Of a stretch of DNA of 64,000 bases, positions 1 to 64,000 are shown one piece after another. The stretch lies in the UHGV virus genome UHGV-0113858, one strand, 5' to 3'. Source of the stretch: a virus. The translations under genes and the position numbers were made by a program. The notes below the pieces were generated by a model. It had not been told where the DNA came from. It worked only from the letters and a program-made list of their open reading frames with translations, and ran no database searches. The stretch's first letter is position 1. Each line of letters starts with the position of its first letter.

Positions 1-296
1 GTTGTACTGATGATCGCCGCATCATCATTTCTCCGGCGATAACCGCCATCCTCCACGACTACACGCCTTTTAGGCGGTGAAGGTGGCGTTGATGGGGACA
101 TTTTCAATCTCCGCTCATTGTTTTGTCTTGCTTGACGAAGGGCCTCGTTAAGCGTCTCATTAAGCGCTTCAGAAGATATTGTGGTCACCTTGGTTGTTTG
201 GCTAACAAAAGTGCTGTTTCCCTTCCCTATAGATACGACCGTTGTTGTACTGAATAATCCCAATAACCATTTGAAAAATTTTCGGATTTTATTCAT
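1..296 (-). CDS. partial CDS running off the left edge; N-terminus looks like a signal peptide/lipoprotein
   Basis: The minus-strand ATG at 296 overlaps the stop of 289..618. The N-terminus reads MNKIRKFFKWLLGLFSTTTVVSIGKG, which is hydrophobic. The frame stays open to position 1. It is absent from the ORF track because it is incomplete. Confidence 0.4.
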   Translation of the reverse strand, partial: MNKIRKFFKWLLGLFSTTTVVSIGKGNSTFVSQTTKVTTISSEALNETLNEALRQARQNNERRLKMSPSTPPSPPKRRVVVEDGGYRRRNDDAAIIST

Positions 297-618
297 CCCG
301 ATCTACCTCTTCAAGAATTTCTCTCAGCGGAGGAACAGTAACCCCATTCTCCAACAAGAGGTTAGCAAGCTTCCGGTAAACATATCGAGTTTCTTTTCCC
401 GATAGGTGCCACAGTTTGATCGCCCGAACATGTTCGGTCTCTTCAGAGTACATATACTCATAACCGATCACCTTTGCTTGTTGTCGCGTTACACCAAGTA
501 GTTCTGCGAAAACAGAGTGAGGATCAGCTTGTGGCTTACCATAGGCCTCTGCCCAAGCATCTGGGACAAGGCTACGAACACCAAGTTCATCGACTAGCAT
601 AAAATTCCTCCAATACAT
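289..618 (-). CDS. hypothetical protein (109 aa)
   Basis: ORF track; it sits in a co-directional minus-strand gene block and overlaps its neighbour. Confidence 0.45.
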   Translation of the reverse strand: MYWRNFMLVDELGVRSLVPDAWAEAYGKPQADPHSVFAELLGVTRQQAKVIGYEYMYSEETEHVRAIKLWHLSGKETRYVYRKLANLLLENGVTVPPLREILEEVDRDE

Positions 619-874
619 CCCAAATTGCTACACTTGGCCCACCAGACATAAGACTCCAAATGACCATATCCTGGTATCCTTGACGACAAACGTCCGTTTG
701 TCTGAACGCTTTGTGGAAAGATGTTGGATCGCCCCAGTCAACCGGGAGATCATCCACGTTCTCCTTGAAGTATGCAAGCATCAGTTGCTCTTCAAGAGTG
801 GGTTTCGAACCGACACGGGCCTCATACATCTCTACAAACTTAGCCCCGGTGCGTTCTTCACGAGTTAAAGCCAT
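587..874 (-). CDS. hypothetical protein (95 aa)
   Basis: ORF track; overlaps the downstream gene by 32 nt in the same orientation. Confidence 0.45.
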   Translation of the reverse strand: MALTREERTGAKFVEMYEARVGSKPTLEEQLMLAYFKENVDDLPVDWGDPTSFHKAFRQTDVCRQGYQDMVIWSLMSGGPSVAIWDVLEEFYASR

Positions 875-1236
875 TCTCCAGTCTCCATTTGTTTCGGTGT
901 CAGAGTCTTTACCTGATTATCATCAACAGGTGCAAATCCAACAACAGGTTTATAACAGCGCTCTTTCTTTGCATCAAACACATAGAATGATGCCACAGCC
1001 TCTGGCTTTGCGCAAGTAGTATAATGGCGCTGGTACATTCCATAACCACCTAAGTAAGTCACTGCCCAGAACATTACCCCAAACATTACGGCTGAAAACA
1101 CATAGGAGGCCACTTTTCCCTTCCAAGTAAGCCCTCCCGACAATAACCATCCTATGTAGGAAAACATAGCAAGCGGGATCAGGCTAGATACCCAATTGTG
1201 ATTCATTGTAAACCATTCCCAGAACCCAATCATCAA
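865..1236 (-). CDS. integral membrane protein (123 aa, about 3 TM segments)
   Basis: Hydrophobic segments such as LIPLAMFSYIGWLL and VFSAVMFGVMFWAVTYLG; tightly packed with its neighbours. Confidence 0.5.
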   Translation of the reverse strand: MMIGFWEWFTMNHNWVSSLIPLAMFSYIGWLLSGGLTWKGKVASYVFSAVMFGVMFWAVTYLGGYGMYQRHYTTCAKPEAVASFYVFDAKKERCYKPVVGFAPVDDNQVKTLTPKQMETGEWL

Positions 1237-1812
1237 CTACCCTCCAAAAGATGAGCGACTGCTAACAGAGCTACCAAAACCACCACGAGAAGATGTGGTG
1301 CTACGAGAAACTATTGTACGGGGAGACTGTACTGTTGGCTTTGCCGCAGAGCTTGTCACCTTGAACGTTTGACCAGGTCGTGCATTGTAGCTGCGGAACT
1401 TGTTGTCCATATACTGACCTGAACGATCCTGATACAGTGGTGCTGAATGATAACCGGAATTCATGCTATTGCCCATCATGTACCCCATCATCAACGGCAT
1501 CCACGAAGAACCACCATCTGAGCTGCTTGGGTTGTGTCTGCACTGGTCACCGAACTCCGCGTAGCAGTCAGAATAAGTCGCATAGCGTGGTGCAGTTTCA
1601 TTTGCAACCTTTTCTGCTTCTTGTCTTGCTGCCCGACACTGATCCGGTTTGTGAGTATCTGCAATACACTCGTCAACATTTTTGTACATCTTCATGTCAA
1701 TGTTTTCTTGCTCACAACCTGCAACTGTGATTGCCACCACGAATGGCAGGGCATAACGCCCCACCTTGCGGAAAGCATTCTTATTGATATGCTTTGTTCT
1801 TTTCACACTCAC
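1237..1812 (-). CDS. YgiB-like (DUF1190) lipoprotein
   Basis: N-terminus MSVKRTKHINKNAFRK...VAITVAGC carries a lipobox. The internal WMPLMMGYMMG and C-terminal RGGFG match my recollection of E. coli YgiB/DUF1190. Confidence 0.55.
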   Translation of the reverse strand: MSVKRTKHINKNAFRKVGRYALPFVVAITVAGCEQENIDMKMYKNVDECIADTHKPDQCRAARQEAEKVANETAPRYATYSDCYAEFGDQCRHNPSSSDGGSSWMPLMMGYMMGNSMNSGYHSAPLYQDRSGQYMDNKFRSYNARPGQTFKVTSSAAKPTVQSPRTIVSRSTTSSRGGFGSSVSSRSSFGG

Positions 1813-2066
1813 TCCACCCCTGAACTTATGCCGAAAGATACTATGCCGAGAACTAATCCCAAAAACCCACCAAGTATTACAGAGGTTTGGGCGTACTCGC
1901 CAAAGCCAGGTGTTCCGAATACTTCCCCCGCACTGATACCAACATAGTATCCGAGAGAGATAGATATTGCAAGCACAAAGAAGAACACCACTACACTGAT
2001 GGTTGTGGGAATGATTAAATCACGCATGTGTAGTTTCCTTTTCTGTTTTACGCCATTTGTAAGCAC
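1809..2066 (-). CDS. small membrane protein (85 aa)
   Basis: Two hydrophobic helices; the start overlaps the PnuC stop. Confidence 0.4.
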   Translation of the reverse strand: MLTNGVKQKRKLHMRDLIIPTTISVVVFFFVLAISISLGYYVGISAGEVFGTPGFGEYAQTSVILGGFLGLVLGIVSFGISSGVE

Positions 2067-2742
2067 CGTACACAGAGTTTAACAGGAAAGTTACCCACAT
2101 TGCAAGGACTGCCCATCCTTGTATTTCATGATGCATTGCTGTCTGAATCCACAGAGCCACAGCAACCACGTTAACAATAATCCAGACATACCATTGTTCT
2201 GCATAACGAACCATCATCAGGTAGGTTGCCAGAACCGACAGGATTGCTGTAGCAGAATCGAGACCCGGCATATTCCCTTTCAGCAGGCTAACGAACTCGG
2301 CGTATAATCCGATCGTCACCAATGTCCCGATACCAACAATCCAGCGCTGTTTTGTGGTCAGATACTTCTTGATGACATCCGCACGTTCACCATCCGCAGA
2401 GACGGTTAACTTACGCGCCCAGATTATCCCACCAATGACCTGCATGGGTGTGAACAACAGGGTGTACATGATCGTTTCTCCGTAGAGTTTGTACGTGAAC
2501 GACACATAAGCATACAACACCGTTGCCACAAAACCCCAGTAATAACTGGAGAGCTTACCTTTTGCCACCAGGATAGCCCCGATGATCCCGGTAACAGAAG
2601 AGATGAACTCTACTAACCCACCGCCCATAGTCAAGGAGACAATGGCGATCGATGCCGAGCAGATGAGGAGCCAAAGATATTCAAGTTTTGACCAGCCATA
2701 AAAGTCAGTCCATGCTGTCTTAATGTACAGATTTGTATTCAT
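2020..2742 (-). CDS. pnuC: PnuC-family nicotinamide riboside transporter
   Basis: 240 aa, polytopic and Trp-rich, with the general PnuC layout (WxxxYG..W, LTxKQRW-like). It lies in the same block as the NadR-like gene. Confidence 0.7.
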   Translation of the reverse strand: MNTNLYIKTAWTDFYGWSKLEYLWLLICSASIAIVSLTMGGGLVEFISSVTGIIGAILVAKGKLSSYYWGFVATVLYAYVSFTYKLYGETIMYTLLFTPMQVIGGIIWARKLTVSADGERADVIKKYLTTKQRWIVGIGTLVTIGLYAEFVSLLKGNMPGLDSATAILSVLATYLMMVRYAEQWYVWIIVNVVAVALWIQTAMHHEIQGWAVLAMWVTFLLNSVYGAYKWRKTEKETTHA

Positions 2743-2744
2743 GG

Positions 2745-3002
2745 TTATTCTCCTGTTAATCGTTTAAGAAGCGCTTCGATTTTAGGATTCGCCGCGCCGT
2801 CACCGTATAACTTATACTTCAGATCCAACACTGCGTCAAGCAGTTCTGGTGCTGCTGCGATAAGATTTGCATCTTCAATACTATTAATCTCTGAACACAC
2901 GTCGCTGTAAGATCGCCACCCGGAACCTACCTCAAGAGAGCCTGAGACAATGACCTTTATTTCATCGTCATCATGAAATACTTCCCATGTATCTTTAGCC
3001 AT
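2745..3002 (-). CDS. hypothetical protein (85 aa)
   Basis: ORF track; ATG start directly after the pnuC stop. Confidence 0.45.
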   Translation of the reverse strand: MAKDTWEVFHDDDEIKVIVSGSLEVGSGWRSYSDVCSEINSIEDANLIAAAPELLDAVLDLKYKLYGDGAANPKIEALLKRLTGE

Positions 3003-3294
3003 TTTTGCGCCCCTTTTTCTTTTTATTTTTCATTTCTGACCGAACTTTAGTTTGCCAAGCCATTGCTTCGTCAACAGCATTCGGTCCGTCAAAAACTTGG
3101 TTCTTCTCATCTGACTTGAACACAAAATTAGTACCTTTGTTATCCATTGCCTGGAAAACCCAGCCTGTCAGTGTCTCCTCGATGATCTTACCGCCGATCA
3201 GCAGACCATTACTTTTTGCATGAATTGCCATTTTTAACCCTCCATTACAACTGGTAAGACAGACCTGATCCCATCTCGCCATGCTAACCAACAC
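2995..3294 (-). CDS. hypothetical protein (99 aa, Lys-rich C-terminus)
   Basis: ORF track; co-directional and overlapping. Confidence 0.4.
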   Translation of the reverse strand: MLVSMARWDQVCLTSCNGGLKMAIHAKSNGLLIGGKIIEETLTGWVFQAMDNKGTNFVFKSDEKNQVFDGPNAVDEAMAWQTKVRSEMKNKKKKGRKNG

Positions 3295-3375
3295 ATCACT
3301 TGTAGGTTTTCACGCTCCTCTGCATCTGGAAAAAGATGCGCGGGTGCGTTTTTATCAAACCAGCCCATAAATTCT

Positions 3376-3714
3376 TTAGACATTTTGACTCCTCTGTTTT
3401 GCCCATTCGATTGCCGCAAGTATCACATCACAGTGACATGCTACCTCTTTGTTCGGCTGTTTACAGAAGCATACAAGGTCTTTACCATCCAAGTCAAGAA
3501 GATCTTGAATAGTAATTTTCCCAGCACGGATCTGTTGCCATAACCATACGCGATAGCGCTCAATCGTTGCCCCGCGAGGCTCATCCTTCGACAACTTATA
3601 TGGGTTAGCGAATTTAGATTGCTTCAGGCCCAAGTGGGGCATTGCTCGCCCCATGTACTCAGCATTTTCAGGGATCACTTTACCGATGTGGTAAAAGTTG
3701 AGAACTTTAGCCAT
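3376..3714 (-). CDS. DUF4326-like phage protein
   Basis: Motifs ANPY..YRVWLWQQ..LLDLDGKDLVCFCKQ..CHCDV. The probable start is the internal Met MAKVLNFYH, which gives a 1-nt overlap with the upstream stop. Confidence 0.45.
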   Translation of the reverse strand: MAKVLNFYHIGKVIPENAEYMGRAMPHLGLKQSKFANPYKLSKDEPRGATIERYRVWLWQQIRAGKITIQDLLDLDGKDLVCFCKQPNKEVACHCDVILAAIEWAKQRSQNV

Positions 3715-4133
3715 TATACAGATACACGGCTGTGCAGCTCGCGAGACATAGCCACCAACCATTGTGTGATGCCATAACCCTCGTACTCATCAGTAAGACT
3801 GGAGTCTGTCAGCAACCAAATGATGGCGTTCCGCAAGTGGTCATCTGACATATGGGTCAGCCTGACAACCTTCCCGGATTCTGTTTTCCACACCATGATA
3901 CGTTTTGGTGGGCGAATATCCTCAAGACCCGCAGGGGTGATCATCATACCGGAACACCCGCAGCCACAAGCTATCACTTTACCATGCCCGATAAGAGAAG
4001 AGAGAGCCTCTGTAGTGGCAGGCTCGCCAAATTTATCAGCTACCTCTTTGTGGTACGTCCATCCCTGCTTTTCCTCCAAAGACTTCTCTAAGAAGTGGAG
4101 AATTTCCAGATTAGTTTGATCCATCGTTATCAC
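3714..4133 (-). CDS. hypothetical protein (139 aa)
   Basis: ORF track; overlaps neighbours by 4 nt. Confidence 0.5.
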   Translation of the reverse strand: MITMDQTNLEILHFLEKSLEEKQGWTYHKEVADKFGEPATTEALSSLIGHGKVIACGCGCSGMMITPAGLEDIRPPKRIMVWKTESGKVVRLTHMSDDHLRNAIIWLLTDSSLTDEYEGYGITQWLVAMSRELHSRVSV

Positions 4134-4476
4134 CTTTTAGGTACGCCACAATCCAATCCGCCGCCTCCTCGTACTCCTCATAGCCGAAGAATTTACGGCG
4201 AGCAAAATATGTATCGTCATCAGGCACATTCGTCTGGTAGTTGAAGTTACCAGGCTGACCCCAGTACACATTGATCTGATCACTGTTCCGGCACTCAGAA
4301 AAAGAGACTTGCTTTGAAAGGTCATTATCACATTTGTGATTCCATTTGGTTATGGAGAACCCTTGCTCACGACAGTTGGCATAAGCTTGAAGACCTTCCG
4401 CTAATTCAGGTGCCTTTTCCAAAATAATCTTCAGAACACCAAAAGCCTGCTTCATGCTTGAATTAGTTACGTTCAT
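4111..4476 (-). CDS. hypothetical protein (121 aa)
   Basis: ORF track. Confidence 0.5.
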   Translation of the reverse strand: MNVTNSSMKQAFGVLKIILEKAPELAEGLQAYANCREQGFSITKWNHKCDNDLSKQVSFSECRNSDQINVYWGQPGNFNYQTNVPDDDTYFARRKFFGYEEYEEAADWIVAYLKGDNDGSN

Positions 4477-4605
4477 CTTGTTCTCCTTTTTGTGCGGATA
4501 TTTTTACCATGAGTCTAGCCCATGCCTCTGAATCGCTCTTACGAACGATGCTAACACTGTACGGCATACTGTCGGTGTCCCGAATGAAACGCTCACTTTG
4601 AGATT

Positions 4606-4743
4606 TCAAATTGCATCAGGATGGTATACCATCAACATCAGGCTTCCTGTTGCCCCACGGTATTGACAAATCTCTACAGATTCCTCACCGTTCCACTGGC
4701 GAACCAATACTAAATCGCCAACCTCAAGTTTAGGAAACCCCAT
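4606..4743 (-). CDS. small protein (45 aa), translationally coupled to nadR
   Basis: A strong AAGGAG SD sits 6 nt upstream of an ATG that overlaps the NadR stop. It is below the ORF-track size cut-off; coordinates are approximate. Confidence 0.3.
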   Translation of the reverse strand: MGFPKLEVGDLVLVRQWNGEESVEICQYRGATGSLMLMVYHPDAI

Positions 4744-5818
4744 TCTGTTCTCCTTTGATATTCAGCAATTTACGGACAGCTTCGGCGGCTTTCTGAGTAC
4801 GTTCTTTGTAATCACTTCCTGAGATAACTACCACCTTGCTTGTATCGTAAGATGTCCTGATCATTGTGTCAAGCAAAGAATGTGTTTCTTTACGCTTTTC
4901 TGGCGTATCCTGCAAGCGAAGAGGATCAGCAACCCACGGAACCTCTGGTGTGAGGAACAGGAATAGGTCGTAGAAGTTGTAGCTCTCTTCACGGCTCAGT
5001 GTGCGGAACAGAAGATCGGAGTAGTCGATCTTTTCTGCACAAATGCCAGAGAAGTGAGTGATCAGGTTTGTGGTGTCAGAGAACATAACCCCACAACCAC
5101 CCCAGCCAGCTAACTCCATTTCCTTCAGGCGATGCTCCATTGCGATACGAAGATAGTCTCCACGAGACATTGCTAACTCACTGGAGTGGTATTCACGCTC
5201 ACAGATAAGCCTCCCGATCTCAGGAATCCAACCAGCACCGAAGGTATGCGCCAGATGTTTTGTCAGGGTTGTCTTGCCCGTACTCTCAACACCAATGATG
5301 GCAACCTTCTTCATGAAGCGCTTACGTGCAGGCCACGCTAGGTTGTAGAAGTTGTTGTACGGATCATTACGGATCATCGTGGCTGAGATAGGAACAGCTT
5401 TACGTTCTGCGTCGATAACTACATGCTTCGCTTCAGGGAAGAACTCACTGAAGTAAGACTCATACTCCGGCTCAGAAGAGAAAGCAAAATCGTACTTAAC
5501 GAACGGTTGCTTTTCACGGATCAGTTTTGCATAGGCAGCACTGCCTTCAGGGTATCCTGGGATATTCGACTCATCAACGTAGTCTACCTTCACGTTGTCA
5601 AGTCCCTCGTCGGCAATGACATCCAGCAGGTCACGATAACGATCAGCAAGTCCCAGCTTAGGACGAATCCACTCTGGTTGTGCGTCAACGAATTTCTGGT
5701 CATAGGACAGGAACAGATACAGAGCACTAACCTGAGAAGCCGCCTGGCGAATGAATTCAATATGTCCGTTGGTCAGCGGTGCAAACTTTCCGAAGATAAG
5801 GCCGCGAGTAATCGTCAT
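4730..5818 (-). CDS. nadR: NadR-like bifunctional NMN adenylyltransferase / ribosylnicotinamide kinase
   Basis: N-terminal nucleotidyltransferase motif GKFAPLTNGH (HxGH class). Central Walker A VAIIGVESTGKTTL fits the RNK domain. Length is 362 aa. Confidence 0.8.
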   Translation of the reverse strand: MTITRGLIFGKFAPLTNGHIEFIRQAASQVSALYLFLSYDQKFVDAQPEWIRPKLGLADRYRDLLDVIADEGLDNVKVDYVDESNIPGYPEGSAAYAKLIREKQPFVKYDFAFSSEPEYESYFSEFFPEAKHVVIDAERKAVPISATMIRNDPYNNFYNLAWPARKRFMKKVAIIGVESTGKTTLTKHLAHTFGAGWIPEIGRLICEREYHSSELAMSRGDYLRIAMEHRLKEMELAGWGGCGVMFSDTTNLITHFSGICAEKIDYSDLLFRTLSREESYNFYDLFLFLTPEVPWVADPLRLQDTPEKRKETHSLLDTMIRTSYDTSKVVVISGSDYKERTQKAAEAVRKLLNIKGEQNGVS

Positions 5819-5870
5819 TTGTTTTTCTCCATTGATTCAAGGGCAATGCTGTATAGAACTTGAGTCTTCT

Positions 5871-6062
5871 TCATTTGGCAAGTTCCACTTCAAGCTCTGC
5901 GATTTTAATTTTCAATTCAAGGGTGTCGCGTTTCAGTAGGGACTTTGCCAGTTCACTATCAACGGACTCGTTAATATCATTCGGGTTTGCTTCAGGATAA
6001 AACTCTGTTGCTTGTGCAGAGCAAGAAAGCGCGAGCAGGGCGGCTAGGATAATCTTTTTCAT
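5871..6062 (-). CDS. small coiled-coil lipoprotein (63 aa)
   Basis: MKKIILAALLALSC lipobox followed by a heptad-like coiled coil. Confidence 0.5.
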   Translation of the reverse strand: MKKIILAALLALSCSAQATEFYPEANPNDINESVDSELAKSLLKRDTLELKIKIAELEVELAK

Positions 6063-6095
6063 TTGAATCTCCTCTTGAGATTATTTAGTCAGAAT

Positions 6096-6302
6096 TTAGT
6101 AGCGAGACCACTTCACTCGACCACCGTCGCAGATCAGTTTGTTCTCAACGATAACACCATCAACCGAGTTAGCAAGGCGTTGCTCACCGTTAGGCTTGCA
6201 ATTATGGGTCACGTTATCTGCGATGTCAAGCGATATGTAGGCGACAACTGCAACAACAATCACAATAACCAACGGACGCACCCAAGGCATGAATCCACGC
6301 AT
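6096..6302 (-). CDS. small membrane-anchored protein (68 aa)
   Basis: N-terminal TM segment VIVIVVAVVAYI. Confidence 0.4.
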   Translation of the reverse strand: MRGFMPWVRPLVIVIVVAVVAYISLDIADNVTHNCKPNGEQRLANSVDGVIVENKLICDGGRVKWSRY

Positions 6303-6312
6303 TTATTTCTCC

Positions 6313-6507
6313 TTACCAGCCGGAAGTATCGACAATCACGCCACCCAAAAGAAGCAGGAAGAATTCAAGCATAAACATACCGAAACCTGCTCCCAAAATT
6401 TCTTTTGTTTGTTGCTCATGGTCTGCTGTAAATGAAAGCCCCAACGTTGTCAGCATGGTCAGGGCCATAAGGCCTAACACTGCATAAATAAAATGTGAAA
6501 GCTTCAT
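6313..6507 (-). CDS. small membrane protein (64 aa)
   Basis: The likely start is the internal MKLSHFIYAV, which forms an ATGA overlap with the upstream small ORF. Confidence 0.4.
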   Translation of the reverse strand: MKLSHFIYAVLGLMALTMLTTLGLSFTADHEQQTKEILGAGFGMFMLEFFLLLLGGVIVDTSGW

Positions 6508-6671
6508 AGGGCGATACTCCAGAGATGCACCGTAAAAGCAGCGTTGATGACTGCACAACCTACGTACACCGTGCGGTGTGTTTCATCTTTTGAAAAGACA
6601 GCGCCGAAGGCACAAGAAACACAGGCCACTGCTGCCAGAACTAAAAAGAAATAATTGATTGCCTCTAACAT
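6504..6671 (-). CDS. small membrane protein (55 aa)
   Basis: GGAGGGTG SD followed by ATG; product MLEAINYFFLVLAAVACVSCAF. Not in the ORF track (<60 aa). Confidence 0.35.
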   Translation of the reverse strand: MLEAINYFFLVLAAVACVSCAFGAVFSKDETHRTVYVGCAVINAAFTVHLWSIAL

Positions 6672-6740
6672 ACACCCTCCAGGTTATTTAGCTTCCATAA
6701 CAATAAAGCCCCTCAACCATGAAGTCAAGAGGCTTTTGAA

Positions 6741-7100
6741 TTATTTTTGCAGCTCCTTAATGTAGTCCCGCAAACCGCAAATCATATTATATTTTGCCGT
6801 TTCTTCTTCGGTGAGCGGTCTGACTTCTTCATCCACACCAACATTGTTGTGGTAGTCCCACCAGGCGTCTACATGGACAAGTACAAGAAACGGTTCATAT
6901 CCTCTTTTACGTGTTTCCCACACGGCCCGCTCACCAGTAAAATCTGCTGGTAAGCTATAGATGAAGTTCCTCAGCAGTTCTTTGGTGAGGACATCTGCGA
7001 GGTAGTCTGGTGTTTGTGCCTTGACAATATTCATGATCTCTTCATCAGAGATATCTACTTCCACATTCTGTACAATAGTTTGTTTGCCAGTTACTTTCAT
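6741..7100 (-). CDS. hypothetical protein (119 aa)
   Basis: ORF track. Confidence 0.5.
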   Translation of the reverse strand: MKVTGKQTIVQNVEVDISDEEIMNIVKAQTPDYLADVLTKELLRNFIYSLPADFTGERAVWETRKRGYEPFLVLVHVDAWWDYHNNVGVDEEVRPLTEEETAKYNMICGLRDYIKELQK

Positions 7101-7110
7101 TTATCCTCCA

Positions 7111-7134
7111 ACACAAAAAGGCCCCGAAGGGCCT
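7111..7134 (-). terminator. rho-independent terminator (minus strand)
   Basis: Stem GGCCC-TTCG-GGGCC followed by TTTTTGTGTT on the minus strand, downstream of 7146..7565. Confidence 0.6.
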
Positions 7135-7145
7135 TGGCGGGCAGA

Positions 7146-7565
7146 TTACAGAGATTCCAGCTCTTTCAGGATCTCTTCACGAGACATCGCTGCATCTTTC
7201 TCGTTATCCTTCTCTGCCAGCAGGTCCAGAAGTTTACGCTTACGCTCAACCTTCTCTTTCGCTGCCTGGCGATCCGCGATCTCCGCTTTACGCACCGAGA
7301 TGATGTACTTCAGGATATCCAGCTTCAGGTTTGCTTCGCCATTTACAGCACTGGCCTCGACAACGAAACTTTCTTCAGCAGATGCTTTCACATCACGGTT
7401 AGCCAGTTTGGAAACCGTATCCAGGCTGGTATTACCAGTCATCGGCAGATCCCACAGATCTTCTGTGGTCAGTAGACCTTTCGGGCTTGCAAAACGCAGT
7501 TTTTTACGGGTAGCCAGTTCGAACAGGGTAGCGGTATTTGCGATGGTAGTATTGATGATTGACAT
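7146..7565 (-). CDS. hypothetical protein (139 aa; charged C-terminal coiled coil)
   Basis: ORF track. Confidence 0.5.
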   Translation of the reverse strand: MSIINTTIANTATLFELATRKKLRFASPKGLLTTEDLWDLPMTGNTSLDTVSKLANRDVKASAEESFVVEASAVNGEANLKLDILKYIISVRKAEIADRQAAKEKVERKRKLLDLLAEKDNEKDAAMSREEILKELESL

Positions 7566-7581
7566 ATTTTTGTTCTCCTCT

Positions 7582-7794
7582 TTAGTTTTTCAGTAAGCTG
7601 CGTTCTTCAAGAATCTCAGCCAATTGTTGTTCAGTTGCCCGGTACGTAAAGGAGTGCAACATTTTCTTTGCAGTTATGTACGCACACCCGAACTCATTGC
7701 ATATCCTTTGGTAAGGATTTTCTGGAGGAGCGAACCCCTCCAGACATGCAACGAGTCTATCAGTTACCGGGGTTGGTTGCAACCCCGTTTTCAT
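7582..7794 (-). CDS. hypothetical protein (70 aa)
   Basis: ORF track. Confidence 0.4.
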   Translation of the reverse strand: MKTGLQPTPVTDRLVACLEGFAPPENPYQRICNEFGCAYITAKKMLHSFTYRATEQQLAEILEERSLLKN

Positions 7795-9824
7795 CAGAAT
7801 TTAATCTTCAGGGTGCGGTTGAAAGAACCAGTAACCTTCACAACCAACTCGTTACGCTGGGTAGACGAGAAGCCCAGGCCGCTCAGTTGGTCAGTGGAGT
7901 GTTCAGCTTTGAGCTTGGAACCCAACACTTCGAACACTTTACGATGCTCATGCAGCTCGTCACGCAGATACTCATTGTAGAAGCCACGAGTATCGTCAGG
8001 GTTAATGCAACCTTCCAGCATAAAGAAGTAGTGTTTGTTACCTTTGGTCTGACCATCCCAGAAGTTAGGAGAATTCAGCACCAGAGAAACTTTCTGGAAG
8101 GTCTCGGTAGAGACGCCCCATACTTCTTTAGATTGCTTAGTATGCCCGATGCTGTCTACAATTTCAACACCTTTCGCACGAGAATACTTAAAGGTTACAA
8201 CGGTCTGGCTCTTGCTATTACCCAAAGCTTGCGGGTATGCAAAGTTGAACACTTGGCCTTTGTACTCCATCTGTACTTCGAAGCCAACGCGATCAGTCAT
8301 GCGCTTATTATAGTTGTTAACAACAACCTTGTAAACACCTTCCGTGATATTACGCTCATTTTCCCACGTAACGTTCTCAACCGGATGGTGTGCGTCTGAC
8401 TTGCCATAGGCATTCATATCCACATCCAGCGTACCCGTTGAGCGACCACGTTTGTTACCGAAGTAAATTTGACCGCCACCAGGCTCGAATACATGCAGGT
8501 CGAGGTCATCACTGTTGTACCAGGACAACGAAACACGCAGGTCACCAGTCACGCTACCGCCAGCGGCTTTCACACGCTCCTTGATGGAGTCAGTTACTTC
8601 GCCATTATACGACCAGGAGAAGCCGTTATCCCATTTGAACAGGTTAGGAGCACCTGCGTTTGCCGGGGCAACCAGGCTCATCAGGTTCGGTGTCAGACGA
8701 CCTTCAACCAGCGCTTCGATAGTGTCCGCTTTCGGCAGAACGTTATTGATGAAATCCTCAATGCTGATCTCTTCTACTTTCGACAGTGACTTCGGCGCGT
8801 TTTTGGTTGACGCTGCCAGTTGCTCGAATACGTTCATCTGGGCCTTTGCAGAACGGTCAGCAAACAACACGTTGTTGATCGTCAGGTCAGAGGTCACCGC
8901 AAAGCGACGTGCCAGAGATTCAGTCAAGCCGAGGGCTTCAACCTTCTCTTGTGCTGCCTTGATCATGCCCGGAGTTACCAGAGCTGTAGTACGCTTGTAG
9001 TTGGTCCCTGAGACTTTGTCTTCAAAGGACTTCACTGCGGCTTCAAGATCAATACCTTCTGCCAGATCGCTCATCAGTGTACCGATGACATCATTACGGA
9101 AGCGGCCCAGTTTACCCAGCGTTTCACTTTGTTTCCAGCAGAAGTTCATTCGCTGATCTTCCGGCGTTTTGTCGTATGCACGTTTCGCCTTAATAAAGGC
9201 AGCAACAATGTGCTTTTTCTCATCACCACGGTACAGAGAGCCTTGGTTGATCAGGTCCATTACCGTTTCGGCAGAGTCCATATCGATATCTTTCAGAGAA
9301 CGTGCCAGCACAGTTGCGTTGTCACGGTACTCACCCAGGGCAGAAGGGATATCTTCACCACGTTTAACCAGTTCGCGAGGCAGGGCCTGATGGAAGTGGG
9401 TCCAGGTTTTGGTTTTCCCATTTTCCAGCAGAGCTACGTTGCTCTCAGTACCAACGCGGCCTTCGAAGTGGAAGAAGCGATCGCGGATCTCGGCGCTTTC
9501 AACACGCGCTTTCATCGCATCGGCAACAACTTGGTAGTAACCACCAACTTTAACGTCCCAAATAGAGACCAGCTTGCCGTTGTGAATCGCGACTACTCGG
9601 CCCAGAGTACGGATGTAGCTCTTGCAGCAGTTACAGTCATATTCACGGCGCTCTTTATACATCAGATTGGTGCCTTCCGGGAAAGAGTCGAGGTACAGGT
9701 AGTACAGTTCATCTTTCGGTACATCGACCGTGTAAAGCGCACCCAGCGCTTGCATGACAGCGAACTGAGCTTTCAGAGCTTTTACGAAGTCAGCGTAAGG
9801 TACGGTTTCATATTTTGCGGTCAT
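7794..9824 (-). CDS. large hypothetical protein (676 aa), function not recognised
   Basis: Long uninterrupted ORF. A minus-strand promoter-like element (TTGACA-17-TAAAGT) and an AGGAGA SD lie upstream. No P-loop, ligase, RNR or NAPRTase motif was found. Confidence 0.7.
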   Translation of the reverse strand: MTAKYETVPYADFVKALKAQFAVMQALGALYTVDVPKDELYYLYLDSFPEGTNLMYKERREYDCNCCKSYIRTLGRVVAIHNGKLVSIWDVKVGGYYQVVADAMKARVESAEIRDRFFHFEGRVGTESNVALLENGKTKTWTHFHQALPRELVKRGEDIPSALGEYRDNATVLARSLKDIDMDSAETVMDLINQGSLYRGDEKKHIVAAFIKAKRAYDKTPEDQRMNFCWKQSETLGKLGRFRNDVIGTLMSDLAEGIDLEAAVKSFEDKVSGTNYKRTTALVTPGMIKAAQEKVEALGLTESLARRFAVTSDLTINNVLFADRSAKAQMNVFEQLAASTKNAPKSLSKVEEISIEDFINNVLPKADTIEALVEGRLTPNLMSLVAPANAGAPNLFKWDNGFSWSYNGEVTDSIKERVKAAGGSVTGDLRVSLSWYNSDDLDLHVFEPGGGQIYFGNKRGRSTGTLDVDMNAYGKSDAHHPVENVTWENERNITEGVYKVVVNNYNKRMTDRVGFEVQMEYKGQVFNFAYPQALGNSKSQTVVTFKYSRAKGVEIVDSIGHTKQSKEVWGVSTETFQKVSLVLNSPNFWDGQTKGNKHYFFMLEGCINPDDTRGFYNEYLRDELHEHRKVFEVLGSKLKAEHSTDQLSGLGFSSTQRNELVVKVTGSFNRTLKIKF

Positions 9825-9867
9825 TTCGTTCTCCTATTTGTGAAGTTATTTTGAAGCGAGGTCTCTC

Positions 9868-9898
9868 GTCTTCATGTGATACACTTTAATGCTATTCG
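9868..9898 (-). promoter_or_regulatory. putative sigma70 promoter for the 676-aa gene
   Basis: Minus strand: TTGACA, 17-nt spacer, TAAAGT, followed by AATAGGAGAACGAA-ATG. Confidence 0.35.
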
Positions 9899-9919
9899 AA
9901 ACAGCTGTCAACACTATTT

Positions 9920-10147
9920 TTAAATTTCTTGCAAATATTCAATCATGGTCTCGAAGCTTTTATTCTTATAGCGTCTAGAAGCCAATGACCAGCCGGGGTA
10001 CTCATTGTCGGTATCGGTAGTGTACACCATCCACTCTCCTGCAACTTTCCTGAAAAAGCTGACATAGTACGCCCAATTGCCGCCAGGAGTAGGATGTCCT
10101 GGATACATAAAATAATGGGTTGCTTCTTTAGGTTTGTTCGGAAACAT
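9920..10147 (-). CDS. hypothetical protein (75 aa)
   Basis: ORF track. Confidence 0.4.
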   Translation of the reverse strand: MFPNKPKEATHYFMYPGHPTPGGNWAYYVSFFRKVAGEWMVYTTDTDNEYPGWSLASRRYKNKSFETMIEYLQEI

Positions 10148-10155
10148 GGTCTCTC

Positions 10156-10782
10156 CTATTGTGATAGCGGCTTAGTCTTGGCTGCACGTTTTCCTTTGTT
10201 ACGCTCTTTACGAGGTATGCCTGTATATGATGACCAAGACCTCCCGGTAAAGATGTTGCTGATGGTGATCTGCTTCACACCAAACATATCGGCAATTGCC
10301 TGCTGACTCATTTTACCACGAAGTCCCAGTATCCTATCAACATCCGATTCCTTAAGGACTGCGTGTTTGCAATTATCCCCAGATCTGTTCGAATAGTCTT
10401 GTGGACTATACTCATTGTTGTATGAAGGAGTACACCACTCAAGGTTGTCAACGTGATTATTAAGCGGGTTTCCATCCTTGTGGTTGACAAGAACAACTTT
10501 GTGACCACCTTTCAGGCACTCGTCTATTAATTCTTGACCCGGAGGCGCAAGAAAGGCCTCGGCTACAAGGCGGTGTACAAACGGCATCCATCCAGGGGCT
10601 AGTGTAACCTGCCGATAACCGTGACTGTCTAATTGTCCCCACAAATGTTTTTCTGGGAAAGTCTGCATCCAAGTGGTAAATTGATTCTTTGTCAGTACCT
10701 GGTACTCTTTACGCCTTACAAAGCCATAATTACTAACTTGGTACTTCCCCTCCGTAGAGGGGATGTCCTTCCATATCTCCAT
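10156..10782 (-). CDS. HNH homing endonuclease with C-terminal HTH
   Basis: The internal start MEIWKDIPSTEGKYQVSNYGFVRR is the typical HNH_3 N-terminus, with an AAGGAG SD. HNH core NHKDGNPLNNHVDNLEWCTPSYN. C-terminal HTH QQAIADMFGVKQITISNI. Confidence 0.7.
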   Translation of the reverse strand: MEIWKDIPSTEGKYQVSNYGFVRRKEYQVLTKNQFTTWMQTFPEKHLWGQLDSHGYRQVTLAPGWMPFVHRLVAEAFLAPPGQELIDECLKGGHKVVLVNHKDGNPLNNHVDNLEWCTPSYNNEYSPQDYSNRSGDNCKHAVLKESDVDRILGLRGKMSQQAIADMFGVKQITISNIFTGRSWSSYTGIPRKERNKGKRAAKTKPLSQ

Positions 10783-10808
10783 AAAACTCCTTATAAAACA
10801 GTATGTTA

Positions 10809-11504
10809 CTAGTGGCAATCGGCCCAGGATCGCCCAGTCAGATATGCCCCTGTGATATGTACAGGACTGCCCATGATACGAGCTGCCTTCTCTACACATC
10901 TTACGACCATTTCACCTACAGGGCAATACTGGATGTGAATTTTACCATCCTCTCCAAAAATACCCTCGTAGACTGTATTGCCTTCCGCATCCTTGACTTT
11001 ATCACCATTTTCATCTTTGACGGCCTTTCTCCACTCATGCCCGTCAAATACGCGGCCTTTTGCTTCCCATTCTTTTACGAAAGCTGTTGCCTCTTCCAGG
11101 GTGTCAAACTCCCACTTCTTCAAGTATTTCTTAGGAACCTGGAGCTGGTATTCATCATGGTAGTAAATCAGGCGACGAACGTCATCATCATACCAGCCAC
11201 GTTTGATCAGTTCCCAGTGAAGCAGGATACCAACCAGATCGAATAGAGATGCACCACCGTTTTGCTGGAAAGCATTCAGAAGAGAGTGCTTAGAACGGGT
11301 CCAAATCTTACGACCATCGAGACCAGGGATATAACGTTTACCCGTTGCTTCCCAGAAGTTTTCAAGCCATTCCTTACGACCTTTCAAACCAAAGTTACTA
11401 TCCCAGAAAGCATCGATTACCGCCTGTGCCTTGTCAAGGGAAATGTGAAGCATTGCTGCAATCTTAGCTGCCTGAGCACCATACATGATCCTAATGTTCG
11501 ACAT
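10809..11504 (-). CDS. family-A DNA polymerase, C-terminal fragment (motif B YG through motif C)
   Basis: MSNIRIMYGAQAAKIAAMLHIS...IPGLDGRKIW...QQNGGASLFDL aligns to the Pol I motif B-C region. An in-frame stop lies 3 codons upstream of its ATG. Confidence 0.75.
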   Translation of the reverse strand: MSNIRIMYGAQAAKIAAMLHISLDKAQAVIDAFWDSNFGLKGRKEWLENFWEATGKRYIPGLDGRKIWTRSKHSLLNAFQQNGGASLFDLVGILLHWELIKRGWYDDDVRRLIYYHDEYQLQVPKKYLKKWEFDTLEEATAFVKEWEAKGRVFDGHEWRKAVKDENGDKVKDAEGNTVYEGIFGEDGKIHIQYCPVGEMVVRCVEKAARIMGSPVHITGAYLTGRSWADCH

Positions 11505-11620
11505 GGGACGCTACCACCATGCCCGTTCTCTTATGAACTGCTGCATGTTTCCATGCAGAGCAGACTATATCTTCACCCACTTGGGGTGTCCACCGCTTCG
11601 GGCCGCTTGGCCCTACTCCG

Positions 11621-12022
11621 TTACCGGATAGTCGTTGGGATTTTACCTCTTGCCAAATACCACTCTTCACCACTACAGTAAAGATTGTTGCAAACAGCAT
11701 GTTCTACATTAGATGCACGGCATGATAATTCTATATTTTCCCAGCAATTATTCAATGTGTTTGCATCTAGGTGGTTGACCTCTTCCTCTTCAAGAAGGTC
11801 TCTACCGACCTTTGCCGCACAAATCAACCTGTGCAACAAATAGTGTTTGCCATTTTTCAAACAGATACGCTGATAAAATTTCTTTCCCTTACCTTTGTGT
11901 AGATAGGGCTTCAACTTTCTTAGTTTTCCACGATTGCTGGAGTATATATTACCTTCGTGGTCACAAAAGTATCCGTTTGATATTGGTATTTTAGCCAAGG
12001 TACTTATCTGCTGATTGTCCAT
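11621..12022 (-). CDS. HNH endonuclease inserted inside the DNA polymerase gene
   Basis: CDHEGNIYSS...HRLICAA...VNHLDANTLNNCWENIE; strong AGGAGG SD upstream. Confidence 0.7.
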   Translation of the reverse strand: MDNQQISTLAKIPISNGYFCDHEGNIYSSNRGKLRKLKPYLHKGKGKKFYQRICLKNGKHYLLHRLICAAKVGRDLLEEEEVNHLDANTLNNCWENIELSCRASNVEHAVCNNLYCSGEEWYLARGKIPTTIR

Positions 12023-12170
12023 TTCATCCTCCTAAAAGGAGAAATCATACATAAATTTTTCAAACTGTCAAGCCCATCCTCGCGGATCACTTTGTAGTAT
12101 TTATGTCTTTAGGATTTCCCAGCAATTCAATGGATGCACCTTATAAATTACTTCATAAGGGGGCTATCAA

Positions 12171-14210
12171 TTAACCGTAGGTTACCCCTTTACCACCGTT
12201 ACGCGTTACCAGAGTACCAGAAGCTTTGGTGTATGCCTCGGCGTTTCGTGCGTGGGCATCTCCACTTTCCATGATACGGAGGTATTCACCACCATCGAAC
12301 TGATATGCACCCCATGCCGCGATCATACCTTCGAGGTTAGAACCATCGATACCGACCTGGTAATATTCATCGGTAACACCCCAGAGGCCACGCATCTCTT
12401 TACCCAATAACACCTTAGGGTCTGGTTTAGGCATGTTTGCACAGATGGTGTGCTTACAGCGCCCGGTATTGGTGATGCCGGAGAAACGAGCTGGAAGTTT
12501 TCCATCAATCGCCAAACGAGGGTGATTCAACAGCCCTGTGTCGTTTTTGTCCTCGTCAATCGGGTCGAGAACAGAGCGACGGTTACGTAATGACAGCCAC
12601 TTAACAATCTGTTTAGCCAAGTGAACATCAATAACTTCAAGGTTAGGACACAGCTTGCCAAAGTTATCCTTCAACTGTGGTGAAGTCGGCAGTTGACGAG
12701 CTTTGCGTCGGAACTTCTTGAAGATCTCCTCGTAAACACGATCAGAACCATGACGATGGTCGAACTTGTTTTCCGAGATATTGAACTTTGCGTCACTATT
12801 ATTTAAGTGCTCAAGAATCAGAGATTTATACTCGGACTCTCCAAGTTCTTCGATGTACTTACGCACCAGACCATCAACCTCCGCATCATCGCGGGTCTTT
12901 TTGAACTGGTCTTTCGTCACATCTTTAACACGCCAGAGCGTTGGTTTCCATCCCGCATCGCGGATCAGGTACTTCTTGATGTCGTCCTGGTTCGAGATCT
13001 TCATCGGAACCATCAGGTCTGGCATCTTTCCAGCACGAAGATCGGCAATTGCCTTTTCCATTAGGTCTGGTGGCAATGGGACAAGGGTATTCTCTTTCTT
13101 TATCTGGCTTCTAATGAAGTCTGGCATCGCTGCCGGGTCTTCAACACCATTCTGGATACAGTATCTTTCCCCTGCTGCACTTACATCACCGTTACCTTTA
13201 AACGCCGTCTTCGGTGGACCTTTGAATTCCAGTGCTTCACGATTAACTGGATATCCCAGCTTGTATTCTAACCAATTCCACCCGTGATGGGAAATTCTTC
13301 CTGCACCATCAAAAGGATTAGCAGGGAATTTTGGCTGTTGAGACTTCGTCATCTCTTTGAGCGGGAGTTGAGGTTCTACTTCTTCCTCAATCTCTTTCAT
13401 CATTACATCAATACGGTCTCTCAGCTTTTCAGCTTCATGCTTATTGAATGGAACACCCTGAATTTCTTGCTCAATCATCAGGTAATCAGTCAACATACGG
13501 CGGCGTAGCGCGTTCTTCCAGTTGATCTGCCGCATCCCTTCCGGTTTATCTTTGTACATGAACTGCTTGTCATCAGGCCAGCGAGCACCTGTAGATTCAT
13601 CGATCAGGGATTGCCATACTAACTCGTTGATTAAAACGTCTTCCCAGACACGATTAACGTATTCCCACAAGGGTTGGTTACGCCAGTCATCGATCTGAAC
13701 TTTCTTGTTTGCTACACGGTAGCCCCAGGCCAACAGGCCATGAGGACCTACACGATCTCGCTTCCCGGTTACCGGGTTAAGAACAGAGTCAGGGCAACCG
13801 TTAGGTAATGGACGGTCAGGATAAAGCACACGGCTCATAGAGAGGGTGTCGTAGAGATTTACCTGTGTATCCCCAATCGTCCCCATGCACTTCGGGTCTT
13901 TGAACATATCATATTCAATGCCCGATAACTTCTTCCATAGACGCAGGTCATAGCCAAAAAGGTTGTGAATCGCAATGCCGCGAGGCTCCGTTTGCAACCA
14001 AGTGTACAGCTCGTCATAAGAAAGAATCCTAAGGTTAGCCTCTGTCTTGCTACGAGCGTAAGCTACTGCGCTTTCATATTCCGGGTGGTTTGGGTCAAGG
14101 AAGAGGACCCAATTGTTAACACCAAACTCTTTCAGTAGTGTGCAGTGGTACTTTGTAACTTCATCAAGCAGCCCATCTGCTTCATTATCCCCTATAAAAA
14201 GACCTCTCAT
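12171..14210 (-). CDS. family-A DNA polymerase, N-terminal fragment (3'-5' exonuclease plus polymerase up to motif B)
   Basis: The Exo I-like FIGDNEADGL lies near the N-terminus. The fragment ends ...TRNGGKGVTYG*, just where motif B (RxxxKxxxFGxxYG) would be. The remainder is encoded at 10809..11504. Confidence 0.8.
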   Translation of the reverse strand: MRGLFIGDNEADGLLDEVTKYHCTLLKEFGVNNWVLFLDPNHPEYESAVAYARSKTEANLRILSYDELYTWLQTEPRGIAIHNLFGYDLRLWKKLSGIEYDMFKDPKCMGTIGDTQVNLYDTLSMSRVLYPDRPLPNGCPDSVLNPVTGKRDRVGPHGLLAWGYRVANKKVQIDDWRNQPLWEYVNRVWEDVLINELVWQSLIDESTGARWPDDKQFMYKDKPEGMRQINWKNALRRRMLTDYLMIEQEIQGVPFNKHEAEKLRDRIDVMMKEIEEEVEPQLPLKEMTKSQQPKFPANPFDGAGRISHHGWNWLEYKLGYPVNREALEFKGPPKTAFKGNGDVSAAGERYCIQNGVEDPAAMPDFIRSQIKKENTLVPLPPDLMEKAIADLRAGKMPDLMVPMKISNQDDIKKYLIRDAGWKPTLWRVKDVTKDQFKKTRDDAEVDGLVRKYIEELGESEYKSLILEHLNNSDAKFNISENKFDHRHGSDRVYEEIFKKFRRKARQLPTSPQLKDNFGKLCPNLEVIDVHLAKQIVKWLSLRNRRSVLDPIDEDKNDTGLLNHPRLAIDGKLPARFSGITNTGRCKHTICANMPKPDPKVLLGKEMRGLWGVTDEYYQVGIDGSNLEGMIAAWGAYQFDGGEYLRIMESGDAHARNAEAYTKASGTLVTRNGGKGVTYG

Positions 14211-14716
14211 TCATCCCTCGCAAAAGTGTTATGGTACTTGGCTCTTTCTCTTTTAGCTACATCTGCCGCTTCTTCAAGACTGTCAAAATATCCGCAGTGG
14301 ATTTGTTTTCTGTTAACACAGATCTGCACCTGCCATTTACCAGCATGTTCTTTCCAGTAGACACACTTATGGCCGGAGGTGTTAGTGACCCTTTTCCTAC
14401 TATTATGCATGTTTTGGTTTGTTGTTGCGGGTCTCAGGTTTTCTACGTGGTTATTTTGAGGATTGCAGTCTTCGTGATCCACAACATCAGGAAGCCATCC
14501 ATGATGGTACAAGAAAATCACCCTGTGAGCGAGAAATCTTCCTAACGGGGTGCTTATCTCAATGTACCCTGTGTTCATCACGCTTCCAGCTTCCTTACCG
14601 CCATACTTGGTATTGAAGGTTTTGTTGAACCTGTTTGTTGCGGGCCTTAATCTGTGGTAAAGTTTACCATCTCTGTATTCAAACAACTTCCTAACGTACT
14701 CTTGCGAGAGTGTCAT
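14207..14716 (-). CDS. HNH endonuclease with AP2-like domain
   Basis: HEDCNPQNNHVENLRPATTNQN, plus the C-terminal YFDSLEEAADVAKRERAKY AP2-like motif. Confidence 0.7.
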   Translation of the reverse strand: MTLSQEYVRKLFEYRDGKLYHRLRPATNRFNKTFNTKYGGKEAGSVMNTGYIEISTPLGRFLAHRVIFLYHHGWLPDVVDHEDCNPQNNHVENLRPATTNQNMHNSRKRVTNTSGHKCVYWKEHAGKWQVQICVNRKQIHCGYFDSLEEAADVAKRERAKYHNTFARDE

Positions 14717-14772
14717 TGTTCCTCCTATTCAAGGTGGGCTAGACTGTACCGTCGCCCACCTCTCAGTTGGTA

Positions 14773-16833
14773 TTAAATTACATAAATTGCATGTTTTGCG
14801 TATTGCAATCCTATCGGGGCGAAAGGCGTATCATCGTCAGGACCAAGAGTAGGAACGGGGGTCCTGTCAAGATCGATGGTTGGCTTATACTCAGGTGCCG
14901 GAACATTTACCTTTCCAACCGGAGTTTCCAGAGAGAGTTGATGGATCAGGCTCTGAGGACGAAGCATAACTTCACCATTAAGCTTGAACATCCCATCTTC
15001 CCATTCCCAGCCGGAAGCATCGGAGAACTGCCCGTTGTCATCCATAACCATTGTATCAGCGATACCCAGTTTTTTGTGTGGGCGGTTCTTCAGCACCACG
15101 ATACGTACACGTCCACGGGAGCGGTCAGGAAGCTCTTCTGGTTCAACACCCAGAACCACCCATGAGAGTTGTTCAAGGGCCGCAGAACCGCGCAGGTCTT
15201 CTTTACGGACCGGATACCAGAACGGTAATAGATTCCCATCTTTATCTTTCGGAAGCTGAAGTTCTTTACGCTTCATGTGACTGATTGATAAGATGAAAAC
15301 ATCGTACTTCTTACAGAAAGCTGCCAGCTCGGTCATGATGTTATCAAGGTCTCGACGTTCGTTGTCGGACTTAAGACCAGAGATTACCATTGACAGGTGA
15401 TCGAGGATGATCCATTTACAACCATCAAGGAACACCATCTGCTTAAGTTTCTGAATAAGCTGGTCTGTCGGGATAGAACCGAAGTGATCAAAGATCTTAA
15501 TCTTATCTTCCCGAATCCAGCGTTGGTGAATCTCAAGGTGTTGCTCTTCGGTTAAGAACTGCTCCGGGTCAGCAACAAATGCCTTAGGGTCCACCTTCAG
15601 CTCTTCAGCATACAAGCTGTTTACAGACTCTTCTTCATCCTCTTCCAGACGGATGATGGCTACTTTCTCACTCTCGGTCCAGCCATCTAGGCGGGGAATT
15701 GACATATCACGAAGATAATCAATGATCGCGTATTCAATCTTACGAGAGATTGTAGACTTACCACCACCAGACGGTCCTGTCAATGTCCAAAGCTCACCAG
15801 TACGGGGACCACGGGTCAGGTTATATAGGCCGGGAAGCCCTGGTAATGGAACACCATCTTTTTTCTTCTTGCGAAGATTCTCAATGGTAATATCCTTAAG
15901 ACCGATAAGCTTATCAGGGACATAGCGATCGTCTGCTTTGGTAAACATTGCATAAAGCTCGCGTACCTTACCTGCATCATACATGTCACGAATGTCTTTA
16001 AAGCCATCCGGGTCATTACGCTCGTTAGGATATCGCACAACGTAAATGTTTTCTGACAGCAGGAAGCTAGCGACATCGTCGGTTGCTTCTTTACCTTTCT
16101 TTATTTTCTTTTCTTTTTCTAATGCTGTGGCTTCGTCGTTATCAAAGCCCAAGACTACCTTCTCATAACTGCGAATGAACTTCTCGTTGTTTGCGAAAGT
16201 ATCAACAGCGTTTGCAGTACCACAGTTTAATCCAACATAGGGTAGTGTCGGAAGACCTCCAATGTCCTCGTCGTTCTGAATATGACGGATACCTTTTAAG
16301 ATGCTATCCGCCCAGTCTTTAACGCCTTTACTGGCCTTTGGACTGGTGGACATAGCCTTAACCATCTCATACGCTGCCTGCCATGCGGCGCATACGTCAC
16401 CTTCACCTTCCACGATATTGATCTGCTTACGACCAACACCCATAGAGGCTTCATGCTGCCCGAAGAACTGAGATGATGCCTTCACAGCACCAACAGTTGA
16501 AAAGTGTCCTGTCTTTTCCTTCTGTAACGTCCAATCACGTTTCTTGAATCCCGTTAGTTTCCCATACTTATCATAATAGGGCAAGTATGTTGCTACCGGG
16601 GTGATACCATCCGCCGGGGATACCGCAGAACGGATCTTAAAATACTGTGCTGCTTCAAGAGAGAGACTCATTTCGGGAACAGCCATGATGCGGGTGCCAG
16701 ACAGCACTGATTCCAGGGTCTCTTCTGCTCGATTGTTACTATAACTCAACTTGCCTCCGCGATTACTTCCAAAACCTGCTCTTGGGTTTTCATTGCCACC
16801 TTTCCTATAGGCAGAAAAGTCAAAATTACTCAT
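14773..16833 (-). CDS. bifunctional primase-helicase (T7 gp4-like: TOPRIM plus SF4 helicase)
   Basis: TOPRIM-like VVLGFDNDEA. Walker A GPSGGGKST. Motif H2-like WIILDHLSMV. Length is 686 aa. Confidence 0.8.
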   Translation of the reverse strand: MSNFDFSAYRKGGNENPRAGFGSNRGGKLSYSNNRAEETLESVLSGTRIMAVPEMSLSLEAAQYFKIRSAVSPADGITPVATYLPYYDKYGKLTGFKKRDWTLQKEKTGHFSTVGAVKASSQFFGQHEASMGVGRKQINIVEGEGDVCAAWQAAYEMVKAMSTSPKASKGVKDWADSILKGIRHIQNDEDIGGLPTLPYVGLNCGTANAVDTFANNEKFIRSYEKVVLGFDNDEATALEKEKKIKKGKEATDDVASFLLSENIYVVRYPNERNDPDGFKDIRDMYDAGKVRELYAMFTKADDRYVPDKLIGLKDITIENLRKKKKDGVPLPGLPGLYNLTRGPRTGELWTLTGPSGGGKSTISRKIEYAIIDYLRDMSIPRLDGWTESEKVAIIRLEEDEEESVNSLYAEELKVDPKAFVADPEQFLTEEQHLEIHQRWIREDKIKIFDHFGSIPTDQLIQKLKQMVFLDGCKWIILDHLSMVISGLKSDNERRDLDNIMTELAAFCKKYDVFILSISHMKRKELQLPKDKDGNLLPFWYPVRKEDLRGSAALEQLSWVVLGVEPEELPDRSRGRVRIVVLKNRPHKKLGIADTMVMDDNGQFSDASGWEWEDGMFKLNGEVMLRPQSLIHQLSLETPVGKVNVPAPEYKPTIDLDRTPVPTLGPDDDTPFAPIGLQYAKHAIYVI

Positions 16834-17381
16834 ATTCCTCCATAGCTGTCGTTACAATACTGTTTTTCCCAATCTTCCCTTTGCTTGACAGCATCGTCGA
16901 AATCTTTGAAATTTTTCATCAGCACCTTCCCATCAACAGTGATTCGTGCTCTCCACGGTTTTGTCGGATACCCTCTGTCCAATGAAACCCCTCTCCGAGA
17001 AGAATACTTGTTGGAAATATTGGCAGTCTTGCCACCACCCTTACGAGTATTCGTTCCTCTCCTTAGTAATTGGAGATTTTCAATCCTATCGTCGGCGACT
17101 CCGCTGGTCTCCCTTACAGACTTAATGTGATCAACCTGAAGGCCATTGGGGACTGGACCGTGATGGAGCATCCAGACAATGACGTGGCGATAGCATCTGT
17201 GCCCCTGATAGCGAATTGTATAATAACCTTTCCCGGATTTGCTCCCAGCTTCATTACCAGCAATAGCCGCAGGATGATTATAATTCCTTCCAGAAAAGGT
17301 ATTCACTTTCCAAAACAGCTTTCCGTCACGATACTCTAAGATTTCTCCCCAATCCGGTCCATTTCCCATTATCCCTCTCAT
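16830..17381 (-). CDS. HNH endonuclease
   Basis: VDHIKSVRETSGVADDRIENLQLLRRGTNTRK. Confidence 0.65.
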   Translation of the reverse strand: MRGIMGNGPDWGEILEYRDGKLFWKVNTFSGRNYNHPAAIAGNEAGSKSGKGYYTIRYQGHRCYRHVIVWMLHHGPVPNGLQVDHIKSVRETSGVADDRIENLQLLRRGTNTRKGGGKTANISNKYSSRRGVSLDRGYPTKPWRARITVDGKVLMKNFKDFDDAVKQREDWEKQYCNDSYGGI

Positions 17382-18112
17382 TTATTTTTCTGGTAAAACG
17401 CCTCCGCAAAACCGCGAGGTGTACAACTACGAATATTTTTAGTCTTGGTGGATTTGCCACCACACTTCTTCCAGCCTGGATTGTCCTTGTACAATTCCTT
17501 CACAGGAAGCTTGTCAGGCTGTTTTGCGCCATTGCCCATCCAAATGCACGTCTTCTTGTTATACGCGTCCTGAGGAGGGTATACGTGCGGATATAGTGGG
17601 TGTATATCAGTGGTTGGGAGATACCCGCCGTAATCCTTAGGATCAAACATGTAATCAGGTTTTCGATACATTGAAGAGAGAACACCGACAGGGTTTTCAA
17701 AGGCCCACGGAACATTATATAAATCTCCAACCTTCTCTACCAATAGGCAAAGTTCCATTGCTTCTTTCTGGAAGTTAGGGTTTGCTGCTCTTTTCTTAGC
17801 CCAATGACGTGAACCTGCATTGGTCAGGTGAGTACATTCCGGGAAACCAAAGACGATGTGAACATTGTCACCAACCATTTCTTTGATCTCTTGAGCTTGT
17901 TGAACGGTCTTGTCGTGGAAGAACCACATCCCGACTTTAACAAGGTCACCCTCGCGGGTGACTCCTGGTGAATGTTGACCATCAAAAGTCCAAACTTCAT
18001 AGCCAGCCTCTAACCAAGGACGAGCCATGACCGAAGTGTAATCATAAAGAATGATCACTTTCTTCTTCAAACGGCCTCCGTTAGTGGAAACTGACTCCTT
18101 GGTGATCGACAT
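17378..18112 (-). CDS. C5-cytosine methyltransferase-fold protein with degenerate SAM loop
   Basis: GFPECTHLTNAG matches motif IV (PC). FENPVGVL matches motif VI (ENV). N-terminal ILYDYTSVMARPWLEAGYEVW aligns to motif I, but FxGxGG is replaced. Confidence 0.55.
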   Translation of the reverse strand: MSITKESVSTNGGRLKKKVIILYDYTSVMARPWLEAGYEVWTFDGQHSPGVTREGDLVKVGMWFFHDKTVQQAQEIKEMVGDNVHIVFGFPECTHLTNAGSRHWAKKRAANPNFQKEAMELCLLVEKVGDLYNVPWAFENPVGVLSSMYRKPDYMFDPKDYGGYLPTTDIHPLYPHVYPPQDAYNKKTCIWMGNGAKQPDKLPVKELYKDNPGWKKCGGKSTKTKNIRSCTPRGFAEAFYQKNK

Positions 18113-18326
18113 TTGTTACCGTACCCGTCATAGAAATTGGGATAATTTTAACTAGAGTGTAGGTCAGATATCTAGCGCTTTCAGATTGCCCTGCGATAGT
18201 ATATCCTTCATCAAGATGTTCTGCCAACACTTTAGCCACGTAATTTGGACCACTGTGGTTATTGAATTCGAATTCGACGACTTTAACTTCGTGTTTCATT
18301 AAAACTCCTCCTCTTCCTGGAAGCAA
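18081..18326 (-). CDS. hypothetical protein (81 aa)
   Basis: ORF track; overlaps neighbours. Confidence 0.3.
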   Translation of the reverse strand: MLPGRGGVLMKHEVKVVEFEFNNHSGPNYVAKVLAEHLDEGYTIAGQSESARYLTYTLVKIIPISMTGTVTNVDHQGVSFH

Positions 18327-18583
18327 CCTACAATTTCAAGATTGCGAATATACTCGCGTAAATGATGGTATAGGACATCATCTGGAATGTCAACGTAGAT
18401 CTGTTTGCCTCCAGAGAATACAGCATAATACTCCAAATCTTGGAAACCGTTGTAATCTACATCGCTTTCACGACTGTTACGGTCGCCTTCCATCACAGAA
18501 TAAAGTGCTTCGACGGTGACGACACCCGCAGTAGGGTGGTCATAACTGAATTCGATCTCTACAGGAAGTGCGGCTTTACTCAT
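18299..18583 (-). CDS. hypothetical acidic protein (94 aa)
   Basis: ORF track. Confidence 0.4.
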   Translation of the reverse strand: MSKAALPVEIEFSYDHPTAGVVTVEALYSVMEGDRNSRESDVDYNGFQDLEYYAVFSGGKQIYVDIPDDVLYHHLREYIRNLEIVGCFQEEEEF

Positions 18584-18812
18584 TAAGTCCTCTCGCTTCT
18601 AAATTAATTACGAACGCGCCTTCTCCACGGCGAAGCTCGGTATCATCACGCCAGTCACGGAACATTCCCCCGGCGCGACCATGAAAATATATGCACTTAT
18701 CGGTTATCCGGGTAATCTCCCCGAATTCCCACTTTTTTGCTCCAGCATTGCCTTGAGAGAAGGCGATCTTGTCGCCAACTCTTGCCTCATTCCCAAAACA
18801 ATCTTTGATCAT
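18576..18812 (-). CDS. hypothetical protein (78 aa)
   Basis: ORF track. Confidence 0.4.
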   Translation of the reverse strand: MIKDCFGNEARVGDKIAFSQGNAGAKKWEFGEITRITDKCIYFHGRAGGMFRDWRDDTELRRGEGAFVINLEARGLNE

Positions 18813-19306
18813 TTAGACTCCAGTTCGGCCTTTAATTCAATATTCTGGTCAATCAGTGCCTCGATAAACTGAATTGCATGGACTGCTGCACTATGACAAC
18901 CGTCATCAAACAACTTCCGGCTTACATCATTACGTAAAGCGGCTGCATCACCATGCAGGCGAGTTTCCATATAAGTGCTTATGGTATTCCACGCGTTAGC
19001 ACCAGAACTTAGATATTCCAAAACTGCCAGCACATTCTGAGGGCAGGCAGTCGCAATGTATGTTGCATCCATATCATTGCGCCAAGCCGAAAGATTACCT
19101 GTGTTCTCATGGCGCACAACCGGGCCCATATTCCCGTCTGTCACAAACACTGTTTCCATGCCAGCATCTTCCGTTGAAAATGCAACCATAGCATGACCAT
19201 GTGAATCTATCCACCACTTACCTGGTGTTGCTTGTCTTGCGATGCGCTCCAAATCATCAATAAGCTTACAAATATTTTCACGATGTTTCATCTTCTGCGC
19301 CTTCAT
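18809..19306 (-). CDS. Ead/Ea22-like protein
   Basis: ATPGKWWIDSHGHAMVAFS...ATACPQNVLAVLEYL resembles the lambda ea22 C-terminal family. Confidence 0.45.
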   Translation of the reverse strand: MKAQKMKHRENICKLIDDLERIARQATPGKWWIDSHGHAMVAFSTEDAGMETVFVTDGNMGPVVRHENTGNLSAWRNDMDATYIATACPQNVLAVLEYLSSGANAWNTISTYMETRLHGDAAALRNDVSRKLFDDGCHSAAVHAIQFIEALIDQNIELKAELESK

Positions 19307-19616
19307 AACGAGTTAGGGTCAATTTAGTAACAGTCAGGCTCACACCTTCTGAAGTTTCTACCACAAAAGTATTGTGGACACCATCTAAAACTACGACGAT
19401 GAAGTCACCAACCGCAGGCGGCAGATCCGCAAGTTTCAGGGCAACCACTGCCTCTGCGTATTCACCATCATTGATGACTCGTATAGCGATATCATGTCCA
19501 GGACCTTGTTCTGTGAAGTCAAATACCCGAACTTCATTTTCTGTGGTTTCATCCTCTTTGGCAAAGAGCCAGTTAATTAGACGTTTGAACATTCTTCGCC
19601 CTCTTGACAATTTCAT
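19278..19616 (-). CDS. hypothetical protein (112 aa)
   Basis: ORF track. Confidence 0.4.
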   Translation of the reverse strand: MKLSRGRRMFKRLINWLFAKEDETTENEVRVFDFTEQGPGHDIAIRVINDGEYAEAVVALKLADLPPAVGDFIVVVLDGVHNTFVVETSEGVSLTVTKLTLTRYEGAEDETS

Positions 19617-19758
19617 GAATTATATCTTGGAGTCTTTCCCACGCTTCCAGTTCAGCTTGCTGCATCTCATCGTGATAATCTTGAGCGATATCACGGAGTT
19701 TCATTAGCTTTTCTGTTGTTACCTTACTCAGGTCAGTGAAGTCTTCAACCTGCATTTT
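19573..19758 (-). CDS. small protein (about 61 aa)
   Basis: The probable start is the internal MQVEDFTDL. The longer track ORF overlaps the upstream gene by 122 nt. Confidence 0.3.
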   Translation of the reverse strand, partial: KMQVEDFTDLSKVTTEKLMKLRDIAQDYHDEMQQAELEAWERLQDIIHEIVKRAKNVQTSN

Positions 19759-20203
19759 TGTTCTCCTCATAGAACTTAATCCACTTCTTAGTTGATTTGA
19801 TACCACCTTCCAAAGACTTGTCCCTCTGAACCGCCACCTGCTCAACAATACGGTTCTGTAGAGCAAAACTCATGCGATCCCCCAACCTACGGAATGGATT
19901 CCCCTTGTACCCATTGCCATTATGGATGCTAACTGCATCCTGTAACGAGATAAAGAATGGGCGACAAAGCTTTTTACATCGAGGGAATGCAAGCTGGTAG
20001 CCAAAGCGACCATCTTTAACTTCTGGGAAGTTAGAAAGACGACGAGGGACATACCCATAAGCAGACATCATCTCGTCAAGAGAGGCCATTTGGATGTGGG
20101 TAGTGTCCATAGCTTTTTCAGAGCGAGGAACCTGCCATTGATTCCATACTTCAAGTTCTTTGCGGAACTTGTCTACCAGCTCCAGACGAGAATATGATGC
20201 CAT
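19745..20203 (-). CDS. hypothetical protein (152 aa)
   Basis: ORF track. Confidence 0.5.
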   Translation of the reverse strand: MASYSRLELVDKFRKELEVWNQWQVPRSEKAMDTTHIQMASLDEMMSAYGYVPRRLSNFPEVKDGRFGYQLAFPRCKKLCRPFFISLQDAVSIHNGNGYKGNPFRRLGDRMSFALQNRIVEQVAVQRDKSLEGGIKSTKKWIKFYEENKNAG

Positions 20204-20212
20204 TATTTTCTC

Positions 20213-21523
20213 CTAAAATTTTCCTGGGAATGTGTCTTTGTAGAATTTAACAATTCTTTGGTCTACGATAATATCACGTTCTTTAACCGGACGCAACAAT
20301 CTTAAACCTTTTGTAGAAGTGGCCCTGCTAAAGGCAACATAGGCCATCCCAGGAGCAAAAGCTCCATAACCAAAGTCTATATTAACCTCTGGCAAAGTCA
20401 AGCCTTGAGCTTTGTGAATGGTCACTGCATAACCAAGGCGAATGGGTAAGTTTGTGTATGTTCCAACAACAATCTTTTCCAATTCCTCTTCAGTCTTACC
20501 ATTCTTGATAACCTTTCTTGGGAAGTATTCAACATTTTCCCAGACATTCTTTTCGATCTCTACAACCTTGCCATCTTCCAGTTCTACATCTACCGAAAAC
20601 TTCCTTAGGGCCTTGATGATACCCCGTGTTCCGTTTACAAATTTAGGACCGTCTTCATCTGGATTCTGATCATTAACGGTGATCATGACACGAGTCCCTA
20701 CCTTGAGGTGTAGACTCTCAGCAACTGGACGCTGGGCAAAATCTCCTGTTTTGGAGGCTTTGTAAATAACCTCTTCACCCTGTATCTGATCGTAATGCTT
20801 TTTGTTGATACGCTCCGCTGCGGCATTAGTTGAAGTTAGGGTAATCGCATTCAGTGCTGCACCTTTTGAATAGCACTGATTGTTGAGGAATTTAACTATT
20901 TCATCAATACGCTCGCCTTTCCTCATATGATTCAATAGCGATGAAAAATGCACGCTGTTTTGACGATAAATCTTGTCAAGAAGTACAGGGTATGGATTTA
21001 TCTCTCTCCAAGTGTCTGAGAAACACGACAATTCTGTGCTGTGGAGTTCGAAGTAAGCGTTTTCTTCAGAATCTGTCAGAACTGGAGGATTCTGAAAGAA
21101 ATCACCAAACATGATGACCTGAAGACCGCCGAAAGCTTTCTTAGGCTCCCTTCTCGCAACACGTAGTTTCTGATCCATTTCCCACAATTTGTCGGCTCGC
21201 ACCATAGATATTTCATCAATAATGATACGCTCAAGAGATTTGCTTTTTAAAAGTTTTTTAGGTTTAGTTTTTACTGTCTTACCATCATCTTCTGTGGCTA
21301 TCCCCATTGATAACCCGAAAGCTCGATGAGTTGTCATTCCATCAACATTAAGTGAAGCGACCCCTGTCGGGGCCACTGTTAATGTTGAACTTGGATACAG
21401 GGATTGGATTGTTTTGATCAGATGGCTCTTGCCACTGCCCCCCGGCCCAGTAATGAAAACGTTTTTGCCTTCAATGATAGCACCTAAGGCCTCTTCCGTT
21501 CCCACTCCAAAATCCTCTCTCAA
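20213..21523 (-). CDS. dda: Dda/RecD-like SF1B DNA helicase
   Basis: Walker A FITGPGGSGKSH, then downstream SF1 motifs; 436 aa. Confidence 0.8.
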   Translation of the reverse strand: MREDFGVGTEEALGAIIEGKNVFITGPGGSGKSHLIKTIQSLYPSSTLTVAPTGVASLNVDGMTTHRAFGLSMGIATEDDGKTVKTKPKKLLKSKSLERIIIDEISMVRADKLWEMDQKLRVARREPKKAFGGLQVIMFGDFFQNPPVLTDSEENAYFELHSTELSCFSDTWREINPYPVLLDKIYRQNSVHFSSLLNHMRKGERIDEIVKFLNNQCYSKGAALNAITLTSTNAAAERINKKHYDQIQGEEVIYKASKTGDFAQRPVAESLHLKVGTRVMITVNDQNPDEDGPKFVNGTRGIIKALRKFSVDVELEDGKVVEIEKNVWENVEYFPRKVIKNGKTEEELEKIVVGTYTNLPIRLGYAVTIHKAQGLTLPEVNIDFGYGAFAPGMAYVAFSRATSTKGLRLLRPVKERDIIVDQRIVKFYKDTFPGKF

Positions 21524-21524
21524 G

Positions 21525-22208
21525 TTACCCTCCTAATAAATTTTTTGTCTCGATACCGTATTGCAAGTCTCGCCTTATGTTTTTTACTATCATAAGCAAT
21601 CTTTCGGAGACTCTGTGGTCGCAAACACCACTGTGCGAATATCTGTCATGAATGTCTATTATATCCAAGATCTTAGCATTTTGCCACGCTTGATGTGCTT
21701 TGAACGGGTCATCAAAATACCCCAGATGCTGGCCTCTTCTTCTTGATTGAAATTTTTTAACCACAGAATGCCAAGAAACCCCAATGGGGAAATCCCCCCT
21801 AGCTGAATCCCGCAACAGAAAAAATTTATTCAGATAAGAAGGTACAAGCACAGATGTATTCCAACTGTAAATTTTTGACCCAGGTACAAGAATGTCCTTA
21901 TCTAAATTAAAATTATACACCTTGTCAACTATTCTTTTCCCACTTTCCTCGAGCCAAGCAACGTGTTGATCTTGACATTCAACCCACTCTCTGAAATTAG
22001 AGAACGTTTTCCACGCCTCTTCCACAACAACCCCGGAGTAGGTCGGTTTTTTATTCAGGGCTTTGTCTGAGTAACATCTTTCCAACATTTTACGCCACAG
22101 GGTGTAGTACGGGCACCTCCACGCCTGTGTGCGCTTACCACCAACAAGAGTGTACCGGGTTGTGGGATAAGGGGCATCATTAATGCCCTGTCCGTGGACT
22201 AAGGACAT
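21525..22208 (-). CDS. homing endonuclease with AP2 domain (paralog of 26122..26685)
   Basis: WRCPYYTLWRKMLERCY...HLGYFDDPFKAHQAWQNAKI, collinear with the 26122 ORF. Confidence 0.65.
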   Translation of the reverse strand: MSLVHGQGINDAPYPTTRYTLVGGKRTQAWRCPYYTLWRKMLERCYSDKALNKKPTYSGVVVEEAWKTFSNFREWVECQDQHVAWLEESGKRIVDKVYNFNLDKDILVPGSKIYSWNTSVLVPSYLNKFFLLRDSARGDFPIGVSWHSVVKKFQSRRRGQHLGYFDDPFKAHQAWQNAKILDIIDIHDRYSHSGVCDHRVSERLLMIVKNIRRDLQYGIETKNLLGG

Positions 22209-23443
22209 TAATCCTCCTTATCGAGATAAATTTCGTCCAGGATAGCACCCCTTACACCCACAACAATAACATCAGGAGCACCTGCTGGCTTTTCTTTTCC
22301 TGTCAATACCTCATAGCGGCAGCAGCGGCATTTCTTGTTATTGTAGTTATATGGTACGCTAACAATGTCTGCCGGGTCAACAGATACCTCAACCACATTA
22401 CCATAATCACGGGCATATTCCTTGGAGGCGATATGTAAACCCTGGCTACAAGCTTTGGTTGGGTCATCTTCAACCATGTTTCTTGGCATAGTGACTGTGG
22501 TGTTAGCCCAGTTAGGGACCAAGCCTGTGAACCAGTCACGAGGACCATTCTCAGTGCGTTTAAGACCCTTGTAGGCCAAGATGTTGCCATTCTCCAGAAT
22601 CTCGAACTTGTTATGCTCCAAGAAGTCGTACAGCATTTCAACCGATTTGTAAGAAGGATTGAGCATCAGCTTCCGCATGAACTCGACATAACGGTTATCG
22701 AACTTCCCCGTCTCGATATCGGAAACAATACGGCGAGCAATACCGCTTTCTTGTTTGATACCGTGCCAGTACAGAATTCCGTCTAGCAGCTTCATATCCG
22801 GTCCAAAGTCGATTGCCACTTCAGCTTTTGCAGCGATCCCCGCTTCAATAAGCGCTACGGCTTCGTCGATCTTGTTGTTTAACAGCAACATACCGACGTC
22901 GTTAAAGATTTCGCTGTTACTGCCCAGAGTATGAATGGTTCCATCTGGAAGTGTGATGGAAACGTTGCCTGGTGTCATGATGACAATGGGATCAGCTTTC
23001 GTGTCATCAACAACCGAAATCTTAATAGGCACAGGTGTAGGTTCTGGAAGCTGAGGAACAGTAACGCTCACTTCTACATCAGAAACTACGAACACCACTT
23101 CCCAGCGCTTACCACGCTTGCCAAGGTCCTTTACAACCCCCTCCTCTTTGTCATGTCCTGCTGTTGTCTTTGCATGATCGATAATCTTCGCATTCTGTAC
23201 AGTCTTAGAGAATGCTCGGGCTTCTCCCCGACTCGCAAAGAACATAGAAGCAGTTGGCGCAGGGTAAGTTTCCATATCGAAGGAAATCGTTTTTTCCGGG
23301 GAAGCACCAATACTGTCTTTGGGGACAACCATCCAACGCCCCTCTGCCAGCACCGCTGGGGATACACCACGGTCCACAACCTTCATACCACGACTTGCAG
23401 CACAAACACGAGCATCTGCACGGGATTTAAAAAGATCACTCAT
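22208..23443 (-). CDS. rIIB: rIIB-like protein
   Basis: C-terminal region ...CSQGLHIASKEYARDYG...IVSVPYNYNNKKCRCCRYEV aligns with T4 rIIB (CSRGLHVCSK...VVSIPIDYND). It lies immediately downstream of rIIA with an ATGA overlap. Confidence 0.7.
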   Translation of the reverse strand: MSDLFKSRADARVCAASRGMKVVDRGVSPAVLAEGRWMVVPKDSIGASPEKTISFDMETYPAPTASMFFASRGEARAFSKTVQNAKIIDHAKTTAGHDKEEGVVKDLGKRGKRWEVVFVVSDVEVSVTVPQLPEPTPVPIKISVVDDTKADPIVIMTPGNVSITLPDGTIHTLGSNSEIFNDVGMLLLNNKIDEAVALIEAGIAAKAEVAIDFGPDMKLLDGILYWHGIKQESGIARRIVSDIETGKFDNRYVEFMRKLMLNPSYKSVEMLYDFLEHNKFEILENGNILAYKGLKRTENGPRDWFTGLVPNWANTTVTMPRNMVEDDPTKACSQGLHIASKEYARDYGNVVEVSVDPADIVSVPYNYNNKKCRCCRYEVLTGKEKPAGAPDVIVVGVRGAILDEIYLDKED

Positions 23444-25431
23444 TATTTCTCTCCTTTGCTATCAATAAATTTACGATACTCAGCCACCTCTGGTGAGTTA
23501 AAATGTTCCATCGGGATGTGCTTCAGCAACGGGTAACGTTCTTTTACCTTGTTAATCAGGCTTTTCCCAACACGAATCCGTCCACTAACGATTCTTTCCG
23601 CAGTTTTTTCTGCTCGATAATACCCTTTAATATTGTAAAGGGTGTTAGCCATATTAACCTTTTGCTTGTACTCAGGGTCTTTAACTATCTCAACACCCAA
23701 GACTTTCAAGTCTTTAACAAGAGAAGAATACTCCGAGCGCTTAGTTAACTGGTTAAGATGATACTCTAACAGATTTGAACTTGCAACCTTATAAAGGTCG
23801 TCCTGTGTGATCATCCTAACATCATCATCCAACCAACTAACCCGATTTAAAGGTACGATGTACAATTTATCATCAATACCAAGATCCGACAAGAAGGTCT
23901 CTGGTTGATGACGGTTAGAAAGGTACGCCGTAGACCCAAGATCACAAGTCCCACGCGCCTGACCACCAGAATAAATCATGGCATATTTGATATCATCAAA
24001 TTCCGCACGGGAGATACGTGTTTTCCTAATAGATCCACTCTGCTCAATGATCCATACCGGATGCCCTGGTTCATACAGGCTATAGCCGCCATACTTTTTA
24101 TCCGATTTAGATGCTGGGCGTTTTTCAAGATCAGACAACTTGTGGATCATACCGGAAAAGAATGGGTTTTCAGACATTTCCAACACTTTTGCATTATCTG
24201 TCAGATAAACCGCCTTCCCAGATACGTCGAACAACTGATTACATTTGCTCCTAACCAGCTTATTGTCGTCGTTGTATACAAGATGGTAACCATTCATCAT
24301 CTCCGCATATGAATAGTCTTTGTCAGTTCTACGCTTCTCCCCGTGGCCGTTGTAAGTTACACATTCCTTCACGCTCACAGTGTCAACATAATCTCTGAAC
24401 AATTCTGCAATGTATTTTGCGCCGTATTTTGTAGCAAACCACCCGCCAACTCGCTTCATATACTCCAGAACATCCGCAAGTTTTGGAAGCTTGCGGAGTT
24501 CATGGTAAATTTCTTCACCACGGCGATCAAGGGCCGTCTGAACGAATGTCTTAAGGCGCTCTTCGAAGCCACGGTCATTCTTGCCCTCGATAGTCCATTC
24601 ACGTCCCGGATTGACATCGCAATCCCCGATTGGGATGGACACCATTATCAGGGGCCATTCAGGGTTATTGCTCAGAAACTTTGATTTGTACGGCTGTTGT
24701 CCCATAACCACAACGCTATCAGCATTGTTAGATACCGACGAATACATTTCCAGCATCCAACCAGATTCTTCATCTTTGAACGTATACTGCACCGGGTAGG
24801 TACGGTCTCGAATAGATGAAGTCACAAATGGGTCATTGATCTCGTAAGGGAACTTAGCATAACGCAGGCAACTGATAATTGCACGGCGGTATTTCTCAGT
24901 CTCTGCCGGGTCAACGTTGAATTTGATTTCAACACCATTTTCTTCTATGGTTTTTGACTCGTGGAGAGGCACAACCTCAGGTATCCCTTGGTCTTTATGA
25001 ACAGAGTACACAGTTTTAGTACCATCTTTGATGGAGATGACACTGAACATGTCCGTAACGGTGAACGGGGCCTTGGAACCAATACCTTTCGCACCGATCA
25101 GATCGTTGGATTCACGTTTGGTGGACGACCCCAGCATCATGAAGGTCTGGGTAACCATGTCAAAGTCCATCCCAATACCACCATCCTTGACAGAATACCA
25201 CGGTTCTAGGTCAGTTGGGGAGTGGATGATAATCGGTTTATCCCGGCATCCGGCTTCTGTGTGTGCATCTACCGCATTGAACAGGGGTTCACGACAGGCA
25301 GCAAGGATCTTGTCCTCATAAATACCATCGATCAAGATACTGAAAGTTTCAGCATTAATCGCGATACCAGCCTGATAGCGTTTGACGTTGGTACTAACTT
25401 CTACCTTCTTCTCATTACGCTCGATTATCAT
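23443..25431 (-). CDS. rIIA: rIIA-like protein (N-terminal GHKL ATPase fold)
   Basis: N-box NAVDAH, G1 DGGIGM, G2 ESNDLIGAKGIGSKAPF. These match T4 rIIA (NMIDAH...ESNDFIGGFGLGSKSPF). Length is 662 aa. Confidence 0.75.
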   Translation of the reverse strand: MIIERNEKKVEVSTNVKRYQAGIAINAETFSILIDGIYEDKILAACREPLFNAVDAHTEAGCRDKPIIIHSPTDLEPWYSVKDGGIGMDFDMVTQTFMMLGSSTKRESNDLIGAKGIGSKAPFTVTDMFSVISIKDGTKTVYSVHKDQGIPEVVPLHESKTIEENGVEIKFNVDPAETEKYRRAIISCLRYAKFPYEINDPFVTSSIRDRTYPVQYTFKDEESGWMLEMYSSVSNNADSVVVMGQQPYKSKFLSNNPEWPLIMVSIPIGDCDVNPGREWTIEGKNDRGFEERLKTFVQTALDRRGEEIYHELRKLPKLADVLEYMKRVGGWFATKYGAKYIAELFRDYVDTVSVKECVTYNGHGEKRRTDKDYSYAEMMNGYHLVYNDDNKLVRSKCNQLFDVSGKAVYLTDNAKVLEMSENPFFSGMIHKLSDLEKRPASKSDKKYGGYSLYEPGHPVWIIEQSGSIRKTRISRAEFDDIKYAMIYSGGQARGTCDLGSTAYLSNRHQPETFLSDLGIDDKLYIVPLNRVSWLDDDVRMITQDDLYKVASSNLLEYHLNQLTKRSEYSSLVKDLKVLGVEIVKDPEYKQKVNMANTLYNIKGYYRAEKTAERIVSGRIRVGKSLINKVKERYPLLKHIPMEHFNSPEVAEYRKFIDSKGEK

Positions 25432-25440
25432 CTACTTCTC

Positions 25441-25596
25441 CTACTTTTTGCAGTTATTTATATTTAGTCTAAAGGCCGCTGTAGCCATACCTATTGCGTA
25501 TGCTCCGCAAATTTGTTCCCAATACATGGGCTGTGACAGTGACAATATCACACACAGAGGGGTAATGCAAACAAATATTACTAAGAATTTCTTCAT
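25441..25596 (-). CDS. small membrane/secreted peptide (51 aa)
   Basis: GGGGG SD; product MKKFLVIFVCITPLCVILSL; not in the track. Confidence 0.3.
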   Translation of the reverse strand: MKKFLVIFVCITPLCVILSLSQPMYWEQICGAYAIGMATAAFRLNINNCKK

Positions 25597-25600
25597 GAGT

Positions 25601-25996
25601 TCATGCCCCCTGAGAATCTTCTTTCTCTTTATAATATATATGGTTATCGATCCTGACTGTGCGTAGCATGGCCTTTGTCCAGTAGGGTTTTACTTTTCGT
25701 GAATGGTAGTGAGTGGCCCCGTGTGTTATGTCCAGAGCATCGTAAACGATCCTGTTCTGTTTATGAATCTTGATCAGAACTTTAGCAAACTCTTGTGCCT
25801 TATCCCAGCGATCCTTTTCATAGACTTTAAACGTTGTTCCTGAAGATGTCCAGGAGAATTGTCCGGGCTGGTAGACAATCTTCTTTACTGTTCCAGGATA
25901 CTTATCGTTATCCTTACGATTCAAAGTTACGAATGCGATCGACATTAACCCGGAATCACTTTCTCCACGGGCCTCTCGATACATATTACATGCCAA
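25601..25996 (-). CDS. SleB-like cell wall hydrolase (Hydrolase_2 family)
   Basis: YREARGESDSGLMSIAFVTLNR...VYQPGQFSW. The track start is a TTG. The in-frame upstream codons encode a hydrophobic segment (LTILIALLTTLSTGPVIA) with no canonical start. Confidence 0.6.
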   Translation of the reverse strand: MACNMYREARGESDSGLMSIAFVTLNRKDNDKYPGTVKKIVYQPGQFSWTSSGTTFKVYEKDRWDKAQEFAKVLIKIHKQNRIVYDALDITHGATHYHSRKVKPYWTKAMLRTVRIDNHIYYKEKEDSQGA

Positions 25997-26121
25997 GATG
26001 TTTACCGCTGTATCATCTTTTTTGCACAGATGAATTACCTTGGGCTTCTTTGCAGCACTTTTAAGAGGCTCCGCGATGACTGGGCCTGTTGAGAGTGTTG
26101 TTAGTAGTGCTATTAAAATAG

Positions 26122-26685
26122 TTAGATATTTGATGTTAACCTCCCATTTTTGATGTCTTCTTTTAGTACGTTTGCCTTTCTACAAAGGCCATCTTTAAGT
26201 CTTTGGTCCTCAACTGTAGCAATGATGTTATTTATTTGCAATATCTTTCTTTTTTGCCATGCCTGATGGGCAAGAATTTGGTCATCATATCTTCCTAAAT
26301 AGATACTTTTACCGTTCTCTCGAATTGTTGCACAAAACTTACCTTTGTAAAAAGATACCCCTAGCGCATAATCGCCCCTTGCAGAATCCCTAGACAAAAA
26401 GAAGTTATTCAAAGATTGAGTAACAAAAACACAGGTCTCTGGGGAATATAATTTACCATTACCAAGGATATCCTTGTCAAGAGCCTTATTTTCCCAATCT
26501 TGAGACATCATCCATGCTTTGAAATTGCTGAATACGAGCCATTCAGAGCATACGGACACCCCGTTATAAGAGGGATGGTTCTCCAAGTATTGTGGGTCAT
26601 AGCATCTTGTCAGCATCCACAACCATCTTGAATAGTATGGGCACCTCCAGTTTGGGTTTCTTGTAGCCACAGGTGTGGTTACATC
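26122..26685 (-). CDS. homing endonuclease with AP2 domain (paralog of 21525..22208)
   Basis: WRCPYYSRWLWMLTRCY...IYLGRYDDQILAHQAWQKRKI. The start was chosen downstream of the 26741-26759 terminator. Confidence 0.6.
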   Translation of the reverse strand, partial: DVTTPVATRNPNWRCPYYSRWLWMLTRCYDPQYLENHPSYNGVSVCSEWLVFSNFKAWMMSQDWENKALDKDILGNGKLYSPETCVFVTQSLNNFFLSRDSARGDYALGVSFYKGKFCATIRENGKSIYLGRYDDQILAHQAWQKRKILQINNIIATVEDQRLKDGLCRKANVLKEDIKNGRLTSNI

Positions 26686-26740
26686 CATTATTCCAACACT
26701 AAAAACCTTTTTTCTTAATTTCAAATTTACACTCCAAATT

Positions 26741-26759
26741 AAAAAGCCCCATGCGGGGC
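26741..26759 (-). terminator. rho-independent terminator (minus strand)
   Basis: Minus strand reads GCCCC-GCAT-GGGGC followed by TTTTTAATTT, after the bactofilin-like gene. Confidence 0.5.
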
Positions 26760-26770
26760 TGTATTGCATA

Positions 26771-27133
26771 TCAACGATGGGAGACATCTCCTGTGACTGT
26801 TCTAACATTACCTTCAATGGTTTCTGCTACAACGTCTCCCGAGACGGTGGTCACATCTGCAAGTGACCCTGTTTCGATACGGACATCACCAGAAACAGTC
26901 TTAACATTACCTGCTGTGCCATACACCTTCACATCCCCAGATGTGGTGTTTATGCTCCCGGTATTTCCGTGGATGACCACGATAATGTTTTTATCAGAAG
27001 TGGTATAGACTTCTTTTCCGTTGATGAGGATTTTATCCCCATTTGCAGAAATACTCAAGTCTCTACCAATAATGTCACCATTAACGACGGTATCCCCGTT
27101 GATCGTGATGGTATTACCATCCACTTTAACCAT
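26771..27133 (-). CDS. bactofilin-like (DUF583) beta-helical repeat protein
   Basis: Repeats of the type IEGNVRTVTGDVS, VSGDVRIETG and GDVKVYGTAGNV match the bactofilin fold. The start was chosen at MVKVDG, preceded by an AAGGAG SD. Confidence 0.5.
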   Translation of the reverse strand: MVKVDGNTITINGDTVVNGDIIGRDLSISANGDKILINGKEVYTTSDKNIIVVIHGNTGSINTTSGDVKVYGTAGNVKTVSGDVRIETGSLADVTTVSGDVVAETIEGNVRTVTGDVSHR

Positions 27134-27186
27134 AGATTGCTCCTTTGCATGTTTTAATTTCACTGCTAAGTATTCACGCAGACCCA

Positions 27187-27429
27187 TTAAACCGCCTCCA
27201 AGTCCGACTCTGGATGGAATAACCACCCGATATGGTCTATAGAATATGCCCATTCGGCCTTGTTGTACTCATCCCCTTCTGAAAAGTACATGGTTGAAAT
27301 AGGGCCTATCTTACCGCTCCAAGTATCTTTGACTATCTGCCCGACTTTAAACTTCGGTTCTGGTCTCACCATTCTTAATGACCCTCGCTTTTTGGACATG
27401 ATAGACAAACTGTTTGTTCTCTTTAACAA
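27187..27429 (-). CDS. small hypothetical protein (start uncertain)
   Basis: ORF track; overlaps 27347..27535 in another frame, so one of the two may be spurious. Confidence 0.3.
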   Translation of the reverse strand: MLKRTNSLSIMSKKRGSLRMVRPEPKFKVGQIVKDTWSGKIGPISTMYFSEGDEYNKAEWAYSIDHIGWLFHPESDLEAV

Positions 27430-27535
27430 ACTTTTTGCCCTGTTCTTCGTCTTCGAAAATCAAGGTATCACACTCGGTGAAAGAATGTCCAGGTCTTTTT
27501 TCAACAGACCGCGTTGTGGCTACAATGAGGGCCAT
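27347..27535 (-). CDS. small hypothetical protein (62 aa)
   Basis: ATGA overlap with the RNA ligase stop. Confidence 0.3.
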   Translation of the reverse strand: MALIVATTRSVEKRPGHSFTECDTLIFEDEEQGKKFVKENKQFVYHVQKARVIKNGETRTEV

Positions 27536-28626
27536 TAGCCCTCCTCACTCAGACGAGTCATGTACCATGCACGAGCTTTGTTGCTGATAAACTTGCCAAC
27601 ATCTTTCATGGTCATGGAGCTGGCTTCCAGAACATCACCCTCTTCCTTGTTGATGTCTCGGTTAATCCATCCAATGAATTCACCAATCTTAGTCTGGTCA
27701 AGACCGACTTCGCTAACACCCTGCTCAAGACGTGCTTCCGTCACAGCGTACTCAACGAACTCACGCATACTTGCGAGGCGTTCTGGGTCGATTGCCGCCA
27801 GGGTCTTAACTTTGGATACAGAATGTTTATCACCCTTAACTTTAAACCACAGGCCAGAGATTTTAGAAAGCTCAGGATCTTTTGGAGACCAGACAATGCC
27901 TTCACCGATACCTTCTACGCCAAAGAACTTACCTGCCGGGCATTTGTTTTCCACTTCACGAGTCAGTTCTGCCAGGTCATTCTGGACAAGTTCCGGCTCA
28001 TTGAATGGGATATTAGCCATCCAGTAACCGAAGTCAAGGATACTGTAGATACGAGCATCCGGCAATCCAATTCCAAACTGGAACGTTGGCGGTAGCCAGT
28101 TGAGGGTATCCGTTGCCTCATCCCGGCCCACAGCCACACGGAAGATAGCAAAGAATGGCTCTACCTCAGTGATGGCAACACCTTTCTGAATGCCACGACC
28201 AGCCCATTCACCAGCAATTTCAACCGGGAACTGGAACTCAACGTCATTGACTTCACACAGATATTTAACCTGAGAAAGCAACTCTGCGGTGTCTTTTCGA
28301 GACATGAAGGCCGCGAAGCCATTGTTATCGTCACCTACAGTCACGACACGCTCTTTGGACTGGAAGACAACTTCATCCTCAGAGTGGAATACCACACTGC
28401 CATTAGTGCCGTGAAGCTTAACCGTACCGATGTACGGGATCAGGTACGCTTCCGGTGGCAACACCTTCCGCTTGATATTACCCTCTTCATCAATACCGTC
28501 GAACGTCAGTTTATCATGCATGGTGCGGATAACCTGACGGAACTGTGCGGTGCTTGGGTATTTAATTGGTTTTGTCAATTTTATTCTCCTCAAATAATTT
28601 GCTAATGTGTCCGCCAGAAAGTTCAA
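27535..28626 (-). CDS. Rnl2-family RNA ligase
   Basis: Motif I KLHGTN, with the nucleotidyl-lysine context as in T4 Rnl2 (KIHGTN); 363 aa. Confidence 0.75.
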   Translation of the reverse strand: MNFLADTLANYLRRIKLTKPIKYPSTAQFRQVIRTMHDKLTFDGIDEEGNIKRKVLPPEAYLIPYIGTVKLHGTNGSVVFHSEDEVVFQSKERVVTVGDDNNGFAAFMSRKDTAELLSQVKYLCEVNDVEFQFPVEIAGEWAGRGIQKGVAITEVEPFFAIFRVAVGRDEATDTLNWLPPTFQFGIGLPDARIYSILDFGYWMANIPFNEPELVQNDLAELTREVENKCPAGKFFGVEGIGEGIVWSPKDPELSKISGLWFKVKGDKHSVSKVKTLAAIDPERLASMREFVEYAVTEARLEQGVSEVGLDQTKIGEFIGWINRDINKEEGDVLEASSMTMKDVGKFISNKARAWYMTRLSEEG

Positions 28627-28795
28627 GAACTACATATCTTTGTTGGTCATCAAAATACTGCTTCCCACTCCATGTTGCGTGGACAAGATTCCACGCATTC
28701 TTGGCAGCGCCAGAGCTAATCCATCCAATCTTGGCTTTGTGGTTCCAGAGGCATCTGTCAACAGTGTCATAGATGACAAAAACCGATTTACTCAT
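28562..28795 (-). CDS. hypothetical protein (about 77 aa)
   Basis: Internal start MSKSVFVIYD with a GGAGG SD, in ATGA overlap with the upstream stop. Confidence 0.35.
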   Translation of the reverse strand: MSKSVFVIYDTVDRCLWNHKAKIGWISSGAAKNAWNLVHATWSGKQYFDDQQRYVVLELSGGHISKLFEENKIDKTN

Positions 28796-29111
28796 CAGGA
28801 CCCTCCAGCTTCCAGCCACGACTATTCAGCCATTCGTCAATCTGAATACCCGTGCCGTCACCACTTGGTTTCTCTACCCCAAGTAGTAGTATGGCAAAGC
28901 TCTGACCACGAGGGGCGTTATAGGTTAACACCGTATTACCCACATAAAGGTCGATCTTTTTGGTATGTGCTACCATACCGTCTCTCAATTTAACCACGAT
29001 AATCCAGTCCCCCCTGTGGATAATCCACATTTTGTCATTTCCCGAATGGCAGCGATCTGTTCTGATGTCAGAGGGCCGTCGTCTGGAGGGTAGTAACCAG
29101 GGATTTCCCAT
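28788..29111 (-). CDS. hypothetical protein (start uncertain)
   Basis: ORF track; the 5' end overlaps the macro-domain gene, so the true start is probably internal. Confidence 0.3.
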   Translation of the reverse strand: MGNPWLLPSRRRPSDIRTDRCHSGNDKMWIIHRGDWIIVVKLRDGMVAHTKKIDLYVGNTVLTYNAPRGQSFAILLLGVEKPSGDGTGIQIDEWLNSRGWKLEGPDE

Positions 29112-29596
29112 TCTTTCAAGACATAAACTGTCACATCACAATCAAAGAAGATTGATTTGATCATTGCCTCGATGACGTTCCAGTCACCGCCTGCAAGGCC
29201 AGCACCGATTTTAGGGAACCCGATTCGATAGGTGTCCATAGGGCCGTCTGTATAGCTCTGTAAGAGCTTTTTCATCTCAACCATCGAATCGTACAGGGCA
29301 TTGTAATCAAGGTCCCTGAGGCCCTGTTTACGGCGATTATAGCCGTATTGCGAATACAGATTAAATCCTGCGAGAGATCCATCATTCAAAAAGGCCATTG
29401 TACAGGTTCCCAGCTTGGTCTTATCGCCCTTCTCAGTTTTCAGATCGGCAGCGTACATCTTAGGGAATGCTTCTTTGATCAACGGGGCGATTCCGCTCCC
29501 CATTGTGCAATAGCAATTACAGCCATGTCCAAAGACATTAATCTCACCACTTTTTGCAGCATCGATCAGGTCACCAACTTTGTATTTGAAGCTCAT
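28985..29596 (-). CDS. macro-domain protein (ADP-ribose binding/hydrolase)
   Basis: INVFGHGCNCYCTMGSGIAPLI resembles the macro VNAAN..GGGV motif. IGFPKIGAGLAGGDW resembles the macro IxFPxISTGxxG motif. Confidence 0.65.
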   Translation of the reverse strand: MSFKYKVGDLIDAAKSGEINVFGHGCNCYCTMGSGIAPLIKEAFPKMYAADLKTEKGDKTKLGTCTMAFLNDGSLAGFNLYSQYGYNRRKQGLRDLDYNALYDSMVEMKKLLQSYTDGPMDTYRIGFPKIGAGLAGGDWNVIEAMIKSIFFDCDVTVYVLKEWEIPGYYPPDDGPLTSEQIAAIREMTKCGLSTGGTGLSWLN

Positions 29597-29766
29597 CGCA
29601 CTTCCTCACATTCGTATGGATAGATATCGAGGTCTTGGCCTTTCCACTCACAACGGTAATAATCAATAAATGTCCCATTATACACTTCCTCCAGAACATC
29701 CAGAATATCACCTTTTTGGGGGGCGCGCCCTTGTTCGCTGTAACTTGCGGTCATTTTAACTTTCAT
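29593..29766 (-). CDS. micro-protein (54 aa, Cys-rich)
   Basis: GAGGAG SD; ATGA overlap with the macro gene; not in the track. Confidence 0.35.
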   Translation of the reverse strand: MKVKMTASYSEQGRAPQKGDILDVLEEVYNGTFIDYYRCEWKGQDLDIYPYECEEVR

Positions 29767-29939
29767 TTACAACTCCTCTCTTTAAACTCTTTCATGGATT
29801 CAATAGCATCCGAACGATTTTTCGCGCAGACAACAAACACCCGATAACGTCGATAGGTGTATCCTGCCATAACACAGTCGGCAGTGTCAAGCCACCAACA
29901 CTCGTTTAGTTCAGAAACTGGGAATTTGAATTTTGCCAT
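29763..29939 (-). CDS. micro-protein (58 aa)
   Basis: GAGGAAAT SD; ATGA overlap with the next gene; not in the track. Confidence 0.35.
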   Translation of the reverse strand: MAKFKFPVSELNECWWLDTADCVMAGYTYRRYRVFVVCAKNRSDAIESMKEFKERSCK

Positions 29940-30247
29940 TATTTCCTCTTCTTCTTTTTCTTCTTTAGTTTGTTGTGACCACGCCCCTTAAAGATCTTAA
30001 ACTTAGCATAGTCAACATCATCATTATCAATCATAATGATATTGTTTGCAGGACGGGCAGATATCGCGTCCAAAGAAATGGTTTCTGCATCCCACAAAGA
30101 CGCTAGTGTTGAGTACCCTACAGGGTTACCGCAGCCAAGAACAACAATCTTTCTATCGCCAACCATTTCTTTGAGGGCTTCACGGACCTTTTCCAGTTCT
30201 TCTTTCTGGTCTTCTGTTAACTCTGGCCCAATGTTCTGAAGATTCAT
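29939..30247 (-). CDS. hypothetical protein with poly-Lys tail (102 aa)
   Basis: ORF track. Confidence 0.4.
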   Translation of the reverse strand: MNLQNIGPELTEDQKEELEKVREALKEMVGDRKIVVLGCGNPVGYSTLASLWDAETISLDAISARPANNIIMIDNDDVDYAKFKIFKGRGHNKLKKKKKKRK

Positions 30248-30250
30248 TCA

Positions 30251-30583
30251 TCACCCCTGTTGTACAAAAAGATGAGGGTAGACCTCATAGACCTCTTTTT
30301 CAAGCCCTCCGAGAGCCTTGCAACGGCGAACACGGTCCTCATTCCAACCGAATTCCCTCACTTCATCAGCCAAACGTTGGACACGATCATATGCAGGGCG
30401 GAAAGTTTCACGGTCCCCATACACCATGCAGTGCGTAAAGAAACAGATCATCGCCTCGATATCGAACCAGTGTGGCTGATATGCCTGCACTAGGTCATTA
30501 GCACCTCCGACATTTTTGAAATGCGCTTCAGTGATCGGTACAGAAGAAGGGATCTCGTCAGAATTCGAAAAGTTTTTTACCAT
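30251..30583 (-). CDS. hypothetical protein (110 aa)
   Basis: ORF track. Confidence 0.45.
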   Translation of the reverse strand: MVKNFSNSDEIPSSVPITEAHFKNVGGANDLVQAYQPHWFDIEAMICFFTHCMVYGDRETFRPAYDRVQRLADEVREFGWNEDRVRRCKALGGLEKEVYEVYPHLFVQQG

Positions 30584-30876
30584 AATTCCCCCTTCATGAG
30601 GACAATCCGGTTACGATGTGCATAATCACGGAAGGCCCCAAGATTATCTTTATCGTGTTTAGCAATCTTCTCAAGAACTTCCATTGCAGTTATGCCAGAT
30701 GTCCAGCCTGACTGACAGAAGCCATTGTCTGTACGAAGATAACACTCTTTTCCAGCCTGTCCATATCGTGCCTGGTTTTCAATATCACTGATGTCAAGGT
30801 CACTGATCCTAACAAGGCGCTCTTCCCCAGTAAAATCGGGAATGTAGATATAACCAAAACCTGGTGAACGTCTCAT
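30577..30876 (-). CDS. hypothetical protein (99 aa)
   Basis: ORF track. Confidence 0.45.
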   Translation of the reverse strand: MRRSPGFGYIYIPDFTGEERLVRISDLDISDIENQARYGQAGKECYLRTDNGFCQSGWTSGITAMEVLEKIAKHDKDNLGAFRDYAHRNRIVLMKGELW

Positions 30877-31021
30877 ACTTTAACCTCCACGTAATAAGGT
30901 AATCGCTTGATCAAGTCCTCAGGGGCACCGTTTTCTGTCCAAGTGAGGCCTTGGTCACCAGACACATAGCCTTTACCGTTAACAAACTTGCGCCAGATGT
31001 TACGAAACTGGTTTTTGTAGA

Positions 31022-31213
31022 TCATTCGATCACACTCCAGCCTTCATCCTGCCATGATTCACCACGATACCAGCCTGCCATAGGGCAACCGTCTTCTGCG
31101 TAGATACGCCCATCAACCATTTCGAACCATTCATCAGAAGTGAAATATTGGTTACGGATACGTTTACCTTCACGCATAGCCTGCTGTGCTTCTTTCCAGT
31201 TTAATTTCGGCAT
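31022..31213 (-). CDS. DUF2829-like small protein (Tad2-like candidate)
   Basis: Chosen start MPKLNWKEAQQAMREGKRIRNQYFTSDEWFEM, with a GAGGAT SD. The pattern resembles the DUF2829 N-terminus (M.F.EAL.ALK.GKKV.R..W). Confidence 0.45.
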   Translation of the reverse strand: MPKLNWKEAQQAMREGKRIRNQYFTSDEWFEMVDGRIYAEDGCPMAGWYRGESWQDEGWSVIE

Positions 31214-31274
31214 GAGTATATCCTCGTTTTGTTTGATGCATAAAGCATAACAGCCCCCGGAGGGGCTGTCAATA

Positions 31275-32471
31275 TTATTTTCCTTCAATAAGCTTAATAT
31301 CTTCAGCGTAGTTGACCTGGAAGTCTGCCATAATTTTCATTATGATAGGCTTTGCCTTCAACAAACGTGCAGGAAGCTTGTCACGGTTGCTCGCAGTGGT
31401 CAACAAAGCCTTACCAAACGCATTTTCCTTAATGAACGACAGGAAGATAGAGCTTACGAAGTCTCGGTTCTGGTCCATAAAGTGGTCGTAAAGATACTGA
31501 AGGAAGTTTCCAGAGAATTCAATAATCTGGTCATCCGTGTAATTGGTATCTGCAATAGCCTTACGCAACCAAATGGCGCCTTCTGAACCCAAAATCCACA
31601 GACTGTCTGATGGAAGGTCTCCAGGATCTTTGGCAGTGCCGTTCATAACGTCTTCGATCGGAACCATATTACGGATCTTGGTGTGGTATGCCCACAGTTC
31701 AGCCATTAAAGGTGTGCCAATGAAGCCCTGAAGGGCCACTTTAGCTAGGTTGGCAGGCAGCAAATTAGCATCGTAATCGTACAATACATCACTGGCGTAA
31801 GTTAAAGTACGCGGTGTGGCGAAAGAAGGACACCCGATATCCAGCATTTCTTCATAGTTTTCAATAGCACTGTTCTTACGAGACAGAAAACCAATGATTG
31901 ACGAATGAATACCGTTCTGCATGGCATAGTCTTCGATGAACACCGATGCGCTATAGGTTAGCTCTACCAGCATCATACGGTTAGCCAAAGGGGCTTCCAG
32001 TGCAGTCACGGCAGTACCATCCCCAGCACGGTTACCCGCAGCAACCAGTACAGCCCCTTCCGGGAACTGATAGGTCCCGATTCGACGGTCCAGCATTATT
32101 TGGAATGCCAGTTTCTGAAGGTAAGGCTCTGCGTGGAGAAGTTCGTCAAGGAACACAATACCTTTCCAGTTAGGATCACGAGGCCAGAAATCCGGCAAGG
32201 CGTACACTGTGCGAGTAACACCATTGTCATCGGTGTATGGAATCTGCACCCCGGTGAGGTCGGTGTTATCTTTATCAGCCAAGCGAAAGTCTACCAGGTT
32301 ATCACCAGGCCCGAAAAGAGAATCCGCAATTTGCTTCACAGCCTGACTTTTACCAATACCTGCCCCGCCGAAGATCATCAGTGAACGTTTGTGACGCTGG
32401 CAAAATTGTACCAGTGGTGGAAGGTCACGTAAAGTGATCCAGTTACCAGAAAAGATGTTGCGACTTGACAT
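31275..32471 (-). CDS. MoxR-like AAA+ ATPase
   Basis: Walker A IFGGAGIGKSQAV; Walker B VFLDELLHAE; downstream VLVAAGNRAGDGT...LANRM sensor region. The start was chosen at MSSRNIF with an AGGAGA SD. Confidence 0.8.
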   Translation of the reverse strand: MSSRNIFSGNWITLRDLPPLVQFCQRHKRSLMIFGGAGIGKSQAVKQIADSLFGPGDNLVDFRLADKDNTDLTGVQIPYTDDNGVTRTVYALPDFWPRDPNWKGIVFLDELLHAEPYLQKLAFQIMLDRRIGTYQFPEGAVLVAAGNRAGDGTAVTALEAPLANRMMLVELTYSASVFIEDYAMQNGIHSSIIGFLSRKNSAIENYEEMLDIGCPSFATPRTLTYASDVLYDYDANLLPANLAKVALQGFIGTPLMAELWAYHTKIRNMVPIEDVMNGTAKDPGDLPSDSLWILGSEGAIWLRKAIADTNYTDDQIIEFSGNFLQYLYDHFMDQNRDFVSSIFLSFIKENAFGKALLTTASNRDKLPARLLKAKPIIMKIMADFQVNYAEDIKLIEGK

Positions 32472-32534
32472 TATTTGTCTCCTGTAAATTAAATTCGGGA
32501 GCAGGATACATTTGATCCTCCCCCATTGCAATGA

Positions 32535-32906
32535 TTATTTATCCACCCATACGCGATTTTCATCACACCAATCATAAAAATCATTCATGATGTCGTTGAA
32601 TTCCCGCAAGGGTGTATAATGGCGAATAGGATCAGCATCATACCCCTCATTTTCACATTCTGCAATAGAGGTTAGCCAATCTTGGTATGTTGGAACATCC
32701 CGGAAATAGCCAATTATATCACACAACTCGGTATCGCAGAGGTCGCTATCATAGTTTGATTCATGAGGGAATTTCCGTTCAAGACGACGGGCTATCTCTT
32801 TAGCAAGCTCATGTACCGTCTTATCTGTCCAGTCTTCTCTACCGCATTCACCATTTCTTTTAGACCAGATGTCACGTAGGTCCAGAGCTGTTTTCCAGTT
32901 AGACAT
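32535..32906 (-). CDS. hypothetical acidic protein (123 aa)
   Basis: ORF track. Confidence 0.5.
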   Translation of the reverse strand: MSNWKTALDLRDIWSKRNGECGREDWTDKTVHELAKEIARRLERKFPHESNYDSDLCDTELCDIIGYFRDVPTYQDWLTSIAECENEGYDADPIRHYTPLREFNDIMNDFYDWCDENRVWVDK

Positions 32907-33429
32907 TAGTTATTTTCCTCAATTCAAATTCATCACCGTACCCGATCATATGCCCTTTAGCTGTGATCACCTTTTCTCCGAACACACTGCCAGTGCATTT
33001 ACCAATGAAAACTTCTGGCATATCTTCTTCTGAAAGAAGAATATCCACAGTAAATTTACCATGATAGTGCCTTGCGTTGTAATGCGGACCTTCATCATCT
33101 GTTTTATACCAGTATTTACCATTCCAGCGGTATTTGTTATGCCTGTACCATACGTATGACCCCCAGGCGTCTTGTGCTATATGGTCCACTTTGGTAGTAA
33201 TAAGTCGGCCTGTATTACGAAGTAGCTCGTCATATTGCTTTTCGTAAACTTCCACACGATTTTTCATACTGTTGTAATAGTTCTGGTAACGATCAGCTCT
33301 GTTGACCATAACCCTGAGAAGGTTCTCAATAGGCGTACCTTTCTCAAGATGTTCTTCATAAAGTTGTTGGCTTGTCTTGCTTCCCATATCAAATCTCCTT
33401 AATAGATTCGAGGTCAAGATAGTCATCAC
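32899..33429 (-). CDS. hypothetical protein (176 aa)
   Basis: ORF track. Confidence 0.5.
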   Translation of the reverse strand: MMTILTSNLLRRFDMGSKTSQQLYEEHLEKGTPIENLLRVMVNRADRYQNYYNSMKNRVEVYEKQYDELLRNTGRLITTKVDHIAQDAWGSYVWYRHNKYRWNGKYWYKTDDEGPHYNARHYHGKFTVDILLSEEDMPEVFIGKCTGSVFGEKVITAKGHMIGYGDEFELRKITNV

Positions 33430-33724
33430 CGCCCACAGCTTTCCCGTCAGTCTTACGATACTTCACTATCTTTCCGGTCTCCGAATGCTGGTAAGACATC
33501 CAGTAACGAGATGTTTCGCGAAGTTTCTCAGTCCACGCCCAGCCGAGACGAGGCTTCTTGACTGTTCCTTTGTGGGTATAACCTTGGTTTCTGGACATTC
33601 TTTGCTCCTGTATAGAGTCACTTTCCATGATGGAATTCCCAGCAGGAATTCCATCTTTTTCTGAGTATACTTGTTTGTGCGAAGCAGTGTCAAGATGTTC
33701 ATGACAAATACCATTTAAAGCCAC
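33389..33724 (-). CDS. hypothetical protein (start uncertain)
   Basis: ORF track; an alternative internal start at MESDSIQ is possible. Confidence 0.35.
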   Translation of the reverse strand: MALNGICHEHLDTASHKQVYSEKDGIPAGNSIMESDSIQEQRMSRNQGYTHKGTVKKPRLGWAWTEKLRETSRYWMSYQHSETGKIVKYRKTDGKAVGGDDYLDLESIKEI

Positions 33725-33884
33725 AGTTCGGGCAACAAGGTTCCTTAATCCGAAGCTGGTCGGGAGCCTTTACAGGAGCATCTTTAAGGTTATAATTAGA
33801 AAAACATCTCGCACATACTACAACCTTGTCAGGAATTTCCATTTCGAACCAAGGAAGGCCATTTAATTTTTTCGTAATGATCAT
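33699..33884 (-). CDS. zinc-ribbon small protein (61 aa)
   Basis: CARC...CCPNC four-cysteine arrangement. Confidence 0.4.
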   Translation of the reverse strand: MIITKKLNGLPWFEMEIPDKVVVCARCFSNYNLKDAPVKAPDQLRIKEPCCPNCGFKWYLS

Positions 33885-34390
33885 AATGTAGCCAACATGT
33901 TGATCGCTTCGTGGTGTTCTTTCATCTTTGTCAGACGAAGATACATGTCATGATACTTACGAACACGTAACAAATCCTTATCTGTCAGACCTTTCAGACG
34001 ACGAACATCGGAGTTATGGCGCAGGTCTGCAAGCTTCACACGTACCGCATCATAGTTTTGGGCCAGGCGGTTAAAATACTCTTCCGGTGTCTGATTAGGG
34101 GTTTTCGTCAGAAGAACCACAGCATCCTTCACACGGTTCGAGAAGCCTAGCAGAACCAGATCCGCAGCGGTAACATCGGTGTCTTCAACCACATCATGAA
34201 GCGCGGCGATAGCCATAAGCTGAAAATCATCAGTCTTCAGATAGTGCATTACCTTCAGCGGGTGAAGGATGTATGGGTTACCACCCTTATCTTTCTGATT
34301 CAGGTGGGCTTCTGCTGCAATTTTGATCGCCAGCGCCAATTCCTGGGCCGGACTTAAAGCTTGAATACAACTCTTGTCTGTTGATACCAT
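33881..34390 (-). CDS. HD-domain (p)ppGpp hydrolase-like (small alarmone hydrolase)
   Basis: H..HPL...L...AALHDVVEDT matches the RelA/SpoT HD hydrolase core; 169 aa. Confidence 0.6.
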   Translation of the reverse strand: MVSTDKSCIQALSPAQELALAIKIAAEAHLNQKDKGGNPYILHPLKVMHYLKTDDFQLMAIAALHDVVEDTDVTAADLVLLGFSNRVKDAVVLLTKTPNQTPEEYFNRLAQNYDAVRVKLADLRHNSDVRRLKGLTDKDLLRVRKYHDMYLRLTKMKEHHEAINMLATL

Positions 34391-35352
34391 TTGACAGCTT
34401 CCTCTAGGTTAAAGGGTTTTATGTTCAGTCTATCGAAAGATTTTACGTTGTCAAGCCAAAATTCATCTTCATACCCTGCGATCGACATCATCATCAGTTC
34501 TTCCTCTGTCGGGGAGTCCCCCTCCATCATACTCTGTAGCTTGGGGTCATATTCCAAGTGGAACATTGTTTCTTTCGGGGAACAAACGAACATTGCCTTA
34601 CGTGCCTTATTAGCGATCTTTCTGTTCATGATGTTGATAACAGAATGATTTATTTGGCTACAAATACGATCTAATGCGGAAGGCTCAAGATAGTCAGAGT
34701 AAAGAACCAAATCACCACTGATGAGGCTTACATTTTTAAGGGTTAATCTCTCCCCATTATGGGCCATCCAAGATTGGATAGGGGCATTTTTTTGATAACC
34801 GGTGTATTCGACAACCAAACGAAGAGCAAGAGTATCCCTTGACATCCCCACCAAAAGCTGCTTTATACACTCAAGAAAATACTTAGTACGGTAGTTAAAA
34901 TTGCAGAACCCACCAAGAAATGCTTCACCGCAACCGTGACTATAAATATTGATGGAGATTGTTTCTACAAAGCGATGTTTCCAAGGATCATCACCCGTAA
35001 TATGTGATTTGTGGCCTATTTCCATACGTGAAACATTTAGCTTCTGATTCATATCAGAACCATACTCCCGGACATCACCGGAATGCCATTGCCAATAAAA
35101 AGGGCCACCATGAGCCGGGAGTTTATGGAGACATGACAAAAATATGTCCAATATGGGGTTTGAATCCTGTACCCCTTGGAGATAATCTCTAAAGCGGGTG
35201 ATGGGATTGTCAACAGATCTGTCCCTCTCAAAAGTTGAAAGAAATCTCTCTTGAGCAGCCTGCTTCCCTTGTAACAACTTGTCTATGAAATCCCGCTCCT
35301 CATTCCAAGTATAAGTATAGTTTGGTTTTACATTAATATCTACCTTGCTCAT
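34354..35352 (-). CDS. hypothetical protein (about 332 aa)
   Basis: Start chosen at MSKVDINVK with an AGAGGG SD; this is the first gene of the minus-strand block. Confidence 0.55.
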   Translation of the reverse strand: MSKVDINVKPNYTYTWNEERDFIDKLLQGKQAAQERFLSTFERDRSVDNPITRFRDYLQGVQDSNPILDIFLSCLHKLPAHGGPFYWQWHSGDVREYGSDMNQKLNVSRMEIGHKSHITGDDPWKHRFVETISINIYSHGCGEAFLGGFCNFNYRTKYFLECIKQLLVGMSRDTLALRLVVEYTGYQKNAPIQSWMAHNGERLTLKNVSLISGDLVLYSDYLEPSALDRICSQINHSVINIMNRKIANKARKAMFVCSPKETMFHLEYDPKLQSMMEGDSPTEEELMMMSIAGYEDEFWLDNVKSFDRLNIKPFNLEEAVKWYQQTRVVFKL

Positions 35353-35418
35353 AATCTCACTTACCCTCTTATACAAATAATGAACAAAGATACACCGCCA
35401 CTTTTTAGAAATCAAGGG

Positions 35419-35447
35419 TTGACAACTCTTTTCAGAATGGTGATAAT
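35419..35447 (+). promoter_or_regulatory. sigma70-type promoter at the strand switch
   Basis: TTGACA (35419-24), 17-nt spacer, GATAAT (35442-47), then GGAG SD and ATG at 35486. Confidence 0.55.
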
Positions 35448-35485
35448 CACCTTACTAAGAACGGGTAAGACCCAAGGAGTTAGAA

Positions 35486-36397
35486 ATGTTTGATATTAAA
35501 AAGAAATTTACCAACAGCGAGATTAAAAGTCTAGAAGAACGGTATCATAAAAAGGTAGAGCGCACAAAGAAACGGGGTTTAGAATTCTCCTTGACCCTTG
35601 ATGACTGGTTCATGATGGGAGAAAAGCTTTTGGGCATCGGCCCGTGCGACTACACCAATATGAACTTTAGCACGAGGTCGGTACATGGCGAAAAAGACCC
35701 ATTGTATCCGACAGTTGAGCGCATTGACGATAAGAAAGGTTATGTTCGTGGAAATGTATGCGTTGTCTTGCAAAGAGCCAATGAATTGAAAGATCGTTTG
35801 GTTGACAAGAAAACAGCCATCACTATAATTGATCCGCTAGACCGTGAGATTGTGCAGGCTATGATACTGAATATGTCTAAAGACCATCTCGAAAAACTGA
35901 AAACTAAATATATCCCACAACAGGAGACAAAAATGGACATGAAAGAACACATGGCAGAAGTAGAAAAGAATCATAACACCGACTATAAAGAGCTTGCTGA
36001 ACACGAACACAAACAACCGCCTGCGGCAGAAGAAACCACTGCGCCTGTGGAAGTGGAGGCTGAACCGAAAGAAGCTATCAGTGTTGCACTGCCAGAAGAT
36101 GTAGCTGTTGCGCTTGCTTATGCAAATTACTGCAATACTTTTGCGAATGTCGGTATGAAAGTAAGTGTGACATATGCTCAGTTCAAGGCAAAATATATTC
36201 GCAGCACCTGTGCAATGACAGGAGAGAAGCTTACTGGTGAGCCTAAATCCATTCTGATTCTGGATCTTAACATTGGCTTTGCCAAAGATAATTTCATCAT
36301 CGTCTCCAAGAAAATGGAAACGGCTATGACTCAACTGATGATCCAGACGGGCCTTAGCCTGCCAAAAGTTACAGCGATGCTGAACAAGGTGGTGTAA
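35486..36397 (+). CDS. protein with two degenerate His-Me finger (endonuclease VII-like) modules and an acidic linker
   Basis: N-module GPCDYT...VERIDDKKGYVRGNVCVVLQRAN resembles the endonuclease VII motif (HxDHDHxTGxVRGLLCxxCN), but the His residues are lost. C-module CAMTGEKL...ILDLNIGFAKDNFIIV is similar. Confidence 0.5.
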   Translation: MFDIKKKFTNSEIKSLEERYHKKVERTKKRGLEFSLTLDDWFMMGEKLLGIGPCDYTNMNFSTRSVHGEKDPLYPTVERIDDKKGYVRGNVCVVLQRANELKDRLVDKKTAITIIDPLDREIVQAMILNMSKDHLEKLKTKYIPQQETKMDMKEHMAEVEKNHNTDYKELAEHEHKQPPAAEETTAPVEVEAEPKEAISVALPEDVAVALAYANYCNTFANVGMKVSVTYAQFKAKYIRSTCAMTGEKLTGEPKSILILDLNIGFAKDNFIIVSKKMETAMTQLMIQTGLSLPKVTAMLNKVV

Positions 36398-36598
36398 ATG
36401 GACAAGCTCCTTGAGCGGTTCGCACTGGACCGCCTTGGACATTTCGACTACTCCGAAGTTGTATACTCAAAAGAGCTATCTAAGAAGAAAAGAGAGTTCA
36501 AAATACGATACAATAAAGGTGAAAAGTATGTCGAAGTAACCTACCAAGGCGATAATACAGGCGGCATTGAGGTTGTTGAAATAAAGGAGAACACCTAA
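36398..36598 (+). CDS. hypothetical protein (66 aa)
   Basis: ORF track; the start abuts the upstream stop. Confidence 0.45.
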   Translation: MDKLLERFALDRLGHFDYSEVVYSKELSKKKREFKIRYNKGEKYVEVTYQGDNTGGIEVVEIKENT

Positions 36599-36858
36599 TG
36601 TACGAAGATATCTTGGGCAGGCCAGCATCCCCGCCAGAGCAAAAAATGCTGAATGCTGGCTTCAGGCCGGGTCTTAGTTTCGGGGATCTGGTAGAGACTT
36701 TCACAGAGAACGCGATTCGAGGAACTATTGATGGGATCGTCTTGTTTGCTGTTCCTCACCTTCCGGGAGCGCCTGGACCACAACTAGCGTGGGGTTTCAG
36801 GATTGAAGGGATAGATGAATTTTTACCCCAAATTGCATTGCAAAGGGTGATGAATTAA
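36598..36858 (+). CDS. hypothetical protein (86 aa)
   Basis: ORF track. Confidence 0.45.
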   Translation: MYEDILGRPASPPEQKMLNAGFRPGLSFGDLVETFTENAIRGTIDGIVLFAVPHLPGAPGPQLAWGFRIEGIDEFLPQIALQRVMN

Positions 36859-36868
36859 CCTATAATAA

Positions 36869-36897
36869 GGCCATCGTAACTGATGGCCTTTTTTCTT
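36869..36897 (+). terminator. rho-independent terminator
   Basis: GGCCATC-GTAACT-GATGGCC followed by TTTTTTCTT. Confidence 0.7.
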
Positions 36898-36907
36898 GGA
36901 GATAAGA

Positions 36908-38335
36908 ATGTATACAGATGAAAAAGAAAGCATTATGGAACTGGCTGATGAAGCACTGAAGAAAGTTCAGTCTGCCCGCATCGCTTTACTTACTAATCGA
37001 CCATTCTACGGGACGCTATTAAGCGGTATGCCGCTGATAGTTGACTGTGCATGGCTTCCAACCGCAGCGACTGATCATCGCAACCTATACTTTAACCCAG
37101 AGTTCATTATGGGTATGCCTGTTGATCGCAAGAAAAAGGTTTTTGCTCGTATTGACAAGCACCCGATGATGACACAACAGCAAAAAGATGAATATAAAGA
37201 ATATGTTGATGTCTTCTATCGTCAAAAAACCATGAAGGAAATTGTATTTATTCTAATGCATGAGGTCCGCCATGTTACCAACGACCACATGTCTCGTGGG
37301 AAAACATTTGACCGTAGACGTTTCAATATCGCAGCCGATCACTATATCAACACCGACCTGGTCAAGGAGTTGGGCCAGAAAGCCGAGAGTTTGAAATGGT
37401 TCACTCATCGGCAAGTCTTTGATAAGACAAAAGAATTTGGATTCCTTGCTTACTGCTATTGTGACTATCAGTACGAGGGGAAAACGGCTGAAGAGATTTA
37501 TGCTCTGTTGCCGGATGAGGTTGGTGATGGTAAAGGTAAGCCGCTGGGGGCGCACATCGGGGATTATGATAAAGACCTGGACATCCTGGGGTATACGGAC
37601 CCACACCCACAGAAGTCTGCTGATCAGGAAGATGAGGATATGTCTTGGTCTGAGGACATGATTGACGCTGCTATGAAAGCCGCAGGTGGTGAAGGACCGA
37701 AAGAAGCCAGAGAATTAATCGCACAAAAAGGTAAACCGAAGATTAATTACCTGCAAATAATTAAGCAACGAATGATTTCTCGTGTTAAATCTGATCGTAC
37801 TTACCGGGTCTTAGGTCGTCGATCAGGGGGGATGACAAAAGTCCTTCGTGATCACGGCGCTCTAACTAAGAGACAGTTCATGGTTATGCCTGGCAGAAAA
37901 AGAACAGAGACTGTTGATATTGTAATCGGTTTTGACGTTTCAGGTTCTATCTCTCGTCAAACAATGACGCGTATTTTCAATGAGATAATCGCTTTGAGCA
38001 CCCTGTACCAATGTTTCCGTATCACATTGTTCTGTTGGTCAACCCAAGTTGGCAACGTCAACGTGTACACACAGGACAATATAAAGGAAATTCTGGATTA
38101 CAGAGTTACATCAACTGGTGGAACAACTGCCGCATGTGCATTTGAGTACATCGATGAGTTTATTCCTAAGGCAAAAGAGGTTATAATCTTCACAGATGGT
38201 TACATAGAGGACCTGAGACATCGTGGCGCAAGCTGGGGGCGTAAGTACAACACTCTCTGGGTTATCTGCGGTGGGCGCAAGGGTTGGTTAGCTCCTTTTG
38301 GGAAGGCGGTAGATTTGGATGAGCACTTTAAATAA
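36908..38335 (+). CDS. DUF2201-type protein: N-terminal HExxH metallopeptidase-like domain plus C-terminal VWA domain (MoxR partner)
   Basis: FILMHEVRHVTNDH carries HExxH. VWA MIDAS motif DIVIGFDVSGSISRQTM (DxSGS). The start was chosen at MYTDEKES after a GGAGATAAGA SD; the track ATG at 36896 lies inside the terminator. Confidence 0.75.
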   Translation: MYTDEKESIMELADEALKKVQSARIALLTNRPFYGTLLSGMPLIVDCAWLPTAATDHRNLYFNPEFIMGMPVDRKKKVFARIDKHPMMTQQQKDEYKEYVDVFYRQKTMKEIVFILMHEVRHVTNDHMSRGKTFDRRRFNIAADHYINTDLVKELGQKAESLKWFTHRQVFDKTKEFGFLAYCYCDYQYEGKTAEEIYALLPDEVGDGKGKPLGAHIGDYDKDLDILGYTDPHPQKSADQEDEDMSWSEDMIDAAMKAAGGEGPKEARELIAQKGKPKINYLQIIKQRMISRVKSDRTYRVLGRRSGGMTKVLRDHGALTKRQFMVMPGRKRTETVDIVIGFDVSGSISRQTMTRIFNEIIALSTLYQCFRITLFCWSTQVGNVNVYTQDNIKEILDYRVTSTGGTTAACAFEYIDEFIPKAKEVIIFTDGYIEDLRHRGASWGRKYNTLWVICGGRKGWLAPFGKAVDLDEHFK

Positions 38336-38726
38336 GAAAGTTGTCCACAATTTGGATTTTGAGATTTACTTGATGGGGCTTGGTTGTTGTCTCATTGTGA
38401 ACTTTGAAGTACAAAATGGTCATGATCTGACTGGCTATAGGTATGACATTTTCTGTAACAGGAAGATTGTCGAGGTATATGGTGCCGGAGAAGGTGGTGA
38501 GAGGGAGATTATCATTTCCAGGGATTTCACGGATGATCCCCTCCACATCACAGAAGAAGAGCTTAGTCTGGTCGAAGTTATGATGACACACTTGTCGCCA
38601 TTCGAGAGAAGTTTGCACAAACTTGGATGTGATCTGGCTGTTCTTCACCATAATGATGCATCTCAAGAGTATGCCCAAGAGGTTGTTAAAAATCACTTGA
38701 ATAATTATCTGGAGGTAGAAACATGA
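38319..38726 (+). CDS. hypothetical protein (135 aa)
   Basis: ORF track. Confidence 0.45.
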   Translation: MSTLNKKVVHNLDFEIYLMGLGCCLIVNFEVQNGHDLTGYRYDIFCNRKIVEVYGAGEGGEREIIISRDFTDDPLHITEEELSLVEVMMTHLSPFERSLHKLGCDLAVLHHNDASQEYAQEVVKNHLNNYLEVET

Positions 38727-39019
38727 GAATCTCTAAGAGTTTCAGTGTTTTATGCTCTTATGGGATGATATCCAATCTGAAGTTATCTTCAACGGATATC
38801 CGCATTTACCTGTACTTGAAATTCAGGTGGCAGTTCTTTCACAGCAAAGGCTCAGAGTTTTGTGAATCAACCACCACTATCTCTGAAGAGGTTGGTGTTT
38901 CTGAAAGGACTGTTCGTCGGTCTATGGAGAAATTAGAAGAGTTGGGATACCTAGAGGTAGTCAACCGACCAGGAAAAACCAGCCTGTATATCACCAAAGA
39001 TGAGGTGGCTATTAAGTAA
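38723..39019 (+). CDS. winged-helix/HTH DNA-binding protein (98 aa)
   Basis: ISEEVGVSERTVRRSMEKLEELGYLEV is a helix-turn-helix. Confidence 0.5.
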   Translation: MRISKSFSVLCSYGMISNLKLSSTDIRIYLYLKFRWQFFHSKGSEFCESTTTISEEVGVSERTVRRSMEKLEELGYLEVVNRPGKTSLYITKDEVAIK

Positions 39020-39290
39020 CCAACCCCGGACACTGGTGACCGGACACCCCGGACATGGATGACCTACGACATAATAAAGAATAAAACAATAAAGATAATA
39101 AAACATAAAACATAGATCTTTATAAAAAGATCTTGATCTATGGTTTAGTTAGTGTATAGTTAGTTTCAAGAGGAAGTGATGAATCACTTCAGTCATCCAT
39201 AAGTGGATTAGCCATAAGCTAACCCGTTTACGGGTGTTAGATGTGTGTGGAAGTGCAATGTGTTCGGAGCCACGGGCGACAGGAGCTTCT
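39020..39290. repeat. non-coding repeat-rich region (CCGGACA x3, AATAAA-type A/T repeats, 8-bp stem hairpin AGATCTTT/AAAGATCT, TAGTTAGT repeats)
   Basis: Read directly; there is no ORF, and it lies immediately downstream of the HTH gene. Confidence 0.5.
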
Positions 39291-39292
39291 AA

Positions 39293-39544
39293 ATGCGACG
39301 ATTAACTGGGGGCGGCGCGAGCCGTACTGAGATGGAAGTTATAAAACTACGAAAAACGTGGAATAACCTTGTTGGTGGAAGACGAGGTACGGTAAAAATG
39401 CATTTGGTAGCCAGCTTTATTGACCAAGGTCAACACGTTGCAACATATCGTTGGTGGTCAAGAAAATATGGCTGGCAATATGAGACCAAACCTGCATACC
39501 TTTATGCACAGACATGGCGGCTAATGGAAAAATGGAATGACTAA
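39293..39544 (+). CDS. hypothetical protein (start uncertain; possibly the internal MHLVASF after a GAGGTACGGTAAAA SD)
   Basis: ORF track. Confidence 0.35.
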   Translation: MRRLTGGGASRTEMEVIKLRKTWNNLVGGRRGTVKMHLVASFIDQGQHVATYRWWSRKYGWQYETKPAYLYAQTWRLMEKWND

Positions 39545-39610
39545 ACAACAAGCTTGGACACTTGACAAGGGCATAGAAGCACTAGATTCAACCCTAAACA
39601 AGGATAAAAA

Positions 39611-39871
39611 ATGAAAACGATCCGTATCCGTCAACACCGTGGTGGCCTGTTGGAAAGCAAACAAACAGAGAAAGAAATTCCTGCCACCAAAGAAGCTGTG
39701 CTTGAATACGTTGTAGATTCTGGTATGATTATGACTATGCTTCCTCTGGGAGCTGATGATGTTGTAGTTGTGCCTTACTATGAAGATGGTAAGGACAGGA
39801 TTTATATGGTGAAGATATTCTCTATGCCCTTCGGCTTCATCGAAACTGTTGGAAATTTAACACTTAACTAA
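39611..39871 (+). CDS. hypothetical protein (86 aa)
   Basis: AAGGATAAAAA SD. Confidence 0.45.
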   Translation: MKTIRIRQHRGGLLESKQTEKEIPATKEAVLEYVVDSGMIMTMLPLGADDVVVVPYYEDGKDRIYMVKIFSMPFGFIETVGNLTLN

Positions 39872-39896
39872 AGTTATCTTAAGAGGAGATTACAAA

Positions 39897-40541
39897 ATGG
39901 GTTCATGGCCTTTTCTGATTTATGTGATTGATGTTCTGACCACAGACGGTAATTATGGTGGTTGGGTTGCTCTGATGCTTATCTCTGCTCTCGCATACGC
40001 CGCCTGCTATTGCGGTCAGAAGATTTATGAAGACCTTGAGAAGAATGGTACAGCCTTAGGGTATCAGTTCTTCGAAGGTGAAAATCTGGTTCTTAACCAA
40101 GACTGGAGTGGATATAAGGCCGGGGATACGATTGAAATCGTTACGGTATGGAACAGTGATAATACGCTTCGAGTTCGCTTGCCGAATGGAAGGGTCTCCA
40201 GCAACGATATTAAGCAGTCCACAATTTACAAAGTAACCCGGAAGGAAGGCCAATCAACAACACCTGTTGTGGTAAAGGATGTTACCAAAGGCCCACGTAA
40301 GATCGCAGTCTTTGGCATGGTGATCTGCTTCATTGGTATCCTGTATGCTAACTTTATGCCTCAGAAAGAAACTGCGTATAAAATGCTGGCAGCGTATGTA
40401 GGTCAGAATGTGGTTGAGTCACCACGTACACAACAACTGGCTGATAGCACCATTAAGTATCTTGATGCTCAAATCAAGAAATATACTGAAGAGTTGGATG
40501 CAGCCGCCAAAACAAAAGAAGAGAAAAAGGAGTCTAAATGA
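39897..40541 (+). CDS. two-TM membrane protein (214 aa)
   Basis: TM1 WVALMLISALAYAACY and TM2 IAVFGMVICFIGILYANF, with a Lys/Glu-rich C-terminus. Confidence 0.55.
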   Translation: MGSWPFLIYVIDVLTTDGNYGGWVALMLISALAYAACYCGQKIYEDLEKNGTALGYQFFEGENLVLNQDWSGYKAGDTIEIVTVWNSDNTLRVRLPNGRVSSNDIKQSTIYKVTRKEGQSTTPVVVKDVTKGPRKIAVFGMVICFIGILYANFMPQKETAYKMLAAYVGQNVVESPRTQQLADSTIKYLDAQIKKYTEELDAAAKTKEEKKESK

Positions 40542-40873
40542 CAGGAATCACTGAACGCGTACTCCAGTCCTCGGTTCGGGCGCAAGCCCGTTCTGTCCCC
40601 TCTGTCATGATGAATTTGGTAGAGGAAGTCGGGGAACTGGCACGAGCACTTAATCGTCCTTATCGCTGTGACGAGCCATCAATTGCAGAAATTGCAGATG
40701 TTATCAACTGTGCAGTCGACCTTGCATACATGTTGGAGATTCAAGAATATCTCAGCCCTCGCGTGTATGACCCCAAAGATATTGCAGAGACCGTGAAGCG
40801 TCGTCTTGAATACTTTGTTGACAAGAAGTGCGATAAGTGGGACAGTATCGTAAAGAAGCTGGAGGAAAAGTGA
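40538..40873 (+). CDS. MazG-like nucleotide pyrophosphohydrolase
   Basis: NLVEEVGELARAL (EExGEL core) and a second helix, IAEIADVINCAVDLAYMLEI. Confidence 0.6.
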   Translation: MTGITERVLQSSVRAQARSVPSVMMNLVEEVGELARALNRPYRCDEPSIAEIADVINCAVDLAYMLEIQEYLSPRVYDPKDIAETVKRRLEYFVDKKCDKWDSIVKKLEEK

Positions 40874-41073
40874 AAACTGACTTTCTTGGCAATAATCTTG
40901 CAATTGGTGATAAGGTTGCATTCACAGAGGGTGGCTACAAAAACATGTTACTTGGAGAGGTTATTGGGTTCACAAAGACCACAATCAAGATAAAGCATCT
41001 TTCAAAGCCCCGCTTTGATCATCGTGAGTTTTGTAACCGCGAGCCAGCTTATGTAGTATTGGTGGGTAAATGA
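40870..41073 (+). CDS. hypothetical protein (67 aa, GTG start)
   Basis: GGAGGAAAA SD followed by GTG, which overlaps the MazG stop. Confidence 0.4.
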   Translation: MKTDFLGNNLAIGDKVAFTEGGYKNMLLGEVIGFTKTTIKIKHLSKPRFDHREFCNREPAYVVLVGK

Positions 41074-41414
41074 AACCATTTGAAAGTAAGCGAATAGCCC
41101 TTGACTTCGATGATACCTTTACCCTCGACCCTGAACGCTGGGCTGAGTTTGTCCACCTGTTCTGTTCTCGTGGTTCTGGTTGGTCAGTGAAGTTTGTTAC
41201 CTTCAGGTATGAAACGGATCGCAATGAAGACATCGAATACTGGTCTGAGAAACTTGGCATTGACATCATCTACTGTGGTGGTGTACAAAAGGCTACGGCT
41301 TGTGCTAAAGCGGGTTGGGTTCCTGATATCTGGATAGATGACTTCCCAGTGCTGATCCCAATGAAACAGCAACTCCAGGGTATGATCCTTGGTATTGAAA
41401 AGAATGGAGGATAA
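41070..41414 (+). CDS. small HAD-like protein (DxDxT motif)
   Basis: IALDFDDTFT at the N-terminus; 114 aa. Confidence 0.45.
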   Translation: MKPFESKRIALDFDDTFTLDPERWAEFVHLFCSRGSGWSVKFVTFRYETDRNEDIEYWSEKLGIDIIYCGGVQKATACAKAGWVPDIWIDDFPVLIPMKQQLQGMILGIEKNGG

Positions 41415-41417
41415 TTT

Positions 41418-41747
41418 ATGAAATTCGAAGAATGGTTATCGCAACAAGATGGCATTATCGAGGTGGATTGCGGCTGTGTTACCATGGAAGCTTTTTATCA
41501 CTGGCTACGTATGGCTTATGTAGCTGGGAACTCTCCGGCAATTCCAGAGGGGTACGTGATGGTGCCGAAGGTTCCAAGTCAAGCCCACCTGAACAGCATA
41601 GCTATGCGCTACCGTCACGATTTCTATTTGCTTAACGATGCGCAGAAAGATATCGCCCTTGCTACCGCCAGGCAGATGTATGAGGAATGTAGTGGGCAGG
41701 GATTCTATACGCTGCCAGCCGTCCCGCAGGAGGTGAGGCATGGCTAA
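41418..41747 (+). CDS. hypothetical protein (109 aa)
   Basis: GGAGGATAATTT SD. Confidence 0.45.
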   Translation: MKFEEWLSQQDGIIEVDCGCVTMEAFYHWLRMAYVAGNSPAIPEGYVMVPKVPSQAHLNSIAMRYRHDFYLLNDAQKDIALATARQMYEECSGQGFYTLPAVPQEVRHG

Positions 41748-42150
41748 GTTAGGAAAGCGTGGATATCCAGCACTATACCTGAAGGGCAGTAATGCTTGGT
41801 ATACCGGGTATGCCCATGACTGGAAAATGGAAGATAAGGTGGATGTTTCCGATCGTCATGAAATTCGCGAGCTGAAACTCCAGTACACTGGATTCAGTCG
41901 TGGTCGTTCTGCTGCGAATATTGAAATGGTCGATCAAGACGGGAACAAGTTCCTGATGTCAATGTCTGGGTTTGATTTGTTGATGAAAATAGCCGATGCA
42001 CCAGCAAGTGTCAAAAGAGCAGAAAAGCTTCGCGGATATGATATCCTCCGTAGCACCCATCATGGTGGTTCCGGTGTCTGGTACGTTGGTTCATTTTGTC
42101 AAACAAAACAAGGTCAGAACTATTTTATTGAACCTGTGGAGGTGAGATGA
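41740..42150 (+). CDS. hypothetical protein (136 aa)
   Basis: ORF track. Confidence 0.5.
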   Translation: MAKLGKRGYPALYLKGSNAWYTGYAHDWKMEDKVDVSDRHEIRELKLQYTGFSRGRSAANIEMVDQDGNKFLMSMSGFDLLMKIADAPASVKRAEKLRGYDILRSTHHGGSGVWYVGSFCQTKQGQNYFIEPVEVR

Positions 42151-42308
42151 TGAGCTTAGAAAAACGATCTAAATATTTGGTTTTCAAGTTCTGGGAGATC
42201 CTGTATGATGTCTGCTACTTTGTATTTGGTAATCTTCCGGTTACTTACGATGTCAAACACAAGATGAATATGGCGTATATGCGCTACCAAATGAAACGTG
42301 ACTGAAAA
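42150..42308 (+). CDS. micro-protein (52 aa)
   Basis: GGAGGTGAG SD then ATGATG; not in the track. Confidence 0.3.
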
Positions 42309-42432
42309 AACAGATGCTATGATACCCCGTATGATGCGTAGAAACGCCGTGGCGGGGTTTTTAGCACATAAGGTAGGCAAACGTACTGCCTTTTCATAAA
42401 ACCCCTCAGGATTGATTACAGGACGCTACACG

Positions 42433-43248
42433 ATGACTACTATCTTAAACACTCTCGAACTTATCCCCCATAACAAGGTTAGTTATGATTTTCCTAACGT
42501 GCGCGGCGACCTTGAAAGGCTTTACCTTGATGCAGTATATGCCCTTGGTGGTGTAGAATTCTCTACTGACGAGACTGATGAGAGGACTTTCAATCAGGCC
42601 AAGGCCAGCGTGGAAAGTGTGCTTGATGACCTTAAGCAATACGCTACAGGTTCAGAGGTTGAAGGGCTTCTCGATTATGCAAAAGACACTGAACGTGCCT
42701 TTGTTGAAAGAGGTGAGTATGTACTCAATGCCATGCGGCGCATGAACAAGTTCAGTAAGGATATCTTAGATATCGACAATACTTGGAACAGAGAAGACAT
42801 TGCAAATGGTGTTGCCTGGATCGCAGAGCAACTGGGTGAGATGTTTGATGGAGGATCCCATATACGGTACATGATGCAGAATCGAGGATGGCGAGACCTG
42901 TATCTTGATTACCTCGTGAACCTTGTCGGTAACCCGGTAGTAGAGGTGCTTGCACATTATTCTTCTGCTCATGATTTGGTGTATGGTGTCGATGGTCGTA
43001 TCAAGATTGCTGATAATACCGTTACACTTATGAATGGCCCTACTTCCTTGGTCCTTTCTCCTATTCCCGGTGATATGCGTATTGTTTACACAGTCCCAGG
43101 AAAGACAGAACGGTTCCTGATTTCTGTATTGAGCACATTTTTCATTGACATTTGTAATCCGACTCCAGATGAGGTTCAAATGTATGAAATTTCTACAGGC
43201 ACAACCTATGATATTATTAAATGGAAGGATATTTTCAATCCAAGATAA
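42433..43248 (+). CDS. hypothetical protein (about 271 aa)
   Basis: Start chosen at MTTILNTLE; this is the last gene before the repeat region. Confidence 0.55.
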   Translation: MTTILNTLELIPHNKVSYDFPNVRGDLERLYLDAVYALGGVEFSTDETDERTFNQAKASVESVLDDLKQYATGSEVEGLLDYAKDTERAFVERGEYVLNAMRRMNKFSKDILDIDNTWNREDIANGVAWIAEQLGEMFDGGSHIRYMMQNRGWRDLYLDYLVNLVGNPVVEVLAHYSSAHDLVYGVDGRIKIADNTVTLMNGPTSLVLSPIPGDMRIVYTVPGKTERFLISVLSTFFIDICNPTPDEVQMYEISTGTTYDIIKWKDIFNPR

Positions 43249-43523
43249 GATTCAAAACTGTGGGATATTTGTACGATATTTAATATCCCAAAGATATTTT
43301 AAAATTCGAAATGGTTTTCAAAATCGTTTTTGAAACGGATTTCATCTTACCTGCAAATTTTTAAATAAAGAGTTTTGGGAGTAGATTATCTCAAACCTTT
43401 GTGGAAGCTATGTCGAAAAATGATGCACAAGTGTATGATTGCTATAGGTATCTTGGCATCAAGATTGGACATTTATCTCAAATAGGCGAAAAAGATATCT
43501 CAAATTTTCAGGTAGAAAACTCT

Positions 43524-43740
43524 GGGTTCTCGATCGACTTTTCGTTTTCAAAAACGTATTTGCTCTCACTATCAAAAAATTTTTCTCTATATCAACCGGG
43601 TTCTCGATCGGTTTTTCAAAATCGAGATCGTAATTGTTTTTTCTCTAGAAAAAATTTTTCGGCCCGGTTCTCGATCGAGATCTCAATTTCCAGATCGTAT
43701 TTGTTTTCTTACGCGAAAAAATTTTTTAGGGGTATCGCTC
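43524..43740. repeat. three tandem copies of a degenerate 70-bp unit (GGTTCTCGATCG ... CGTATTTGTTTTCT ... AAAAAATTTTT)
   Basis: GGGTTCTCGATCG occurs at 43524, 43598 and 43665. Each unit carries an A6T5 tract. ATCTCAAA repeats lie upstream. Confidence 0.6.
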
Positions 43741-43787
43741 AGTATCTCACATGAAAAATCAGAAGTCAATATTTAAATTTTTTGTTG

Positions 43788-43835
43788 AATGAGAAGCATT
43801 CTTATTTAGTTATTTGAATGATAATCATTCTCATT
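43788..43835. promoter_or_regulatory. two adjacent Fur-box-like palindromes
   Basis: AATGAGAAGCATTCTTATT and AATGATAATCATTCTCATT; compare the Fur box GATAATGATAATCATTATC. Confidence 0.4.
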
Positions 43836-44065
43836 TGCTGAATGACAGGCACCCCCGGTGTTTTGTACTCCGGTTTCAATGTTCCCGCTATGTGTATAAT
43901 ATAGGATACACGGCCCCATGTTGCAAGCGTCTTTACAATTCTTTACAAATAGACTTTAGGCGAGCTACCGGCGATCCACCTTCCAACCAGGTCTCCGCGC
44001 CTGGTATGTTAGCCCCGCCTTTCCGCCGTGGGGTGGCGTCTCTTCTCCTGTCTGATAAATATAAC

Positions 44066-44108
44066 CCAAGCCGGGGCCGTTTGCAAGCCCCGCGATAAAA
44101 TATTTTTA
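44066..44108. repeat. about 43-bp hairpin-containing element (copy A)
   Basis: CCAAGCCGGGGCCGTTTGCAAGCCCCGCGATAAAATATTTTTA; related copy at 44334..44374. Confidence 0.45.
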
Positions 44109-44291
44109 CTCCCAGGAGTCCGCGATCACTTCTCCATTTTCCGCAACAATTCTCACCCTGGTAAATCCTGAATTATACATTTTCAACGCAAAGGGTAAAG
44201 GCACGATCCTAACCTGGGGCGCTGCGCTTTCCGTCTCCCAGGTGGAAAGGGTAACCATTGTTTCACTCGTTATTACTTTTGCGTTTTCCAT
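44106..44291 (-). CDS. small protein (61 aa) on the minus strand inside the plus block
   Basis: It carries the same AAAGGTAAAC SD as the plus-strand cassette genes, and is flanked by the direct repeat copies A and B. Confidence 0.35.
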   Translation of the reverse strand: MENAKVITSETMVTLSTWETESAAPQVRIVPLPFALKMYNSGFTRVRIVAENGEVIADSWE

Positions 44292-44333
44292 TTCGTTTAC
44301 CTTTATTTGTTGGCGTCCTTATATAGTACACTA

Positions 44334-44374
44334 ACCAGGCCGGGGCGCAAGCCCACACGAACAAAAATATTTTT
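44334..44374. repeat. about 41-bp hairpin-containing element (copy B)
   Basis: CCAGGCCGGGGCGCAAGCCCACACGAACAAAAATATTTTTA. Confidence 0.45.
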
Positions 44375-44395
44375 AATTTATTTTCATCCAGGGTA

Positions 44396-44424
44396 TTGAC
44401 GCGGGGATCACTATCACTTAATAT
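44396..44424 (+). promoter_or_regulatory. sigma70 promoter with about 150-nt structured leader
   Basis: TTGACG, 17-nt spacer, TAATAT. The leader contains CCGGGG...CCCCCGG hairpins. Confidence 0.5.
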
Positions 44425-44579
44425 TCATTTCACCGGGGCGGGGTGAATCCAAGGCCCCCGGTTGAAATAGTGGGGCGTGGAGTAAAGCGCAAGCGATGAG
44501 GATTCAATCTGGCCCGGAAAGGTGAGGATCTCCAAAATCCAGGGCAAAACAAAATTACATCTACTGAAGAGGCTACAAC

Positions 44580-44747
44580 ATGAAAAACATTTCTTTTACT
44601 ACCCGTGACCAGGCCCGCGCTTTTACCCGTAATGTTAACAGCAAGGTAACCACGGCGGCGCGTTTACGTCAACCTGTTAAAGATGGCGCCGGGCAATGGG
44701 TTATCCCTGGAATTAACCACGGTAAAACCTTATCCCTGGCTAAATAA
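44580..44747 (+). CDS. small basic protein (55 aa)
   Basis: GAAGAGGCTACAAC SD; product MKNISFTTRDQARAF...; not in the track. Confidence 0.4.
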   Translation: MKNISFTTRDQARAFTRNVNSKVTTAARLRQPVKDGAGQWVIPGINHGKTLSLAK

Positions 44748-44840
44748 AATATTTTATCCTGGGCGCTTGCTTTCAGTTAGCGCCTTTGATAAAGTGTTTT
44801 CTCAGGCGGCAAGGGCCGCGATAAATCGAGGTAAAAAGCA

Positions 44841-45626
44841 ATGTCTACGTTTAAACTTAATAATGGTCTGGTTGTCAACTCAGAATCCGAGATCGTGCAT
44901 AGTGTACCGGGTAAAAAATCCACAGCAAAAAAGGGTTATGTATTATATAAAGGCCCGTCAGTTCTGGATAAGGCCCCGATCGTGGTCATTGCTACAATGT
45001 CAACCGCTAACGATAAAACCGGCGATATGATCCAGACCTGGATCATGCGGGAAGATGTTAGCCCACTGGAAGCGAGCGCTAAAAAACTTGATTCATCTGT
45101 TTGCGGTATGTGTCCCCATCGTACCAGCTTAAACGGCGCTTGTTATGTGACGTTACACCAGGCCCCGCTGGCAGTCTGGAAGTCTTACAAAAAAGGCAAC
45201 TATAAAGATCTTGATTCTCGCGATCTGGTACATTTTGCGGGGCGTTATATCCGTTTAGGTTCCTACGGTGATCCGGCGGCGGTCCCTTTTGAGGTATGGC
45301 AAAACATGGTCAACCATACGCAAGGAAACACGGGATACACTCACCAGATCCACCATAAGAATTTTGATCATCGTATCGCTACCATTTGCCAGATCTCAGC
45401 CGATACGGAGAAACAAGCGATCACAGCATGGGGCCAGGGTTATAAAACTTTCCGCGTGAAAACTCCCAACATGCGCCGCTTGGAAGGTGAGATCACTTGC
45501 GTTAATACAACTCACAATATCAGCTGTTTAGATTGCGGATTGTGCGACGGTAAACGCGCCAACGTCGTGATCGACGTTCACGGCAGATCCGCAAAAAGAT
45601 TCGATAAATTCGAACGTATCATTTGA
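44841..45626 (+). CDS. Cys-rich hypothetical protein (261 aa)
   Basis: CGAGGTAAAAAGCA SD; motifs CGMCPH and CLDCGLCDG. Confidence 0.6.
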   Translation: MSTFKLNNGLVVNSESEIVHSVPGKKSTAKKGYVLYKGPSVLDKAPIVVIATMSTANDKTGDMIQTWIMREDVSPLEASAKKLDSSVCGMCPHRTSLNGACYVTLHQAPLAVWKSYKKGNYKDLDSRDLVHFAGRYIRLGSYGDPAAVPFEVWQNMVNHTQGNTGYTHQIHHKNFDHRIATICQISADTEKQAITAWGQGYKTFRVKTPNMRRLEGEITCVNTTHNISCLDCGLCDGKRANVVIDVHGRSAKRFDKFERII

Positions 45627-45651
45627 CAACCGCCACACGATAACAGATAAT
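45623..45651 (+). promoter_or_regulatory. sigma70 promoter
   Basis: TTGACA, 17-nt spacer, GATAAT, followed by 5' hairpin GCCGGGGAATTCTCCCCGGC. Confidence 0.5.
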
Positions 45652-45699
45652 ACAAATCAGCCGGGGAATTCTCCCCGGCCCTAGCAAGGGTAAAATATC

Positions 45700-45969
45700 A
45701 TGGCAATGAATCTCAGGTCTTTAAAGCTTATGCGCGATTTTAACAAGTGTTTTCACCAGGTCGCCCAGTATGGCGAGTGTATCAGCATATCAAAAGAGGC
45801 CTACAACGTGGATCACTTCCATCACGGCCCTGATTGCCTGATCTCAGTCCTTGTTAAAAAATTTAACTATCTTGGGCATGAATTCACCTTTAAGATCTCA
45901 GATCTTGATAATAAATATTATCTAGCTGGCGATATATGCGCCGCTGGCTGGAAAGATTTAAGAAAATAA
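45700..45969 (+). CDS. hypothetical protein (89 aa)
   Basis: AAGGGTAAAATATC SD. Confidence 0.5.
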   Translation: MAMNLRSLKLMRDFNKCFHQVAQYGECISISKEAYNVDHFHHGPDCLISVLVKKFNYLGHEFTFKISDLDNKYYLAGDICAAGWKDLRK

Positions 45970-45972
45970 TAT

Positions 45973-46002
45973 TTGACACCAGGCCCGGAAAGGGCCTATA
46001 AT
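45973..46002 (+). promoter_or_regulatory. consensus sigma70 promoter with hairpin in the spacer
   Basis: TTGACA, 18-nt spacer CCAGGCCCGGAAAGGGCC, TATAAT. Confidence 0.6.
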
Positions 46003-46045
46003 TACCAGGCACCAACAAACTAAACACTAAACGAGGTAAAATATC

Positions 46046-46558
46046 ATGGGCTGGACTGGCATTTATTCTAATCTTAATAACAAAAAATTTGTTGAAAATT
46101 ATCTGACTGATAACCGCGTGATCGAAACTTCTGTTGTAGGCAATGAAGTTTATCAACTTGCAAGGGCGAGGGATGAAAGTCTTTACATTCGTGTAACAAT
46201 TCTTTCCCGTAAAGATGGTATGGTTTTTTATAAGGATATGGATGAATCTTGCGGCCCGTGTTATTACAACTGTCCTGAAAAATTCCTTAAGCTATCCACG
46301 CAAAAAGATGAATTTTCCGTTAATTGGCGCGCCGCTTGCCGTCAACATGCTAAATACAAAAAAGAGCAGAAAGCATTGATTGATCGGATCAAGATCCTGA
46401 AAAATGGTGATCGCGTGGAAATGATATCCGGGCGCGTGGTAGTCTTTGAGTTCCCCCATAACCGCGCCCGATTTGCTGGACGTCTGGCGGACGTTGCACC
46501 AGGTAAACAAAATTCTCTTTTTGCATGGTCTTATAAAGACGTTGCAAAGATTCTTTAA
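46046..46558 (+). CDS. hypothetical protein (170 aa)
   Basis: ACGAGGTAAAATATC SD. Confidence 0.55.
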   Translation: MGWTGIYSNLNNKKFVENYLTDNRVIETSVVGNEVYQLARARDESLYIRVTILSRKDGMVFYKDMDESCGPCYYNCPEKFLKLSTQKDEFSVNWRAACRQHAKYKKEQKALIDRIKILKNGDRVEMISGRVVVFEFPHNRARFAGRLADVAPGKQNSLFAWSYKDVAKIL

Positions 46559-46617
46559 ACCGCTATACTGATTAAAGCCGGGGAATTGTCCCCGGCATAA
46601 CCTAAAAGGTAAACAAA

Positions 46618-46995
46618 ATGGCCTACATGAATAAAGAGAAGAAAGCGAAAATTGTTGAAGCAGTGAAAGCTGTATTGCCAAAAGGCTGGAAAGCAACATT
46701 TGCGATCCGTCACTATTCAACTATTGTTTGCACTATCCGATCCGCGCCGCTGGATCTCAAAGATGCCTTTCATCGTACCCGTGATGATTGGGATTTTCTA
46801 ACGATTAATACCTATCACGCTGAAAAGCAATGTAAGAATAAAGATATCGCCGATAAATTAGAAAAAATCATTGCAGCGTTAAATCTTGATAATTACGATA
46901 ACAGCGATATAATGACAGATTATTTTGATGTCGGTCATTATGTAGATCTTAAGTTCGGATCATGGGATAAGCCATTTAAAAACAGCGCTGCGTAA
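46618..46995 (+). CDS. hypothetical protein (125 aa)
   Basis: Promoter TTGCAA-16-TATACT, 5' hairpin GCCGGGGAATTGTCCCCGGC, AAAAGGTAAACAAA SD. Confidence 0.55.
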   Translation: MAYMNKEKKAKIVEAVKAVLPKGWKATFAIRHYSTIVCTIRSAPLDLKDAFHRTRDDWDFLTINTYHAEKQCKNKDIADKLEKIIAALNLDNYDNSDIMTDYFDVGHYVDLKFGSWDKPFKNSAA

Positions 46996-46996
46996 T

Positions 46997-47359
46997 ATGA
47001 AAGAATTGTTGATTCTACTCATATTTTGTTATTATGCAAAAATACACGCCAGATCCTGGCGTGTTATAAAATGGTTTTACTACTGGTACAGGGTTAAAAC
47101 AATGTTCCACTATATAGAATATCGCTTCCAGGGGGAGGATTACCACACCAGGCGATCCGGGCCGTTGAATGATCTGGAGGGTAGCGGCCTGATATGTGAG
47201 ATTAAACACCGGGGCGGCGTGGTCCTGGTACATAAAGAGGGATCCTTCGACTACATCGAAGAGCTGATCGAATATCGCAAAAAACAGATCGCGGAATGGC
47301 GATCGGAAACATACAACCACAGGGGATCAAGATATGACAGCAAAAAGCCGCAACTTTGA
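46997..47359 (+). CDS. hypothetical protein (120 aa)
   Basis: TAATATG overlap with the upstream stop. Confidence 0.5.
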   Translation: MKELLILLIFCYYAKIHARSWRVIKWFYYWYRVKTMFHYIEYRFQGEDYHTRRSGPLNDLEGSGLICEIKHRGGVVLVHKEGSFDYIEELIEYRKKQIAEWRSETYNHRGSRYDSKKPQL

Positions 47360-47549
47360 GAAGATGACAAGCCAGCGCGATCGCCTTGCTTTTGGTGAGA
47401 CTAACGAGCGGCGCGAGCGTAACAATAAACGGCATAAGCCGGAACGGATCGCGGTTCAATGGTCGCCGGACCAGTATGATCCGAAGTTGAATAAACGCCT
47501 TGCGGATCGTAAACGTAATTTGCAGCGATACGCCGTAGCAGGTGAATAA
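47334..47549 (+). CDS. basic hypothetical protein (71 aa)
   Basis: ORF track. Confidence 0.4.
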   Translation: MTAKSRNFEKMTSQRDRLAFGETNERRERNNKRHKPERIAVQWSPDQYDPKLNKRLADRKRNLQRYAVAGE

Positions 47550-47553
47550 CCAG

Positions 47554-47580
47554 GCCGGGGATAATTCCCCGGCTTTTTTA
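47554..47580 (+). terminator. rho-independent terminator
   Basis: GCCGGGG-ATAATT-CCCCGGC followed by TTTTTT. Confidence 0.7.
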
Positions 47581-47608
47581 TGCAAAATAGTGAATATGGC
47601 GAGATCTC
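47578..47608. repeat. 31-bp box TTATGCAAAATAGTGAATATGGCGAGATCTC (copy 1)
   Basis: Identical to the copy at 51312..51342. Each copy precedes a 250-300 bp gene-free stretch. Confidence 0.6.
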
Positions 47609-47882
47609 AGCGCAGCAATGCACTTACCAGGGTTACACATTGAAGCGCTTAGAATCGATTTGAGGGCGTTTTAGATGGTATCCGATAACCGCGCCCCGCT
47701 CAAAACGCCGAAAATTTAGTTACCGGTTGAAACTAATTGCATAACAGCGATTTTCTATGCACATCACTGCATATGAGAACAGTTCTCAACAATTCTTAAA
47801 AATATTTGTTGCATCCTGGCGGCGTTATGCTATCCTTTAATCAGTGGCGGAATTCACCGCCACACTGAAAAAGGTAAACACT

Positions 47883-48059
47883 ATGGAAAAGCAAAACATG
47901 TATAAAACGGCCTATAGTTCTGAATTTTGTTGTTATGTTGGGATTAATCGCGCTTGGAAAGATTCAAATGGTAAATGGATTTTTGAGTGCTCAAATGTGG
48001 CAAAGGGCCTGGATAACTTCCTTTTTCGTGAGTCAGAACTAGAAAAATTTTGTCTTTAA
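47883..48059 (+). CDS. small protein (about 58 aa)
   Basis: Start at MEKQNMYK after an AAAAGGTAAACACT SD. The longer track ORF begins upstream at a weaker site. Confidence 0.45.
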   Translation: MEKQNMYKTAYSSEFCCYVGINRAWKDSNGKWIFECSNVAKGLDNFLFRESELEKFCL

Positions 48060-48062
48060 TTG

Positions 48063-48091
48063 TTGACAAGCCAAGTCAAAAGGCCTATTAT
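48063..48091 (+). promoter_or_regulatory. sigma70 promoter
   Basis: TTGACA, 17-nt spacer, TATTAT, then 5' hairpin GGCGGGAATAGGTCCCGCC. Confidence 0.55.
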
Positions 48092-48139
48092 TCTCAATAA
48101 GGCGGGAATAGGTCCCGCCACCAGCTGGAAGGTAAAGAT

Positions 48140-48391
48140 ATGACAATTGTAAATGAAATCAAAAAACCTGGTATCGTTATTCGTGATATCTCCTCGGATT
48201 TTGGGGACGGAACTTATGACGTGTTGATCACGGATGAAAAAGGTAATTGCAGGTACTCACCCGAAGTTTTTAACACGGCAGAAAGCGCCGAAAAATATGC
48301 TCTTGCTGTTAATGATTTTTCTTGGTGGGATCAATACTTTAACAGTAAAGAGGCGGCCAGTGTCTGGGAATTGGTTAAACGCGTAAAATAA
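48140..48391 (+). CDS. hypothetical protein (83 aa)
   Basis: GGAAGGTAAAGAT SD. Confidence 0.5.
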   Translation: MTIVNEIKKPGIVIRDISSDFGDGTYDVLITDEKGNCRYSPEVFNTAESAEKYALAVNDFSWWDQYFNSKEAASVWELVKRVK

Positions 48392-48394
48392 CAG

Positions 48395-48424
48395 TTGACA
48401 CTGGTTAATGTGTGGGATTATACT
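48395..48424 (+). promoter_or_regulatory. sigma70 promoter
   Basis: TTGACA, 17-18 nt spacer, TTATAC/TATACT. Confidence 0.45.
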
Positions 48425-48469
48425 TCCTACACATTGACAAGTGAAACAATTAACCAAAAGGTAAACAAC

Positions 48470-48754
48470 ATGCAAAACGTAAAATCTAACATCGCCGATC
48501 TTGAATCAAAATTCCTGGGTAAAATGGTGTATCATAACTATGGTCAAATCGCTTTTGGCGTGGTAACCGGAATCGATGATCGCGATCCCAATAAATTACG
48601 TTTACGCGTGAAGTTTACCCGCAACAATACTCCGGCGCATATCAAAAAATATGACAACCGCGCGGATCGTGTTCGTTGCTTACTCCCTCAATCTGTTACC
48701 GTGTCCCGTGTTCAATATGGGATCTATAATCAGACAAACCAGATCAACAAATAA
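48470..48754 (+). CDS. hypothetical protein (about 94 aa)
   Basis: Start at MQNVKSNI after a CAAAAGGTAAACAAC SD. Confidence 0.5.
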   Translation: MQNVKSNIADLESKFLGKMVYHNYGQIAFGVVTGIDDRDPNKLRLRVKFTRNNTPAHIKKYDNRADRVRCLLPQSVTVSRVQYGIYNQTNQINK

Positions 48755-48792
48755 TCATTAACGGGGCTTTGCGCCCCATTAAGGCGGCTAAC

Positions 48793-49011
48793 ATGTTCGG
48801 ATTTATTATATTGGCTTGTCATATTTCTGTTAGTTCGATGGCATTACAATGTGATTGGAATGTTAAAAAAACATTCCCCACGGAACAGGCTTGCAACGTG
48901 TACGAAAACGAATACACGTTAGGCAAAGGCGAGCAGATTGGGATCTGCGATGAGTTAGATCCCGGCGTTAAAGAAGGCGATAAGCGCCCTATTCTCACCC
49001 TCAAAAAGTAA
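48793..49011 (+). CDS. small secreted Cys-containing protein
   Basis: 5' hairpin GGGGCTTTGCGCCCC; signal-like MFGFIILACHISVSSMA. Confidence 0.45.
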   Translation: MFGFIILACHISVSSMALQCDWNVKKTFPTEQACNVYENEYTLGKGEQIGICDELDPGVKEGDKRPILTLKK

Positions 49012-49021
49012 GGTAACGATC

Positions 49022-49225
49022 ATGTTTGAAGTATTCGCGGGTATGTGCTTTTATGGTGCGCTGGCTTTAAAACAGTGTGATGATTATGTAGTAGAAAGCT
49101 ATGATGATCAATTGACTTGCGAGATCGTCGCCGTTGACTATCAGCGCCAGGGGCGCTGGATTAATCCGGCCTGCATACCATCGCCGGAAGTCGAACCGAT
49201 GCCGGAAAGCAAAAATAATTATTGA
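49022..49225 (+). CDS. small secreted Cys-containing protein (67 aa)
   Basis: AAGGTAACGATC SD; N-terminus MFEVFAGMCFYGALALKQC. Confidence 0.45.
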   Translation: MFEVFAGMCFYGALALKQCDDYVVESYDDQLTCEIVAVDYQRQGRWINPACIPSPEVEPMPESKNNY

Positions 49226-49250
49226 TCCCCCGGCCCGGTTAGGTTATATT
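49222..49250 (+). promoter_or_regulatory. sigma70 promoter with GC-rich spacer
   Basis: TTGATC, 17-nt spacer CCCCGGCCCGGTTAGGT, TATATT. Confidence 0.5.
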
Positions 49251-49296
49251 ACTTGGACCGGGCAAGATTGGCCCACTAACAAAAAGGTAAAATAGT

Positions 49297-49620
49297 ATGG
49301 AAAAGGCAAACAAATTTTTCTTTCTGGAAAATGTTAACGATAATGTTAATTGCGACTTTAATCGCCAGGGTGAAAAAACCATGTTAGTATTTTGTCATGA
49401 GAATGACAGCGAACAAACTGACCGTTTAACTGTCCTGATCCGCACTGAAAAATCCATTCAATCCCATAGCGGGAAACTTGAAAACCGTCATTTTATCGCC
49501 TACACGCTTGAAAGAAGCGGAGTAACAATAAAACAGGCTGACAGCCTGCCTATAACTACCCCGGATCTAGTCTGGATGTTTACAACTGCTATTGTTAACG
49601 ATGTTTTCCGTGCTGACTAA
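49297..49620 (+). CDS. hypothetical protein (107 aa)
   Basis: AAAAAGGTAAAATAGT SD. Confidence 0.5.
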   Translation: MEKANKFFFLENVNDNVNCDFNRQGEKTMLVFCHENDSEQTDRLTVLIRTEKSIQSHSGKLENRHFIAYTLERSGVTIKQADSLPITTPDLVWMFTTAIVNDVFRAD

Positions 49621-49727
49621 TTGAGAAAATTAATCTGAAAAGTCGCTTGCAAACGTGAGCGACTTTTATTATATTTAATGCACAGGGCGGCAATGGTGCG
49701 ACGGCCCAAAAATCGAGGTAAAACAGA

Positions 49728-50498
49728 ATGACCACTAAAATCACCGTTACTTATTACATCGACTCCGGTAAGCTGAATGCAATGTATACATTGCGCCGCC
49801 GTAATTTTGGTGGTGGCGTTTTTGCAGATTCTTACATTTGCAATCTTTCAACCGATCCCCAAAAAGCAGAAAATAAAGCAAAGGAATATTTTGATCGAGT
49901 AACCGCGCGGATCGCCAATACAGAAAACTTTGAGCAAGTTTTTGCAGGCTATGCGGATTTTGAGCTGGGGCAACGTCGCGGTAAATTGTCGATCGTCGAT
50001 ACCGCCCGGATCGAAGAAATCGAAGCGGGGCGCTTTCCGTTTGGCAAGCATTGCGGTAAAACGTTTGCCGATGTTAAAGAATCCTATGTTTTATTTTTTG
50101 CCGATATGGCAAACAAGCCAGACAACGGCCCGGTAATGGAAGCATTAAGCGCGGCATGTTTGGGTTATGCTCTTGATCATGGTTACATTGCAGCCCGTGA
50201 CCAAAAACGCGCCGAGCGTAAAGCCGAGGATTTAAAAAGCAATTGGATCGGCAACATTGGCGATCGCCTGGTTTTTGAGGGTGAGATTATTTTCTCTTAT
50301 CTGAAAATTGATGAATGGAGTTTATCATCTTACTATATTATAAAAATTCGCCAGGGTGACGATCTGGTTACCTACATCGGATCAAAAGAGTTAGGCCCGG
50401 TTGGAGCGGTTATTAAGTTTAAAGCTACCGTCAAAAAACATGATACCTATCAGGACGTCAAAACGACCGTTGTAAACCGTCCCGCCATTCTGGCATAG
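49728..50498 (+). CDS. hypothetical protein (256 aa)
   Basis: TCGAGGTAAAACAGA SD. Confidence 0.6.
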   Translation: MTTKITVTYYIDSGKLNAMYTLRRRNFGGGVFADSYICNLSTDPQKAENKAKEYFDRVTARIANTENFEQVFAGYADFELGQRRGKLSIVDTARIEEIEAGRFPFGKHCGKTFADVKESYVLFFADMANKPDNGPVMEALSAACLGYALDHGYIAARDQKRAERKAEDLKSNWIGNIGDRLVFEGEIIFSYLKIDEWSLSSYYIIKIRQGDDLVTYIGSKELGPVGAVIKFKATVKKHDTYQDVKTTVVNRPAILA

Positions 50499-50547
50499 TG
50501 TACACCAGGCCCCGGATCGCCGGGGCAACTTTTACTGGTAAATGCAA

Positions 50548-50700
50548 ATGATACGTTTTCTCAATATGCGATCTGGTAAAATTTACCGCTGGATTGAAAA
50601 CCGCGTTTTAGTTGAAACGCCAAAAGGCTGGCGACGTGTAGATCACTTGCGCCCCGCCGATCTGGCTTGCTTTCCTTTCATGGGGATTAAAAAATGATTA
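50548..50700 (+). CDS. micro-protein (50 aa)
   Basis: GGTAAATGCAA SD; ATGA overlap with the next gene; not in the track. Confidence 0.3.
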
Positions 50701-51161
50701 GTGTACGAATGTTTTATTACGATGAATTATCAGACCAGGCAAAAGCCGCCGCCCGCGCTAACGTTGTGATCCCCGAGGTGGAAGCACTGATCCGTAATGT
50801 TGGCAACGCTCGCCAGGCCTGGAAGGAAAACATTCACCGGGCAATTAATGACCCTTATCACGTGCGCCGGATCTACAATGGACAAATGGCGCTTTACAAA
50901 ATCCGGCACCAGGGCGAGGCTTATTTGATACCCTACATCCGGCAAAACTGCACAATTTATCTGGCCGATGGATCATATGTTTACTATGATTGCAACAAAA
51001 AACGGATCGCTATTGTTAACAGTGGTTATCATGGATTATTACCCGACGATCTCCAGGTGGCGGCGCGTGATGAATATGTGAGGGTAAACGAGCGAGGCCC
51101 GGCATACTTTAGAAAATTATATTCCGACATTGCAAAGGCGAAGAGATCCGGCCCAGCATGA
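50694..51161 (+). CDS. hypothetical protein (155 aa)
   Basis: ORF track. Confidence 0.55.
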   Translation: MISVRMFYYDELSDQAKAAARANVVIPEVEALIRNVGNARQAWKENIHRAINDPYHVRRIYNGQMALYKIRHQGEAYLIPYIRQNCTIYLADGSYVYYDCNKKRIAIVNSGYHGLLPDDLQVAARDEYVRVNERGPAYFRKLYSDIAKAKRSGPA

Positions 51162-51311
51162 TAGGAAAAATCTTTACAATTCCAGGGCTTGTTTTCGGTC
51201 CTGGTTTTTGTTATTCTGTTTTTGAAGCGGCAACGATGGACACCGGAGGAAAGTCACCGGAGGTGCCCGCTATTATGGTAATGAGAATTACTCTCAACAA
51301 CACCTAAAATC

Positions 51312-51342
51312 TTATGCAAAATAGTGAATATGGCGAGATCTC
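51312..51342. repeat. 31-bp box TTATGCAAAATAGTGAATATGGCGAGATCTC (copy 2)
   Basis: Exact repeat of 47578..47608. Confidence 0.6.
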
Positions 51343-51529
51343 CGCTAAAATGGACTAGGGTACAGCCTGGACGAAAAACCGCTTAAAACTCGTTACAGGA
51401 CGTTTAAAGGCCATATAAAAACAGCTTGACACGGGAAAACGGCTAAAAAGTAATTTCACCATGAAATCAATTGCATAGCGATGCATAAAGATGCAAAAAG
51501 TGAATAATGTAAAGATACGTAAAAGTCTA

Positions 51530-51558
51530 TTGACAGCGACCCCCGCTTATATTATTAT
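51530..51558 (+). promoter_or_regulatory. sigma70 promoter
   Basis: TTGACA, 17-nt spacer, TATTAT. A second weaker TTGACA lies at 51426. Confidence 0.5.
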
Positions 51559-51606
51559 TTATCTCGTAGGGCAAACAAACGAAAACAACTTAACGAGGTA
51601 AACATC

Positions 51607-51978
51607 ATGCGCTTAACTAACTTTGACCGTTACTACATCCGCGACGAACAAGCCAGCGCTTTCGGGTATGATCGTTCTATGTGTATGCAGCAGCACAAAG
51701 AAGGCGCACGTTTACACGTTGAAACCGTTGCTTTTGAAAATTATTTCATGGCTACTTTTACCGATGGTTTGCAAATGTCTATTGAGTTTAAAAATGGCGT
51801 TATGACCCTCGCAACCGAAGACAAATTTCGTAAAAAAGATCTCCGCGCTCATCCTTGTTTTGCAACTAATAAAGAATTATTGATCCGTGTTTATATCCGC
51901 CACGTTGTAGGCCGCATCGCTAACGAACAGCAGATCGCCGCCCTTGTTGATCTGGCCCTGAATCTCGATTTAAACTAA
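51607..51978 (+). CDS. hypothetical protein (123 aa)
   Basis: ACGAGGTAAACATC SD. Confidence 0.5.
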   Translation: MRLTNFDRYYIRDEQASAFGYDRSMCMQQHKEGARLHVETVAFENYFMATFTDGLQMSIEFKNGVMTLATEDKFRKKDLRAHPCFATNKELLIRVYIRHVVGRIANEQQIAALVDLALNLDLN

Positions 51979-52007
51979 TTGACAACGGGGCCGAAAGGCC
52001 CCATAAT
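51979..52007 (+). promoter_or_regulatory. sigma70 promoter with hairpin in the spacer
   Basis: TTGACA, 17-nt spacer ACGGGGCCGAAAGGCCC(C), CATAAT. Confidence 0.55.
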
Positions 52008-52040
52008 ACAGACTCACTAAACAAAACGAGGTAAACGGAA

Positions 52041-52355
52041 ATGACTAAATCTAAATTCTTTGAAATGCTGGATAAATATCTATCAAGCCATAACGAGTGG
52101 GCCAAACTTGGAAACGGTGGCGATTCATACAACGCTCGCCAGCTTAAACCCTACGTTTTCCACGAAGATCCGGCAAAACTGAAAGCATATCAAGAAAAAG
52201 ATCCGTCATATCCCTGGACCGCTCACGCATCAGGTTTTACCCTAGCTGATTGTTGGCATGTTGAAGTAATGCAACATAAAACCGCCGAGGCGGCAGAAAA
52301 GCAAGCCAAGATTTTTACCCGCTGGATCGCTGAATATAAAGAGCTTAACAAATAA
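52041..52355 (+). CDS. hypothetical protein (104 aa)
   Basis: ACGAGGTAAACGGAA SD. Confidence 0.5.
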   Translation: MTKSKFFEMLDKYLSSHNEWAKLGNGGDSYNARQLKPYVFHEDPAKLKAYQEKDPSYPWTAHASGFTLADCWHVEVMQHKTAEAAEKQAKIFTRWIAEYKELNK

Positions 52356-52403
52356 TTAAACCGGGGCGCTAGCCGCCCCGTTATCCTTTGAGGTAAAGCA
52401 ATT

Positions 52404-52634
52404 ATGATTAATATTAGTGTTGACAAGTTAGCCGAAATCATCCAGAAAGCAGGCGATGAAAAATATGGCGTAAACGATTGTTATTTCATTGGGCAGTATG
52501 AGGACGGGCGCTATTATGGTGTGTTGTCTAACAAGGTGAAAAGCCGTAGCAGCGCCGCACAATTGCGCCGCCCGGAGTTTTTAGAACAAAAGGGCCTTAA
52601 AGTAATAAAAGTAATTAAACGCAAAAAAGGTTAA
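52404..52634 (+). CDS. hypothetical protein (76 aa)
   Basis: TGAGGTAAAGCAATT SD. Confidence 0.45.
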   Translation: MINISVDKLAEIIQKAGDEKYGVNDCYFIGQYEDGRYYGVLSNKVKSRSSAAQLRRPEFLEQKGLKVIKVIKRKKG

Positions 52635-52846
52635 TGATCATGAGAACTGTAAAAGCGAAGGAATTAAAAGGCGGAATGGTCATTGAGTTACCGGACATTG
52701 CACCAGGCTTTAAGCCGGGTAGCGTCCTCATCACACAAATAGAAATCGAAGCGCCCCACATTGTGGAAGTATCTTTCTATTACAAAAAGCGCTATATGGC
52801 CGACCTTTATCACCCTGAGGCGGAATTTAAACTAATCGGTGAATGA
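52634..52846 (+). CDS. hypothetical protein (70 aa)
   Basis: ATGA overlap with the upstream gene. Confidence 0.45.
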   Translation: MIMRTVKAKELKGGMVIELPDIAPGFKPGSVLITQIEIEAPHIVEVSFYYKKRYMADLYHPEAEFKLIGE

Positions 52847-52959
52847 GGCTGTAAAGAAAAGGCAACTAATTAAAAAGCGCTTGCCTGGCCAGATGTTTTC
52901 GACTATTATTTATTTCAGGGCGGGAAGATAATCAACCCGCAAAACCGAAGGTAAATAAA

Positions 52960-53130
52960 ATGTCAAATATCCGCTACAATATCAAAAGCACTTCAAAAAC
53001 CGGTTATGTGTCTTATGTTCGCCAGGGGTCTACAACTGCTTGGACCTTTGAAGAATGTATGAAAATTGTTACTACGCTTTCAGGTGATGATCGCTATATG
53101 GGCGTTTTATTTGAGATTGAATTAGCTTAA
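52960..53130 (+). CDS. small protein (56 aa)
   Basis: CCGAAGGTAAATAAA SD; not in the track. Confidence 0.4.
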   Translation: MSNIRYNIKSTSKTGYVSYVRQGSTTAWTFEECMKIVTTLSGDDRYMGVLFEIELA

Positions 53131-53146
53131 TTAGCAAAATAACACC

Positions 53147-53172
53147 GGGGCGCTATTGCAGCGCCCTTTTTC
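53147..53172 (+). terminator. rho-independent terminator
   Basis: GGGCGCT-ATTGC-AGCGCCC followed by TTTTTCGTCT. Confidence 0.7.
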
Positions 53173-53215
53173 GTCTGTTATTCTTCTATCTCCTTCATTA
53201 AACGAGTAACACCAA

Positions 53216-53479
53216 ATGACAAACATGATTTACACTGTAAGCAAAACAAGCCTTTTACGCGCTACCCTGCTGGCTTGCCTTATTGCTTTAGTGTCTAATA
53301 CGTGTTTTAACTCGCTGGCTTGCCTGGTAACGACTGAGACAATGGCGCAAGGTTTTAACACCATGATCGACGTTTTACAATTGACGTTTTACACTCTGAT
53401 TAAACTTAATCGCTTTAATCGTTTAGACCGTTATGATCTCCCTTTCTTGATCGCTGGCCTGCTGGCTATCGCGCTGTAA
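53216..53479 (+). CDS. small membrane protein (87 aa)
   Basis: Hydrophobic (LLRATLLACLIALVSN, LPFLIAGLLAIAL); weak SD. Confidence 0.35.
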   Translation: MTNMIYTVSKTSLLRATLLACLIALVSNTCFNSLACLVTTETMAQGFNTMIDVLQLTFYTLIKLNRFNRLDRYDLPFLIAGLLAIAL

Positions 53480-53849
53480 GTCTCCACTACTCCCCAAAAA
53501 TAATGCCGGGCAACTCCCGCTTTTGTGTTTTTATACTTTAGGTTTTATCAATCAATAATCAAAAAGTGATAGATGACTAAAACCTGCATAATCGAGATCT
53601 CCAGACGGTAACCCACTAACCAGGGTAAGAGATAAAGCCCCTCAAAATGGCACATATTGCGCTTAAAATGGTATGGCCCTACCTAACAACCCCAACAATT
53701 AATAACGCATGTTATTAACTGAATAAAACATGCATTTTTAAGCATTATGTATGCATAGTGTGAGAATCGCTATCAAATGACAACTTTTATCATCTAGCCT
53801 ATTGTGTGAACTGGTTTTATTGAGCATAAAAATAAAATCTTGTCAAATA

Positions 53850-54200
53850 AAAATCGTTCGCGTAATCGTGGGGAGTGGCGCGAGCGTAGCGAGCGACACA
53901 ATAACACGGGAGTAACTCAAATGATAATCTCCCCGTCGCTAAAGCGATTAGCAACTAAAGTTGCTAACCCGTGGAACGGGCTATTATCATTTTCGTTCGC
54001 GTTATCGTGGCTCGTAGACGCCTAAGAGCGAATGAAAATTGTTATCATTAAGATGATTACATACGTAATCATTAACAGCCTAATTTTATCACATCGCCAC
54101 GATAACACCGATCACGCCCTGCGTGATCGCTCCCGTGTTATTGTGTCGATAGATATCGATTAGCGTAAACGCTAACCCGTTTCGGGCATTGATTGTGTCG
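53850..54200. repeat. structured non-coding module: 19-bp inverted repeat plus two copies of a twin-hairpin motif
   Basis: The 19-bp inverted repeat CGACACAATAACACGGGAG lies at 53894-53912 and 54129-54147. The duplicated motif consists of two adjacent hairpins, TTAGC(AAC/G)-TAAA-(GTT/C)GCTAA then CCCGT(gga/tt)ACGGG, at about 53950-53990 and about 54158-54186. A second inverted repeat GCGTTATCGTGGC/GCCACGATAAC is also present. Confidence 0.55.
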
Positions 54201-54453
54201 GTATGTGATGATAACACATGGTTACTATATGCGATCAAATCGCATTAAATCGTGAATAATGGTTGACAAACCAGAATTATTGATAATGAAAACATGTTGT
54301 TTTTGAGCATAGTTTGCCTGAAGTGTCAATATAAATTTATCATAGGGAATAGCTATCAATCCCTTGCGTAGCAATAAAGAAAATAGTTACCTATTGTAAC
54401 TATTTCAATGCTTTAGCATTGCCGGGTATCCGGTCCGTAACGGTGTTGATGGG

Positions 54454-54614
54454 AATGATTATCATTGCGGAAATGCTCAAAGTATAGCTGTGTGTTAAAC
54501 ACAATTCTCTCTCCTTGTCAAGCTTTTATTTATAAATTTACAAAATATTTATATTTGCGGAATGATTCTCATTTCGAAATTGAATTCGAAATCGAAATAA
54601 TAATGATTCTCATT
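54454..54614. promoter_or_regulatory. cluster of Fur-box-like palindromes with CGAAAT repeats
   Basis: AATGATTATCATT at 54454; AATGATTCTCATT at 54561 and 54602; these flank TTCGAAATTGAATTCGAAATCGAAAT. Confidence 0.4.
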
Positions 54615-55209
54615 CGTCGTCTCATTCACAAAACAACCCTAAAACATGAATAATCACACATGAAACTATCACCACAGTAACAGTCACACCATGTAATGAC
54701 CTGAAGCGGCTGGCCTATGCGTCGCACTGGTAACATTGGGGCATTATTAGCTTGCTATGTGTTGTTATCTAGTGCGTATAACGTGTTTTATGTTAAATGG
54801 CGTAATTCATATAAATATAAACAAGTCAATAGCAAATCGTGCTCTAAGCTGGCAAACCATATGCTTGCTATGTATCACACACAATTATTATTAGTTTCGG
54901 CAAGTAACTATCATGTCTGAGGAGGCCCCGAGGAACCGGGAACCGGATCGACCTTGCCCATGATATTTTGTAAAGATCCGTAAAAATAGTTGACGCCCGG
55001 AGCTGTCCGTCTAGCACCTCAGACAGTGCGAATGCTCCAAAACACCCAGACAGATATTTTTCGGCAAGTGATATTTTCGGCAGGGGGCATGTTTTGATTT
55101 CCCCACGGGGGAAGGGGTGGTTATACGGGGAAAACAGGGGCCTGTTTACGGTATCGACATATCGGGGAGTCCCTTCAGATTGTGTGTTAATGAAATGAGT
55201 ACGTAGTAC

Positions 55210-55228
55210 AATGAGAATCATTCTCATT
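55210..55228. promoter_or_regulatory. Fur-box-like perfect palindrome
   Basis: AATGAGAATCATTCTCATT, 19-bp dyad. Confidence 0.4.
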
Positions 55229-55332
55229 TACAGACAACCGGGCAGGTCCGGTGATTGTTTCGTGCAGCCTCAGCACCTGTTGCTGTGTGCAGGATAACAG
55301 GGTTGCCTATTCAGGTCAACCCCTTCGTGCGG

Positions 55333-55620
55333 TCACCACTGATGAAATCTTTTGTGCTCCCATCTCGCCCGGCTGATGATACACCACATAGCCTGTTCAT
55401 CATAGAAACCAAGCGCTTTAAGCTCTTGCTTCACATCGCTCAACTGTGCGTATAAATAAAGCTTTTTACTACCTTGACGCAGGAGGATAGCTGGTACAAG
55501 TGTCTTTGCATAGTCCAACAACACCTCTATTCTCTGCCTTTTCCCTTCAGATTTCTTGCGTGGGCAATTCCTGATGTGTGCCAGTTTTGCTGGCGCTTTT
55601 ACTACTTTGTTGAAAGCCAT
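55333..55620 (-). CDS. basic hypothetical protein (95 aa)
   Basis: ORF track; AAGGAA SD. Confidence 0.5.
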   Translation of the reverse strand: MAFNKVVKAPAKLAHIRNCPRKKSEGKRQRIEVLLDYAKTLVPAILLRQGSKKLYLYAQLSDVKQELKALGFYDEQAMWCIISRARWEHKRFHQW

Positions 55621-55800
55621 AGAGGTTCCTTAAAGAATGGTTGTGATGATCAGACATTGTTGTGTGGTTCTCATCATTGCATGGGTGGCCTGGCCCGTTG
55701 GAGGGTCGTTATTGTCATCATCGTCATCTACGAATAAGGTAAGGACCACCACCACGATGGCAACAATCCCCAACACCCAAAGAACTATAAGTCCCATCAT
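55621..55800 (-). CDS. small membrane protein with acidic stretch (59 aa)
   Basis: AAGGATGA SD; product MMGLIVLWVLGIVAIVVVVLTLFVDDDDDNND; not in the track. Confidence 0.4.
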
Positions 55801-55913
55801 TCATCCTTCTTAGCCACTGGCCCAATAGATACGTACAACATCATCCCATAAGGGATAAGGATCAGGAGCACTGTAATCAGCATCCCTAGTAATAAGAAAC
55901 CCATGTCGTCCAT
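55797..55913 (-). CDS. micro membrane protein (38 aa)
   Basis: GAGGAGAATTTT SD; product MDDMGFLLLGMLITVLLILIPYG. Confidence 0.35.
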   Translation of the reverse strand: MDDMGFLLLGMLITVLLILIPYGMMLYVSIGPVAKKDE

Positions 55914-55942
55914 AAAATTCTCCTCGTGTAATTGATAGAGGG

Positions 55943-55971
55943 AGTATAATCGCCGAGCCTGTTTACGTCAA
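55943..55971 (-). promoter_or_regulatory. sigma70 promoter (minus strand)
   Basis: Minus strand: TTGACG, 17-nt spacer, TATACT. Confidence 0.5.
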
Positions 55972-55993
55972 GGTAAATTGATGCTCCACTTTA

Positions 55994-56024
55994 GATAAAA
56001 GAAAAGGAGCCTCTTCAGACTCCC
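55994..56024 (-). terminator. rho-independent terminator (minus strand)
   Basis: Minus strand: GGAGTC-TGAAGA-GGCTCC followed by TTTTCTTTTATC. Confidence 0.5.
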
Positions 56025-56036
56025 TTGTGGTGTGGG

Positions 56037-56465
56037 TCAGATATTCTTGACTGCGATCAGGTTTGGGACATACGTACATGTTGGGGAGTAAGGGGTGTCC
56101 TTCCTGCGAAGCTGTGTCTTGCACAGAGAAGCATGTGATTGTGTGTCCACAGGCTCTCGGTCATAGAACGGATATCCGCTGCACATGTACGGGCGATCCT
56201 CGTAAATTGAGCACTTGTTGTCTTTCAGCTTTGTGCAGGTAAAGTAGCTGGTGAAGTGATTTGTTCCTTTACCAACTTCCTCACGACCTGTAACAACAAG
56301 AGGATTCCGTTTGTAGGCCTCATCCCTGGAGATTGGTTTCATCATCTCCCCGTGGATAGCAGATATTCTTCCGGCCCTGATTTTTTCGTGGAAGTCTTCG
56401 TGGGTGATGTTGTCTATGGCGATAACTTCACAACAGGCACTGCAATTATGGCAATGTTTTATCAT
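56037..56465 (-). CDS. YkgJ/UPF0153-like Cys-cluster protein (CxxCxxCC)
   Basis: HCHNCSACCE, plus downstream Cys residues (CTKL, KCSIY, MCSGYPFY). Confidence 0.5.
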   Translation of the reverse strand: MIKHCHNCSACCEVIAIDNITHEDFHEKIRAGRISAIHGEMMKPISRDEAYKRNPLVVTGREEVGKGTNHFTSYFTCTKLKDNKCSIYEDRPYMCSGYPFYDREPVDTQSHASLCKTQLRRKDTPYSPTCTYVPNLIAVKNI

Positions 56466-56783
56466 TTATAACCTCATCCAGGTTTGATAGTCAGCTTCTG
56501 TGTGGTGCTCATCCCGTGCAACCTTTTGTGGTGGAGCAGGGTTCTTTGCAGCAGCTTCCATGATTCCCCGTGGGTCGGGGTCTTCAATCAGGTGTTTGTG
56601 TTCATCACAGGCGTAATGCTTGTACCAGTCACGCAGTCCCCACGGTGGTTGGTATTTCGTCATAACTGTGCAGCGCCTGCGGATGCCAATGGCTTTGCAG
56701 AATTTGCAGTAGGTTATAGGTTTGCACTTCTTCAGCGGGATAGCTTTCATTATCACCCCGCAAATGGATGGTGCAGAATACAC
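56466..56783 (-). CDS. Cys-rich zinc-ribbon-like protein
   Basis: KKCKPITYCKFCKAIGIRRRC...YACDEH. Confidence 0.45.
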   Translation of the reverse strand: MYSAPSICGVIMKAIPLKKCKPITYCKFCKAIGIRRRCTVMTKYQPPWGLRDWYKHYACDEHKHLIEDPDPRGIMEAAAKNPAPPQKVARDEHHTEADYQTWMRL

Positions 56784-56947
56784 ACAGCGAAGTTAAATAG
56801 TGTCAGCAACTGAAGTGGCAGCATCCACCACCGACGTCCTTCGGGAAAGAATTGCACCATACTTCTCCAACCAACACATTCGAAAACCGCTGCGACGGAG
56901 ATGAATAACCAAAGAAACCAGAGTATTGCCAATAGTGCTGTCATCAA
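56753..56947 (-). CDS. small membrane protein (64 aa)
   Basis: LLAILWFLWLFISVAAVF. Confidence 0.4.
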   Translation of the reverse strand: MMTALLAILWFLWLFISVAAVFECVGWRSMVQFFPEGRRWWMLPLQLLTLFNFAVCILHHPFAG

Positions 56948-57147
56948 TAATATTCCCCCTCATCACCCATATACCACGAGTCCGGGCTATCGTCTAAAGC
57001 AGCCTCTCCCCAGTCACGGCTCTTTTTCCCTTTGGTCTGTTCCTTTCCAAAAAGAGCAGTCCCGTCAAGAAGATGGCCCATAGCTTTCTCGCCCTTTTTG
57101 ACGATCCTCCCACGGGCATTCCATTCTTCAAATGTTCTGTAGGCCAT
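56944..57147 (-). CDS. hypothetical protein (67 aa)
   Basis: ORF track. Confidence 0.4.
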   Translation of the reverse strand: MAYRTFEEWNARGRIVKKGEKAMGHLLDGTALFGKEQTKGKKSRDWGEAALDDSPDSWYMGDEGEYY

Positions 57148-57156
57148 AATTTTCCA

Positions 57157-57435
57157 TCACCAAAGAATTACATAGTTATGCTTCAAGCATCTCTTCATAC
57201 CATAAAGGTCGGCCTGAATGCACATGATGACCAACTCACGATCGAAAGATGTCATGCCGTCTTCATGGCAACTCTTTACATAGTTTTCGATCCAAACTTC
57301 ATCTGTTAACAGCGCCTCTGTGGTAGCAATTTCTTGCTTTATCCACTCACGCTCTTCAGGTGTTATTGGGGTCCCCATCCTTGCATCCGTAAAGATATTC
57401 ATGGTGTCATCTCCCACCAAACATTGAACATCCAT
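57157..57435 (-). CDS. hypothetical protein (92 aa)
   Basis: ORF track. Confidence 0.4.
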   Translation of the reverse strand: MDVQCLVGDDTMNIFTDARMGTPITPEEREWIKQEIATTEALLTDEVWIENYVKSCHEDGMTSFDRELVIMCIQADLYGMKRCLKHNYVILW

Positions 57436-57632
57436 GCTGAAAGAAATGCATGGGCAATCATCATGAGACCAGGGAAAACAAACGGATCTTCTTTTTTACG
57501 AAGCAGGAGTGTTAATCCCTGCAACCCACAGCAAACCGTGTTCAAAATGAACAAGAAAAACGTAAATACTAAGACAAACATATCCTTACTCCCAAAGACC
57601 AAAGTGATTAAGTACCGCGATGATGAGAACAA
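57399..57632 (-). CDS. small membrane protein
   Basis: Hydrophobic; the start is possibly internal. Confidence 0.35.
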   Translation of the reverse strand: MFSSSRYLITLVFGSKDMFVLVFTFFLFILNTVCCGLQGLTLLLRKKEDPFVFPGLMMIAHAFLSAWMFNVWWEMTP

Positions 57633-57741
57633 TGGCTACGACTTTCAGGATAAAAGGCAGACATCCGAGGTTCTCATAAACACCGCTTCTTTCCGCATTG
57701 AAGTGATCGCGGACGATCGCCCTCATTATCCAGAAATTCAT
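57586..57741 (-). CDS. micro membrane protein (about 51 aa)
   Basis: AAGAGGAGGAGCT SD then ATG; C-terminal TM segment; not in the track. Confidence 0.4.
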   Translation of the reverse strand: MNFWIMRAIVRDHFNAERSGVYENLGCLPFILKVVAIVLIIAVLNHFGLWE

Positions 57742-57793
57742 AGCTCCTCCTCTTGATTAGATACCCTGAGGATATATTACTATCCATGAGGTG

Positions 57794-58039
57794 TCAAGGC
57801 TCTTTTCCAAAAAGAATACGATCATGACCAACAATAGCCTTCGTCTTTTCCTTCAGAGCGAACCGCTTTGTCCAGTCAGCCATGTCCTGAATGTACCAAC
57901 AAGCCTCTGCCGCTGCACGAATATTCGCTACATATTCGAGTGCGCCCTGATACCCACGAGAAACACCCTCCGCCCACCGGATACCGGGGCGCGTTGTATC
58001 AAGATGCTCTAATGCCTTCTTAACATTTTCCATCATCAA
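57794..58039 (-). CDS. hypothetical protein (81 aa)
   Basis: ORF track. Confidence 0.45.
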   Translation of the reverse strand: MMMENVKKALEHLDTTRPGIRWAEGVSRGYQGALEYVANIRAAAEACWYIQDMADWTKRFALKEKTKAIVGHDRILFGKEP

Positions 58040-58334
58040 CCTCCAGGAGATATTTTTGTCTACGTCGCACTCTCACATCATGCATACCTGTACTGCCGAG
58101 AAGATTTGCGATCTTCCATGATTTTACTTCAGGAAATTCCTTTTTTACCACACCCTGAAGATGTTTGTTTATTTTTCTACGGGTCTCCACTGCACGTTTA
58201 TAACCTTTAGTTTTGAACAGGTTACACCAGGTGTCTCTGGTATTTGCATCGATGCTGAAACTTCTCATCACTAATTGAAAGATCCGTTTACGGTGACCCG
58301 TACATGTCTCATCGAGGACATAATAATTTTTCAC
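58020..58334 (-). CDS. basic hypothetical protein (104 aa)
   Basis: ORF track. Confidence 0.45.
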   Translation of the reverse strand: MKNYYVLDETCTGHRKRIFQLVMRSFSIDANTRDTWCNLFKTKGYKRAVETRRKINKHLQGVVKKEFPEVKSWKIANLLGSTGMHDVRVRRRQKYLLEVDDGKC

Positions 58335-58421
58335 AAGAACTCCTTCACAAAAAGATCGACGGCAAAATCCAGGCCCCGGCGTAGCGGGGGTACTGGATTT
58401 GGACGGCGCGGCGCTTCGCGC

Positions 58422-58970
58422 CTATACACGATCACCAAACAGTTTTTCAAAGCTAGCCATTCTTTCTTTCACCCGTTCAGGGTCTGCGGACAAGAAGTGG
58501 CGACTATCGCCCCTGATAAGTGTTCCCGTGTAGCCGATACTTTTATTAAAGGCTGTGGCGATATCTTCCACAGCATATCCTCTCTTGTGCAGTTCCCTTA
58601 TGACCGCGACATCCTCGTCACTGAGTGCTTGATTTCCCGCCTTGATGTTCTTAGCAGTACCTTCGGGACCATTTTTACCCTTCACCATCCCCGTAACCTC
58701 ATAAAAGTATTCCGGGATTCTTGAAGGAACCAGCACAGGGTCTCTTAATCGGACGGCCTTTATAACCTTGTGGTATGAGATTCCCATCATTTCGGCTACT
58801 TTCGTCAAAGGCCATTTGGTGTACTTCTTGATGGCTTTCAGAAAGATAACCTCCTCGTTTGAGAGCGATCTCCCATTGGGGGTCCCACTCGGGTCCCACC
58901 ATTGGTAATCTCTTGCCATCTGCTGTAAAGACTGCGTTCCCATAGCCATATTTTTGCTTTCTATCTTCAT
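58422..58970 (-). CDS. protein with two HTH-like segments (182 aa)
   Basis: LTKVAEMMGISYHKVIKAV and VEDIATAFNKSIGYTGTLIRG. Confidence 0.5.
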   Translation of the reverse strand: MKIESKNMAMGTQSLQQMARDYQWWDPSGTPNGRSLSNEEVIFLKAIKKYTKWPLTKVAEMMGISYHKVIKAVRLRDPVLVPSRIPEYFYEVTGMVKGKNGPEGTAKNIKAGNQALSDEDVAVIRELHKRGYAVEDIATAFNKSIGYTGTLIRGDSRHFLSADPERVKERMASFEKLFGDRV

Positions 58971-59129
58971 TCACCGCCACTCCATCTTTACGCAACCGTA
59001 GCCTTTGTCCTTACATTTTACCATCTGCCGAATGGCCTCGTCAAAGCTTTCGCCCTGCCAGAATACATAATATTTATACTCACCTTCGTAGGCGTTTGTC
59101 CAGTATTGGACAGTAAAAGTGCTTCCCAT
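58971..59129 (-). CDS. micro-protein (52 aa)
   Basis: TTAGGAGGCTAA SD; stop adjacent to the next start; not in the track. Confidence 0.4.
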   Translation of the reverse strand: MGSTFTVQYWTNAYEGEYKYYVFWQGESFDEAIRQMVKCKDKGYGCVKMEWR

Positions 59130-59148
59130 TTAGCCTCCTAATGATTTT

Positions 59149-59314
59149 CTAATAGCCGCCAAAAACGATCCAGGAAAAGGTTAGCCCAGAATGCGAATGC
59201 TATTCCAAACAACAACATCCCCAAGAACTCGCGAAATTCTGTTGTCAGCACCAGGCCAGTCCCCATGATAATGGTCATGATAACACAGCCCAAGGTTTTC
59301 CAGATCTCAATCAT
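59149..59314 (-). CDS. micro membrane protein (55 aa)
   Basis: ATGA overlap with the upstream stop; product MIEIWKTLGCVIMTIIMGTGLVL. Confidence 0.35.
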
Positions 59315-59559
59315 AAAGCGCCATCCCAGATCTCAAAAGATTCACCACCAAGCCTGAGGAGATCATGCTCATGAATCGGACAACAACGAAATCCTTCCAG
59401 CAGGCACATTTTGTCTAAATTGTAAACAAGATATAAACTGCCTCCCTTAGACATGTAAATGTAAATGCCCTGTAACCACTTAGGGTCCCTGAAGTAAATT
59501 CCATTGCTCCGAGATTTCTTCAGAGCAGACTTTATCAAAACCAAATCATCGTAAATCAT
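59311..59559 (-). CDS. hypothetical protein (82 aa)
   Basis: ORF track. Confidence 0.45.
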   Translation of the reverse strand: MIYDDLVLIKSALKKSRSNGIYFRDPKWLQGIYIYMSKGGSLYLVYNLDKMCLLEGFRCCPIHEHDLLRLGGESFEIWDGAL

Positions 59560-59571
59560 ATTTTATCCTCA

Positions 59572-59820
59572 TTAAGGCTTGGAAGGAGGGGCTGGTGGTG
59601 GACCTGGTCGCAACATCTTAGCAGAGACTGCGGCGATAATCTCTTCCCGTGTGGGATAGTAAATGCACTCATCCTCTTTTTCCTGGACGTGCTCTGCAAT
59701 CTTTGCCATTGCACTTTCTTTCGTCAAAGAGGAATTCCAAATGGTTAGCCACAGGAATCCAAAGAATTTTTCCTGCACCCACCAACGTCCACCTTGACAT
59801 TTTAGCCTAAATTTATTCAT
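59572..59820 (-). CDS. hypothetical protein with Pro-rich tail (about 82 aa)
   Basis: Start at MNKFRLK, in ATGA overlap with the upstream micro-ORF. Confidence 0.4.
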   Translation of the reverse strand: MNKFRLKCQGGRWWVQEKFFGFLWLTIWNSSLTKESAMAKIAEHVQEKEDECIYYPTREEIIAAVSAKMLRPGPPPAPPSKP

Positions 59821-59955
59821 CGTAAGAAATCCCCTTAACATAACGCCAAGTTTTACGGCAATAGGCGAGCCACTTGGCAAGTTCGTCTTCACCAACACCA
59901 GATTTGCACAAATACCAGCCGTTGTCAACACTCACCCGCCCATAGATGCAGAAGT
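59797..59955 (-). CDS. micro-protein (52 aa)
   Basis: AAAGGAGAAATC SD then ATG, downstream of a TTGACA-16-CATAAT promoter; not in the track. Confidence 0.4.
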
Positions 59956-60035
59956 TTTTCATACGCCTCCCCATGATTTCTCCTTTGAAATTGTTTATCT
60001 TGGCATTATGACAGAAAAAGAGGTCGTGTCAACAG

Positions 60036-60064
60036 TTGATTGATACCAAATTTGTTGGTATACT
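60036..60064 (+). promoter_or_regulatory. sigma70 promoter (extended -10) in a divergent promoter region
   Basis: TTGATT, 17-nt spacer, TGgTATACT. The palindrome TCAACAGTTGA overlaps both divergent promoters. Confidence 0.55.
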
Positions 60065-60087
60065 CCCCATACAGATTTTAGAGGAGA

Positions 60088-61584
60088 TTGATTTTGAACT
60101 ACAGTGATTTTGGGGTTACTTGTGCAGAAGAGCTTGAACAGGATGAGTGGTCACTGAGCAGACCAACATTCGAAACACCGAAGGGTGGGGTGTTGACAGT
60201 GATTGGTCACAACGGAAAAAAGAGTAATATGAAAAGGTATATAGTCTACTGTAATAACTGCGCGTCAGATCCCCTCCTCTTTGGAGAGGCAGTATTTTCA
60301 TGCGGCAAAGAGTCATTAACTGGCGGGTCCTTTCCATGTGGGTGCTCTAAGAGACCCAAGTGGAATCAGAGACAACAGGTAGTAAGGGTGGAAAGGTTAC
60401 TTGAAGGAACCAAGTTATCATTCATCGGATTTGCCGAAAAATACTCTAATGCCTCCACAAGATTACTCGTCTCATGTGGAAAGTGTTCACATGACCGTTT
60501 TGTAAAAGAGGGTTTTTGCAAAGGAGTTTTCATAACAACTTATGATGGGATAAAGGCGGGGACGTTACCCTGCCGATGCTCTCCCTGTTACAAATGGAGT
60601 CATCAACAACAGGATGCAAGAATGAAATTTCTTGCAGAGGAGAATGGGCTAACCATTATTAAAAAGCTCGGTAGCGCACGTAATTACAACGATACCAAGT
60701 TTCTTCTTTCAGATAAGGATGGAAATCAGTGGTCTTGTTCCATACAATCCGCATTTTTCAGGAAAACACCTTTAGCATATCCGGGAAAAAATATAAAAAT
60801 GAGGTCAGAAAACTCACGGGCCACGGAAAGGGATTGGGAAGAGAGGTTCCTCTCGACAGGTAAATTTGTTAAAGGAACAACTTTTAAAAGATTGGCAAAG
60901 AGGAATCATCAAGGGGTCTTTTCTTTTTGGGAGGTGTTTTGCCCTGTCTGCGCCGATGATGATTATTCACGCGCTGGCCTGTGCAATGGAACATTTATAA
61001 GCAACTCTACAAACCTGTCCAAAGGGCAGGTTCCGTGTAGGTGCAATACCAAAAAACACAACTGGACAGAGGAACAACAGATTTTCCGCATATCTCCTGA
61101 GCTAAAGGCCAGGGGGTGGGAATTTTTAGGGTGGGTAGATGGTTACAGAGGTAGTAAATCAAAATTTTATTACAAGTGCCCTCATCATCCACACCACAAA
61201 TGTGAGACTAACATCTCCTCATTCCTGTCATTGGGCAGGGGTTGCCCATTGTGCTCTGGGAAATCACAAAAACAGGCCTATCTCCATGCTGTGCAGGATG
61301 GAGAGATTATATGGGCGGTTAAGTTCGGAATCTCCAATGATTGGGAAAAGAGATTGTATATGCAGAATTATCTAAACGCGATTAAATTGGAGAACTTGGG
61401 GGTGTGGGAGTTCTCTTCAGTTAAAACTTGCAAATTAGCAGAGAAGGAGTGTAAAATGTCTTTACAAACAGGGGTTGTGTCTAAGAACGTGATGCCTGAC
61501 GGGTGGAGTGAGACAACTCTCAGCCTTAATATTGAAAAAGTCATCGCCATTTATGAAAAACATGGTGGAAAAAGAATCAAATAG
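60088..61584 (+). CDS. multi zinc-ribbon repeat protein with C-terminal T5orf172 (GIY-YIG-related) domain
   Basis: Repeated CxxC...PCxC...W modules. C-terminal IIWAVKFGISNDWEKRLYMQNYL has a T5orf172-like pattern. TTG start after an AGAGGAG SD. Confidence 0.5.
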   Translation: MILNYSDFGVTCAEELEQDEWSLSRPTFETPKGGVLTVIGHNGKKSNMKRYIVYCNNCASDPLLFGEAVFSCGKESLTGGSFPCGCSKRPKWNQRQQVVRVERLLEGTKLSFIGFAEKYSNASTRLLVSCGKCSHDRFVKEGFCKGVFITTYDGIKAGTLPCRCSPCYKWSHQQQDARMKFLAEENGLTIIKKLGSARNYNDTKFLLSDKDGNQWSCSIQSAFFRKTPLAYPGKNIKMRSENSRATERDWEERFLSTGKFVKGTTFKRLAKRNHQGVFSFWEVFCPVCADDDYSRAGLCNGTFISNSTNLSKGQVPCRCNTKKHNWTEEQQIFRISPELKARGWEFLGWVDGYRGSKSKFYYKCPHHPHHKCETNISSFLSLGRGCPLCSGKSQKQAYLHAVQDGEIIWAVKFGISNDWEKRLYMQNYLNAIKLENLGVWEFSSVKTCKLAEKECKMSLQTGVVSKNVMPDGWSETTLSLNIEKVIAIYEKHGGKRIK

Positions 61585-61592
61585 GAGATAAA

Positions 61593-61832
61593 ATGTCAGA
61601 ACAAGTTCTTGAACAAGATAAGTACAAAATTTACGAAGTCGTCCTCATCGATGGTCAATACGAGGCAACGATTCGGGATATCTTTACCCGGACTGTCCGC
61701 AAGGACGAGGATACCGTTGAGGTTTATGTGTCTTATCGTCTTCACGAGAAGGATTGGTGGTGGCAGGAAATTCTCCCTCACCGTGTACAAAAGTTGAATG
61801 GCGAACTTAACTTTGGAGATAAAAAATGCTGA
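61593..61832 (+). CDS. hypothetical protein (79 aa)
   Basis: GGAGATAAA SD. Confidence 0.45.
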   Translation: MSEQVLEQDKYKIYEVVLIDGQYEATIRDIFTRTVRKDEDTVEVYVSYRLHEKDWWWQEILPHRVQKLNGELNFGDKKC

Positions 61833-62122
61833 AATTAGAAGATAGTGGTATGCCTGATCGTAACGAGCCAGACCATAAGGTTTGTGTTGATTCCATCTGC
61901 CTGCTGTATGGATTCTCGGAGGATAATATCCTTAATGGAAAACGCTGTCTTGTGCTGGAGAAGACCATCCTCGGTGTAAATGGATATTACCCTCGTAACG
62001 AATCCTGGTTTCTTTGTCACGTTGATGGACTCCCATATCTGCATGATATCCGATCTGATCACTTGATGCACCTGGACGATTCAGATCATCTCGTGATAGA
62101 AAAGCTATCCAAAGGTCAATAA
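61826..62122 (+). CDS. hypothetical protein (98 aa)
   Basis: ORF track. Confidence 0.45.
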   Translation: MLKLEDSGMPDRNEPDHKVCVDSICLLYGFSEDNILNGKRCLVLEKTILGVNGYYPRNESWFLCHVDGLPYLHDIRSDHLMHLDDSDHLVIEKLSKGQ

Positions 62123-62153
62123 AAAAAACCCGGCGATTGCCGGGTTTTTTTTT
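62121..62153. terminator. bidirectional rho-independent terminator
   Basis: AAAAAAAA-CCCGGC-GATT-GCCGGG-TTTTTTTTT between convergent genes. Confidence 0.8.
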
Positions 62154-62526
62154 ATACATCTTTCAACCATTCATTCCTTTCGGTATAAATCATACGGTTT
62201 TTCTTCTTTCTGTTGAGGGTAGCAGGTATCACTTGGATATTATCACCACAGTTAAGGCCGGACACTTTAGTTGCCCTGAGCGGAAGCATATGGTCTGGTT
62301 CCCACTTTATTCCAGTATCTTCACAGCGAACAGAACACAAGTGGTCAGCCTCATCTCTGACAAACTCATCCCACTCACTATGGAGGGTAGCACGTTTCTC
62401 TGCTTCAATACGAGCAAGACGGATACGAAGTTGTTCTGCTTTACCTTCCGGTGTGGAACGCCGCTGACGATCAATCTCACGACGACGGGCGGCATACTGA
62501 CGATAATACTCCTGACGATCTCTCAT
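62152..62526 (-). CDS. small HNH endonuclease
   Basis: WEPDHMLPL...NCGDNIQVIPATLNRKK. Confidence 0.55.
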   Translation of the reverse strand: MRDRQEYYRQYAARRREIDRQRRSTPEGKAEQLRIRLARIEAEKRATLHSEWDEFVRDEADHLCSVRCEDTGIKWEPDHMLPLRATKVSGLNCGDNIQVIPATLNRKKKNRMIYTERNEWLKDV

Positions 62527-62538
62527 AAGAATCTCCTC

Positions 62539-63018
62539 TTAATGCAAGGTCAGAAATACCGTTAACAGGCCGTAGAGAACTGCCGCCAGAAGAAACCAGC
62601 GGTTATTGGAATTTCTGAACCAGTCTTTTACTCGGTATTTTACACCTAGCGTTTTCTTGTGTTCACTGATAATCCTATCCAACGATCTATAGAGATCACG
62701 AATAGAGGCTTCGAACCCTTCATAACTATCAAAGGCCTCTTCCAGATGTTCTGGATCTAGCTTCCCCATGTCTCCAACACGAAAAGTGTAAGTTGTTGGT
62801 CTTATGGTATTTGAACCTCTAGTGACGTCCAGACGACCAACTTTGATAGAAAAAAGGATGCCGTTTTTGGCATCCCTTATGACGAGAACTCGTTCTTCTG
62901 TCACAGGCTCCCTTACGAGAGCGATGCAACCTTTTGAGTTTTCTATAAAACCCTTTTCCAGCAGAGTATGCCAGTGCTCTCGAAGGATAGGGTGTTCACG
63001 TACAATCTTTTGAAACAT
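62539..63018 (-). CDS. hypothetical protein with C-terminal TM anchor (159 aa)
   Basis: C-terminal WFLLAAVLYGLLTVFLTL. Confidence 0.5.
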   Translation of the reverse strand: MFQKIVREHPILREHWHTLLEKGFIENSKGCIALVREPVTEERVLVIRDAKNGILFSIKVGRLDVTRGSNTIRPTTYTFRVGDMGKLDPEHLEEAFDSYEGFEASIRDLYRSLDRIISEHKKTLGVKYRVKDWFRNSNNRWFLLAAVLYGLLTVFLTLH

Positions 63019-63090
63019 ACTAACCTCCTATCTTAATGATAGATCCATTTTATCATGAAAAACAGGGTTATCATATAAGATAGGGACGAT

Positions 63091-63321
63091 TCAGCACTTA
63101 AAACTGCACTTGGGACAAGGACAAGATATGCCGTGGAAGCATAAACCAGTGCCATCTTTTCTAACACCAGTGCCACCACAATTCGGACAAGAGTCATGCA
63201 AGCACTTCATAGTCCCGGTATCACCTGAAGAATGCCATACAACTTTCTCGATGCCTTGCTGGGCATAGTATCTTTCTCTCATAATCTTTGCCTGTTCTGG
63301 AGTGAGAAGACCATAACTCAT
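63091..63321 (-). CDS. zinc-finger small protein (76 aa)
   Basis: CLHDSCPNCGGTG...CFHGISCPCPKCSFKC. Confidence 0.45.
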   Translation of the reverse strand: MSYGLLTPEQAKIMRERYYAQQGIEKVVWHSSGDTGTMKCLHDSCPNCGGTGVRKDGTGLCFHGISCPCPKCSFKC

Positions 63322-63480
63322 ACTGTATACCCCTTACATTGTAGCCAAACAAAGAAATCCTCCATCCAATCTTCCTGATCTCTGGTGTCGGGCCAGTTCT
63401 CAGGTTCTTCGGAGAGATTCCTGTGCATTTTATATTCTGATTGCCATTCTGAAATCAGTTCTACCATTCTACCCATAAAC

Positions 63481-63693
63481 TCAAGCTGTCGCATTTCTTC
63501 TCCTCATAACATAGTGGATTAAGGCCCCGAAGGGCCATGCAAAACCGATGGCAAAACAAATTTCAGACCAATCCCGATCCGTCTTGGCCTTATAGATTTG
63601 CTTCAGGACTGTATCCTTTTCCATCCTGATTGAGTATACCACGGCTATGATTGAATATGCAACACCAAATATCCCTACCAGCGCTTCAATCAT
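63481..63693 (-). CDS. small membrane protein (70 aa)
   Basis: Two hydrophobic helices. Confidence 0.4.
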   Translation of the reverse strand: MIEALVGIFGVAYSIIAVVYSIRMEKDTVLKQIYKAKTDRDWSEICFAIGFAWPFGALIHYVMRRRNATA

Positions 63694-64000
63694 ACCATTT
63701 TACTCCAGCACATATCCTGAGCCGTCATGAGAACCCTGGCAAACAGGTCAAGATCCGCCATTTTAGGAAGCTGTGTCTTTTTGTACAAATCTTCCCGGAT
63801 ATAATGGTCCTTCTCGTCAGCCCATGAGAGCAGTTCGTCAAGAGTCCACTTACCAGCCCGGATATCGAGAAGTTCCTGAGCATCAGGACGCTTCACAAGC
63901 ACCTTCCCATCAGAAAGAATCTCTTCTGCCATACGCATCAGGCGTACAAGGTGCATCGCGTGTTTGGTATCATAACCAAAGTCAACTTCGAGCTGATGAC
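63690..64000 (-). CDS. CDS whose frame stays open to the right window edge (probably a partial gene; the track shows only the internal-Met portion 63690..63956)
   Basis: No in-frame stop occurs between 63957 and 64000. Upstream codons read ...HQLEVDFGYDTKHAMHLVRLM. Confidence 0.35.
   Translation of the reverse strand, partial: HQLEVDFGYDTKHAMHLVRLMRMAEEILSDGKVLVKRPDAQELLDIRAGKWTLDELLSWADEKDHYIREDLYKKTQLPKMADLDLFARVLMTAQDMCWSKMV

Follow-up and report, generated by a model that had tools for sequence, protein, structure and literature searches.

The window analysed here, a 64,000-nucleotide stretch of DNA from a Mydovirus-type (rV5-like) myophage, raises the question of why two gene arms should run toward each other into a long stretch, positions 53480-55332, that appears to hold no genes at all. 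An initial reading of the letters (the original prediction) had described this region as gene-free, convergent, and packed with dyad symmetries. Homology to mapped relatives gives an answer in which we have considerable confidence: the region is probably where a linear phage chromosome has its physical ends, a concatemer junction, in an assembly that has been circularly collapsed.

The absence of genes is borne out by relatives with 90-99% identity, in which all of the 34-119 aa ORFs of the region are frameshifted or internally stopped. None of these ORFs shows third-codon-position bias, and Pfam and PHROGs searches with them gave no significant match. On these grounds, we ruled out protein-coding genes in 53480-55332; the relatives likewise carry no ordinary conserved genes at the aligned position, and the small ORFs annotated there vary between annotators. 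A tRNA/tmRNA search of the region found none, and an Rfam search of it returned nothing at gathering thresholds and nothing meaningful at E≤5. The convergent layout also stands, with + genes over 44.6-53.5 kb and − genes over 55.3-59.9 kb. In a collapsed assembly, the arms would look convergent because both are transcribed toward the chromosome ends. The region is bordered as follows:

53216-53479, + strand: last protein gene of the rightward arm, forming the left flank outside the non-coding region; intact in all relatives.
53505-53533, no assigned strand: intrinsic (bidirectional) terminator ending the + arm, GCCGGGCAACTCCCG(G)C and then a T-run.
55333-55620, − strand: last gene of the leftward arm, forming the right flank; CPT_Mydo_082 in Mydo, where it is intact, and annotated in KPP-1 too.

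Both flanking genes behave like coding sequence. The one at 53216-53479 shows third-position substitution bias (e.g., 4/1/9 and 10/6/16), and the annotations of Mydo, KPP-1, KB57, and Ro1 list it as a CDS. Annotated on both strands in Mydo and also in PVP-SE1, the terminator keeps its stem and T-run across Mydovirus and Seunavirus with a variable loop; the window copy is one stem G short.

Among the roles that the original prediction had listed, packaging or genome termini is strongly supported by homology, since 54498-55011 matches the mapped direct terminal repeats (DTRs) of KPP-1 and DP. Both alignments are gapless over the full length, at 96.5% identity for the 514-bp repeat of DP and 95.9% for the KPP-1 DTR (116,316-116,829). 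The latter was determined from 2x read coverage and PhageTerm (MT438396; PMC9862379), whose boundaries in relatives may be in error by a few bases. The DP record (OP296941) has an identical repeat annotated at both ends, and the KP12 record terminates at the position matching 55011. PhageTerm assigns relatives to the T7-like class (PMC9862379). The 514-bp unit, its boundaries, 96% identity, and its position between the arms are all shared with the DTRs of KPP-1 (MT438396; PMC9862379) and DP (OP296941), and it is thus strongly supported that 54498-55011 is the counterpart of the mapped repeat. The published descriptions of the KPP-1 and DP repeats give coordinates only, and do not describe cut-site motifs, a flanking inverted-repeat element, a promoter, or palindromes (PMC9862379). 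This kind of region is already known, and its flanking architecture appears to be undescribed.

The repeat and its immediate neighbors are as follows:

54201-54497, no strand: A+T-rich variable spacer (GC ~0.35) with a Fur-like site at 54450-54464 and the invariant string AATGCTCAAA.
54498-55011, no strand: putative DTR of 514 bp, in single copy in the collapsed assembly, assigned by homology to DP and KPP-1.
55012-55209, no strand: variable spacer right of the DTR, with TAGCAC at the cut, repeated CACC(T)CAGACAG, and GATATTTT and TTTCGGCAAGT repeats.

The left virion end begins AACACAATTCTCTC... and the right end stops at ...GGAGCTGTCCGTC. Alignment with the mapped repeats shows a left end consistent with a cut at TA/AACAC (54497/54498; the slash marks the cut) and a right end consistent with a cut at CCGTC/TAGCAC (55011/55012). 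Neither of the contexts TA/AACAC(A/G)ATT and TGTCCGTC/TAGCAC varies within Mydovirus and Seunavirus, and a palindrome in the left spacer, TGTGTT-A-AACACA, spans the left cut site. Related cut-site motifs occur in matched orientation at the mapped DTR boundaries of Gotham (459 bp) and FBKp34 (367 bp), in both of which the arms likewise converge and the DTR sits within 1.8-2.5 kb of non-coding DNA. Inside the repeat lie TTGTCAAG, AAATTTACAAAATATTT, GATATTTTGTAAAGATCC, and two copies of AATGATTCTCATT (54561 and 54602) that bracket the CGAAAT/TTCGAAAT repeats, which are present as predicted, at 54573-54600.

Two further proposals about this junction fared less well. The 9-bp inverted repeat TGTCTGAGG/CCTCAGACA at 54915 and 55017 is present but perfect in this phage only; we rejected it as a structure across the right cut because one arm changes in relatives without compensation, and it is probably due to chance. 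A recombination hotspot is weakly indicated by homology breakpoints at ~55142-55190 in KB57, K18PH07C1, and Ro1, by another at ~55011, and by polymorphic hairpin cassettes.

The region is indeed rich in dyad symmetry. Counting perfect arms no shorter than 9 nt and no more than 300 nt apart, we found 20 perfect inverted repeats in 53480-55332, some four to five times the number expected by chance: dinucleotide shuffles gave 4.8±2.1 (0/200 reached 20), and equal-sized windows elsewhere in the genome gave 3.9±3.2 (0/64). Cross-genus identity is 0.7-0.94 in the non-coding blocks, compared to 0.42-0.49 in the flanking genes, and these values show that the non-coding DNA on either side of the DTR is more constrained than the neighboring genes. 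The leftmost such block is:

53660-53853, no strand: conserved non-coding block A, with the palindrome TTAATAAC-GCAT-GTTATTAA, ATGCAT repeats, and a Fur-like 7-1-7 site at 53761-53775.

Block A holds the invariant strings TTGAGCATA and CTTGTCAAATAAAA and is 0.6-0.94 identical to its counterparts in Seunavirus phages, versus 0.42-0.49 for the adjacent gene. It is followed directly by a nested element that accounts for two of the predicted inverted repeats:

53854-54148, no strand: nested inverted-repeat element of ~300 nt, left of the DTR, delimited by near-invariance across two genera and by covariation; its anchor has the sequence TGGCGCGAGCGTAGCGAGCGACA.
53854-53871: upstream repeat of the element, TCGTTCGCGTAATCGTGG.
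53894-53912 and 54130-54148: arms of H1.
53920-53928 and 53983-53991: arms of the palindrome hairpin P.
54001-54011 and 54096-54106: arms of H2.
54053-54060 and 54065-54072: arms of hairpin M.
54110-54116 and 54122-54128: arms of hairpin H3.

H1 is the perfect 19-bp inverted repeat of the original prediction, with its second arm moved by one position (from 54129-54147), and H2 is the GTTATCGTGGC/GCCACGATAAC repeat. Across the two genera, 9 pairs of the element are changed on both sides (36 cells), a value reached in 0/500 shuffles, with slid controls at 0; such compensatory changes in DNA inverted repeats may also arise by template-switch (quasipalindrome) correction, with no selection on the fold. 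H1, P, and H3 contain covarying pairs with none broken, and comparison of H1 with rV5/Gotham adds six further compensated positions. H1 exists in five distinct variants among phages that are otherwise ~95% identical. One-sided changes are essentially absent, and G·U accounts for 2 of ~950 paired cells, one invariant terminal pair being set aside. Fold z-scores are -9.4 for single-stranded DNA (+ strand), -8.5 for RNA (+ strand), and -9.2 for RNA (− strand), and insertions are tolerated at hairpin apices. An IMG/VR scan for the invariant strings of the element mostly brought back the same isolates. From this pattern, we infer that the nested element is a cis-acting DNA element that folds as a single-strand hairpin. 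A single-stranded phase must be assumed, because extrusion from duplex DNA is impossible for a stem of 19-20 bp whose arms are separated by 217 nt.

Two of the tolerated insertions in this phage are the twin-hairpin modules of the original prediction:

53929-53982, + strand: twin-hairpin cassette copy 1, CGCT-AAA-GCG, TTAGCAAC-TAAA-GTTGCTAA, and CCCGT-GGA-ACGGG; the apex of hairpin P is its insertion site.
54149-54191, + strand: twin-hairpin cassette copy 2, TTAGCG-TAAA-CGCTAA and CCCG-TTT-CGGG.

The modules themselves are real, lying at ~53941-53981 and at ~54160-54190, and 39205-39236 holds a third copy. They are lineage-specific insertions, however, and for this reason a role as conserved functional core was rejected. 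Among 18 aligned sequences, copy 1 occurs in this phage and Mydo only; the other 16 have just 2 nt there. A database search added NDO71, NINP13076, and SalP219 as carriers, for a total of 5 phages in two genera. Copy 1 has CCCGT/ACGGG ends and no flanking duplication. Copy 2, found among the same 18 sequences in the window only, is bracketed by a duplicated 9-nt ATTGTGTCG (54140-54148 and 54192-54200), and at this site KP12 carries an unrelated hairpin-rich insert flanked by an ATGTGAT duplication. Copies starting at 39205, 53929, and 54149 and presence/absence polymorphism at identical sites fit the behavior of dispersed elements; an IMG/VR scan for the short cassette pattern gave matches at chance level. 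Judged by this distribution, the modules are small inserted cassettes in tolerated loops, outside the conserved machinery. Small mobile or recombining stem-loop cassettes occur between phage genes; the promoter-stem-loop cassettes of T4-type phages are an example. The present ones resemble these in being short (43-55 nt) hairpin modules with several intergenic copies and presence/absence polymorphism between close relatives, and differ from them in that no promoter was recognized in the cassette and only three copies occur in 64 kb.

On the other side of the repeat lies a predicted promoter:

55190-55319, − strand: conserved σ70 promoter with an extended -10, and its leader; the -35 (TTGACC) occupies 55319-55314, and TGT-TATCCT contains the -10 hexamer, 55296-55291.

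The pattern TTGAC-N15-TGNTANNNT has two perfect matches in 64 kb, one of which is this promoter (55319→55291), and a promoter scan supports it as well. Its predicted direction is leftward, toward the DTR, through a leader with a hairpin, ACCGGACCTGCCCGGT (55252-55237), and a perfect 9-1-9 palindrome, AATGAGAATCATTCTCATT (55210-55228). Promoter and leader align and are conserved in Mydo, GAP31, EspYZU14, KE23, and FBKp34 (Stephanstirmvirinae). The 52-nt promoter core is ~85% conserved in >100 records of Vequintavirinae, the rV5-likes carrying it at an internal locus; the exact leader is missing in some close Mydoviruses, so that the module is not a constant feature of this site. Together with its Fur-box-like palindrome, the conserved promoter suggests regulated transcription into the junction. 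Two other assignments were discarded: the 52-nt conserved piece as the upstream operator of a promoter directed rightward, because alignment puts the promoter on the opposite strand, and a σ70 promoter TTGAGC-N17-TCAAAT upstream of the nested element, which has a 54-nt insert between the hexamers in Mydo and Ro1 and a different spacing in Seunavirus.

Position, conservation, and covariation suggest a model in which the constrained non-coding DNA would carry cis-acting signals through which the ends are cut, packaged, or replicated. The chief signal would be the ~300-nt nested element, 350-650 nt inside the right arm, whose complementarity would be preserved by compensatory changes across the subfamily. 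This element would fold when single-stranded, possibly into a snap-back or hairpin structure, or might act as a protein-loaded dyad. Its fold would be used when the single junction copy of the repeat must be duplicated and cut, by analogy with the hairpin intermediate proposed for T7, and from the opposite side the conserved σ70 promoter would fire toward the repeat through the Fur-box-like palindrome. We advance only tentatively, and at rather low confidence, the full form of this proposal: the nested element would be the conserved cis structure with which myophages of the rV5-like and related groups turn a single junction repeat into two complete ends, by duplication and cutting, via single-stranded DNA (or junction-transcript) snap-back, coupled to transcription from a Fur-gated promoter.

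A "hairpin end" processing intermediate was reportedly proposed for T7 by Chung, Nardone, and Hinkle in 1990 (reference 53 of PMC11482910), and T7 has promoters near its genome ends. The T7 junction resembles the present one in its short exact repeat, with one copy per junction that needs duplication, in an inverted-repeat element located in the right arm, some hundreds of bp from its end, and in a promoter near the repeat that directs transcription into the junction. In contrast to T7, the present phage is a myovirus of ~145 kb that uses host σ70-type promoters; there is no sequence similarity, the promoter here faces the end and not the genome interior, and the role of the hairpin is a putative one. 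How DTRs are generated is poorly understood, even for T7 (PMC13595956). A second parallel is the iss region of T5, likewise a large gene-free stretch tied to a terminal repeat, with a dense ordered array of repeats and palindromes that is conserved across relatives with diverged genes. The T5 region sits in a 10-kb repeat and is proposed to act through eight DnaA boxes, whereas the repeat here is 514 bp and 53480-55332 contains no DnaA box, which rules out an iss-like DnaA-box array. We know of no two-step injection in these myophages. Bas63, from the PhageMaP paper, is a Felixounavirus and is irrelevant to the present phage.

If the full form of the proposal is true, a structure for packaging or end duplication would for the first time have been defined in short-DTR myophages. 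Placing the DTR at 54498-55011 would fix the true genome ends and orientation, account for the "convergent gene desert", and allow spurious small ORFs to be removed from several GenBank records of this stretch. The subfamily also offers genetics and biochemistry three handles on DTR regeneration, namely cross-genus cut-site motifs, a covarying hairpin-forming element at a fixed position, and a conserved, possibly iron-regulated promoter. Phages of this kind are in wide use as candidates for therapy of Klebsiella, E. coli, and Salmonella infections, and for this reason essential cis elements matter for their genome engineering.

An alternative view gives the palindromes the leading part. They might be true sites for host Fur or a phage Fur-like repressor, and the region would then be mainly a switch tying transcription of the ends to iron, a reading that we consider possible but not probable. 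As predicted, the Fur-like palindromes are a genuine, enriched motif family, with 5 sites of the 19-mer family against 0.01 expected and 10 sites of the 7-1-7 form against 1.45 expected, five of them within this region. The classical 19-bp Fur box is GATAATGATAATCATTATC, and a 7-1-7 reading, TGATAAT-n-ATTATCA, is said to go back to Baichoo and Helmann in 2002. Matches of 14-15/19 to the classical box occur at 54028/54034, 54445/54451, 54599, 55207/55213, and 43814/43820; TGAGAAT-C-ATTCTCA scores 12/14 against the 7-1-7 reading, and the site at 43819 scores 13/14. The motif also lies within the non-alignable Gotham DTR and downstream of the conserved promoter. The 7-1-7 dyad, its symmetry center, the 12-13/14 matches, and the clustering of putative sites in regulatory non-coding DNA are all Fur-like, although the phage consensus carries a consistent symmetric T→G / A→C change. 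Our literature searches turned up no report of Fur boxes in phages of this group. Hairpin P argues against Fur recognition: KP12, KpS11, and Ro1 have AATGCGA/TCGCATT there instead, and in this phage the Fur-like sequence is split by the 54-nt cassette, so that only the dyad is kept and not the sequence. Moreover, this reading explains the palindromes alone and neither the DTR nor the H1/H2 element.

Somewhat more doubtful is the possibility that the region is or contains a replication origin, with TCGTTCGCGTWATCGTGG (two direct copies, one inverted) and GCGAGCG (two copies) as iterons. The A+T-rich 54200-54800 segment (GC 0.34-0.35) would be the unwinding element, and the conserved promoter, which is directed into the region, would give an activating or priming transcript; such an origin is compatible with the DTR reading. 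Repeated TCGTTCGCGTWATCGTGG units are indeed present, and the same promoter/palindrome module faces a clearly iteron-like array at 43.5-43.7 kb as well as its Gotham counterpart. At the same positions, the rV5-like unit differs (GGCAACTAT, four copies in alternating orientation), as would be expected of iterons that co-evolve with a protein binding them. However, the internal locus at 43.5 kb seems more like an origin and may already serve as one. Three copies of CGTWATCGTGG and an A+T-rich stretch are present here; two of the copies pair as H2, and the 43.5-kb locus is the better iteron array. The DnaA box TTWTNCACA does not occur in 53480-55332, with a whole-window total at chance level, and the single IHF consensus match, at 54354, is also at chance level. 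The single-base covariation seen in H1, P, and H3 is more in keeping with base pairing than with recognition by a protein.

It is less likely again that the nested element, and possibly the promoter leader (55284→55190) too, are structured non-coding RNA genes, for example for a regulatory or packaging-linked RNA. The original prediction had raised structured RNAs, and the conserved structure that this implies is supported by the covariation: nine pairs covary, and H1, P, and H3 contain no broken pair. The z-scores of the RNA folds (-8.5 and -9.2), apical insertions tolerated as in RNA hairpin loops, and a conserved promoter that yields a non-coding leader with a hairpin point the same way. 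The molecule is probably not RNA, however. Both strands fold equally well, G·U pairs and one-sided changes are essentially missing, and perfect, bulge-free helices of 19-20 bp and 11 bp are atypical of functional RNAs. The element is also not bracketed by a conserved σ70 promoter and terminator, the candidate hexamers having variable spacing, and there is no Rfam match even at E≤5.

Finally, polymorphic cassettes and indels, homology breakpoints, ORF calls that are inconsistent between annotators, and the lack of conservation of the 9-bp inverted repeat (54915/55017) could all suggest that, apart from the DTR, the region is a functionless spacer collecting repeats, hairpin cassettes, and recombination scars without selection, but we regard this as highly improbable, and for the conserved blocks it is already contradicted by non-coding conservation far beyond that of the adjacent genes, invariant strings across two genera, compensated changes that span three genera, and a promoter kept across subfamilies.

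A near-identity search with window positions 53000-56000 matched 56 phage records, all of them rV5-like myophages. The top match, Proteus phage Mydo (Mydovirus, Vequintavirinae), shows 91.9% identity across 94% of the query; since no identical record is among the matches, the phage is a new relative inside a known genus-level group. The gene-free stretch at 53480-55332 lies between a + strand gene that ends at 53479 and the stop codon of a − strand gene that begins at 55333, in the convergent layout originally described (+ arm, ~44.6-53.5 kb; − arm, 55.3-59.9 kb). We compared every ORF of 34-119 aa in this region with 11 relatives, and none is credible, as had been claimed: they show frameshifts or stops in relatives, and Pfam and PHROGs searches of the region returned nothing significant. 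The largest (54868-55227, −; 54717-54920, +; 54465-54653, +) are all frameshifted or internally stopped in phages 90-99% identical, with substitutions even across codon positions. Both flanking genes are intact in relatives and have third-position bias. The small ORFs annotated here in related genomes differ among annotators and are mutually inconsistent. No tRNAs were found in the window, and its sole Rfam match at gathering thresholds, far from the region, is a group I catalytic intron (RF00028; 11541-12182, − strand; 66.2 bits, E = 1.4e-14), presumably inside a phage gene.

The region contains 20 perfect inverted repeats (at least 9 nt, spacer up to 300 nt), far above the 4.8±2.1 of dinucleotide shuffles (0/200 reach 20) and the 3.9±3.2 of equal-sized windows of the same genome (0/64 reach 20). 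Every feature listed in the original prediction is present in the sequence, with two amendments. The second arm of the 19-bp inverted repeat lies at 54130-54148, not 54129-54147, and the 9-bp repeat at 54915/55017 is perfect in this phage only.

The GenBank records of two relatives, KP12 and the Mydovirus DP, stop at one shared query position, where a 514-bp repeat_region is annotated in DP. The KP12 record end corresponds to window 55011; in DP, both record ends have this 514-bp sequence in identical form. For KPP-1, also a Mydovirus, twofold read coverage over 116,316-116,829 and PhageTerm indicate T7-type direct terminal repeats of 514 bp (PMC9862379). The DP and KPP-1 repeats align gaplessly, first to last base, with window 54498-55011 (96.5% and 95.9% identity), which bears out packaging or termini among the candidate roles originally offered. 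The window holds one repeat copy, as expected if a terminally redundant genome has been collapsed into a circle on assembly. The contexts of both cuts are invariant in Mydovirus and the more distant Seunavirus, while their surroundings diverge.

We also compared the boundaries across genera with two phages that have experimentally mapped repeats, Gotham (Vequintavirus, 459-bp repeats; PMC7471380) and FBKp34 (Stephanstirmvirinae, 367-bp repeat at 12,982-13,347; PMC8386662). Gotham's repeats are annotated at both ends of its record, which is inverted relative to the window according to an internal marker. After orientation matching, the Gotham and FBKp34 boundaries have motifs in common with the window, although the repeats themselves are not alignable. 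In both phages the repeat is surrounded by 1.8-2.5 kb of non-coding DNA, and the gene arms on either side point at it. Because the mapped repeats align, the cut contexts are kept, and the layout recurs in Gotham and FBKp34, the "convergent gene-free region" is identified by homology as the concatemer junction of a linear chromosome. The earlier observation of a gene-free, dyad-rich region is thereby both confirmed and explained. The junction belongs to the T7-type short-DTR class, and the nearest known counterparts are the repeats of KPP-1 and DP, which are the same 514-bp unit.

Features of the junction region and the internal locus (arrow, cut site)
53894-53912 and 54130-54148: helix H1 of the nested inverted-repeat element, enclosing P, H2, and H3
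53920-53928 and 53983-53991: palindromic hairpin P, inside H1
54001-54011 and 54096-54106: helix H2, inside H1, enclosing hairpin M
54110-54116 and 54122-54128: hairpin H3, inside H1
54450: Fur-like site just outside the left cut
54497/54498: left cut, TA↓AACAC(A/G)ATT in the Mydovirus and Seunavirus alignment; motif common to genera, ↓RACA…TTTTCTC(Y-rich)…TTGTCAAG…AAATTTACAA
54561 and 54598-54612: Fur-like sites inside the repeat
55011/55012: right cut, TGTCCGTC↓TAGCAC in the Mydovirus and Seunavirus alignment; motif common to genera, GATATTTTG, ~40 nt, CCGYC↓TRGCAC
55210-55228: Fur-like site in the promoter leader
55296-55291, − strand: −10 TATCCT, conserved in the promoter alignment
between −35 and −10, − strand: 17-nt spacer ending in TGT
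55319-55314, − strand: −35 TTGACC, conserved in the promoter alignment
43790 and 43819: Fur-like site pair at the internal locus

Short direct repeats bracket the right cut (54895-54975 and 55012-55085): TTTCGGCAAGT at 54895 and 55059, GATATTTT at 54960, 55052, and 55071, and CACC(T)CAGACAG at 55015 and 55043. In Mydo, KPP-1, and DP, both CAGACAG copies are changed in concert to CAGATGG. Proteins may bind these repeats, or they may simply form one linked haplotype block.

The block to the right of the repeat, aligned with Seunavirus phages and FBKp34, has invariant columns exactly on the −35, TG, and −10 of a promoter whose start directly adjoins the stop codon of the final − arm gene and which points at the repeat. 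Only two perfect matches to this promoter type occur in 64 kb, the junction promoter and 31244-31272. The latter, an extended −10 match on the − strand (TTGACAGCCCCTCCGGGGGCTGTTATGCT), has a spacer that is itself a GC-rich hairpin. The conserved leader of the junction promoter consists of a hairpin (55252-55237) and then a perfect palindrome, and this promoter-hairpin-palindrome module recurs at window position 43.8 kb, as well as at Gotham's counterpart of this internal locus, firing into an iteron-like repeat array. Since the exact leader string is patchily distributed (present in PVP-SE1, EspYZU14, KE23, and FBKp34, missing from several close Mydoviruses) and homology with KB57, K18PH07C1, and Ro1 breaks at ~55142-55190, the right side of the junction is mosaic. 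These breakpoints, another at ~55011, and the polymorphic cassettes speak weakly for the recombination hotspot once suggested here.

The Fur-like palindromes noted originally are real and enriched. The 19-mer AATGAGAATCATTCTCATT family has 5 sites in the window versus 0.01 expected, and the 7-1-7 form TGAKAAT-n-ATTMTCA has 10 versus 1.45 expected, 5 of them within the 1.85-kb region. Several sites match the classical Fur box at 14-15/19 positions, and the motif also occurs inside Gotham's non-alignable repeat. Our literature search found no report of such palindromes in these phages. The candidate binder is either host Fur or a phage protein; binding by Fur is possible, if doubtful, and a Fur-controlled regulatory switch would account for the palindromes only.

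A second gene-poor locus, 43500-43930, is homologous to an internal locus of rV5-like phages (Gotham 11.0-11.5 kb). Three direct repeats resembling iterons, each (C)GGGTTCTCGATCG with a T-run (~43524, 43598, and 43665), are interleaved there with A/T tracts and followed by two tandem Fur-like palindromes (43788-43806 and 43817-43835); a promoter-like TTGCAA-N17-TATATT on the − strand fires into the iterons. An origin of replication in the terminal region would be compatible with the terminal-repeat reading, but we consider it rather unlikely, as 43500-43930 appears to be the better candidate.

To the left of the terminal repeat lies the ~300-nt nested inverted-repeat element (53854-54148). Near-invariant strings in its alignment of 18 Mydovirus and Seunavirus sequences include CTTGTCAAATAAAA, TCGTTCGCGTAATCGTGG, TGGCGCGAGCGTAGCGAGCGACAC, TTCGTTCGCGTTATCGTGGCTCG, TCGCCACGATAACACCGAT, and GTGTTATTGTGTCG, and RNAalifold recovers the nested structure. 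On this structure 97.9% of cells are paired, and 9 pairs are changed on both sides (36 cells). None of 500 column shuffles reaches the observed values, and both-side-changed pairs number 0 in 6/6 slid controls. Compensated changes occur, for example, in H1 (GGGAG/CTCCC, GAGGG/CCCTC, GAGAG/CTCTC, TAGGG/CCCTA; CACAAT/ATTGTG versus CACTAT/ATAGTG), P (AATGATA/TATCATT, AATGCGA/TCGCATT, AAACGATA/TATCGTTT), and H3 (GATCACG/CGTGATC, GATCAAC/GTTGATC, GATTAGC/GCTAATC). A recognisably homologous element sits on the same side relative to the repeat in rV5-like phages, at a similar distance, sharing the anchor TGGCGCGA…GCGACAyAATA…AGTAAC. Its H1 is an 18-bp perfect repeat in which six aligned positions differ from the window's H1, 6/6 compensated, and its inner repeated unit has a different sequence, GGCAACTAT, in the same places.

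The covarying fold speaks for a structured RNA, one of the roles originally proposed, but folding is strand-symmetric, with z-scores of −9.4 (single-stranded DNA), −8.5 (+ strand RNA), and −9.2 (− strand RNA). The only G·U within H1, P, H2, and H3 is the invariant terminal pair of H1; outside them, G·U occupies 2 cells of hairpin M, among ~950 cells in all. Every change in the helices goes directly from one Watson-Crick pair to another. Upstream of the element no conserved promoter geometry was found (candidate hexamers are variably spaced, and Mydo and Ro1 have 54 nt inserted between them); downstream there is no terminator, and Rfam gives no match to the element. On these grounds we prefer a constraint at the DNA level, or on both strands, to a classical RNA gene, and regard a structured RNA as unlikely. 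Extrusion from duplex DNA is impossible for a stem of 19-20 bp whose arms are 217 nt apart, so the DNA reading needs a single-stranded phase (replication, strand displacement). Template-switch correction of quasipalindromes could yield compensated changes without selection for the fold; even so, the strong sequence conservation indicates a functional element.

Both twin-hairpin modules of the original prediction are present, but the 18-sequence alignment shows them to be lineage-variable insertions; they are, by this comparison, small cassettes coming and going in tolerated loops. Module 1 (53929-53982) sits exactly at the apex of hairpin P in this phage and Mydo, where the 16 relatives have just two bases; a database search also found it, with loop variants, at the identical site in NDO71 and two Salmonella Seunaviruses. 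Tolerance of a 54-nt insert in the palindrome centre argues that at P the stem matters rather than a contiguous protein operator. Module 2 (54149-54191), flanked by duplicated ATTGTGTCG, occurs in this phage only; KP12 has an unrelated hairpin-rich insert at that spot, flanked by duplicated ATGTGAT. A third copy (39205-39236; ATTAGC-CATAA-GCTAA + CCCGT-TTA-CGGG) occupies an intergenic gap between two + strand ORFs, one with its end at 39019 and the next with its start at 39293, and rV5 has another 33-nt hairpin-rich insert in an apical loop of its element. Salmonella phage NINP13076 (MZ326168, 161-kb record) carries the element's 5' half, cassette 1 included, at 1090-1180, but an unrelated gene takes over before the 3' arms of H2 and H1 are reached, through either rearrangement or assembly chimera. 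Should this half-element be genuine, the phage either can do without the intact element or has a second copy.

In a position-wise identity map of the window against Seunavirus phages, non-coding blocks at 53700-53900 (0.64-0.94), 53980-54140 (0.69-0.84), 54500-54660 (0.70-0.91), 54780-54860 (0.78), and 55260-55300 (0.71) outdo the adjacent protein gene (0.42-0.49 only). Such a pattern would be expected of cis-acting sites rather than spacer, and it makes a functionless spacer highly improbable.

Beyond the observed repeat, boundaries, absence of genes, conservation, covariation, and promoter, a mechanism can be proposed. In replicating concatemers the junction would hold one repeat copy; terminase would have to cut at 54497/54498 and 55011/55012, and the repeat would have to be duplicated for both daughter ends to be complete. 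The element lies 350-650 nt inside the right arm. It could fold once right-arm DNA is single-stranded and act as a snap-back primer or protein-recognised structure for repeat duplication or cutting. Such folding may be likened to the hairpin end that Chung, Nardone & Hinkle reportedly described in T7 concatemers in 1990 (a study cited in PMC11482910). When the conserved promoter drives transcription into the junction, the DNA there may be opened or marked, and a palindrome-binding protein possibly gates this step.

Among essential non-coding regions that are packed with repeats and linked to a terminal repeat, the best-described analogue is iss of T5, with a proposed DnaA-box array (bioRxiv 10.1101/866236); such an array is absent from the window's region. 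Features of this sort are known, and for close relatives the repeat has itself been published. As far as the literature was searched, there seems to be no description of the conserved cut-site motifs, the covarying inverted-repeat element, the junction-directed promoter with Fur-like palindromes, or the hairpin cassettes. The terminal repeat is an ordinary result; the architecture beside it offers handles for testing a mechanistic question that is still open.

In OY-series Klebsiella phage records, including OY978784 and OY978796, annotation tables are apparently shifted relative to the sequence, and labels over the non-coding region include 'tail spike protein', 'terminase large subunit', and 'major head protein'. 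Across the non-coding elements, about 14-18 MG0656xx records labelled as phages of Campylobacter jejuni are nearly identical to rV5-like phages of Escherichia; the host or organism given for them looks questionable. Following the final + arm gene, the terminator stem (53505-53520) has one G fewer than in all relatives (GCCGGGCAACTCCCGC versus …CCCGGC); the stem may be truly weakened, or a homopolymer may have been misread in sequencing. The 4.6-kb leftward arm has at its inner boundary a divergent promoter-like pair (59900-60064), TTGACAACGG… (− strand, 59900-59928) and TTGATTGATACC…TGGTATACT (+ strand, 60036-60064), likely the start of the operon running toward the left end.
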